This document shows, piece by piece, positions 1 through 37,833 of a stretch of DNA of 37,833 nt. How positions within the stretch are numbered: position 1 is the stretch's first letter; the number at the start of each line of letters is the position of its first letter. The notes beneath the pieces were generated by a model, which did not search any database, was not told the origin of the DNA, and was given only the letters and a program-made list of their open reading frames with translations. The position numbers were made by a program, and so were the translations under genes. The DNA is taken from the NCBI GenBank assembly GCA_031404215.1, contig JANNHC010000205.1, forward strand, positions 1 through 37,833, given 5' to 3'. The DNA comes from Acidobacteriota bacterium (GTDB lineage: Bacteria > Acidobacteriota > Vicinamibacteria > Vicinamibacterales > 2-12-FULL-66-21).

Positions 1-13
1 AAGGCAACTGAAG

Positions 14-34
14 AGGGCTTAGAGCTCAGGGCTC
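14..34. repeat. Heptamer tandem repeat (AGGGCTT AGAGCTC AGGGCTC) overlapping the pgeF stop codon
   Basis: Three 7-bp units are read directly at 14-34, and the pgeF stop (TCA at 26-28) lies inside them. A partner arm, if any, would lie outside the window. Confidence 0.5.
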
Positions 35-808
35 GGGGTGCTTCTGGGAACGTATCACGGCGACCATCCGTCCCGCGTTTTCCTTGTCCGTCCGGTACGA
101 GTGCAGTACCTCTGCGTACGACTTCGTGCAGAGGCCGGCCACATAGATCTGGGCGGCGACGACTCCGGCCTCCTCCAGCTGCTCGCGATTGGCGCGCGCG
201 AGGTCGAGGTGAGGGCGTCCCGATGGCCCAGTCTCGAACCACCGCCGCAGCGCATCCTCGCCATGCCCCGCCTCGCGAAACGCCTGGACGACCTCCGGGC
301 CGACCTCGCCGCAGCACCGGCCAAGGCAGGGTCCGATTGCCGCGACGAGATCGGCCGGCGCCGACCCGAATGTGTTCTGCATTGCTCGCACGGCCGCCGT
401 GGCCGCGCGCCGGACGGTGCCCCGCCATCCCGCATGCGCGGCGCCCACGGCGCAACGCCGGCAGTCGGCCAGCAGGATCGGCGCGCAATCGGCGACCCGA
501 ACTCCGATCGCGCTCGCCGGATCGTCGCTCACGATAACGTCCGCCTCCGGGCGCAGCCACGTCGATTCGCGGCCGGCCCTGGCGACGGCGACCTCGGCCC
601 GGTGCACCTGCCGAACCAGCAGCAGTCGCGCTGTCTCAACTCCCAACTCGTGTGCCACCGACGCCCACGCCGGGTCATCCAGGTGAAGGCTGAGATTCCG
701 GGTCGTAAAGAAATGATCCGCGACGTCGCGGAGGGGACGGCACCGCACCACAGCGCCCCACGGGGCTTGCGTCCACTCGAAACCATCGTTAGGCTGGGGC
801 AGAGTCAT
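26..808 (-). CDS. pgeF: Peptidoglycan editing factor PgeF / YfiH family (purine nucleoside phosphorylase-laccase-like domain)
   Basis: Family motifs QVH, ADCAPILL, AHAGWRG, AAIGP, CT and SYR..GRM. Start taken at ATG 808 (MTLPQ...); ATG 814 is an alternative. The ORF-track start at 853 overlaps acpS. Confidence 0.92.
   Translation of the reverse strand: MTLPQPNDGFEWTQAPWGAVVRCRPLRDVADHFFTTRNLSLHLDDPAWASVAHELGVETARLLLVRQVHRAEVAVARAGRESTWLRPEADVIVSDDPASAIGVRVADCAPILLADCRRCAVGAAHAGWRGTVRRAATAAVRAMQNTFGSAPADLVAAIGPCLGRCCGEVGPEVVQAFREAGHGEDALRRWFETGPSGRPHLDLARANREQLEEAGVVAAQIYVAGLCTKSYAEVLHSYRTDKENAGRMVAVIRSQKHPEP
767..795 (+). promoter_or_regulatory. Candidate sigma70-type promoter for acpS, inside pgeF coding sequence
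   Basis: TTGCGT (767-772), 17-nt spacer, TAGGCT (790-795). The predicted start site lies a few nt before ATG 807 and no Shine-Dalgarno is visible. Confidence 0.4.
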
Positions 809-1187
809 GAACATCCTCGGGCTTGGATTCGACGCGACTGATATTCCCCGCATCGGTGCGGCCTTCGAGCGTTACGGCGACCGTTTCCTGCGGCGCGTCT
901 TCACCGAGGGGGAGATTGCCTATTGTACGCGCCGCCGAAACCCGGTCCCCCATCTCGCCGGTCGGTTCGCCGCGAAGGAGGCGGCGATGAAGGCGCTCGG
1001 CACTGGACATTCGCGCGGCGTCCTCTGGAAGGACATTGAAGTGTTCCGCCTGTCCGGGCCGCCGCAACTGCGGTTGCATGGCGGCGCAGCCCTGCGCGCC
1101 AGCCGCCTGCAGGTTCGATCGTCACTGCTGACCATCACGCATTCCGAAGCACTCGCGATGGCGCAGGTCCTGCTCATCGGCGACTGA
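807..1187 (+). CDS. acpS: Holo-[acyl-carrier-protein] synthase
   Basis: 126 aa with GxD near the N-terminus (GLGFD), RFL.RVFT..E, LAGRFAAKEA.MKALGTG, W.DIEV and ITH motifs. Confidence 0.95.
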   Translation: MNILGLGFDATDIPRIGAAFERYGDRFLRRVFTEGEIAYCTRRRNPVPHLAGRFAAKEAAMKALGTGHSRGVLWKDIEVFRLSGPPQLRLHGGAALRASRLQVRSSLLTITHSEALAMAQVLLIGD

Positions 1188-1310
1188 CCGCAACCGCGGT
1201 TGACGCTTCGCCCCGGTCGCTTTCTCCGTGGCGCGGGCCCAACAGGGCGCATCGCCGCCAACTCCAGCGCCGGCAACGCGATCCACGCGCAGCATCCGGC
1301 TGGTGGGGAA

Positions 1311-1325
1311 CGGTACCTGCCTTGC
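1311..1325 (+). promoter_or_regulatory. Candidate sigma-54 (-24/-12) promoter
   Basis: CGGTAC-CTGCC-TTGC: GG (1312-13) and GC (1324-25) are exactly 10 nt apart, matching TGGCAC-N5-TTGC. It ends about 46 nt upstream of ATG 1372. Confidence 0.55.
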
Positions 1326-1371
1326 CCTCCTCTGCCGCAGCGAACCCGCCAGCAGGAGAGGAGCAGATGCG

Positions 1372-1674
1372 ATGACGATCAAGATCGTACCGAATGAAAA
1401 AGGAAATCCACCGGGAAAGCTCGCCGATGCGGAGCTGCATTTCGTGCAGGGCCCGCTCGAAGGCCTCAAGCTGATCGGGTTTGCCGTGTGGGAGCGGAAA
1501 ACCGGCAACGGCCGCAACGTCACATTCCCCGCGCGGCAGTACTCGGTCAACGGGGAACGGCGCAGCTTTTCGCTCCTGCGGCCGGTGGTGGACACCACGG
1601 CGCAGGACCGCATCCGCGATCTCATCCTTCAGGCTTACTCGGAGTACGAGGCGGAGGCGGCCGTCGCCTCGTAG
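1372..1674 (+). CDS. Small (100 aa) protein, probable SpoVG-like nucleic-acid-binding fold
   Basis: Purine-rich RBS AGGAGAGGAG (1354-1363) before ATG 1372. The pattern GKLA.AEL.F...GLKL.GF.VWE...G..VTFPAR...GE....LLRP......DRIRDLILQAY parallels SpoVG (GKLKA.ASVTF...IKVIEG..GLFIAMPSR....GE..DI.HP....RE.IQ..IL..Y). Similarity judged by eye. Confidence 0.7.
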   Translation: MTIKIVPNEKGNPPGKLADAELHFVQGPLEGLKLIGFAVWERKTGNGRNVTFPARQYSVNGERRSFSLLRPVVDTTAQDRIRDLILQAYSEYEAEAAVAS

Positions 1675-1703
1675 CGCGGCGCGTCCGTCGGACGGTATTG
1701 CGG

Positions 1704-3446
1704 CTACAACACCGGAAGAAACTTCGCGTTTTCCTTCTGGCGCTTGGGCGGGAGAGTCCATTCCTCGCGGAGCCCCTTGTCGAACTCCGCCTGGAAGAAC
1801 GACGACTTCATGCCGCCGTCGATGATGTCCCACGGCAGGACCGCGTCGCCGGATCGGTCGCGGAAGATATAAAACGCGGCGTCGAGGCCGGTTTCCGCGA
1901 CGGCGGCGCGCCACTGGCCTCCGTTGCGCTCGGCAGCTTCGATGGTCGAGGCGACACGCCGGTCGCCAAGCGAAAGCAGGGCCTGGTAATACGAATGGCG
2001 CTCCGACTTGATGTTGAAGTACACGTTGTCGAGTCCCGACAACATCTGCCGCAGCCGCTTCCCCTTGGCATCAGTGACTGCAGGATCCTCCATCGGCATC
2101 CACTGGTAGGCGGTGCCGGGCTTGGGGATGAGCGGATTCACGCTGCCGACGATCCGGCCGAGGCGGCCGCGGGGGCGGCCGTGCTTGAGCATGATGTCCC
2201 GCATTTCCACGGTCAAGTCGCTGATAGCCACCAGATCCGCGTCGGTCTCCGTCGGCAACCCGATCATGTAGTAGAGCTTCAGGTTGTCGATCTCGTTCGC
2301 GAAGATCAGATCCGTCGCCGCGAGAATCTCGGCGTTCGTGACGGTCTTGTTGATCACGCGTCGCAGCCGATCCGAACCGGTCTCTGGTGCGATCGTAATC
2401 GAACGCTCGCCGCTCTTGCGCAGGAGCTTCACGATCGGCTCGGTCAGGTCGTCCAGCCGCAGCGACGCGGGGCTGATCGAGTAGCCCAGGTCGAGCAGGC
2501 CCGTCAGGATGCGCTCGATCTCGGGGTGGTCGCACAGGGCGATCGACACCAGCCCGACTTTGCTCGAGTACTGCTTGGCCCGAGCCGCAAGCTCCAGGAT
2601 TCGATCCGCCGGGAACGCGCGCACCGGCAGGTAGTTATAGCCGGCCCAGCAGAAGCGGCACAGGTTCGCGCATCCTCGAACGACTTCAATCAGGAACCGC
2701 GATCCGAACTCGGTGTCTGGCGTGAAGATCGACGTCGCCGGCGGGTCCAGGCGCTCGATGCTCTTGACCGCGGCCTTCTTCACGACCGGCGGCGCGCCGG
2801 TGCCGGCCTTGGGCACAAACGCGGCGATCGTCCCCGTGTCGCCGTAGTGAACGTCGTAGAAGGACGGGATGTAGAAGCCGCGTTCCGCCGCGAGCCGGCG
2901 AAGCAGATCGTCGCGGTCGTCCGCGGCGTGAATCGTGCTCGTGAGCGTCGGCACGAGCAACTCCCCTTCGCCGGCGGCGATCACGTCGCCGAAGAGCGCG
3001 AGCGGTTCCGGATTCACGAAGGTCACGGCGCCGCCAATCACGACGAGCGGGTGGCGCGAATTCCGGTCCGCCGCGCGCGGCGGCACGCCGGCAAGGCGCA
3101 GCAGCGTGACGACATTGGTGTAATCCCACTCGAACGACACCGAAAACGCGAGGACGTCGAAGTCCGAGACGGGTGTCTGCGACTCGAGCGTCAGCAGTGG
3201 CGTGCCGGCCTCGAGCTGCGCCTTCAATTCCTGTCTGGCGGGCAGGAACACCCGTTCGCACACCACGTCGTCCAGGTCGTTGAAGAGACGGTAGACGGTC
3301 TGGAAGCCGAGACTCGACATTCCCACGTAATACGTGTTTGGAAACGCCAGTGCGACGCGGAGTCGGCCGCCGTGCGCTTTGCGCACGTAGCCGACTTCAC
3401 GCGCGAGCACGTCGCGCGCACGTTCGCGATGTTCCCAGTTCTTCAT
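1704..3446 (-). CDS. Radical SAM protein with N-terminal B12-binding-like domain (COG1032 / TIGR03960-like)
   Basis: CxxxCxxC motif (RGCANLCRFC), N-terminal FPNTYYVGMSSLG...CERVFLP and VIGG..FVNPEPLA.F.D...GEGE, plus TIAPETGS.RLR.VINK and KLYYMIGLP.ETD.D. Confidence 0.88.
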   Translation of the reverse strand: MKNWEHRERARDVLAREVGYVRKAHGGRLRVALAFPNTYYVGMSSLGFQTVYRLFNDLDDVVCERVFLPARQELKAQLEAGTPLLTLESQTPVSDFDVLAFSVSFEWDYTNVVTLLRLAGVPPRAADRNSRHPLVVIGGAVTFVNPEPLALFGDVIAAGEGELLVPTLTSTIHAADDRDDLLRRLAAERGFYIPSFYDVHYGDTGTIAAFVPKAGTGAPPVVKKAAVKSIERLDPPATSIFTPDTEFGSRFLIEVVRGCANLCRFCWAGYNYLPVRAFPADRILELAARAKQYSSKVGLVSIALCDHPEIERILTGLLDLGYSISPASLRLDDLTEPIVKLLRKSGERSITIAPETGSDRLRRVINKTVTNAEILAATDLIFANEIDNLKLYYMIGLPTETDADLVAISDLTVEMRDIMLKHGRPRGRLGRIVGSVNPLIPKPGTAYQWMPMEDPAVTDAKGKRLRQMLSGLDNVYFNIKSERHSYYQALLSLGDRRVASTIEAAERNGGQWRAAVAETGLDAAFYIFRDRSGDAVLPWDIIDGGMKSSFFQAEFDKGLREEWTLPPKRQKENAKFLPVL

Positions 3447-3570
3447 TGAAAATGCCGGACCGAACTGACGAGGGGCGGCGACGGATGCCGCCCGGTGGCG
3501 ACGACAACCCGGCGCCGGTGCGCGGGATGACGCTCAGGCGCCGTCGATCCCGCGTGCCGTGGATATTCCT

Positions 3571-3579
3571 AGTTTACCA
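3571..3579 (-). promoter_or_regulatory. Candidate extended -10 promoter for the radical SAM gene
   Basis: Minus strand reads TG-G-TAAACT (TGnTAnnnT) in a short AT-rich patch of the ftsZ-radical SAM intergenic region, about 125 nt upstream of ATG 3446. Confidence 0.45.
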
Positions 3580-3685
3580 TGCACGCCGGCGAGAGCCGGC
3601 TGAGGCGGGCAGACGTCATCGGCGGCCGGCGGTCTCGCCATCGCCGTTCGAATTCGGCAAGTCCGCCAGCAGGAATCGCCGGTCG

Positions 3686-4948
3686 TCAGCCCTCGCTCTG
3701 CCGCCTGAGGAACGCGGGCACGTCGAGGGGGGATACCGGTTCGAACTCGGCGCCGGGAGCGATCGGCTCTACGGTATCGCCCGGATTCCGTAGCGTGAGC
3801 GGCAGCTCGAGGACGGCGCGGCGCGAGAACGCCATCCGCGAGCCGCCGGACGCCGCGATCCGTTCGCCGGTTTCCTGCTTCCACGACGTGTAGGACTGCA
3901 GGTCCACCGGCGTGAGGGCCGCCGAGGCCGCCGCCGCCTTGACCGCGGATGGCCGATCGAACCCGGTCGCAATCACCGTGATCTTGACCCGCCCTTCCAT
4001 CTTGGGATCCACGACCGCGCCGAAGATGATGTTGGCGTCCTCGTGCGCCGCCTCCTGGATGACCGCGGACGCTTCGCTCACCTCGATGAGCGACAAGTCG
4101 GGGCCGCCGGTCACGTTGATGATCACGCCGCGCGCGCCCTTCACCGACGCGTCCTCCAGCAAGGGACTTGAAATGGCGGCGTTAGCGGCTGCCATGGCGC
4201 GCCCTTCCCCTTCGGCCAGGCCGGTCCCCATAATCGCGAGTCCCATCCCGGACATGATGGTTTTGACGTCGGCGAAATCCAGGTTGATGAGCCCAGGCAC
4301 CAGGATCAAGTCCGAAATGCCCTGAATGGCCTGCCGCAGCACGTCGTCCGCGCTCGCGAACGCGTCGGTCAGCGCCGTGGTTCGGCCGATGGTCGCCAGC
4401 AGACGCTCGTTGGGTATCGTGATGACCGTGTCCACGCAGTCGCGCAGTTCCTCGAGTCCGCGCTCGGCCTGGATCTGCCGCTTCTTCCCTTCGAACTTGA
4501 ACGGCTTGGTCACGACCGCAATGGTCAGCGCACCAAGCTCGCTGGCCAGGCTCGCAATCACCGGGGCCGCGCCGGTGCCGGTCCCGCCGCCCAGGCCCGT
4601 CGTGACAAACACCATGTCTGCGCCGTCGAGGGCTTCGATCAGCTTCTCGGTGTCTTCGAGCGCGGCCTGACGGCCCACATTGGGATCGGCGCCTGCGCCG
4701 AGTCCTTTGGTCAGCTTCGCACCGATCTGCAGCTTGTTCGGCGCGCCATTGAGATGCAGGGCCTGGCGATCCGTGTTCGCGATGATGAACTCGACGCCGT
4801 CGAGCCCGGCGGCGACCATCCGGTTGACGGCATTGCTTCCGCCGCCCCCGACGCCCACCACCTTGATTCGCGCGCCGGAGCGTCCCGTCTCGTCAAGCTT
4901 GAGCCGCAACGCGTCTGCGCCGGTTATCGTGTGTGATCCTTCAGCCAT
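3686..4948 (-). CDS. ftsZ: Cell division protein FtsZ
   Basis: [17 protein letters not shown], tubulin signature GGGTGTG, NLDFADV and C-terminal core [18 protein letters not shown] before ATG 4948. Confidence 0.99.
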
Positions 4949-5119
4949 GTGTCGCCTCCAGGCGCGTGATCCTGAGTTCGTTCCGCCCACGGTACGGGCA
5001 GGTGCCGTGTCGGTTTGTGGGACGTGCGTGTGTGTCCGTCTGTGCTCGTCGCGTCATCCGTGCGTTCTGCTGCGTGGGGCCCGCGCGTGTGTGTGGCTCG
5101 CGGTCCTTGGGCCTCGTCG

Positions 5120-6355
5120 TCAGAAGAATTCCTTGAACAGTGTTCTCAACCGGCCGGCGACGCGCCCGAACGTGCCGGCGCCGACCGGACGCGCCGGTTC
5201 GCCGGCGTGATTGCGATGCGCATACATGACCAGTCCCACGGCGGTCGCGTAAGCCGGGCTGTTCACGTGATCCGCCAGGCCGCCCACCCCGGCCGGCGTG
5301 CCGCGCCGGATCGGCAGATCGAAAATCTGCTCCGCGATTTCGGCCATGCCTTCCAGCATTGCGCCGCCCCCGGTCAGCACGATGCCGGAATTGAGCGACT
5401 TCTCGAAGCCCGCTCGCCGGATCTCGTCCCACAGGAGGTGAAAGATTTCCTCGGCGCGCGGCTGGAGAACTTCCGAAAGGATGCGGCGTGACATCACGCG
5501 GGGCTTGCGCCCGCCGACGCTCGCCACCTCCATCGTCTCGTCTTCATCGACCATGGCGGACAGCGCGCAGCCGCAGCGCCGCTTGATCTTTTCGGCGTCT
5601 GGAATCGGTGTTCGCAAGCCGACCGCGATGTCGTTCGTGAAATGATCGCCGCCGACGGCCACGACACCCGTATGCCACAGGCTGCCCCGCTCGAAGATCG
5701 CGAAGTCCGTCGTCCCGCCGCCGATGTCCACGATCGCGACGCCCAGCTCTTTTTCATCCTGCGTCAGGACGGCTTCGCTCGCCGCCAGCTGCTCGAGGAC
5801 GGTTTCCATGACGGCAACCCCTGCCCGGTTCACGCACGCGACCATGTTCTGCGTGGACGACGCGCTGCCCGTGACGACGTGGACGTTGACCTCGAGCCTC
5901 GTCCCCGTCATGCCAACGGGGGCCCCGATGCCGTCCTGCTCGTCAACGACGAAGTCCTGGGGCAGGACGTGGAGAATTTCGCGCCCGCTCGGCAGCGCGA
6001 CCGCTTTCGCGGCGTCGATGGCGCGCCGGACATCCTCCCGTGTGATCTCGCGGTTCTTTCCCGAGACAGCCACCACCCCGCGGCTGTTGAACGCCTTGAC
6101 GTGCGCGCCGGACAGCCCGAGATGCACCGAGTCGATCTCGACGCCGGCCGTCAGTTCCGCCTCGTCGATGGCTTTCTTGATGCACTCGACTGCGGCCTCC
6201 AGGTTGACGACCACTCCGCGCCTGATGCCCCGCGAGTCGGCCAGACCGATGCCGATGATGTCGAGGCCGCCACCCTCCGTCATCTCTCCGACAATGGCTG
6301 AGATTTTCGACGTGCCGACGTCCAGCCCGACCAGGTATCGTTCCTTGCGTGCCAC
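5120..6355 (-). CDS. ftsA: Cell division protein FtsA
   Basis: GLDVGTSKI, VDIGGGTTD, GGDHFTNDIA and GIVLTGGGA motifs, with a C-terminal amphipathic helix (RLRTLFKEFF). Start taken at GTG 6355. Confidence 0.98.
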   Translation of the reverse strand: MARKERYLVGLDVGTSKISAIVGEMTEGGGLDIIGIGLADSRGIRRGVVVNLEAAVECIKKAIDEAELTAGVEIDSVHLGLSGAHVKAFNSRGVVAVSGKNREITREDVRRAIDAAKAVALPSGREILHVLPQDFVVDEQDGIGAPVGMTGTRLEVNVHVVTGSASSTQNMVACVNRAGVAVMETVLEQLAASEAVLTQDEKELGVAIVDIGGGTTDFAIFERGSLWHTGVVAVGGDHFTNDIAVGLRTPIPDAEKIKRRCGCALSAMVDEDETMEVASVGGRKPRVMSRRILSEVLQPRAEEIFHLLWDEIRRAGFEKSLNSGIVLTGGGAMLEGMAEIAEQIFDLPIRRGTPAGVGGLADHVNSPAYATAVGLVMYAHRNHAGEPARPVGAGTFGRVAGRLRTLFKEFF

Positions 6356-6459
6356 CAGGGCCCCCCGTTCTGCGATGGCGTCCACCCGAGGTGGACACCA
6401 CGACGTCCGAAAAAGTTCGTGCCGCGCGAAAGCCGTTCCCGTGTCCGGAACGCTGGCCT

Positions 6460-7287
6460 TCAGGGCTGCCTGCGTGCCGTTACGGGCCTCACGTACACGC
6501 GCTCGTCAAACCTCAGATCCACATAGTCGATGTCCGGCACGCGGTCGCGCAGCGCCGAGGCGACGTCCGCATACGACTGCAGGCGTTCGAGAAAGCGGTC
6601 CTCGCCCAGGTGCAGCAGTGCCGCGTCACCTTCGAGCAGCACGACCGCGTCGTGCACGTCGCTGACGTCGATCTGGGAGACGCGCTCCGCGAGGTCCTTG
6701 CGCGGCGCCAGCGCGTCAATCATCCGCGCGGCCAGATCGGCGCGGCGCTCGTCGATCGCGGGCTGGCCCGAGGACGGCGCCCGCACGAGGCCGTCGATGA
6801 TCGGCAGATCGAACTCGGCGTACTGCGGGCCGAACTCGTCGATCACCGTGCCGGACCGATCCACGAGGTACAACTGGCTGCCCATCCGGCACAGCCCCAT
6901 CGGACGACGTTCCGAGACGAAGATCTCGATGCTCGACGGCAGGACCCGCCGCAACGCCACGTCCGCGACCCAGGGCGATTGCAGCAGGCGCGCGCGATAC
7001 GCGGGCAGATCGGCCGTGAGGATGCTCGTGCCGCGGAGGCCATCCACAAGGGTCTGCACTTCTCCCGCGGACAGCCGGACGTTCCCATGCACCGAGATCC
7101 GGTGCACCTGCAGGACCGACGCGCTCACGACCAAATCGAACGCCCGGTATGCGCAATAGACGACGAGCGCGGCGCAGACCACGAGGCGGGCCGCCCGCCA
7201 CGACAGACGGATTCGCGCACCCTTGCGCTTCCCGGGCTTGACGCGCGCGCGCCGGAAGTTTTTCTCGAAAGGCGCCTTCACGCTCAT
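6460..7287 (-). CDS. ftsQ: Cell division protein FtsQ/DivIB
   Basis: Basic N-terminal tail, one TM segment, POTRA-like region (V.GN.RLS...PWV....LRR.LP..IEI.VSER.P) and C-terminal YVDLRF. Lies directly upstream of ftsA. Confidence 0.93.
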   Translation of the reverse strand: MSVKAPFEKNFRRARVKPGKRKGARIRLSWRAARLVVCAALVVYCAYRAFDLVVSASVLQVHRISVHGNVRLSAGEVQTLVDGLRGTSILTADLPAYRARLLQSPWVADVALRRVLPSSIEIFVSERRPMGLCRMGSQLYLVDRSGTVIDEFGPQYAEFDLPIIDGLVRAPSSGQPAIDERRADLAARMIDALAPRKDLAERVSQIDVSDVHDAVVLLEGDAALLHLGEDRFLERLQSYADVASALRDRVPDIDYVDLRFDERVYVRPVTARRQP

Positions 7288-8726
7288 CCGCCTTCGCCTC
7301 CGGCCTCGGCGGACACGTCCGCGTGTCCCGCCGAACGTCCTCCCCGCAGCTGGTCGAGAATCCGGTCGCCGACCGTCCCAATCGATCCGGCGCCCATCGT
7401 GACCACGAGGTCGCCGTCGCGCACGAGCGCCGAGACGGCCCCCGGCAAGGCGCCGATGTGTTTCACGATGTGCACGGGGCAGGCGCTCACCGCTCGCACC
7501 GAGTCCGCGACCGCCTCGATCGTCACCCCCGGGATCGGCGCCTCTCCCGCTGCGTAAATGTCGGTGAGCACGACTTCATCGGCCGCGCCGAGAGCCCTGC
7601 CGAACTCCGCCAGCAACTGGCTCGTCCGCGAGTAGCGATGGGGCTGAAACACCACGACGACCCGGCGATCGATGCCCGCACGTGCCGCCGCGATGACGGC
7701 GTTGATCTCCGTCGGATGATGGCCGTAGTCGTCCACGACCATGACGCCACGGGCATCGCCGAGCAGCTGGAAGCGCCGCTCGGCGCCACGAAATTCCGCG
7801 AGCGCCGCGGCGATGCGCGCAAACGGCACGGCCGCTTCGAGTCCCACGGCGATGGCGCCAAGAGCGTTCATCAGGTTGTGACGGCCCGGGACGCGCAGTC
7901 GCAGTGCTCCGAGCGACGTGGACCTCCCGTCTGGCTGCCGCTGGACCACCTCGCACACGGACCCGAACGCCACCAGACGCATGTCCTGGCCGGCGATCTC
8001 GGCGCGATGGCCATTCAGGCCGTAGGTGATGACCCGGCGCGTCAGCCTCGGCAGCAGTTCCCGCACCGCGGCGTCGTCCGCGCACGCGACGACCGCGCCG
8101 TAGAAGGGCACCTTGTTCGCGAAGTCGACAAACGCCTGCTGCATGTTCTCCCAGCTCCCGTAACTCTCCATGTGCTCGCAATCGAGGTTCGTGATGACCG
8201 CGATTGACGGCGACAATTTGAGAAAGGAGCGGTCGCTTTCGTCAGCTTCGACGACCATGTATTCACCGCTGCCCAGCCGGGCGTTGCTTCCGAAGGCACT
8301 GAGCCGACCGCCGATGACCGCCGTGGGATCGAGACCCGCCCGCTCGAGCACGAGCGCAACCATGGACGTCGTCGTGGTCTTCCCGTGCGCACCGGCGATC
8401 GCGATGCCATATCGCAGCCGCATCAACTCCGCCAGCATCTCGGCGCGCGGGATGACCGGAACCCCCCGGCGACGTGCTTCGGCCACCTCAGGGTTGTCCG
8501 ACCGGATGGCCGACGACCAAACCACGACGTCGGCGGCGCCCACGTGGGCCGCATCGTGCCCGGACGACACGCGCACGCCCAGCGTTTCGAGCCGATCCGT
8601 GACGTCGGACCGCTTCGCGTCGGATCCGGTCACCTCGTAGCCGAGGTTGGCGAGCAGTTCGGCAATTCCGCTCATGCCGATACCGCCGACGCCGACGAAA
8701 TGGATTCTTCTGGTTCGGCCTAGCAT
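7284..8726 (-). CDS. murC: UDP-N-acetylmuramate--L-alanine ligase
   Basis: HFVGVGGIGMSGIA, GAHGKTTT, EADESD, DDYGHHPTE and FQPHRYSRT motifs. Confidence 0.98.
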   Translation of the reverse strand: MLGRTRRIHFVGVGGIGMSGIAELLANLGYEVTGSDAKRSDVTDRLETLGVRVSSGHDAAHVGAADVVVWSSAIRSDNPEVAEARRRGVPVIPRAEMLAELMRLRYGIAIAGAHGKTTTTSMVALVLERAGLDPTAVIGGRLSAFGSNARLGSGEYMVVEADESDRSFLKLSPSIAVITNLDCEHMESYGSWENMQQAFVDFANKVPFYGAVVACADDAAVRELLPRLTRRVITYGLNGHRAEIAGQDMRLVAFGSVCEVVQRQPDGRSTSLGALRLRVPGRHNLMNALGAIAVGLEAAVPFARIAAALAEFRGAERRFQLLGDARGVMVVDDYGHHPTEINAVIAAARAGIDRRVVVVFQPHRYSRTSQLLAEFGRALGAADEVVLTDIYAAGEAPIPGVTIEAVADSVRAVSACPVHIVKHIGALPGAVSALVRDGDLVVTMGAGSIGTVGDRILDQLRGGRSAGHADVSAEAGGEGG

Positions 8727-9823
8727 TTCCTGCCGCCTGATTCTGCAAGCTCCATCGCCTTGTCGGCGATGACGAGGGCCGCGTCCGGACGCGCCATCCG
8801 TCTGGCGGCGGCCGACATCCCGGCGAGCCGTGCGGGGTCGTGCAAGAGCGCCGTGATGCGCGCGGCCAGCATCGGGCCGCTCAGGTCCTTCTGCTCGACG
8901 GTCTCCGCGGCGCCCGCGGCGACCAGTACGTCGGCGTTCCGGCGCTGGTGATCGTCAGCGGCGGTTGGCAGCGGCACGAGCACCGCCGGACGGCCCGCCG
9001 CCGTCAGCTCCGCGATCGTCGTGGCGCCCGCCCGGCAGATGACGAGATCGGCCGCTTTTATTTCCCGGTCCATGGCGAACAGGAACGGCTCAACGCGGGC
9101 CGCGAGCCCCGCACGCCGGTATCCGTCGCGGACCAGTTCAAGATCGCGCTCTCCTGTCTGATGCGTGATTGCCAGCCCGCCACGGTGGCTGGCCAGTTCC
9201 GCCGCCGCCTCCACCATGGCCACGTTGATCGCGTGCGAGCCCTGGGAGCCGCCAAAGATCAAGACCCTTGAAGGCCCCGGGGCTCGCGCTCCGGGGGGGA
9301 AGTCTTCCGACAGAAATTCGGAACGTACCGGGTTGCCTGCGACAAATGCCCTCCTTCCGAAATACGCCGCCGTGGACTCGAACGTCACCGCTGCCGCGCT
9401 GACGGCGTACGCGAGCAGCCGATTGGTCAGGCCCGGCACGGCGTTCTGTTCGAGCAGCAGCGTGGGGATGCGTCGCAGCGCCGCGATCAGGACCACAGGG
9501 CCCGAGCTGTACCCACCCACGCCAATCACGAGATCCGGCGAGCGGCTGGACACGATCGACCAGGCATCCATGCCGCTCAGCGGGATGAGCAGCAGTCCCC
9601 GGATCCGCGCGGCGAGCGACGTGGCTTTCAGTCCGGCGCTGCGCAGCGTGTCCAGCTCGAATCCCTCCCTCGGCACGACGCGCGATTCGATGCCGCGTGC
9701 GGTCCCCGCAAACGTGATGCGCGCATCGGGCCGGCGGCGCAGCAATTCCCGCGCGACGGCGATGCCGGGATAGAGGTGGCCGCCGGTGCCACCACCCGCG
9801 ATCACCACGCGCATGGGCTTCAT
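8720..9823 (-). CDS. murG: Lipid II GlcNAc transferase MurG
   Basis: GGGTGGHLYPG, GNPVR, FGGSQGS, RAGATT and HQRRNA. The start ATG 9823 overlaps the ftsW stop (ATGA). The long upstream part of ORF 8720..10807 is an off-frame read of ftsW. Confidence 0.97.
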   Translation of the reverse strand: MKPMRVVIAGGGTGGHLYPGIAVARELLRRRPDARITFAGTARGIESRVVPREGFELDTLRSAGLKATSLAARIRGLLLIPLSGMDAWSIVSSRSPDLVIGVGGYSSGPVVLIAALRRIPTLLLEQNAVPGLTNRLLAYAVSAAAVTFESTAAYFGRRAFVAGNPVRSEFLSEDFPPGARAPGPSRVLIFGGSQGSHAINVAMVEAAAELASHRGGLAITHQTGERDLELVRDGYRRAGLAARVEPFLFAMDREIKAADLVICRAGATTIAELTAAGRPAVLVPLPTAADDHQRRNADVLVAAGAAETVEQKDLSGPMLAARITALLHDPARLAGMSAAARRMARPDAALVIADKAMELAESGGRKC

Positions 9824-10956
9824 GCATCCTGCTGCGTGGGGAGTGTGGTCGTGATGACATGTGTCGAGGAGGCGTGCTGCGACACGTTCAGCAGGATCCC
9901 CATGCCGATCAGGTTGATGAGCAGCGATGACCCTCCATAACTCACGAATGGCAGCGGGATGCCCTTTGTCGGCAGCAGGCCGAGGACGACGCTGACGTTG
10001 AAGAACGCCTGGAAGGCCACCATCGTGGTCAGGCCGAGCGCGAGAAACGCCCCGAACCGGTCGGGCGCGCGCAGCGCCGTGCGCAGGCCGCGCCACGTGA
10101 TGACACAGAAACACGCCACCACGACCGAGGCCCCGATCAGTCCCATCTCTTCGGCGATGACCGCGTAGATGAAATCGTTGTGCGGTTCCGGCAGGTAGAA
10201 GAGCTTCTGCACCCCGGCCATCAGGCCTCGGCCGAAGATCCCGCCGGTGCCGACGGCAATCATCGACTGGATCATCTGGAAGCCGCCGCCCAGCGGGTCG
10301 TCCCACGGGTTCAGGAACGCAAGCACGCGACGGCGGCGATAGTCGGAAAAGGCCAGCAACAAGTACAAGGCCGGCAGCGAGGCCAGCGCCACGCCAGCCA
10401 CGTACCGATAGTTGATGCCGGCCGCAAAGACCATCACCGCGGCAATCATGAGCACCGACACCGACGTGCCGAGGTCCGGCTCGGCGAGGATCAGACCGAC
10501 AATAATCGCGAGCACGACGCCGATTGGCAGCAACGCGTGCCTCGGCTCGTCGATCCGGTCCATGCGCCGTTCGAGGAGCGCCGCAATGAAGATGATGACG
10601 ACGATCTTGGCCAGCTCCGACGGCTGCACGCCGAGCGGCCCGAACCCGATCCACCGGGTCGCGCCGTTCCGCGCGTGCCCGAAGAGCACGGCCGCGAGCG
10701 CCACCGACACGATCACCAGGCCCGCCCAGATCACGACCGGCTGCCGGTAATTGCGGTAATCGATCCGCATCATCACCGGAACGAGCGCCAGACCGAGCAG
10801 GGCCCACGTGGCTTGCTTGAACAGGTAGAGGTACGGATCACCGTAGTTCTCCATCGTAACGACCGCCGAGGCGCTGTACACCATCACCACGCTCGTACAC
10901 ACGAGCAGCAGGGTGGCCGTGAAGAGAACCTTGTCCGATTTGAGCTTTCGCGCCAT
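9820..10956 (-). CDS. ftsW: SEDS peptidoglycan polymerase FtsW
   Basis: Multi-TM protein with MVYSAS, GATRWI, QPSELAK, PDLG, LPEPHNDFI.AVI.EE.G and LP.KG.PLPFVSYGGSS. Start taken at ATG 10956. Confidence 0.97.
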   Translation of the reverse strand: MARKLKSDKVLFTATLLLVCTSVVMVYSASAVVTMENYGDPYLYLFKQATWALLGLALVPVMMRIDYRNYRQPVVIWAGLVIVSVALAAVLFGHARNGATRWIGFGPLGVQPSELAKIVVIIFIAALLERRMDRIDEPRHALLPIGVVLAIIVGLILAEPDLGTSVSVLMIAAVMVFAAGINYRYVAGVALASLPALYLLLAFSDYRRRRVLAFLNPWDDPLGGGFQMIQSMIAVGTGGIFGRGLMAGVQKLFYLPEPHNDFIYAVIAEEMGLIGASVVVACFCVITWRGLRTALRAPDRFGAFLALGLTTMVAFQAFFNVSVVLGLLPTKGIPLPFVSYGGSSLLINLIGMGILLNVSQHASSTHVITTTLPTQQDA

Positions 10957-11097
10957 ACTTCGCCCGCCTAAAGGTCCGGCCGGGTCGGACCGACAACCAC
11001 CCTGACAGTGCGGCACGATGCCGCACCGGACGGGTGCACAGCATGGCGCCCGCCGGCCGCGAACCGATGACGGAAGCCGCCAGCCGGCGCGCCGGAT

Positions 11098-11238
11098 CGT
11101 CAGCGTAAGCAGTCAGCAGTCATCAGCCGGACGGGGGCTAAGACACCACCCTCGCAGACCGGGGCAGCCTGCGTTCCCAGCGGACGGTTCTTCACCGCAC
11201 CGACCGGACTGATGACTGCTCACTGCTCACGCGTGACG
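11098..11238. repeat. Long inverted repeat built from CAGTCAG/CTGACTG-type heptamers, overlapping the murD stop
   Basis: 11103-11126 (GCGTAAGCAGTCAGCAGTCATCAG) is the reverse complement of 11209-11232 (CTGATGACTGCTCACTGCTCACGC) at 22/24 positions. The pairing can be extended by CGTCA/TGACG outside and CCGG/CCGG inside. Confidence 0.8.
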
Positions 11239-12605
11239 TTCCATTCCTCCTGCAACCGCGACACTTCCTGCTTGAACACGCGACCGCGCTCCGCGTAGTC
11301 GCTGAACATGTCGAAACTCGCGCAGGCCGGCGCGAGCACGACGGTGCTCCCCGGCGATGCCGAGGCGAACGCGGTCCTGACGGCCGAAGACATATCGGCC
11401 GCCTCGTGCACCGCGACCCGCCGGCCGATCGCCTCCGCGATGAGCGGCCGCGCCTCGCCGATCGCCACGACCGTCGCCCGCCGCGCCTCGAGCGGCTCCA
11501 GCAGGTCGCGGAAGTCGCCCCCCTTGAACCGGCCGCCGAGAATCACGACGACCCCTTCCTCGAAGCTCTCGATCGCCCGCCGCGCCGCCTCGATGTTCGT
11601 GGCCTTCGAGTCGTTCACAAATCGCACACCGCCCACGGCACCGGCCGGTTCGAGCGCGTGCTCGAGCCCGGAGAATCCCTCGACCGCACGCGTCATCGCG
11701 GCGGCATCGACGCCTGCCAGCCAGGCCACCGCGGACGCTGCGAGCACGTCGGCCACCAGGTGCGGTCCGAGCAGCCGGATCGCCGAGAGCGGCACGAGCG
11801 CTTCGCGGTCCGCTCCGCTGCGCCGCACGATGGCATCCCCTTCGACCACGATGCCTTCCGGAATGTCGCCACGCATCGAGAAAAGCAGTTGCCGTGCGCG
11901 GCCACCGGCTGCCATCCCGATCGTCGCGCGGTCGTCCGCGTTGAGGACCGCCCAGTCGTCGGCGGCCTGCCGTGCGAAGATCCGCGTCTTCGCGGCCGCG
12001 TATTCGTCAACGGTGGCGTGCCGATCGAGGTGGTCGGGAGAGAAATTGAGCAGGACCGCGATCCACGGCCGGAAGGTATCGGCCGCTTCGAGCTGGAAGC
12101 TGCTCGCCTCGATCACGTGAATCGTGTCCTCGGTCGAGTCCTCGACCTGCGCGCTGAGCGCGTGGCCGATGTTCCCGCCCACGAGCACCCGGCGGCCGCC
12201 AGCTTCGAGCATCCGGCCCGTCAGCGTCGTCGTCGTGGATTTGCCCTTCGTGCCTGTGATCGCCACGACCTTGCCGCGCAGCCACCGGGAGGCGAGCTCC
12301 AGTTCTCCGATCACGGGCACCCCGGCGTGCCGCGCGGCCTCGATGAGCGGATGGCTGAAGGGCACGCCCGGGCTCGTCACGATCAGGTCGGCGCCGGTGA
12401 ACGTCGACGCATGGTGACCGCCGAGCTCCAGCTCCACGCCTGCCTCACGCAGGCGATCCTCGTCGTCGAGGTGATCGCGCAGATCGGTCAGCGTGACGGT
12501 CGCGCCGCGGCGCACGAGCAGCTCGGCTGCCGCCATACCGCTGCGCGCCGCCCCGACGACGGTGACGCGCTTGGATCGAACGGAGAATGGGCGCTCGGTC
12601 GTCAT
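11220..12605 (-). CDS. murD: UDP-N-acetylmuramoyl-L-alanine--D-glutamate ligase
   Basis: VVGAARSG, ITGTKGKSTT, GGNIG, SSFQL, DHLDRH, NDSKATN and PACASFDMF..YAERG. ATG 12605 overlaps the mraY stop. Confidence 0.97.
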   Translation of the reverse strand: MTTERPFSVRSKRVTVVGAARSGMAAAELLVRRGATVTLTDLRDHLDDEDRLREAGVELELGGHHASTFTGADLIVTSPGVPFSHPLIEAARHAGVPVIGELELASRWLRGKVVAITGTKGKSTTTTLTGRMLEAGGRRVLVGGNIGHALSAQVEDSTEDTIHVIEASSFQLEAADTFRPWIAVLLNFSPDHLDRHATVDEYAAAKTRIFARQAADDWAVLNADDRATIGMAAGGRARQLLFSMRGDIPEGIVVEGDAIVRRSGADREALVPLSAIRLLGPHLVADVLAASAVAWLAGVDAAAMTRAVEGFSGLEHALEPAGAVGGVRFVNDSKATNIEAARRAIESFEEGVVVILGGRFKGGDFRDLLEPLEARRATVVAIGEARPLIAEAIGRRVAVHEAADMSSAVRTAFASASPGSTVVLAPACASFDMFSDYAERGRVFKQEVSRLQEEWNVTREQ

Positions 12606-13693
12606 CGCAGTTTCAGGGTCGTGAGGCTGAACAGCGCAAAGATGATCGCGACGATGACGAAGCGGGTGATCACCTTGGGCTCGCTCCAGCCGATCAGCTC
12701 GAAATGGTGGTGCAGCGGCGCCATCTTGAAGACGCGTTTGCCGGTGAGCTTGAACGAGCCGACCTGGATGATGACGGAGAGCGCCTCGAGCACGAAGACG
12801 CCCCCGACGAAGACCAGCAGGAACTCCTGCTTGATGATGAGCGCCGTGATGCCAAGCGCGCCGCCGAGCCCCAGCGAGCCGACGTCGCCCATGAAAATGT
12901 CGGCCGGATAGCAGTTCCACCAGAGAAAGCCCAGGCTTGCGCCGACGAGAGCGCCGCAGAAAATCGTCAGCTCCGCCGCGGCCGCGGTCGGCCGCACGAG
13001 CTGCAGGTAATTCGCAAACACCGCGTGCGTCGACACGTAGGCCAGCGCGGTGAACGCCGCGGCGGCGACGACGAAGACGCTGATGGCCAGGCCGTCGAGG
13101 CCGTCCGTCAGGTTGACCGCGTTGCTCGAGCCCACCACGACCAGCCAGGCCAGCGCGACGTACCCCCAACCGAGATCCGGGATCCACGTCTTGACGAAGG
13201 GGAAAATCAACCGGGTGCTGTAGAGGGGCGGCTCCTGGCGCGCCATGTACATGACGGCGGCGCCGGCCGCCAGGGCGATGACGGTGAGCCAGAACATCTT
13301 GTAGAGAGGCCGCAGGCCGTGATGATCGCGGCGCACGACCTTGAGGTAGTCGTCCGCGAAGCCGACGGCGCCGAACCCGGCTGTGGCCAGCACCGCGATC
13401 CAGATGAACGGGTTGCGGAGATCCGACCAGAGCAGCGTCGGCACCAGCACCGATGTCAGGATGAGGATGCCGCCCATCGTCGGCGTCCCGGACTTGGTCC
13501 GGTGCGTGCTCGGTCCCTCCTGGCGGATCACCTGCCCGATCTGGAACTCGCGCAGCTTGCGGATCATCCATGGGCCGAGGAAAAGGCCGATGCCCAGCGC
13601 GGTCAGGCTGGCTGCCGCCGTGCGGAACGTGATGTACCGCGTCACGTTGAGCACCGGCACGTACGCCGAGAGGTTATGCAGGTAATACAGCAT
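12602..13693 (-). CDS. mraY: Phospho-N-acetylmuramoyl-pentapeptide transferase
   Basis: KSGTPTMGG, DDYLK, NAVNLTDGLDGLA, FMGDVGSL and MAPLHHHFE motifs. Confidence 0.99.
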   Translation of the reverse strand: MLYYLHNLSAYVPVLNVTRYITFRTAAASLTALGIGLFLGPWMIRKLREFQIGQVIRQEGPSTHRTKSGTPTMGGILILTSVLVPTLLWSDLRNPFIWIAVLATAGFGAVGFADDYLKVVRRDHHGLRPLYKMFWLTVIALAAGAAVMYMARQEPPLYSTRLIFPFVKTWIPDLGWGYVALAWLVVVGSSNAVNLTDGLDGLAISVFVVAAAAFTALAYVSTHAVFANYLQLVRPTAAAAELTIFCGALVGASLGFLWWNCYPADIFMGDVGSLGLGGALGITALIIKQEFLLVFVGGVFVLEALSVIIQVGSFKLTGKRVFKMAPLHHHFELIGWSEPKVITRFVIVAIIFALFSLTTLKLR

Positions 13694-15114
13694 CAGGCGA
13701 ACTCCGCCTTCAGCCGCTCGACGACGGCGTCGGTGCCGATGCCGCGTGAGCCCTTGACGAGGACCAGATCGCCCGCCCGCGTCCGCTCAGCCGCGAGGTC
13801 CGCCGCCTCTGCGCTGGTCCCGACGCAGGCGACACGCGCCGGCGCCATCCCGCTCCGCACGGCGGCGTCAGCCAACGCACGCGCCGGCTGGGCCCCGACA
13901 GCAATGAGCAGGTCGAGCCCCGCGGCGGCAGCCGCGGCGCCACACTCCTCGTGCAGTCGAATCGTGTGGATGCCGAGCTCGAGCATCTCGCCGAGCACCG
14001 CGATCTTCCGGGCACTGCCCGTCGCGGCGTTCACCGTCAGCAGGGCACGCTTCAGCGCCGCCGGACTCGAGTTATACGAGTCGTCTATGAGCGTGAGGCC
14101 GCCCGGAAGGCGCAACAGCTCGCCGCGGCGGCGGGCGGGCCGCAGGGCGGCGGCCCTCGCCGCGAGGTCGTCGAGCGGGACGTCGAATTGCAGCGCCACC
14201 GCAATCGCCGCAAGTACGTTTGAGAGATTGCCGAGGCCGAGCAGCGACGTCTGAAGGGCGATGTCGCCGACAGGTGTATGGATGTGGGCGGCGGTGCCGT
14301 CGAGGCCGCGCTCCTCGACCGCAACCGCGCGGACATCCGCGGGGTGATCGATGCCGAACGTCACGATCCGTCCCGCGAACGCGCCCGCGCGCGCCAGGAT
14401 ACGGTGGTCGTCCGCGTTGGCCACCAGCACGTCCTCGGCCTGCGCCTGGTCGAGAATCTCACCCTTGGCATCCGCGATGGCGTCGGCGGAGGCGAAAAAT
14501 CCCAGGTGCGCGTCGCCGACGTTGGTCCACACGCGAACCTCCGGCTGCGCCATGCCGACGAGTGTTCGGATTTCCCCTGGATGATTCATGCCCAGTTCGA
14601 CCACCGCCACCTCAGGTCGAGACCGCAGCTCGAGAAGCGAGAGCGGCAGACCGATGTGGTTATTGAAGTTCCCCTTGTTTCGAAACACCCTGTACCGCGC
14701 CGAGAGAAACTCCGCGGCGACTTCCTTCGTCGTCGTCTTGCCCGCACTGCCCGTAATCGCGACGACCTTCGTGCCGGAACGCTGGCGGACGGTGCGCGCC
14801 ATATCCTGCAGGCCGCGCGTCGTGTCCCCCACCGCGATGATCACCGTGTCGCCATCGCCGGCTGCCACACCCGCCGCGGCCGCTTCCGCGGCTGCCGTCT
14901 CGACCATCGCGCCCCGCACTCCGCGAGCCAGCGCGTCGGCGACGAACCGGTGTCCGTCGAACCGCTCGCCGCGGATCGCCACGAAAAAGTCGCCGGCGCC
15001 GGCGGTCCGGGAGTCGATCGAAATGCCTTCGATCGCCTCTCCGGCGTGTCCGCGCACCAGCCGGCCGCCGGTGGCGTCCGCGATGTCCCCGGCCGTCAGC
15101 GGCACACGATCCAC
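13693..15114 (-). CDS. murF: UDP-N-acetylmuramoyl-tripeptide--D-alanyl-D-alanine ligase
   Basis: IDSR, GERFDGH.F, TGSAGKTTTKE, NFNNHIGLPL, ELGMNHPGEI, DDSYNSSP, LGEMLELG and VKGSRG. Start is GTG 15114 or 15105. Confidence 0.96.
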   Translation of the reverse strand: MDRVPLTAGDIADATGGRLVRGHAGEAIEGISIDSRTAGAGDFFVAIRGERFDGHRFVADALARGVRGAMVETAAAEAAAAGVAAGDGDTVIIAVGDTTRGLQDMARTVRQRSGTKVVAITGSAGKTTTKEVAAEFLSARYRVFRNKGNFNNHIGLPLSLLELRSRPEVAVVELGMNHPGEIRTLVGMAQPEVRVWTNVGDAHLGFFASADAIADAKGEILDQAQAEDVLVANADDHRILARAGAFAGRIVTFGIDHPADVRAVAVEERGLDGTAAHIHTPVGDIALQTSLLGLGNLSNVLAAIAVALQFDVPLDDLAARAAALRPARRRGELLRLPGGLTLIDDSYNSSPAALKRALLTVNAATGSARKIAVLGEMLELGIHTIRLHEECGAAAAAAGLDLLIAVGAQPARALADAAVRSGMAPARVACVGTSAEAADLAAERTRAGDLVLVKGSRGIGTDAVVERLKAEFA

Positions 15115-15118
15115 GCCC

Positions 15119-16651
15119 CTACGACGCCCTCGAGCCGGCGCGGCGTCGCGCCAGTGCCGCCCGCGCGACCTCGACATCATCGAAGGGCAGCGTGCGATCG
15201 CCGATCACTTGGTATTTCTCGTGGCCCTTTCCCGCTACCAGCACGAGATCCCCCGGCCGCGCGTCACCGACCGCGCGCTCGATGGCCGTCTTGCGATCGC
15301 TGATCGCGAGGTGGGCCGTGGATTTCGGCGCGCCCTGGCCGTTGGGCGGCGTGCGATCGGCCGGCATCACGATGCCGCGCTTCACTTCGTCGATGATCTG
15401 GACCGGATCCTCGGAGCGGGGGTTGTCCGACGTCACGATCACCAAATCGCTCAGGCGCGCCGCGACGGCGCCCATGAGGGGGCGTTTCGCCCGATCGCGA
15501 TCGCCGCCGCAGCCAAAGACCGTGATGAGCCGTCCCGCCGCCAGCGGCCTCGCCGTTTCGAGCAGGTTCTTGAGCGCGTCGTCCGTGTGCGCGTAGTCCA
15601 CGACGACGCGCACGTCGTCCATGGGATCTGAAACCACCTGGAAGCGCCCGGGCACGTCGGTCAACCGCCGGATCCCGTCCTCGATCGCGGCGGACGGTAC
15701 GTCGAGCGCCGTGGCGGCCGCGACTGCGGCGAGGATGTTGTAGGCGTTAGGCCGACCGACGAGGGCGGATCGAAGGCGCAGCGTGCCGCGGGGCGTCCGC
15801 ACTTCGAACGAGAGGCCCGCGAGTGAGAACGCGAGCGGGCCCGGGCGCACGTCGGCCGGGGCGTCGATCGCGTAGGTCACGGTACGGCGCGCCGAGGCGG
15901 CGAATTCCGCACCGCGCCGGTCGTCGAGGTTCGTTGCCGCGACACCGCCCTCGGGCAGCAGCTCCGCGAGCCGCCGTTTGGCCTGGAAGTACTCCTCCAT
16001 GTCGCGATGGAAATCGAGATGATCGCGCGTGAGATTCGTGAAAATGACGGCGGCGAACCGCAAGCGATCCGCCCGGCGCAGCGCGAGCGCGTGCGACGAC
16101 ACCTCCATGACGCAGGCCCCGCAGCCCTCGGCCACCATCGCGCGCAGCATGCGCTGCAGTTCGGGCGCCTCAGGTGTCGTGCGGGACGCTTCCACCTCGC
16201 GGTTGCCGACGCGATACCCGACGGTGCCGATGCGGCCGCACCGCACGCCGGCGGCTTCGAAAATCGACGCGAGCAGGTACGAGGTGGTCGTCTTGCCGTT
16301 GGTCCCGGTGATGCCAACGAGCGTCAGCTCTTCGCTCGGATTGCCGTGCAGCGCCGCCGCGAGGGCCGCGAGCGCGAGGCGCGCGTCTGGAACCTGGATC
16401 CATGGCCGTGTCACGCCTGACGGGGCCGCGGCCTCGGACAGGACAGCGACGGCGCCACGGCTGAGCGCCTCTCGCGCGAACGACGCGCCGTCGGCCTTGA
16501 CACCACGGAGGGCGACAAATACGGAGCCCGGCCCTGCCTGCCGGGAGTCGTACGCCACGGCCGTCACCTTGGTGTCGCCAACGGGCCCGCCACCCACATC
16601 CGCGAGCGGCGGAAGATCCGGGATCTCGCGAAGAAGATCGCGGAGTGTCAT
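15119..16651 (-). CDS. murE: UDP-N-acetylmuramoyl-L-alanyl-D-glutamate--meso-diaminopimelate ligase
   Basis: GTNGKTTT, MEVSSHAL, NLTRDHLDFH, DYAHT, FGCGGDRD and AGKGHE.YQ. The DNPR motif indicates mDAP specificity. ATG 16651 overlaps the ftsI stop. Confidence 0.97.
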   Translation of the reverse strand: MTLRDLLREIPDLPPLADVGGGPVGDTKVTAVAYDSRQAGPGSVFVALRGVKADGASFAREALSRGAVAVLSEAAAPSGVTRPWIQVPDARLALAALAAALHGNPSEELTLVGITGTNGKTTTSYLLASIFEAAGVRCGRIGTVGYRVGNREVEASRTTPEAPELQRMLRAMVAEGCGACVMEVSSHALALRRADRLRFAAVIFTNLTRDHLDFHRDMEEYFQAKRRLAELLPEGGVAATNLDDRRGAEFAASARRTVTYAIDAPADVRPGPLAFSLAGLSFEVRTPRGTLRLRSALVGRPNAYNILAAVAAATALDVPSAAIEDGIRRLTDVPGRFQVVSDPMDDVRVVVDYAHTDDALKNLLETARPLAAGRLITVFGCGGDRDRAKRPLMGAVAARLSDLVIVTSDNPRSEDPVQIIDEVKRGIVMPADRTPPNGQGAPKSTAHLAISDRKTAIERAVGDARPGDLVLVAGKGHEKYQVIGDRTLPFDDVEVARAALARRRAGSRAS

Positions 16652-18735
16652 TGCTGGGCCCCGCCCGCCGGCACGACCGCACGGCGCTCGAGCCGGAGGA
16701 TGCATCCGTCGCCCCGGACGAGCCGCGTCCCCGCCTCCGGCGACTGCTCGGTGACGAAGCCGTCACCATCGATCCGCGCGGTCAAGCCGATGCGCGTCAG
16801 CGTGCGAAGGGCATCGCGCGCGCTCAATCCGCGGAGATCCGGCATCTCGCCCGGCGGCAGCCCGGCCGCGCGCGGCGGTGTCACGGGGGCGATGGCGGGA
16901 CGTGGCGCCATCCCGCCGGTGTGTGCATCATGGCGCGCGACGATGACCGGCGGAGGCGCGTTCAGTGTCGGACCGACGCCAAGGTGCCGCAGCGCCGCCT
17001 CCGCGATGCGCTTGAAGACAGGCGCCGCCACTGTCGCGCCGTAGTAGCCGTTCGCGTGGGGCGAGTCGATGACGACGACGATGGTGAGGGCCGGCTGTCG
17101 CGAGGGCACGAATCCGACAAACGACGCGTTGTAGTCGGACTTCGAATAGCTCCGGTTGACGAGCTTCGACGCGGTGCCTGTCTTGCCGGCGACCGTATAG
17201 CCCTCCATGTGCGCGAACGCCTTGGCGGTTCCCCGCTCGACGACCGCTTCCATGATGTCGGTCATGGTCGCCGCCGTCTCTTCTGAGATGGCGCGCCGCA
17301 CGACCTTCCGCGGCACCTCCTCGCGACGGCCGTTCCTGATGAAGGCTCGCACGACGTGTGGTTCGACGAGCTCGCCGCCGTTGGCGACGACGCTCACAGC
17401 CGCCGCCATCTGGAGCGGCGTCACACCGATCTGGTAGCCCATCGAGACCGACGCCAGGGCGCTCGGATCGAGCCGGTCGGAATTCCACACGATGCCGCCG
17501 TTCTCGCCACGGAAATCCGTCGCCAGCGTCTGGCCGAATCCAAAACGTGTGATATAGCGGCCGAGACGTTCGGCCCCGAGCTTCATGCCCACTTTGATCG
17601 CGCCGACGTTGCTCGACTTGGCAATGACGTCGATGAATGGCAGGACGCCGTACTCGTGGGTGTCGCGAATCACCCGGCTTCCAAACGTGATGTAGCCGGG
17701 GCTGCAATCGACCGGATCGGCGGGGGTCATGACCCGTTCTTCGATGGCGGCGGAGGCCGTCACGACCTTGAAGGTCGAGCCCGGCTCGTACAGGTCCTGT
17801 ACGGCGCGGTTGCGGCGCGCGACGATGTCGGACGCGTTGTACGCGTTCGGATTGAACGTCGGCCAGTTGGCCATCGCGAGGATCTCGCCAGTCGCCGGCT
17901 CGAGGATGATGGCGGTTCCGCCGGCGGCCGCATTTTCCGCGACGCCGATGCGCAGTTCGCGGTCCGCGATGTGCTGCAGATACTCGTCAATCGTCAGCTC
18001 GAGCGCGTCGCCCGCGGTCGGGAGCCGCTCCTCGCGGCTCGACATGGCCTGCCTGCGCGCGTCGGTCTGCAGCAGCATCTTGCCTTCACGGCCTCGGATG
18101 CGCGCATCGAAGGTGGACTCCAGCCCGGCCAGCCCGCCGTTGTCGAGCCCGACGTAGCCGAGCACGTGGGCCGCGAGCTCTTTCTTTGGGTAATAGCGTC
18201 GGCTTTCCTTGTAAAACAACAGCCCCGGCAGTTCGAGCGCCTTGACACGGCGCGCCTCGTCGGGCGACACCTGTCGCGCGAGGTACGCAAACTGGCCCTT
18301 GCCGCGCAGACGCTCCGTCATGGTCTGCCGCTGCTGCGGGCCGCAGTCGTCGAGCGCGTGGCAGACGAGTGCGGCGGCGCCCTCCGGGTCCTGGATCTCT
18401 GATGGATCCGCCGCGATGGTGTCGGCGTCCACGCTATACGCGAGCACGTGGCCCGTGCGGTCCACGATCTCGCCACGCTTGGCGGGAAGCTTGATGGTCC
18501 TCAGCTGCTGGCGGTTGGCCCGCGCCATCATCTCGCCGTGCTGAAAGACCTGCAGGTACAGCAGGCGACCTTCGATCGCGACCGTCCACGCCGCCAGCAG
18601 GGCGGCGCAAATCAGCGTCCGCGATCGCAGGGTGTCCCGCCACTCGGGGAGCGCCGCGGCGGGCTCCCGCCGCAGGATGCGCTGCGCGGATCCACTCCAG
18701 GGGAGCCTGAATCTGCCGCCGTGTTCGTCCGCCAC
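16648..18735 (-). CDS. ftsI: Class B penicillin-binding protein FtsI/PBP3 with a C-terminal PASTA domain
   Basis: RGEIVDR and GLE motifs; transpeptidase motifs SxxK (STFK), SxN (SSN) and KTGT; C-terminal MPDLRGLS.RDA...G.G.V..QSP.AG. RBS AGGAGG before the GTG. Confidence 0.96.
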   Translation of the reverse strand: MADEHGGRFRLPWSGSAQRILRREPAAALPEWRDTLRSRTLICAALLAAWTVAIEGRLLYLQVFQHGEMMARANRQQLRTIKLPAKRGEIVDRTGHVLAYSVDADTIAADPSEIQDPEGAAALVCHALDDCGPQQRQTMTERLRGKGQFAYLARQVSPDEARRVKALELPGLLFYKESRRYYPKKELAAHVLGYVGLDNGGLAGLESTFDARIRGREGKMLLQTDARRQAMSSREERLPTAGDALELTIDEYLQHIADRELRIGVAENAAAGGTAIILEPATGEILAMANWPTFNPNAYNASDIVARRNRAVQDLYEPGSTFKVVTASAAIEERVMTPADPVDCSPGYITFGSRVIRDTHEYGVLPFIDVIAKSSNVGAIKVGMKLGAERLGRYITRFGFGQTLATDFRGENGGIVWNSDRLDPSALASVSMGYQIGVTPLQMAAAVSVVANGGELVEPHVVRAFIRNGRREEVPRKVVRRAISEETAATMTDIMEAVVERGTAKAFAHMEGYTVAGKTGTASKLVNRSYSKSDYNASFVGFVPSRQPALTIVVVIDSPHANGYYGATVAAPVFKRIAEAALRHLGVGPTLNAPPPVIVARHDAHTGGMAPRPAIAPVTPPRAAGLPPGEMPDLRGLSARDALRTLTRIGLTARIDGDGFVTEQSPEAGTRLVRGDGCILRLERRAVVPAGGAQQ

Positions 18736-18759
18736 GATCCTCCTGCCGCGCCGTCCAGG

Positions 18760-19152
18760 TCAGCGCGCCGCGACGATGGATTTTTCGGGAGGCGCCGACG
18801 GCGTCACCCGCTCGAGCACGATCGACTGATCGCGCGCGGGCGCGATCAGGTGCAGCTGCTTGATCGCAATCCGCTCAATGCGCGCCGGCGAACGCAGTGT
18901 TTCGACCTCCAGGCGCAGGTGGCGGTTGATTTCCTCCTGCTCCGCCCGTTCCTGCTGCATGCGCTGCATCTCGTAGCCGTGTCCGAGCAGCGCGAACCGC
19001 TGCCACGCCGAAAACAGAATCACGAGCGAGAGCACGCCTCCAATCACGACCGTCTGGAGCAACTGGCGCTGACGCGCCTCGTCCACCTCGCGGACGATGG
19101 GGTTGTTCCGTACGTCTTTCTTGATGGCGTACTCGAAATCGATCCCGCTCAT
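18760..19152 (-). CDS. ftsL: Cell division protein FtsL
   Basis: One TM segment followed by a coiled coil and L.SP.RIE.IA...L.L motif, between rsmH and ftsI. Confidence 0.9.
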   Translation of the reverse strand: MSGIDFEYAIKKDVRNNPIVREVDEARQRQLLQTVVIGGVLSLVILFSAWQRFALLGHGYEMQRMQQERAEQEEINRHLRLEVETLRSPARIERIAIKQLHLIAPARDQSIVLERVTPSAPPEKSIVAAR

Positions 19153-20036
19153 GCCAGCCTCTCAATCGCGCGCAGCTTCGCGCTTCGCGCGCGGGGATTG
19201 CGCGCCACTTCCGCCTCTCCGGGCACCACGGGCTTGCGGGTCAACACCCGCAACGCCTCCTCGCCGGCCGCGAGCGCGCGGAACGTGTGCTTGACGATGC
19301 GATCCTCGAGCGAGTGAAACGTGATCACCGCGAGCCGGGCCCCGGCGAGCAGCAGCCGGGACGCGTCGCCGAGAAACACATCGAGCCCGTCGAGCTCCCG
19401 GTTGACCCAGATCCGCAGCGCCTGAAACGTGCGCGTCGCCGGATCGATCCGCTGGTAACTCTTGCGGGGCACCGCGCGGCGGACAATCTGCGCCAGCTGC
19501 CCGGTCGTGCCGATGCGCCCCGCGCGGCGCGCGTCGACGAGGCCGCGGGCGATGCGACGCGAAAAACGCTCTTCCCCATACTGAAAAATCACGTTCGCCA
19601 GATCCTCTTCACCGACGTCCGCAAGCAGGTCCGCCGCCGTCGGCCCCTGGGTCTGGTCCATGCGCATGTCGAGCGGCTCGTCGCGACGAAAGCTGAACCC
19701 GCGCCCGCCGGTATCGAACTGCATCGACGACACCCCGAGATCCGCCAGCGCCCCGTCGATCCCTTCGAGGCCGCGCGCCGCGAGCAGGACTGGCAACTCG
19801 CGGTAATCCGCGTGCACGAGCTCGATGCGGTCCTGCCACGCGGCGAGCGACTGGGCGGCGAGCCGCAAGGCCGTCGTATCGCGATCGAGGCCGATGAGTC
19901 GCGTGGCGCCAGCGGCGAGCATGGCGCCGGCGTGGCCGCCGAGACCCACGGTGCAGTCCACGAACACCCCCCCGCGCGACGGGTCCAGCAGCGCGACCGT
20001 CTCCGCGACCATGACCGGCTCGTGGGTCGGGTCCAT
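19149..20036 (-). CDS. rsmH: 16S rRNA m4C1402 methyltransferase RsmH (MraW)
   Basis: HEPVM, DCTVGLGGH, DLGVSSMQ, PLDMRMD, FQALRI.VN.EL, FHSLEDRIVK and NPRARSAKLR. Start taken at ATG 20036. Confidence 0.98.
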   Translation of the reverse strand: MDPTHEPVMVAETVALLDPSRGGVFVDCTVGLGGHAGAMLAAGATRLIGLDRDTTALRLAAQSLAAWQDRIELVHADYRELPVLLAARGLEGIDGALADLGVSSMQFDTGGRGFSFRRDEPLDMRMDQTQGPTAADLLADVGEEDLANVIFQYGEERFSRRIARGLVDARRAGRIGTTGQLAQIVRRAVPRKSYQRIDPATRTFQALRIWVNRELDGLDVFLGDASRLLLAGARLAVITFHSLEDRIVKHTFRALAAGEEALRVLTRKPVVPGEAEVARNPRARSAKLRAIERLA

Positions 20037-20038
20037 GC

Positions 20039-20479
20039 TCAAATCCCGAACTCCGACAGCGCGCGCGCGTCGTCGTCGGTATAGGGTTCCCGCTGGAGCC
20101 TGGCGACGAACCGCTCGTGGTTCCACACGTCGAGCCACTCGTACTGCCCGAACACGTCCACGTCGCCGCTCATCCCGGCCGACTCACGCAGCCGGGGGTG
20201 GATGAGGACCCGTCCCTGTCCGTCGAACTCACTGGCCTGGCCGTAATAATTGATGCGGTCGAAATACTTGAGCCGCGCCGGGAGGGTTGACGGCACGGCC
20301 GCCAGCTTCTCCTCGAGCGCCATCCAGACCGGCATCGGGTAGATGCGGACGTACTCCCCCGTCAAGCTCGTCACGAACACTTCCTTGCCGTGCTTCCCCT
20401 CGACGAGGCCACGGAAGGCGTTCGGGAGCTTGAGCCGACCCTTGTCATCAATTTTTGCGGCGTAGTTGCCCCGGAGCAC
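20039..20479 (-). CDS. mraZ: Division/cell wall cluster transcriptional repressor MraZ
   Basis: Two MraZ repeats (IDDKGRLKLP and FDGQGRVLI); first gene of the dcw cluster. Confidence 0.96.
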   Translation of the reverse strand: MLRGNYAAKIDDKGRLKLPNAFRGLVEGKHGKEVFVTSLTGEYVRIYPMPVWMALEEKLAAVPSTLPARLKYFDRINYYGQASEFDGQGRVLIHPRLRESAGMSGDVDVFGQYEWLDVWNHERFVARLQREPYTDDDARALSEFGI

Positions 20480-20489
20480 GACTATTTAC

Positions 20490-20515
20490 TCCACTTTTAC
20501 TCCACTAATTTCCAC
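20490..20515 (-). promoter_or_regulatory. MraZ-binding direct repeats (three GTGGA boxes)
   Basis: Minus strand reads GTGGA-AATTA-GTGGA-GTAAAA-GTGGA (10 and 11 bp periodicity) between the -10 box and the mraZ start. This matches known TGGG/GTGG MraZ operator repeats. Confidence 0.8.
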
Positions 20516-20519
20516 CGCG

Positions 20520-20549
20520 ATAGTAGGAGAACGTGAGCTCGTCTGTCAA
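20520..20549 (-). promoter_or_regulatory. Sigma70-type promoter of the dcw operon
   Basis: TTGACA (20549-20544), 18-nt spacer, TACTAT (20525-20520) on the minus strand. Confidence 0.8.
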
Positions 20550-20633
20550 CGTAAAACCAGCTCACGCATGGCCTTACGCTTTATTTTCGCTGGAGAAGAA
20601 ATGGCGAATGCAACCGGCTCAGGTGCCACCGCG

Positions 20634-20642
20634 TGCTAGCAT
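20634..20642 (+). promoter_or_regulatory. Candidate extended -10 promoter for the ychF-like gene
   Basis: TG-C-TAGCAT about 75 nt upstream of ATG 20716. Confidence 0.35.
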
Positions 20643-20715
20643 GGGCAGTTCTGGAGGCACAGGTTTGGGGGCCGGGGGTGCCCACGGGGTGCCAAGCGTG
20701 CCAGGCGGGGGTGAA

Positions 20716-21804
20716 ATGCTGCGTGCCGGGTTGATTGGATTTCCGTCGTCTGGGAAGACCGCGCTCTTCCAGTTGGTGACGAGCGCGCGGGAGGCGCCGC
20801 GGGCGGGCGGCAAGACGGACGCGAACGTCGGGGTGTCGCGCGTGCCAGACGAGCGGCTCGACAAGCTGACGGCGCTGTTCAATCCTCGCAAGCATGTGCC
20901 GGCCACGGTCGAGTTCGCCGACATTGCGGGCGTCGGTGGCGCCAAAACGGGCGCCGCGGCGCTTCTCGATGTGGCGCCCTTCCGCAACGCGGACGCGCTG
21001 CTCCATGTCGTGCGCATGTTTCGCGATCCCGCCGTGCCGCACCCCTCGGGCACGATCGATCCCGCGCGCGATGTGCGCACGATGGAAGACGAGGTCATTC
21101 TCGCCGACCTCGGCGTGGTCGAACGCCGTCTCGAACGGCTCGAGCGCGATCTCAAGAAGGGGAACACCGCGGACCTGCGGAAGGAGCAGGAGATTCTGCT
21201 CCGCTGCCGTGCCGCCCTCGAGGAAGGACGCGCGCTGCGCGCGCTCGACCTGGGAGTGGACGACGCAAAACGGCTGCGCGGATTTCAGTTCCTGTCCGCC
21301 AAACCGCTGCTGATCGTGTTGAACATGGACGAGGCCGACCTCCCGCGCGCGGACGAGGCTGTCCGCATCGCGGGCATCGAATCGTTCCTGTCAGGCGCGG
21401 CGACCCGGGCGGTGCCCATCTGCGCCAAGATCGAGCTCGAGATCGCGCAGCTGGATCCCGCCGACGCGGCGGCGTTCATGGCGGACCTCGGTCTACGGGA
21501 GTCGGGACTCGATCGCGTCATTCGCGCCAGCTACGATCTGCTCGGCTACATCTCGTTCTTCACCGTGGGAGAGGACGAAAACCGCGCGTGGTCGATTCCG
21601 AGAAACACATCGGCAGTGCTCGCGGCGGGGGAGATCCACAGCGACATCTCGCGGGGATTCATCCGCGCCGAAGTGGTCCGCTACGAGCACCTGCTCGCAC
21701 GCAGCACGCTCGCGGCCTGCCGGGACCATGGTGAACTACGGCTGGAAGGCAAGGAATACATCGTTCAGGACGGCGATGTGATCAACTTCCGGCACGCGAC
21801 GTAG
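20716..21804 (+). CDS. ychF: YchF/Obg-family ATPase (divergent YchF-like, with TGS/DUF933 C-terminus)
   Basis: P-loop GFPSSGKT, VPDERL..L, FADIAG, FLSAKP, G4 NMDE, ISFFTVGEDE.RAW, AG.IHSD..RGFIRAEV and RLEGKEYIVQDGD. Start taken at ATG 20716. Confidence 0.9.
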   Translation: MLRAGLIGFPSSGKTALFQLVTSAREAPRAGGKTDANVGVSRVPDERLDKLTALFNPRKHVPATVEFADIAGVGGAKTGAAALLDVAPFRNADALLHVVRMFRDPAVPHPSGTIDPARDVRTMEDEVILADLGVVERRLERLERDLKKGNTADLRKEQEILLRCRAALEEGRALRALDLGVDDAKRLRGFQFLSAKPLLIVLNMDEADLPRADEAVRIAGIESFLSGAATRAVPICAKIELEIAQLDPADAAAFMADLGLRESGLDRVIRASYDLLGYISFFTVGEDENRAWSIPRNTSAVLAAGEIHSDISRGFIRAEVVRYEHLLARSTLAACRDHGELRLEGKEYIVQDGDVINFRHAT

Positions 21805-21846
21805 CCGCAGCGGGTGATCACCCGAAGGTGGACCGGATCAGCCTCG

Positions 21847-21855
21847 TGTTAGATT
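21847..21855 (+). promoter_or_regulatory. Candidate extended -10 promoter at the head of the glycan cluster
   Basis: TG-T-TAGATT ends 10 nt before ATG 21866, with no Shine-Dalgarno. This implies a near-leaderless mRNA. Confidence 0.4.
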
Positions 21856-21865
21856 GACGAATCCG

Positions 21866-22930
21866 ATGACAGTGCAGACCGTGCTCGTCTGCGAGGCGCA
21901 GGTGCCGTTCGTGCACGGCGGCGCGGAAGTTCATGTGCGGCAGCTCGTGCGCGAACTGCGCGAGCGGGGATTCTTGACGGAACTGGTCAGCGTCCCCTTC
22001 AAGTGGTATCCCAAGGACGCGATACTTCCTCACGCGGCGGCGTGGCGCCTCCTCGATCTGAGCGAGAGCAACGGTCGTCCCGTCGATCTCGTCATCGGCA
22101 CGAAGTTTCCGTCCTACTTCGCGCGGCACCCGAATAAGGTCGCGTGGCTGATTCACCAGTACCGGGCCGCCTACGAACTCTGCGGGACCGAGTACAGCGA
22201 CTTCTCGCACACGGAGCTCGACGTCGGCCTGCGCGATACGCTCATGCGGCTCGACACGGACATGCTCGGCGAGTGCCGCGCGCTTTTCACGAACGCGCGC
22301 AACACGGCGGCACGGCTCGCGAAGTTCAACGGGCTGGAGGCTGAACCGCTCTATCATCCGCCGAACCTGGCGCCCCGGCTCGTGCCTGGTCCGTATGGCG
22401 ACTACGTGCTGTCGGTCGGCCGGATCGAATCGGTGAAGCGTGTCGATCTCATCATCAAGGCCATGGCTCACGTCGATCGGCCGACGCGCCTCGTGATCGC
22501 CGGCGACGGCACGCAGCGCCGGAACGCCGAGCGGGCGGCCGAAGACGCGGGCGTCCAGGATCGGGTGACGTTCCTGGGAAACGTGGGCGACGACGATCTG
22601 ATCGGGCTGTACGCGGGCGCGCTCGCGGTAATGTATCCACCGTTCGACGAGGACTTCGGCTACGTCACGCTCGAGGCCTTCCTCGCGCGCAAGCCGGTCG
22701 TGACGTGCCACGATTCAGGAGGGCCGAACGAGTTCGTCGTGGACGGTGTGAACGGGTTCGTCCGCGCGCCGCTTCCCGAGGACCTCGCCGACGCGATCAA
22801 CCAGCTGGCGGCCGATCGCACCCGAGCGGCCGACATGGGCAGCGCGGGGCACGCGGTGGCAGCCGCCATCACGTGGGACGGCGTCATCGAAAAGCTCGTC
22901 ACATTGCCAGAATCTTCAAAATTGCCATAA
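21866..22930 (+). CDS. Glycosyltransferase family 4 (GT-B, retaining)
   Basis: N-terminal PFVHGGAE, VGRIESVKRVD and EDFGYVTLEAF (Ex7E) motifs. Confidence 0.9.
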   Translation: MTVQTVLVCEAQVPFVHGGAEVHVRQLVRELRERGFLTELVSVPFKWYPKDAILPHAAAWRLLDLSESNGRPVDLVIGTKFPSYFARHPNKVAWLIHQYRAAYELCGTEYSDFSHTELDVGLRDTLMRLDTDMLGECRALFTNARNTAARLAKFNGLEAEPLYHPPNLAPRLVPGPYGDYVLSVGRIESVKRVDLIIKAMAHVDRPTRLVIAGDGTQRRNAERAAEDAGVQDRVTFLGNVGDDDLIGLYAGALAVMYPPFDEDFGYVTLEAFLARKPVVTCHDSGGPNEFVVDGVNGFVRAPLPEDLADAINQLAADRTRAADMGSAGHAVAAAITWDGVIEKLVTLPESSKLP

Positions 22931-23000
22931 TTGCCATGATTCGCAGCTCCACGTGCCGTCTTGCCGATATCAGGGATGTTGGCGATTTCGGCGTTGGCAT
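22903..23000. repeat. Imperfect inverted pair of 9-bp tandem repeats (ATTGCCANA-type / GATNTTGGC-type) overlapping the GT4 stop
   Basis: ATTGCCAGA ATCTTCAAA ATTGCCATA ATTGCCATG (22903-22938) faces GATATCAGG GATGTTGGC GATTTCGGC (22966-22992). The segment is AT-richer than its flanks. Confidence 0.6.
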
Positions 23001-23003
23001 TTC

Positions 23004-24005
23004 GTGAAAAAACTCATCATCCAGATCCCGTGCCTCAACGAGGCCACGACGCTGCCCGCGACCCTCGCCGACTTGCCTCGCGCCATCGCGGGCATCGACA
23101 TCGTGGAAGTGCTCGTCATCGACGACGGGTCGCGCGATGGCACGGCGGAGGTCGCGCTCAGCTGCGGCGTGGAGCACGTGGTGCGGCTGCGGCGCAACAA
23201 GGGGCTCGCGGCCGCCTTCATGGCTGGCATCGACGCGTCGCTCAAGGCCGGCGCGGACTTCATCGTCAACACCGACGCCGACAACCAGTACGCCGGCCAC
23301 GAAATCCCAAAGCTGCTCGCGCCGCTGCTGAGCGGTGACGCCGACATCGTGATCGGCGACCGCAACATCGGGGAGCTGCGGCACATGTCCTGGCGGAAGC
23401 GACAGCTGCAGCTACTCGGCAGCTGGGTCGTGCGGCAGGTTTCGAACACGAACGTGCCGGATACCACCAGCGGCTTCCGCGCGTACACGCGGGAGGCCGC
23501 GCTCCGCATGACCATCGTGTCGGAGTTTTCCTACACGCTCGAGTCGATCATCCAGGCGGGCAAGAAGAGGATGGCGATCGCGCACGTGCCGGTCTCGACC
23601 AACGCGCGCACCCGTGAATCCCGCCTGTTCGACAGCGTGTTCTCCTACATCAAGCGCTCGGCGGCCACGATCGTTCGGATCTACGCGATGTACGAGCCGC
23701 TCAAGGTCTTCACGTACCTGGGCCTCGCGGTGTTCGGCTCGGGCCTGGCGATCTCCGTGCGGTTTCTCTACTTCTATTTCACGAACAAGGGCGACGGGCA
23801 CCTGCAGTCGCTCATCGCGTCCGCCGTGCTGATGATTGTCGGATTTCAGGTGCTCGTCATCGGGCTGCTCGCGGACGTCATCTCGGGCAATCGAAAACTG
23901 CTCGAAGATCTCCTGTATCGCGTGCGATCGATCGAAGCGCCGCAGCACCGGGAGGCCGCGGATGCCCCGCCCGCGCTGTCCACCAAGGATCGGTGGGAGC
24001 GCTAG
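23004..24005 (+). CDS. GT2 glycosyltransferase, polyprenol-phosphate (DPM/ArnC/GtrB-like) type with two C-terminal TM helices
   Basis: IPCLNE, IDDGSRDGT, NKGL, TDADNQY and DTTSGFRAY, then a hydrophobic hairpin. GTG start at 23004. Confidence 0.9.
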   Translation: MKKLIIQIPCLNEATTLPATLADLPRAIAGIDIVEVLVIDDGSRDGTAEVALSCGVEHVVRLRRNKGLAAAFMAGIDASLKAGADFIVNTDADNQYAGHEIPKLLAPLLSGDADIVIGDRNIGELRHMSWRKRQLQLLGSWVVRQVSNTNVPDTTSGFRAYTREAALRMTIVSEFSYTLESIIQAGKKRMAIAHVPVSTNARTRESRLFDSVFSYIKRSAATIVRIYAMYEPLKVFTYLGLAVFGSGLAISVRFLYFYFTNKGDGHLQSLIASAVLMIVGFQVLVIGLLADVISGNRKLLEDLLYRVRSIEAPQHREAADAPPALSTKDRWER

Positions 24006-24167
24006 TGTCCCGTCCCCGTGGATCGTGGCATAAGTCCCGGAGCGCGGCGCCCGTCTGGCAAGGCGCGAGGAGCGAAAATATTGGGCATATTTGAGCGACG
24101 AGCAACGCCGCCAGGCGGGATGCCGCGCCCGGGAATTATGTCGCGAACCACGGGGACGGGACACTAG
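24002..24167. mobile_element. Miniature inverted-repeat transposable element (MITE), CTAG/TA target, probably IS630-like ends
   Basis: Perfect 20-bp terminal IR: CTAGTGTCCCGTCCCCGTGG (24002-24021) and CCACGGGGACGGGACACTAG (24148-24167). It extends imperfectly to about 58 bp per arm. CTAG at both ends; no transposase. The family assignment is an inference. Confidence 0.85.
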
Positions 24168-25027
24168 TGGCGGAACCGTCGGCGGTTTCAGTCGTCATCC
24201 CCGCCTACAACGAAGCGGACGTCATCGGCGAGGTCGTGACCGAGCTCGCGCAGGCCGCTGCGTGGCACGAGATCATCGTCGTGGACGATGGATCGCGCGA
24301 CGAGACCGCGTCGCGCGCCGCGGCGGCGGGCGCCATTGTCGTCTCGCATCCCTATAACAAGGGGAACGGCGCCGCGGTCAAGAGCGGGATCCGCCAAGCC
24401 TCCGGCGATTTCGTCCTGATCGTCGACGGGGACGGCCAGCACCGGCCGGACGACGCCCGGCGGATCGTGTCGCGGCTTGGCGAATACGACCTCGTCATCG
24501 GCGCTCGCGCGTCGTCCACGCAGGCGACGGCCGCCAGGCAGGTCGGGAACGCGGCGCTCAACAACCTGGCCAGCTATCTGACCGGCCGGGAGATTCCCGA
24601 TCTGACGTCCGGGTTCCGCGCGGCCCGCCGCGAATATCTGCGCGAATTCCTCCACCTGCTGCCAAACGGCTTCTCGACGCCGACGACGACGACGCTCGCG
24701 TTCATCAAGGCGGGCTATAACGTCACGTTCGAGCCGACCGAAGCGCGAACGCGCGTGGGCTCGTCCAAAATTCGTCTGGCGCGCGACGGGGCGAAGTTCC
24801 TGATCATCATCCTCAAGATCGTCACGTTGTTCAGCCCGTTGCGCGTTTTTCTTCCGATCAGCCTCGCGTGCTTCGCGCTCGGCGCCGCGTATGCCGCGTG
24901 GACGATCGCGACCCAGCAGCACATCACCAATTCCTCGGTGCTCCTCATCATGCTCGCGGTCATCGTGTTTCTCGTCGGCCTCGTGTCCGAGCAGATCTCC
25001 GCGCTGCGTTTCGAGGGGCGGCAGTAA
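24167..25027 (+). CDS. GT2 glycosyltransferase, polyprenol-phosphate type with two C-terminal TM helices
   Basis: VVIPAYNE, VDDGSRDET, NKGNGAAVKSG, VDGDGQH and DLTSGFRA, then a TM hairpin. Confidence 0.92.
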   Translation: MAEPSAVSVVIPAYNEADVIGEVVTELAQAAAWHEIIVVDDGSRDETASRAAAAGAIVVSHPYNKGNGAAVKSGIRQASGDFVLIVDGDGQHRPDDARRIVSRLGEYDLVIGARASSTQATAARQVGNAALNNLASYLTGREIPDLTSGFRAARREYLREFLHLLPNGFSTPTTTTLAFIKAGYNVTFEPTEARTRVGSSKIRLARDGAKFLIIILKIVTLFSPLRVFLPISLACFALGAAYAAWTIATQQHITNSSVLLIMLAVIVFLVGLVSEQISALRFEGRQ

Positions 25028-25036
25028 CCGCGAGAC

Positions 25037-26323
25037 ATGCCGATCGACCCGAGCCCCGGGAGGCGGCTGATGATCGCGGCGGCCGCGGCCGGCCTGCTCG
25101 TACGGCTGGCGTTCGGTCTGGGATACTGGGTCGAGAAGCCACTGACCCACGACGAGCGCGAGTATCTTGCGCTCGCGCAGAGCGTGTCGGCCGGCAGGGG
25201 GTTCGTGTACGACGCGGGCCACGACACGGGGACCGCGCAGCAATTCGGGCGCGCCCCGGCGTATCCGCTCTTCCTGGCCGTCATCGGGGCGGGCGGACGC
25301 GACTACGAGGCCTCCCCGGCGCGGGTGAAGATCGCGCAGTCGGTCGTCGGCGCGCTTGGCGTCTGGGTAATCGGGCTGCTGGGCCGGCGGGCCGCCGGAC
25401 CGGCGGCCGGTGTCGCCGCGGCGGCGATTGCAGCCGTCTACCCGCCGCTGGTGTGGATCTGCGCGTATGTGCTGAGCGAGGCGCTCTACAGCACCGTGGC
25501 GCTTCTCGCCGTGCTGCTTCTCGATCACGCACTCGACCGCGCGGATCGCTCCGGACACGGCTCGTGGGCGCACCGCGGGGGCGGGCTCGCGATCGCCGCC
25601 GGCCTGGCGGCCGGGGCGGCCATCCTGATACGCCCCGCGATGCTGTTCTTCCTGCCGCTTGCAGCGCTGTGGCTCGTCGCGCGGCGGCGCCTGTGGTTGG
25701 CGCTTTCGCTCGTCGTGACGGCCATGCTCGTCGTCGCGCCATGGACCGCCCGCAACCTGCGCGTCTACGACAGGTTCGTGCTCGTGGCTTCGGAGGGGGG
25801 GGTCACATTCTGGACGGGCAATCATCCCCTCGCACGTGGCGAAGGAGACTTGGCGGCCAACCCCGAGATCAAAGTCGCGGAGATTGCGTTTCGGCGCGCG
25901 CATCCCGGGCTGAGCGCGGAAGCGCTCGAACGGTTGTACTACGAGGACGCCCTTCACTACATCGCGGCGCACCCGGTCTGGTGGTCCGGAGTGCTGCTGA
26001 AGAAAGCGTTCTACACGGTCGTGCCGGCGGGCCCCTCGTATGCGCTACACTCGAGAGTGTACCGCGTCGCCACGACCGCGTCGTACCTGCTGCTGTTGCC
26101 GTTCGCCTGGCTCGGCGCGCGGACGTGGCGGCGCCGGACGGGTCGCCCGGAGGCGCTCTTCGTGCTTGCCGGATCGGCGGTGATGGTCGGTCTCCTGTTT
26201 TTTCCGCAGGAGCGGTTCCGGATTCCGGTGATCGACCCGACCCTGATCGTCTGCGCCGGCGTCTGGTGCGGATTGCACGCGCGCGGTCGTGTGCCCGCCG
26301 CCTCCATCCCAATCGAGACCTGA
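25037..26323 (+). CDS. GT-C fold membrane glycosyltransferase (ArnT/PMT, GT39/GT83-like)
   Basis: Multi-TM protein with an acidic DE pair in the first outer loop (THDEREY), R.P.YPLFLA, LSEAL, L.RP, PW..RN and RFR.P motifs. Confidence 0.8.
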   Translation: MPIDPSPGRRLMIAAAAAGLLVRLAFGLGYWVEKPLTHDEREYLALAQSVSAGRGFVYDAGHDTGTAQQFGRAPAYPLFLAVIGAGGRDYEASPARVKIAQSVVGALGVWVIGLLGRRAAGPAAGVAAAAIAAVYPPLVWICAYVLSEALYSTVALLAVLLLDHALDRADRSGHGSWAHRGGGLAIAAGLAAGAAILIRPAMLFFLPLAALWLVARRRLWLALSLVVTAMLVVAPWTARNLRVYDRFVLVASEGGVTFWTGNHPLARGEGDLAANPEIKVAEIAFRRAHPGLSAEALERLYYEDALHYIAAHPVWWSGVLLKKAFYTVVPAGPSYALHSRVYRVATTASYLLLLPFAWLGARTWRRRTGRPEALFVLAGSAVMVGLLFFPQERFRIPVIDPTLIVCAGVWCGLHARGRVPAASIPIET

Positions 26324-26329
26324 CGCCTG

Positions 26330-27040
26330 ATGAACGTTCTGGTAGTGGTTCCGACGTACAACGAGCGCGACAACCTGCCGGTGCTTGCCCGGGGAGTGCT
26401 CGCCCACGACGGTTTCCGGATGCTCATCGTGGACGACGGCTCGCCCGATGGCACCGGCCAGGTGGCTGATGGACTCGTCACCCAGTACCCGGGACGAGTC
26501 GAAGTCATGCATCGGACCGGCAAACGTGGTCTCGGCCGTTCGTACATCGACGGCCTCCGGCACGCGCTGGCGTCCACCGATGCCGAGTTGATCTGCCAGA
26601 TGGATGCGGACCTCTCGCACAACCCCGAGTACCTGCCGGCGCTCACGGCCGGCGCGGCGACGGCGGACATCGTCATCGGCTCGCGCTACCTGAACGGCGT
26701 CAGCGTCGTCAACTGGCCGCTGCACCGCATCTTCCTCAGCACCTTCGCGAACCGCTACATCCGCGCCGTCACGCAACTGTCGGCGACCGACTGCACGAGC
26801 GGGTTCCGCTGCTGGCGGCGCGAGGCGCTGGCCCGATTGCCGCTCGACGCGATGGTCTCGGATGGTTATGCGTTCCTCGTCGAGATGCTGTTCGACGCCG
26901 CGCGGAACGGGTGCCGCATCGGTGAAGTGCCGATCATTTTCGTCGAGCGGCGGCAGGGACAGTCAAAACTTTCGTCACACGTCATCCTCGAATCGATCAT
27001 CATGCCGTGGCGCCTGACGCTGCGCCGCGCGCGCCGCTGA
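26330..27040 (+). CDS. Polyprenol monophosphomannose synthase (DPM1/Ppm1-like GT2)
   Basis: VPTYNERDN, VDDGSPDGTG, GLG.SY..G, QMDADLSH.P, IGSRY, D.TSGFRC and EVPI.F.ERR.G.SKLS. Confidence 0.9.
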   Translation: MNVLVVVPTYNERDNLPVLARGVLAHDGFRMLIVDDGSPDGTGQVADGLVTQYPGRVEVMHRTGKRGLGRSYIDGLRHALASTDAELICQMDADLSHNPEYLPALTAGAATADIVIGSRYLNGVSVVNWPLHRIFLSTFANRYIRAVTQLSATDCTSGFRCWRREALARLPLDAMVSDGYAFLVEMLFDAARNGCRIGEVPIIFVERRQGQSKLSSHVILESIIMPWRLTLRRARR

Positions 27041-27042
27041 AC

Positions 27043-28272
27043 ATGCCACAGGTCGTCGTGATGCTCACGACGTCGTATCCGCGGTTCCCGGGGGACAGTG
27101 TCGGGACCTTCATGGAGCCGATCGCCCGATCGGTGGCCGCCCGCGGACACGAGGTCCATGTCGTCGCGCCGTGGCACCCGCTGGTGGCGCGCGCGCCTGA
27201 GGAGGACGGAGTCCGATTCCACTTCTACCGCTATGCCCCGTGGCGATCGCTGAACGTGTTCGGCTACGCGGCCGCCATGCGGGCCGACGTGAGCCTGCGC
27301 GCCGCCGCGTACGTGGCCGCCCCGCTCGCGCTCGTGTCGGGATGGCGCGCGGCGCGACGGGTCGCGAGGCGGCATCGCGCGACGATCATGCACGGCCACT
27401 GGGTGATCCCCGGCGGCGTAACCGCCGCCCTTGCGGCGCCCGACCTGCCGCTGGTCGTCAGCCTTCACGGCTCGGATGTGTATGTCGCCGAAACTTTCGC
27501 GCCGGCGCGGCTGGCGGCGAAACGCACGTTCCGTCACGCCGCTTTCGTGACGGCCTGCAGTGACGATCTCGCGACGCGTGCGATCGCGCTCGGCGCGGAT
27601 CCCGCGCGGATCGAGACGGTGCCGTATGGCGTCGACGTCGCGCGTTTTCGGCCGGACGCGGCGGGCCGATCGGCGCGGCGGCGCGAACTTGGCGTGGGGG
27701 ATCGCGTGCCGCTCTGCGTGGCCGCCGGGCGGCTCGTGCGCAAAAAAGGGTTCGAGTACCTCATCGACGCGGTGGCCGGCGTGCCGGGCCTCGTGCTCGC
27801 CCTGGCCGGCGACGGCACGCTGGCGGAGGAACTGCACGCGCGCGCACGGACCGCCGGCGTGGCAGAGCGGGTCCGCTTTCTCGGCAATCAGCCGCAGGAC
27901 CGCGTGGGTGACTACTTCGCGGCCGCCGACATGATCTGCGTGCCGTCGGTTCGGGACGACAGCGGCAACGTGGACGGGCTTCCGAACGTCGTGCTCGAAG
28001 CCCTCGCCTCGGCGACGCCGCTGATCACGACCGCGGCGGGCGGTATCGGCGCCGTCGTGGCCGACGGGCGCACCGCGATGATCGTGCCCGAGCGCGACGC
28101 CGCGGCCATTGCGGCGGCCATGGGACGGCTGATCGCCAACCCGGGGACGGCGCGGCAGCTCGGGGACGCCGCGCGGGCGCTCGTGCAGGAGCGATTCGGG
28201 TGGGAACGGGCGGCCGAGCGGTTCGAGGCAGCGTATCTCCGCGCGCTTGCCTTCAAATCCCTGCCCAGCTAA
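27043..28272 (+). CDS. Glycosyltransferase family 4
   Basis: LTTSYPRFPGD, HGHWVIP, SLHGSDV, GRLVRKKG and DGLPNVVLEA motifs. Start taken at ATG 27043. Confidence 0.9.
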   Translation: MPQVVVMLTTSYPRFPGDSVGTFMEPIARSVAARGHEVHVVAPWHPLVARAPEEDGVRFHFYRYAPWRSLNVFGYAAAMRADVSLRAAAYVAAPLALVSGWRAARRVARRHRATIMHGHWVIPGGVTAALAAPDLPLVVSLHGSDVYVAETFAPARLAAKRTFRHAAFVTACSDDLATRAIALGADPARIETVPYGVDVARFRPDAAGRSARRRELGVGDRVPLCVAAGRLVRKKGFEYLIDAVAGVPGLVLALAGDGTLAEELHARARTAGVAERVRFLGNQPQDRVGDYFAAADMICVPSVRDDSGNVDGLPNVVLEALASATPLITTAAGGIGAVVADGRTAMIVPERDAAAIAAAMGRLIANPGTARQLGDAARALVQERFGWERAAERFEAAYLRALAFKSLPS

Positions 28273-28289
28273 GATTTACGGCTCTACCG

Positions 28290-29078
28290 ATGCCGCAGCC
28301 AGCCAGCAGGAAGCCGGGGCTCAGTGTGTTCTTTCCCGCGTACAACGACAGCGGGACGATCGCGAGCCTCGTCATCACCGCGCTCCAGACCGCGCGCCGC
28401 CTGACGCCCGACTTTGAAGTCATCGTCGTCAACGACGGGAGTGCGGATGCGACCGCCCGGATCGTGGACGAGCTCGCGCGTACGTACCCCGAAGTCAGGG
28501 TCGTGCATCATCCCCGCAATCGGGGCTACGGCGGAGCGCTCCGCAGCGGCTTCGAAGCGGCCACGCGCGAGCTGGTGTTCTACACCGACGGCGATGCCCA
28601 GTACGATCCGGCGGAGATGACGCGTCTGTGGGAGGCGTTCGACGAGCACGTCGATCTCGTGAACGGCTACAAGATCAGCCGCTCGGATCCGTTGCACCGG
28701 ATCGTGATCGGCCGCATCTACCATCACACGGTGAAGTGGCTCTTCGGGCTGAAGGTGCGCGACGTCGATTGCGACTTCCGCCTGCTTCGGCGATCCATCT
28801 TCGAACGGGTGTCACTCGAGAAGAACAGCGGCGTCATCTGTCTCGAGATGATGAAGAAGATTCAGGACGCCGGCTTCCGCATCGCGGAGGTGCCGGTCCA
28901 CCATTACCATCGCGCGCACGGGAAATCGCAATTTTTCAATTTCGGCCGCCTGCTCAAAACGGCCGTCGACGTCGGGAGATTGTGGGTGGCCCTCGTCGTC
29001 CGCCAGGAGCATCGCCGGCGCGCACCGGGAACGGGCGCCGCCGAGCCGCTGCCGCCCCGGCCTGAGGATCGCGCGTGA
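28290..29078 (+). CDS. GT2 glycosyltransferase, polyprenol-phosphate (DPM/ArnC-like) type
   Basis: VFFPAYND, VNDGSADAT, NRGYGGAL, YTDGDAQY, DVDCDFRL and EVPVHH..R..G.S. Start taken at ATG 28290. Confidence 0.9.
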   Translation: MPQPASRKPGLSVFFPAYNDSGTIASLVITALQTARRLTPDFEVIVVNDGSADATARIVDELARTYPEVRVVHHPRNRGYGGALRSGFEAATRELVFYTDGDAQYDPAEMTRLWEAFDEHVDLVNGYKISRSDPLHRIVIGRIYHHTVKWLFGLKVRDVDCDFRLLRRSIFERVSLEKNSGVICLEMMKKIQDAGFRIAEVPVHHYHRAHGKSQFFNFGRLLKTAVDVGRLWVALVVRQEHRRRAPGTGAAEPLPPRPEDRA

Positions 29079-30106
29079 CGCCGCCGTACCGCGAGTTCTA
29101 CAAGGGACGTCGGGTCATGATCACGGGCGGCTTGGGATTCATCGGCAGCAACCTCGCCCGCCAGCTCGTCGAACTCGGCGCCGACGTCCTTATCGTCGAT
29201 TCCCTGCAGCCCGACTACGGCGGCAACCTCTTCAACGTCGACGACATTGCGGATCGCGTGCGTGTCAACATCGCGGACGTGCGCATGCAAAGCACGATCG
29301 GCGTGCTGGTGCAGGGGCAGGACGTGTTGTTCAACCTCGCGGGCCAGGTGAGCCACATCGACAGCATGCGCGACCCTTATACCGATCTCGAGATCAACTG
29401 CCGGGCGCAACTCTCGATTCTCGAAGCCTGCCGCACGAACAATCCCGGCGTCCGCGTGGTCTATGCGGGCACGCGGCAGGTGTATGGGCGGCCCGACTAC
29501 CTGCCGGTGGACGAGCGCCACCTCGTGCGTCCCGCGGACATCAACGGCGTCAACAAGGCGGCCGGCGAGTACTACCACCTCCTCTACAACAACGTCTTCG
29601 ACGTGCGCGCCTGCTCGCTGCGTCTCACGAATGTCTACGGGCCGCGGCAGCTGATCCGGCACAACCGCCAGGGCTTCATCGGCTGGTTCATCCGGCTCGT
29701 CATCGAAGACGGGGAAATCCAGGTCTTCGGAGATGGCTCGCAGATGCGCGACTTCGTCTACGTGGACGACGCCGCCGACGCGTTTTTGCGCGCGGGCGCG
29801 TCCGGCGCCTGCGACGGGGACGTGTTCAACGTCGGCGGGAACGAGCCCATCAGCCATCGCGATCTCGTCACGCTGCTGATCGAGGCGGCGGGATCCGGCC
29901 GCGTCCGGTACGTGGACTGGCCCGCGGAGAAAAAACGGATCGACATCGGAAGCTTCTATTCGGACTCGACGCGATTCCGGGAACGCGTCGGCTGGACGCC
30001 GCAAGTCGATCTTCGCGAAGGGTTGCGCCGCACCATTGCGTTCTACCGGGACCACCTGCCGCGGTACGTCGATGCGGCGGACGGCCGCGCCCAGGAGCGC
30101 GGGTGA
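29075..30106 (+). CDS. NAD-dependent nucleotide-sugar epimerase/dehydratase-family (extended SDR) protein with an atypical active site
   Basis: TGGLGFIGS, NLAG, R..NVYGP and GDG.Q.RDFVYVDD. NGVNK sits at the usual YxxxK position. Confidence 0.9.
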   Translation: MTPPYREFYKGRRVMITGGLGFIGSNLARQLVELGADVLIVDSLQPDYGGNLFNVDDIADRVRVNIADVRMQSTIGVLVQGQDVLFNLAGQVSHIDSMRDPYTDLEINCRAQLSILEACRTNNPGVRVVYAGTRQVYGRPDYLPVDERHLVRPADINGVNKAAGEYYHLLYNNVFDVRACSLRLTNVYGPRQLIRHNRQGFIGWFIRLVIEDGEIQVFGDGSQMRDFVYVDDAADAFLRAGASGACDGDVFNVGGNEPISHRDLVTLLIEAAGSGRVRYVDWPAEKKRIDIGSFYSDSTRFRERVGWTPQVDLREGLRRTIAFYRDHLPRYVDAADGRAQERG

Positions 30107-31182
30107 TTCAATTCCTGCAGCTCACGCCCGGTGAAGATGGCGCGGCGGTACGCGAAGCGGTCGAACGGGTCATCGCGCGCGGGTGGTTCGTGCTCGGCCC
30201 GGAGCTCGAAGGGTTCGAGCGGGAATTCGCCGGCGCGTGCGGCGCGACGGAAGCCATCGGCGTGGGCACCGGTACGGACGCCCTCGCCATCGCGCTGCGC
30301 GCGCTCGGGATCGGACCCGGTGACGAGGTCATCACAACGCCGCTGTCGGCGGCCTATTCCGCGCTGGCCGTCATGATGGCGGGCGCGCGACCGGTGTTTG
30401 CCGACATCGACCCCGACCGGCTGACGCTCGATCCACGGGCTGCCGCCGCGGCCGTGACGCCCCGGACGGCTGCGATCCTGCCGGTGCATCTGTACGGGCA
30501 GCCGGCCGACATGCCGGCTATCGCGGCGGTCGCCGCGCGGCACAATCTCGCGATCGTCGAAGACTGCTGCCAGGCGCATCTCGCAACGTGCGAGGGCAAA
30601 CCGGTCGGCAGCTTCGGCGCGGCCGCCGCCTACAGCTTCTATCCGACCAAGAACCTCGGTGCGATCGGCGACGGCGGAGCGATCACGACCGGCGATCCGC
30701 GAATTGCCGCGCATGCCCGGCGCCTTCGCAACGGCGGACAGACGGATCGATACCATCACGCCGAATTCGGCGTGAATTCCCGGCTCGACGAAATCCAGGC
30801 CGCGGTGCTCCGCGCGCGCCTGGCCTTTTTACCGGACTGGACAGCCCGCCGCCGGGCGCTCGCGCGGGAGTATCGCGCGAGACTCCAGGCCTCCGTTGCG
30901 ATCACGATTCCACCCGCCTTCGACGACGGGCATGTCTATCACCTGTTTCCGGTGCGGAGCACCGCCCGCGACAGCGTGCAGGCGGCCCTTCGCGCGGCTG
31001 GAATCGAAACGCTCATCCATTACCCGGTCCCCATACCCAGACAACCTGCCCTGGCTCCGGAGCAGCCCGCCGACTGTCCGATCGCGACCCGTGTCTGCGA
31101 CGAAATCCTGTCGCTGCCGCTCTACCCCACGCTTCCTCCGGGTGCGGTCGACCGCGTCGCCGCCGCGCTCGCGTTGACATAG
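30103..31182 (+). CDS. DegT/DnrJ/EryC1/StrS family PLP-dependent sugar aminotransferase
   Basis: GTDAL.IAL, PVHLYGQ, EDCCQAH, SFYPTKNLG..GDGG (PLP lysine), NSRLDEIQAA and LSLPLYP. Confidence 0.95.
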   Translation: MIQFLQLTPGEDGAAVREAVERVIARGWFVLGPELEGFEREFAGACGATEAIGVGTGTDALAIALRALGIGPGDEVITTPLSAAYSALAVMMAGARPVFADIDPDRLTLDPRAAAAAVTPRTAAILPVHLYGQPADMPAIAAVAARHNLAIVEDCCQAHLATCEGKPVGSFGAAAAYSFYPTKNLGAIGDGGAITTGDPRIAAHARRLRNGGQTDRYHHAEFGVNSRLDEIQAAVLRARLAFLPDWTARRRALAREYRARLQASVAITIPPAFDDGHVYHLFPVRSTARDSVQAALRAAGIETLIHYPVPIPRQPALAPEQPADCPIATRVCDEILSLPLYPTLPPGAVDRVAAALALT

Positions 31183-31184
31183 CC

Positions 31185-32327
31185 GTGGCCTTCGAACGAG
31201 GACGCGCCAGGGCGCGCCGTGTGGCCGTGTTCGCGCTGATCGTGGCTATACAGTTTGGGCTCTTCGAGGGGGGGCTGCGCCGGTGGGGCAGCTCTGAGGC
31301 CGCCCCTGCCTTCCAGGGGCTCTTTGCGAACGACCCGGTCATCGGCTACCGCCTCAAACCTGGGGCACGTGTCCGGTTTGCCACGGCGGAGTTCGACACC
31401 GACATTGCGATCAACGCAACCGGCGTCCGCGATGACGAGGAGGTCGGTCCCAAGCCGGCGAACGAACGGCGCATTCTCATTCTCGGAGATTCGCTCGTTC
31501 TTTCGGTGCAGGTTCCGTTCAGGCAGACCTTCGGCGAACTCCTCGAGCAACGGCTGAACGCGTCGTCGGCGTCCATTCGCTACCGCGTCATCAACGGCGG
31601 GGTCCAGGGGTACGGTCCGGTGCAGGAGTTGCTGTTTTTTCGATCAATCCTGCCGGCGGTCCGGCCCGACGTCGTGGTCGCGGTGCTCTTTGTGGGCAAC
31701 GACGCCGAAGACGCGGTGACCTCCGAAGCGCTGCTCGATGGAGCGGAGCGACCGGCGCCGGAGGTGCTGCGCGAGGCGGCGGCCGTGAGGCTGAGGCGGT
31801 TCGTCCGTCGAAGCATGGTGCTGCAGGTGCTGCGCCTGCGCGCGGTCGCGGCGACGGCTCGGTTCACGCGGGCGGTCGGTCCGCCCGAGCCGCCGCTCCA
31901 GAGCTACGCGGCGAGCCCGGCGTCGCGAATCGCGCGGGGGTTGGCGATCACGCGACGCACGGTCGAGGAGATGGAAGCCGCCGCGACCGCCGCGGGGGCG
32001 CGCACGGCCGTCGTGCTGATGCCCGCGCGGTTCCAGGTGGACGATGCGGATTACGGCCGATTGCGCGAAGCCGTCGCACAGTCAGGTGGCGAGCTGCTGC
32101 GCGACGGCGCAACCGCGCGGTTCGCGAGCGCGCTCGAGAGCGTCCCGGTGCCGCGTTTCGACGCACTGCCGAGCCTGCGGCGTGCGTTGCCCGGCCCCGA
32201 CCTCTTCTTCCAGCAGACAGTTCACTTGACGCCGCGCGGCCACGAGGTGGTCGCCGAGGCGCTCGCACGCTTCCTCCGCGACTCCGGTCTCCTGGGCGAG
32301 CAGCCGGCGCCGCCTGCGGGACGCTGA
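31185..32327 (+). CDS. Membrane-anchored SGNH/GDSL family protein (AlgJ/PatB-like O-acyltransferase partner)
   Basis: N-terminal TM segment, GDSL (ILGDSLV), NGGVQGYG, FVGND and C-terminal TVHLTPRGH. Probable GTG start at 31185; directly upstream of the MBOAT gene. Confidence 0.8.
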   Translation: MAFERGRARARRVAVFALIVAIQFGLFEGGLRRWGSSEAAPAFQGLFANDPVIGYRLKPGARVRFATAEFDTDIAINATGVRDDEEVGPKPANERRILILGDSLVLSVQVPFRQTFGELLEQRLNASSASIRYRVINGGVQGYGPVQELLFFRSILPAVRPDVVVAVLFVGNDAEDAVTSEALLDGAERPAPEVLREAAAVRLRRFVRRSMVLQVLRLRAVAATARFTRAVGPPEPPLQSYAASPASRIARGLAITRRTVEEMEAAATAAGARTAVVLMPARFQVDDADYGRLREAVAQSGGELLRDGATARFASALESVPVPRFDALPSLRRALPGPDLFFQQTVHLTPRGHEVVAEALARFLRDSGLLGEQPAPPAGR

Positions 32328-32335
32328 TCGAGACG

Positions 32336-33757
32336 ATGGTCTTCAACTCGCTTCAGTTCGTCTGGTTTTTCCTCGTCGTGTACGCCCTGTATCGGGTCCT
32401 GCCGCACCGGGCGCAGAACTGGCTGCTGCTGGTCGCCAGTTACTACTTCTACGCCGCGTGGGACTGGCGCTTTCTCGGCCTCCTGATCGCCTCGACGGCC
32501 GTGGATTACACGTGTGCGCGAGCGATCGCCGCGGCGCGCGCGCCCTCCAGGCGCCGCGCGCTGCTCTGCCTCAGTCTGGGGTTCAACCTCACACTGCTCG
32601 GCTTCTTCAAGTACTTCAACTTCTTCGCCGACAACCTCCACGCGGTATTCGGCGCGCTCGGCTGGGAGCTCGATGACGTCACTGTGCGCGTCCTGTTGCC
32701 GGTCGGCATCTCGTTCTACACGTTCGTGACGATGAGTTATGTGATCGACGTGTACCGGCGCGAGATCGCGCCCACGCACGACCTGCTCGAGTTCGCGGTG
32801 TTCGTGGCGTACTTTCCACACCTGGTCGCCGGACCCATCCTGCGGGCGTCGAAACTCCTTCCGCAAATCTCGGAGCGGCGGCACGTGTCACGCGAGCAGG
32901 TGCGCGACGGACTGTGGCTCGTCGCGTGGGGGTTCTTCCAGAAAATCTTCGTCGCGGACAACCTCGCCAGCCTCGCCAACATGGTGTTCGACCCGGCGGC
33001 GCATCACACCGGCGTGAACGTGCTCCTCGGAACGTATGCCTTCGCCTTTCAGATCTACGGCGATTTCGCGGGCTATTCGAATGTGGCTCGAGGGACGTCA
33101 AAACTGATGGGCATCGAGCTCGTCGAAAACTTCCGCTTTCCATATTTTGTACGGACACCACAGGAGTTCTGGCGCCACTGGCACATCAGCCTCTCGACGT
33201 GGCTCCGTGACTATCTCTACATTCCGCTCGGCGGCAGCCGCGGATCACCGGCGAGGATCCATGGCAACCTGCTCATCACGATGGTCCTTGGAGGCCTGTG
33301 GCACGGCGCCGCGTGGACGTTCGTGCTATGGGGTGCGTACCACGGCCTGCTCCTGATTGGGTTCCGCGCCGCGGATCGCATACGCACGATCCATGCATGG
33401 GTCACCGGTCCGGGTGCGCTGGCGCGTGTCACGTCGTGGCTCGTCATGTTTCACCTGACGTGCGTCGGATGGCTGATCTTCCGGGCGCGCTCGGTCACAC
33501 AGATCGCCGAGATGGCGCGCAGCCTGGTCGTGTCTTTTTCCCCGGCCTCCGTCAACGTGGACGGGCTGCTCGTACCGCTGGTGATGTACGTCACCCCGCT
33601 TCTGCTGGTGCACGCCTGCGAGGCGGTCTACGACAACGTTCTCGTGGTTCCCCGGCTTCCGGTGGGCGTGCGATACTCCGTCTACGCCGCGACGTTTTAT
33701 CTGACGATGCTGTTTGGAAATTTCGGCGGCGCCGAATTCATTTACTTCCAGTTCTAG
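32336..33757 (+). CDS. MBOAT family O-acyltransferase (AlgI/PatA/DltB-like)
   Basis: LPVGISFYTF, FPHLVAGPI, QIYGDFAGYS, FWRHWHISLSTWLRDYLYIPLGG, LWHGA (catalytic His) and C-terminal FIYFQF. Confidence 0.95.
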   Translation: MVFNSLQFVWFFLVVYALYRVLPHRAQNWLLLVASYYFYAAWDWRFLGLLIASTAVDYTCARAIAAARAPSRRRALLCLSLGFNLTLLGFFKYFNFFADNLHAVFGALGWELDDVTVRVLLPVGISFYTFVTMSYVIDVYRREIAPTHDLLEFAVFVAYFPHLVAGPILRASKLLPQISERRHVSREQVRDGLWLVAWGFFQKIFVADNLASLANMVFDPAAHHTGVNVLLGTYAFAFQIYGDFAGYSNVARGTSKLMGIELVENFRFPYFVRTPQEFWRHWHISLSTWLRDYLYIPLGGSRGSPARIHGNLLITMVLGGLWHGAAWTFVLWGAYHGLLLIGFRAADRIRTIHAWVTGPGALARVTSWLVMFHLTCVGWLIFRARSVTQIAEMARSLVVSFSPASVNVDGLLVPLVMYVTPLLLVHACEAVYDNVLVVPRLPVGVRYSVYAATFYLTMLFGNFGGAEFIYFQF

Positions 33758-33927
33758 AAGCCCGTGCTTCCTGAATCGGGGCTGGCCGCTCCGTCGTCGC
33801 GGCCGGCAAAACCGTGGTCGTAGTCGTTGCTGGTGGGTACCGATTCATCGGGAACATTCAGGTCATGAGTTAGCGGCGTGGACAGCGTCAACGAAGGAGT
33901 TCCCCTGCCTCTTCGCACACGCACGCG

Positions 33928-36423
33928 ATGACGACACTCCTGCAGCTCGCAGCGCTCGCGATCATCGCGTGGCTTCCTGGCGCGGCGGTGTTCAGGCTGC
34001 CGTGGCTCGACCGGGAGCGGCGCGCGGGGCTCGATGCTGAAGAGCGTGGGTTCTGGGCCGTCATCCTCAGCCTCGCGGTGTCGCTGTCTGTCGTTCTCGC
34101 GCTGGCCGCGGTGCACCGTTACACGTTCCGGCGCCTGATCGTGGCCGACATCATCGTCGCGGCGGTCTGCGCGGTGATGGCGCGCGGACGACTGCGCATG
34201 GGCGCCGGGGCTCGGCGAGTGACGGCGACGGCGGTGGTCCCGCTGCTGCTCGTCGTCTTTGGCGCGTCGCGATTTTTTCCTCCTTCGGAATACATCATTG
34301 GTGGAAAGGATCCCGGCACGTACATGAGCGAAGGGATCCAGATCGCGCAGCGCGGCGCCCTGGTCGTCCGCGACCCACTCGTCGCCGCCGTACCTCCGTT
34401 CGCGCGTGACCTGTTTTTTCCATCGCACGGACGACCTGACTACTACTCGCTGCGTTTCATGGGCTTCTTCATCGAGAACCCCGACACCGGCGCGGTGGTC
34501 GGTCAGTTTCCCCATCTGTTTCCCGCGTCGATCGCGATTGGGTACGGCGTCGATGGGCTGACCGGCGCGCGGCGAACGGTCGGCGTGTGGGCGATCCTGG
34601 GGCTGCTTGCCGTGTATTTTGCCGGTACGCGGTTCCTCGGACGCACGGTGGCGGCCGCCGCCGTATCGCTGCTCGCCCTGCACGTGATCACGGTGTGGTT
34701 TGCGAAGTATCCGAACGCCGAGGTCGTCATGCAGACGCTGTTGTTCGCGGCGCTGCTGGCGAACGCGCGCGCACACGTGGACGGCGATCGATTTTTCGCG
34801 CCAGTCACCGGGCTCCTGCTCGGTCTGCTGCTCTTCCTCCGGTTCGATGCCGTGCTGGGCCTTGCGGGCGTGGCAGCCGGACTGGTCTTTGGCGTGTTAA
34901 GCGGACAGCGTCCACGCGTGTCGTTCGTCGCCACGTTCGCCGTCGTTGCGGCCGTCGCGTCACTCTACCTGTTGGGCCCGATGCGAGCCTACGTGTTCCT
35001 GCCGATACTGTTTCTCAGCAACCTTCCGGCCTGGGAGTATCTGATCCTTGGCGTCGTCGGGCTCGCCGGGCTGGCCATTCTGTTCGTGCCGTCGCGCGTG
35101 CTGACGGTCCCGCCCAGGGTCCTCCAAGGGCTGCCGCTCGCGATCGCGGCCGCGGTCTGCCTGCTCGCTGTTTATGCCCTGGTGCTTCGACATCCGGGCG
35201 GGACACTGGCGGCGCACGACGCGAACGCGCTGCGCATGTTCACGAACCTGTATGTCACGCTGCCCGCGCTGATTGCGGCGCTGATCGGCCTCTCGCTCGT
35301 GTCACGCCGGGCGTTCTGGCGCGATCCCGCGCTTGTGGTGACGGTCGTCGTTTTCGCGTGTTTCCTGTTTTTCAAGATTCGGATTGTTCCGTCTCACTTC
35401 TGGATGGCGCGACGGTTCCTCCCGGTGATCCTTCCCGGTGCGCTGCTCTTCGCATCGGCGGCGGCGCTGGGCGGCCTGCGTCAGCCGCGCACGGTCTCAG
35501 GAGCGATTCGGACCGCGGTACGCGTGCTGTTCATCGCGCTGCTCGCGGTCCATTACGCGCGGGTCAGCCGCCCGGTCGTGGATCATGTCGAGTACGCCGG
35601 GCTCATCCCGAGGCTGGAGCGCCTCGCCGGGACCATCCGGGACGACGACCTGATGATCGCCGAGTCGCGCGATACCGGCAGCGACGTCCACGTGCTCGCG
35701 CTTCCGCTTGCGTATATTTACGCGCGCAACGTGCTCGTGCTGAACCCGGTCCGGCCAGACAAGGCCACGTTTGCCGCGTTCCTGGAGTGGGCACGCACGC
35801 GCTATCGGCGCGTGCTGTTCATCGGCGGTGGCGGGACCGACCTGCTGTCGCACCGGTACGGCGTCCGCCCAGTCGCGAGCGAACGTTTCCAGGTGCCGGA
35901 GTACGACGCGCCGCTCGACGCGTTGCCGCGATTCGTCCGGCAGAAGGAGTTCGACTATGGGGTCTACGAGTTCACCGCGCCACAGGCGGTGGATGGACTC
36001 TGGTTCGATCTCGACGTCGGTGTGGGAGACGACCTGCATGTCGTCAGGTTCCACGCGAAGGAGGCATCGGAGGGGCATACCTTTCGCTGGACCGGCGCCA
36101 CCTCGTACGTGGCCGTGACGGTGATCCATCCCTCGAGCCGCGAGGTGACGTTGTGGATGAACGACGGCGGCCGGCCCGCGGCCACCGCCGCGGCCGATGT
36201 GAACGCCTACCTGAATGGCCAGTTGATAGGCACGGCGCACGTCCGCGGAGGCTTCCTTCCGTACTCGTTCGTGATTCCTCCGGATCTCGCCAAGCGTGCG
36301 GCAGCGGCAGGCGATCCGGCCGAGCTGAAATTGGTGACGCCCACGTGGAACCCGCGCCGGGTGCTTGGTACGCCGGACGATCGCGACGTTGGCGTGATGG
36401 TCGATCGCGTGGCGGTAAGATAG
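33928..36423 (+). CDS. Large multi-TM protein, probable GT-C glycosyltransferase with C-terminal extracytoplasmic domains
   Basis: Many hydrophobic segments, D-P-G-x-Y in the first large loop, PNAE, LRFD and W.ARRFLPV.LP. The soluble tail has a beta-rich region (RWT...D.RDVGVMV). Confidence 0.65.
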   Translation: MTTLLQLAALAIIAWLPGAAVFRLPWLDRERRAGLDAEERGFWAVILSLAVSLSVVLALAAVHRYTFRRLIVADIIVAAVCAVMARGRLRMGAGARRVTATAVVPLLLVVFGASRFFPPSEYIIGGKDPGTYMSEGIQIAQRGALVVRDPLVAAVPPFARDLFFPSHGRPDYYSLRFMGFFIENPDTGAVVGQFPHLFPASIAIGYGVDGLTGARRTVGVWAILGLLAVYFAGTRFLGRTVAAAAVSLLALHVITVWFAKYPNAEVVMQTLLFAALLANARAHVDGDRFFAPVTGLLLGLLLFLRFDAVLGLAGVAAGLVFGVLSGQRPRVSFVATFAVVAAVASLYLLGPMRAYVFLPILFLSNLPAWEYLILGVVGLAGLAILFVPSRVLTVPPRVLQGLPLAIAAAVCLLAVYALVLRHPGGTLAAHDANALRMFTNLYVTLPALIAALIGLSLVSRRAFWRDPALVVTVVVFACFLFFKIRIVPSHFWMARRFLPVILPGALLFASAAALGGLRQPRTVSGAIRTAVRVLFIALLAVHYARVSRPVVDHVEYAGLIPRLERLAGTIRDDDLMIAESRDTGSDVHVLALPLAYIYARNVLVLNPVRPDKATFAAFLEWARTRYRRVLFIGGGGTDLLSHRYGVRPVASERFQVPEYDAPLDALPRFVRQKEFDYGVYEFTAPQAVDGLWFDLDVGVGDDLHVVRFHAKEASEGHTFRWTGATSYVAVTVIHPSSREVTLWMNDGGRPAATAAADVNAYLNGQLIGTAHVRGGFLPYSFVIPPDLAKRAAAAGDPAELKLVTPTWNPRRVLGTPDDRDVGVMVDRVAVR

Positions 36424-36435
36424 CTCGAGTCCCGA

Positions 36436-37635
36436 ATGTCCCCCCTGCATATCTACGATCGCCGCGAGCGGGCGCTCGTGGCCGCCGCCGATCGCCTGTT
36501 CGGGCTGACGGCTGCGGTCACGCGGCCCTTCCGCAGCCGCCACCAGGCGGCCTCGCCGCGGCGCATTCTCCTGCTGCGCCTCGAGCGGATTGGCGACCTC
36601 CTCATGGCGCTGCCCGCCATTGCTGACGTGCGGGCGCTGGCGCCGGATGCCGGGATTGATCTGGTTGTGGGCAGCTGGAATGCGGATCTCGCGCGCGCGA
36701 TTGATCCGGTCACGCGCGTTCAGGTGCTCGACGCCGAGTGGCTGGCGCGCGAGGGCGGGGGCCTTGGACTGCCCGCGCTCGCCCGCGCGGCCCGGCAATG
36801 GCGCGGGGCACGGTACGATCTGGCGATCAACTTCGAGCCGGACGTCCGGAGCAACCTGCTCATCGCGATGTCGGGGGCAGCGTGGACGGCCGGATATCGG
36901 AGTAGCGGCGGGGGCGCGCTGCTCGATGTTGCGCTCGACTACGACACGCAGGCACACACGACAGATAACGCACGGCGTCTCGTGGCCACAATCTTCGGCC
37001 GCACGCCACCCGCCGGCTCCGGGCCGGCACTCAGCGTGCCGGCCGAGGCGCATCAGAGGGCGTCCCGCATGCTGGGCGATCCGCGAGGACCGCTCGTGGG
37101 CGTACACGCGAGCGGCGGACGTGCGATCAAGCAATGGGAGCCCGATCGCTTCGCCGAAGTGGCGCACCGGTTGATCGCCACAACCGGCGCCACGATCGTG
37201 CTATCGGGCTCCGCAGGCGACCGCGCGCTGGTAGACCGCGTGAAACAGGCGCTGCCGGCGGCACACGTCATCGATGTCGCGGGCGAGTTGGATCTGCCAA
37301 CGCTTGCGAGTGTCCTCGAACGTCTCGACCTGCTCATCACCGGCGATACGGGACCCATGCATCTCGCGGCGGCGGTCGGTACACCCATCGTCGCCGTTTT
37401 CGGGCCGTCTGAGCCCGGTCGTTACCGGCCACGCGGCCCGCGCGACCGCGTCGTGCGCATCGACCTTCCCTGCAGTCCGTGCAATCGCATTCGGCGTCCG
37501 CCCGAACGCTGCGTCGGCCACACGCCGGACTGCCTCGCCTTCATCAGCGCGGACAGCGTGTTCGCGGCGGTACTTTCCGTCCTCGACGACTCCGGACGAC
37601 GAGGGGACATCCAGGCACGCACGTCCACAGCATGA
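36436..37635 (+). CDS. Glycosyltransferase family 9 (LPS heptosyltransferase-like)
   Basis: RILLLRLERIGDLLMALP, YDLAI, K.W....F, DTGPMHLAAAVGTP.VAVFGPS and PCSPC. Confidence 0.92.
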   Translation: MSPLHIYDRRERALVAAADRLFGLTAAVTRPFRSRHQAASPRRILLLRLERIGDLLMALPAIADVRALAPDAGIDLVVGSWNADLARAIDPVTRVQVLDAEWLAREGGGLGLPALARAARQWRGARYDLAINFEPDVRSNLLIAMSGAAWTAGYRSSGGGALLDVALDYDTQAHTTDNARRLVATIFGRTPPAGSGPALSVPAEAHQRASRMLGDPRGPLVGVHASGGRAIKQWEPDRFAEVAHRLIATTGATIVLSGSAGDRALVDRVKQALPAAHVIDVAGELDLPTLASVLERLDLLITGDTGPMHLAAAVGTPIVAVFGPSEPGRYRPRGPRDRVVRIDLPCSPCNRIRRPPERCVGHTPDCLAFISADSVFAAVLSVLDDSGRRGDIQARTSTA

Positions 37636-37833
37636 TGGACGACGTGCTGGTGGTGGACAGCGGTACGGGCGCGCGCCGGGTGCGGCTGCGCGACTATCTC
37701 GACGCGGACGCCGAAGAACGGGCCACCGTGTCCGAGCGCGAGTGGATCAAGCGCCTGCGTCACCTCTCCGTCGACGGCCAGCCGCTGCGACGGCGCTTCA
37801 CGCTTCGCGGCGACTCGCTCTGGTGGTTCGCGG
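37632..37833 (+). CDS. Truncated ORF (N-terminus only), probable surface-carbohydrate biosynthesis protein
   Basis: ATG 37632 overlaps the GT9 stop (ATGA). The frame stays open to the window end (MMDDVLVVDSG...WIKRLR...LRRRFTLRGDSLWWFA). Not in the ORF track because no stop is reached; the product is inferred from context. Confidence 0.65.
   Translation, partial: MMDDVLVVDSGTGARRVRLRDYLDADAEERATVSEREWIKRLRHLSVDGQPLRRRFTLRGDSLWWFA

Follow-up and report, generated by a model that had tools for sequence, protein, structure and literature searches.

The window, by which we mean the whole stretch of 37,833 nucleotides of an Acidobacteriota genome that was analyzed, contains two GT2 genes in a co-directional gene row, and between them a near-palindromic block of 166 nt with CTAG at both ends (24002-24005 and 24164-24167). 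The features of this junction, in window coordinates, are as follows.

22953..24005, + strand: upstream GT2 gene; an ORF with a Pfam Glycos_transf_2 match (E = 9.9e-24) and orthologues in 25 of 25 congeners
23995..23999, + strand: GGGAG, the likely original Shine-Dalgarno sequence of the downstream GT2 gene (putative ribosome-binding function)
24003..24005: TAG stop of the upstream GT2 gene, formed by the left TA copy and the element's first base, G
24003..24004: TA, probably the left copy of a target duplication (the target being C-TA-G, with its C at 24002 and its G now at 24167)
24005..24164, + strand: very probably the MITE proper, 160 bp and non-autonomous, delimited from copies, flanks and empty sites
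24005..24040, + strand: left arm, whose outer ~20-30 nt are the terminal inverted repeat, common to an IS630-family element in the congener G010
24040..24132, + strand: conserved core, with + as the structured strand; assigned from a 103.8-bit match to model R1, covariation and strand tests, with no Rfam family
24129..24164, + strand: right arm and terminal inverted repeat, including an SD-like GGGA at 24158-24161
24165..24166: TA, probably the right copy of this duplication, read from the sequence
24167..25027, + strand: downstream GT2 gene; an ORF with a Pfam Glycos_transf_2 match (E = 4.8e-29)

The 20-nt end CTAGTGTCCCGTCCCCGTGG is present at 24002-24021 on the + strand and at 24148-24167 on the - strand with 0 mismatches, against a chance expectation of 0.01 per window (two matches arose in 0 of 100 shuffles), and an inverted-repeat search returned 39-nt arms that are 90% complementary. 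Folded as RNA, the block reaches -134.3 kcal/mol compared with -74.3 +/- 4.6 kcal/mol for 200 shuffles, none of which is as stable (z = -13.0). The element's first base is G and its last is C, so that CTAG is restored on either side; both GT2 genes are intact despite the insertion, TAG stop and GTG start both being rebuilt, and the G of the GTG at 24167 is that of the original CTAG target. The GGGAG now lies 168 nt from this GTG. A sequence-only reading of the locus had described the CTAG ends with their 20-bp perfect arms, the left TAG as the stop of one GT2 gene and the right G as the start of the next, the junction ...GGGAGCGCTAGTGGCG... left on removal of 162 bp, and a new GGGA 5 nt before the GTG and within the stem; the repeat search, the ORFs with their Pfam matches, the sequence itself and the fold agree with it on all of these points. 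Its figure of about 58 bp for the imperfect arms was an underestimate, as pairing extends over nearly the whole block, ~75 nt per side. According to the ORF listing no ORF is contained in the 160-bp element, and the one listed ORF that overlaps it (24091-24357, 88 aa) extends in a different frame into the downstream gene. Scans for promoter-like sites and, over 23700-24500, for terminator-like sites returned 0 and 0, with no U-tract terminator.

The element is multi-copy: the window's genome (G000) carries 8 full copies and 5 fragments, and 31 of 41 genomes searched within the order, this one included, contain matches, which are dispersed across many unrelated contexts. It is shorter than 300 bp, has no gene of its own, ends in terminal inverted repeats, occurs in many dispersed copies, is polymorphic for presence and absence with a clean empty site, and has ends in common with an autonomous IS, all of which are hallmarks of a MITE. 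In all 25 of the congeners both GT2 genes are adjacent and the element is absent from their junction. Eleven of these junctions were read: four are CTAG/TGG (one of the four congeners, G022, is an unpublished genome), four TGA/TGG and one TGAGTGG, while one has a TAG 5 nt ahead of the GTG and one carries another insert; the start position of the downstream gene is kept as ATG or GTG in the 11 junctions, and the congener empty sites keep GGGAG or GGGAC 5-6 nt ahead of it. CTAGTGG, the empty site predicted from the window's sequence, is what four of the 11 orthologous junctions have. A single copy and presence at the same site in distant relatives would have spoken for a conserved RNA instead; the element is multi-copy and is missing from this site in the congeners. 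The occupied allele is present in contigs of four runs from four studies with 0-1 mismatches, both junctions being covered; a within-species empty-site joint was found in none of these contigs, which is weak evidence as contigs drop rare variants.

A partner for the element is present in G010, a member of the same genus, in the form of two copies of a 1,191-bp element lying between flanking TAs inside CTAG. Its 374-aa transposase scores 259.6 bits against the NCBIfam IS630 equivalog (NF033545; cut-off 100) and has an HTH and a Pfam DDE_3 domain (E = 3e-19), and its ends agree with those of the MITE at 19 of 20 bases, CTAG included, and at 25-26 of 30 over a longer stretch; an IS630-family gene with GTGTCCCGTCCC... 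ends, the kind of partner suggested beforehand, thus exists in a congener. In the window's genome the search turned up no IS630 copy whose ends match, though with a fragmented assembly of 751 contigs its absence cannot be concluded; the one IS630-type gene seen there has 60% identity and different termini, and is cut off by contig ends. The search for IS630 partners of other CTAG-bounded arm families returned copies with other ends in G039 (81 matches), G010 (the 60%-identical type) and G189, and two copies in G032 whose ends could not be defined. Copy number, ends, partner IS and empty site of the window's insertion, and with them its identity, come from direct observation, and the best explanation, which we hold with high confidence, is that 24005-24164 is a 160-bp MITE with no gene of its own, probably served in trans by an IS630-family transposase.

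A TA within 5'-CTAG-3' is what Tenzen and Ohtsubo reportedly described in 1991, to go by their title. In the available part of one account (PMC2170065), IS630/Tc1/mariner elements duplicate TA on insertion, and we liken the G010 element to ISY100, whose mechanism is set out there: the partner has one transposase gene (HTH plus DDE_3), short terminal repeats and TA flanks in CTAG. The window's element differs in having no transposase gene and in resembling the IS only over its outer ~20-30 nt. On this model an IS630-family (Tc1/mariner-type) DDE transposase, acting in trans, would recognize the ~20-30-nt terminal repeats, excise the element and paste it into the TA of a CTAG, duplicating the TA. 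On this reading the target was the CTAG of the TAGTG stop/start overlap between the two GT2 genes; the upstream gene has kept its TAG (TA plus the element's first G) and the downstream gene its GTG (with the original G), and a very stable hairpin, 162 nt long, now interrupts the coupled junction.

CTAG is about 16-fold depleted in the window's genome, with 973 sites compared with about 15,900 expected from base composition; the 973 comprise 255 stops (26%), 243 sites within coding sequence and 475 between genes. Ten of 23 copies abut a TAG stop (p = 0.055 relative to every CTAG site in the genome; p = 0.26 relative to those outside coding sequence), and seven of the 23 sub-family copies repeat the stop-element-start arrangement of the window, with the start within 19 nt. 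The earlier proposal of an element that targets TAG stops is upheld as regards CTAG targeting, but a preference for TAG stops is not, since 10 of 23 is not clearly above target availability. Insertion at TAG stops is largely a side effect of the element's targeting CTAG, which is very rare, combined with the loss of insertions within genes. The rarity of CTAG, together with a quarter of its sites being stops, explains the position of the element on TAG stops in high-GC genomes.

The central ~93 nt of the element are not filler; to judge from the alignment, they form a strand-specific hairpin kept by compensatory changes. Besides three tandem G.A steps, this hairpin has bulges of AA and of AAC and an invariant G.U accompanied by an A bulge. 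In the alignment, which derives from an exact-pattern scan fixing 26 columns, 89.6% of cells are paired compared with 29-37% when partners are slid, and the covariation score is 0.297 versus 0.104 (0 of 500 shuffles as high); the copies are related and not independent, so the covariation counts overstate the number of independent events. At pair 30-66, for example, CG occurs 45 times, GC 43, AU 9 and UA 3, with 5 other, and of the six positions that make up the tandem G.A steps, five are conserved in 92-103 of the 105 sequences and the remaining one in 60. Among core cells G.U outnumbers A.C (163 vs 46), which marks one strand as the structured one, and the top strand folds better in 95 of the 105 sequences. 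In Rfam 15 no family reaches its gathering score for the window, the best being MIR918 (49.5 bits, threshold 268) and VA (30.9 bits, threshold 62), and five other core-bearing loci returned only a tRNA. A coding core, one frame of which reads GAN GAN codons, is ruled out: apical indels of 1-2 nt, falling between the two halves of the core, break any common frame, and the TTA/TAA-flanked class has an in-frame stop in the core frame.

MITEs whose arms differ also carry this core. The complete genome G111 has 8 copies of a 1,470-bp IS with DUF772 and DDE_Tnp_1 domains, whose best NCBIfam match is IS1182; at its ends, 14-17 of 20 bases are shared with the arms of the core-bearing MITEs in G111, and IS and MITEs alike make 4-bp duplications. 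Another core-bearing sub-family is flanked by 3-bp TTA/TAA duplications; a partner for it was not found, the PF01609 matches in G191 and G192 having other ends and PF13359 being present in 0 of 5 genomes. Judged from these ends, the core is a recurrent part of MITEs belonging to at least two transposase families. It occurs in up to about 100 copies per genome in Acidobacteriota, with a patchy distribution in the phylum (21 of 151 genomes sampled), and is also present in Gammaproteobacteria, Myxococcota, Desulfobacterota and a Nocardioides isolate, by depositors' labels, those of MAGs included. As for transfer vehicles, the exact pattern had 0 matches in viral contigs and blastn 0 matches in plasmids. 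With regard to replication-strand bias, the strands of the core alternate along the G111 chromosome among the 28 copies listed. What is new is a covarying, strand-specific core, with no Rfam match, that is shared by MITEs of different transposase families; literature searches found no description of the element or its core, nor does the part of PMC11602168 consulted contain one, although its supplementary MITE lists could hold the family.

That the core has a specific function is a claim to which we give slightly less than an even chance. Our best guess is that it would work single-stranded, with RNA modestly favored over DNA. Still more tentatively, we propose that it is a previously undescribed module, active as RNA or single-stranded DNA, that has been acquired repeatedly, within the termini of DDE transposons not related to one another (IS630-type, IS1182/IS5-type and a third type making 3-bp TTA/TAA duplications), and persists by aiding the spread or tolerance of the elements that carry it, probably through binding of a conserved host factor. 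The core shows no bias in orientation relative to flanking genes (8 sense, 10 antisense; p = 0.81), so a one-strand function in host mRNA is not supported. A rather unlikely alternative is that the copies are alike through recent common descent and horizontal spread, with repair or gene conversion between the arms keeping the pairing and no function for the core. This would fit the window's sub-family, in which conservation hardly differs between arms and core (85-91% for each segment in 15 copies taken from other genomes), as well as the patchy distribution expected of mobile DNA and the covariation inflated by kinship. Between sub-families, however, the arms cannot be aligned, yet identity in the core remains at 82-90%. 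Further, the G.A steps and the AA, AAC and A bulges are fixed while neighboring pairs switch from C-G to G-C; steps and bulges of this kind would be lost if repair favored a perfect palindrome, so their fixity argues against this alternative, as does the G.U excess that marks a single strand. ERIC is unusually conserved between species, and a functional core would bear on the old puzzle of why some bacterial MITE-like repeats, ERIC being the classic case, show much stronger conservation than expected of selfish filler. Such a core would also be a defined RNA or DNA motif open to experiment, and catalogues of RNAs and repeats would gain a widespread family.

At the window's junction the element may affect translation of the downstream gene. 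In a model of free mRNA folding, the probability of being unpaired is 0.000 for the SD-like GGGA and 0.19 for the GTG; when 23990-24016 or 23990-24019 is held open these values rise to 0.19-0.26 and 0.33-0.44, and holding only upstream sequence open gives no release of the initiation region. We see an even chance that the new initiation region, which is predicted to be buried in the base of the stem, is used mainly after a ribosome terminating on the upstream gene melts that base, so that the downstream GT2 would be translated chiefly in this way; the modeled release is partial and the element's SD-like motif is weak. Since the hairpin brings stop and start together at its foot, coupling would persist through space, and the locus offers a natural experiment, a coupled stop/start overlap split by a -134 kcal/mol hairpin, in which such coupling can be tested. 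It is improbable that the host has gone further and co-opted the insertion, with selection retaining it to set the ratio of the two GT2 proteins or to attenuate the operon. The recovery of a near-identical occupied allele from four studies and the repeated stop-element-start arrangement are what this would predict, but the junction is empty in every congener, the arrangement follows from CTAG availability, and the element has no promoter-like or terminator-like sites.

Movement of the window's sub-family by an IS5/IS1182-type transposase making a 4-bp CTAG duplication, rather than by an IS630-type enzyme, is very unlikely. All intact flanks of the sub-family read C-TA...TA-G, which fits a 2-bp TA and a 4-bp CTAG duplication equally, and another core-bearing sub-family does pair with an IS1182/IS5-like element; but the window's ends are those of the G010 IS630-family element, itself in CTAG, the IS1182-like ends start CAGCCCGTGG and not GTGTCCCGTC, and the duplications read for IS1182-type MITEs vary in sequence while those intact flanks are all CTAG. 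A REP/REPIN-type element that a RAYT (IS200-like Y1) transposase mobilizes as single-stranded DNA would likewise have a strand-specific hairpin, conserved unpaired positions and high copy number, yet this origin is most improbable given clear terminal repeats, target duplications and matching DDE-type IS partners, and given that Y1_Tnp (PF01797) was found in one of five core-rich genomes and neither in the window's genome nor in G111, which is complete. A structured RNA gene, riboswitch or terminator that is fixed in the operon and does not move, suggested by the very stable fold and the co-directional gene row, can be dismissed for practical purposes because the element is dispersed, is missing here from the congeners, matches no Rfam family and lacks a U-tract.

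The MITE reading places the element beside several known repeats, for which we draw on the available portion of one source (PMC2229807). RUP of pneumococcus, a 107-bp MITE attributed to IS630-Spn1, is also small and non-coding, with IS630-like terminal repeats, TA insertion and many intergenic copies (PMC2229807); the present element is longer at 160 bp, has CTAG as its target and resides in high-GC soil and sediment Acidobacteriota. For RUP that portion gives no signature of structure or function beyond the terminal repeats, whereas here there is a covarying core common to MITEs of other transposase families. Correia elements (NEMIS) of Neisseria are ~100-155 bp with terminal repeats and TA at their ends, and are co-transcribed with their neighbors into a long RNA hairpin with a proposed effect on mRNA fate via RNase III (PMC2229807); in contrast, our scan found no IHF site or outward promoter, and while the internal segment of Correia elements is described there as optional, the core here is the most widely shared part. 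ERIC/IRU of enterobacteria, at 127 bp of comparable size, is likewise an imperfect palindrome that ends in TA and is co-transcribed, and its effect on upstream mRNA depends on a ribosome-induced change of fold (PMC2229807). The ERIC effects are given there as orientation-dependent, unlike the unbiased orientation of the present copies, and that portion names no partner transposase for ERIC, whereas here two partner IS families were found.

A CTAG-bounded block separates two GT2 genes on contig C205 of a 4.97-Mb, 751-contig assembly, within a co-directional row that reads ychF, GT4, GT2, block, GT2, PMT_2-like, GT2. Labels of its close matches assign the genome to Vicinamibacterales (Acidobacteriota). 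The features of the junction are:

24002-24167, block with CTAG on either side
24003-24005, TAG stop codon of the upstream GT2 gene
24003-24004 and 24165-24166, TA copies flanking the element
24005-24164, element proper, 160 bp
24167, first G of the GTG start codon of the downstream GT2 gene

The 20-nt ends of the block are perfect inverted repeats (chance expectation, 0.01 such matches per window), a repeat search gives arms of 39 nt with 90% complementarity, and nearly all of it pairs up as a single hairpin (-134.3 kcal/mol; shuffles, -74.3 ± 4.6; z = -13.0). Sequence, ORFs and fold agree with the sequence-only reading, which had described a CTAG-bounded palindrome with inverted ends lying between a TAG stop and a GTG start; a scan of the element found neither a sigma-70-like promoter nor a U-tract terminator. 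IS630-family elements are described in PMC2170065 as inserting at TA and duplicating it, and the limits of the element proper and its TA copies follow from this behavior. With G as its first base and C as its last, the element restores CTAG at either boundary, and the upstream stop and downstream start therefore both survive; at such sites a TA duplication and a CTAG duplication look identical. The 1991 paper of Tenzen and Ohtsubo reportedly concerns, by its title, TA within 5'-CTAG-3'. As an event, the insertion is unexceptional and of a type already known.

The proposal that an IS630-type transposase with matching ends would exist is borne out in G010, a genome of the same genus, where two opposed ends of the element's type bracket 1,191 bp, with TA within CTAG as their flanks. 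This IS encodes a 374-aa protein with Pfam DDE_3 (E = 3e-19) and helix-turn-helix domains that scores 259.6 bits against the NCBIfam model 'IS630 family transposase' (cut-off 100), and its ends, CTAG included, share with those of the window's element 19 bases out of the first 20 and 26 out of the first 30. The transposase of a second G010 copy is 98% identical to the first, and one full-length copy (L040, G010:C1:1313608) is placed precisely at the TAG that ends a ychF-like gene, with the same geometry as the window's MITE. The sole IS630-type gene seen in the 751 contigs of the window's own genome is 60% identical to the G010 transposase and has different ends; it is assembled only at contig ends (C390:12038-12934; C190:3220-3333; C378:5897-6010) and has at least two different downstream flanks, so it is multi-copy and breaks the assembly. 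Another genome of the order, G039, has 81 matches to an IS630-family transposase on three contigs (e.g. L230, L235 and L245), mostly in a 1.14-kb CTAG-bounded element whose compared copies are about 99% identical to each other, which looks like a recent burst.

The search for further copies that the earlier reading had called for returned eight full or nearly full ones in the window's genome, at 89-100% identity (contigs C205, C265, C237, C196, C103, C305, C466 and C488; those on C103 and C305 have one flank in common and may be a single locus), and matches in 31 of the 41 genomes searched in the order, this genome counted (18 of the 24 congeners, and 12 of the 16 from other families), often with tens per genome. 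CTAG is the flank at every intact copy end in the window's genome. Further traces there are contig-end fragments (C427, C635), one decayed copy (C263), an end standing alone (C268) and a 32-bp remnant in which the two tips are joined (C671:42-73). A counterpart of that remnant in G010 (L042, G010:C1, near 3270771, about 48 bp) likewise consists only of the two joined tips; both are still bounded by CTAG or TGG...CTAG, and are either internal deletions or abortive excision products.

The two GT2 genes are adjacent in 25 of 25 congeners and, by coordinates, the block is absent between them in all; in the 11 whose junction sequences were read, the downstream start codon occupies an identical position.

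Orthologous GT2/GT2 junctions read in 11 congeners (a hyphen marks the joint)
CTAG-TGG: 4 (G021, G024, G019 and the unpublished G022)
TGA-TGG: 4 (G023, G008, G016, G003)
TGAGTGG: 1 (G012)
TAG five bases before GTG: 1 (G001)
Different insert of about 78 nt at the same CTAG: 1 (G004; L066, G004:C14, about 1406808-1406961)

The empty site predicted from the window, in which the TAG stop overlaps the GTG start as CTAG-TGG, is thus present in 4 of the 11, one of them unpublished. The G004 insert has CTCCCAA repeats inside and a 3' end of GGGAG followed by 9 nt and TAG-TGG, which suggests that the site was struck independently by another small element. G008 carries a copy of the window's MITE sub-family (G008:C533:3180-3345, in L070) at the 3' end of the same cluster's second GT2 gene, about 0.9 kb from the orthologous junction and independent of the window's insertion. 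Both flank-to-element junctions occur, with 0-1 mismatches, in contigs from four runs, each of a different study (sediment, freshwater sediment, and soil in two cases), and no joint skipping the element was found in those contigs, which can hide rare alleles; the occupied allele looks established within the species.

Whether the element targets TAG stops, as had been proposed, was judged on 23 full copies of the window's sub-family (8 from its own genome and 15 from others, one of these in the unpublished G022). The boundary TAG ends a long ORF in 10, and in 7 of the 10 a start lies 0-19 nt past the other end, G022 contributing one copy to each count. CTAG is about 16-fold under-represented in the window's genome (65.5% G+C; 973 sites against some 15,900 expected from base composition), and by our heuristic gene calls from long ORFs and codon usage (4,210 genes, 82% of bases, 1,306 ending in TAG) the sites divide into 255 C-TAG stop codons, 243 within genes and 475 between genes. 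The 10 of 23 are not clearly above this background, either for all CTAG sites (p = 0.055) or for those outside genes (p = 0.26). The association of copies with TAG stops is therefore a product of target choice together with loss of insertions within genes; stop codons in themselves are not what the element seeks.

As for the downstream GT2, the GGGAG at 23995-23999, likely its original ribosome-binding site, is now 168 nt from the GTG, and the right end of the element supplies only a GGGA, which lies 5 nt ahead of the GTG, hidden within the stem. Pairing was modeled over 23960-24230, with stretches held open to imitate a ribosome.

Modeled probability of being unpaired
Free mRNA: GGGA 0.000; GTG 0.19
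23990-24016 or 23990-24019 open (ribosome stopped at the TAG): GGGA 0.19-0.26; GTG 0.33-0.44
Only upstream 23960-23999 open: GGGA 0.000; GTG 0.008

Stop and start stand side by side at the foot of the hairpin, and from this adjacency a ribosome terminating at the upstream TAG would re-initiate at the GTG; we rate the chances as even that the downstream GT2 would be translated mainly in this way.

Matches in other genomes are often limited to block positions of about 36-131. At 20 such places fetched from 13 genomes a central stretch of about 96 nt is common to all, at 82-90% identity, the arms of about 35 nt are quite different, and nearly all are CTAG-bounded. A scan of named species genomes with the exact pattern of the two most conserved stretches of this core gave at least 120 loci, with taxa as labeled by depositors. 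Among those listed, 84 are of Acidobacteriota type (Vicinamibacter-, Acidobacteri-, Terriglobia, Marinacidobacterales and Luteitalea labels) and 36 are labeled otherwise: Myxococcales, Polyangia, Kofleriaceae, Gammaproteobacteria, Pseudomonadota, Ectothiorhodospiraceae, Desulfobacterales, Thermodesulfobacteriota, an unclassified MAG, the isolate Nocardioides sp. BE266, and single loci labeled Phycisphaeraceae, Bifidobacteriaceae and Spirochaetia, which may be binning or label errors.

We aligned 104 of 113 distinct core sequences with the window's copy (105 in all), leaving out L081, L088, L101, L108, L118, L151, L165, L170 and L174 for large indels or truncations. A 33-pair structure pairs 89.6% of cells, against 29-37% with partners slid 1-3 columns, and its covariation score of 0.297 (0.104 in shuffles) was reached by 0 of 500 shuffles; pair 30-66, for example, is CG in 45, GC in 43, AU in 9, UA in 3 and other in 5, and pair 34-61 is GC in 52 and CG in 37. 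Interspersed between such switching pairs are positions that are never complementary. Three G.A steps, arranged in tandem, follow the layout 5'-GA N GA SS GA / GA S'S' GA N' GA-3'; of their six positions, five are conserved in 92-103 of the 105 sequences and the remaining one in 60. The other such features are two bulges, AA and AAC, and an invariant G.U with a bulged A beside it. The search pattern itself set both the AA and the AAC, together with a single A in the first G.A step; the other unpaired-feature columns were free to vary. One strand is the structured one, since G.U cells outnumber A.C cells (163 vs 46) and in 95 of the 105 sequences the G.A strand gives the better fold; the whole element of the window reaches -129.0 kcal/mol on the G.A strand and -110.8 on its complement. 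None of the core classes, in the window or at five other core-bearing loci, fits an Rfam family. A coding core is ruled out by frame-breaking indels.

Matches to R1, the covariance model built from this alignment
Window's own genome: 10 copies
Evenly drawn phylum sample: 21 of 151 genomes (counting the window's and the unpublished G087)
G191, MAG labeled Gammaproteobacteria: 97 copies, many contigs
G189 and G190, two Vicinamibacterales chromosomes: 47 and 61 copies
G192, Desulfobacterales MAG: 6 copies
G188, Nocardioides isolate: 2 copies

The core is associated with more than one transposase family. In the complete genome G111 an IS of 1,470 bp is present in 8 copies. It encodes a 458-aa transposase (DUF772 and DDE_Tnp_1 domains) whose best NCBIfam match, IS1182 at 178 bits, is under the model cut-off of 270, and it is therefore termed IS1182/IS5-like here. 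Its ends begin CAGCCCGTGGTAAAAGTC and CAGTCCGAGGTAGAAGTC, and its target duplications are of 4 bp (TTCA, TCCA, TTGA, TCAA, GTTG). The 12 core-bearing MITEs read in G111 have arms beginning CAGCCCGTGGTG, equal to the IS ends at 14-17 of 20 bases, and in 9 of them the 4-bp duplication is perfect, its sequence varying between copies. A third class, in G191, has ends GGG...CCC and direct 3-bp TTA or TAA repeats, perfect in 6 of 9 copies read; a search for its partner IS found none.

The nearest relatives in the literature are RUP, attributed in PMC2229807 to IS630-Spn1, Correia elements, whose hairpin transcripts are linked there to RNase III, and ERIC repeats, for which the same source mentions a ribosome-dependent fold affecting mRNA stability. 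A literature search of article text, that of PMC11602168 included, found no description of this MITE family or its core. New here are a direct link between one core and two different IS families, the third duplication type (3-bp TTA/TAA), the strand and covariation tests, and the spread of the core, by depositors' labels, beyond Acidobacteriota.

Copies between co-directional genes show no orientation preference (8 sense vs 10 antisense, p = 0.81), strands alternate along the G111 chromosome among the copies listed, copies are commoner at gene 3' ends (70 flanking genes point in, 41 out, p = 0.008), RAYT-type transposases were found in only 1 of 5 core-rich genomes, the exact core pattern was not found in viral contigs, and blastn returned nothing in plasmids. 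The lack of orientation preference, among these observations, makes a function of one strand within host mRNAs unlikely, and selection seems to act on the element family itself. Our tentative reading, held at a little under even, is that the core is a strand-specific folded module with a specific function, somewhat more likely acting as RNA than as single-stranded DNA; it would aid the spread or persistence of MITEs, whichever enzyme moves them, probably via a conserved host factor. The main rival, a less probable one in our estimate, is a functionless core kept by recent common descent and hairpin-preserving repair; the equal conservation of arms and core within the window's sub-family is consistent with it, whereas the fixed non-complementary positions of the core argue against it.

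A few core copies have no terminal repeats at all. In G190 a tRNA gene has two such copies next to it, arranged in tandem at a distance of 166 nt (L198, G190:C1:2300704-2300964), their apical stem replaced by a GC-rich hairpin. In Nocardioides sp. BE266 one of the only two copies in the genome, a diverged one without terminal repeats (L195, G188:C1:698488-698589), fills the spacer between groES (Cpn10, E = 9e-38) and groEL (Cpn60, E = 4e-74), where the mRNA bears the strand complementary to the G.A strand, and a U-rich tract comes after it.
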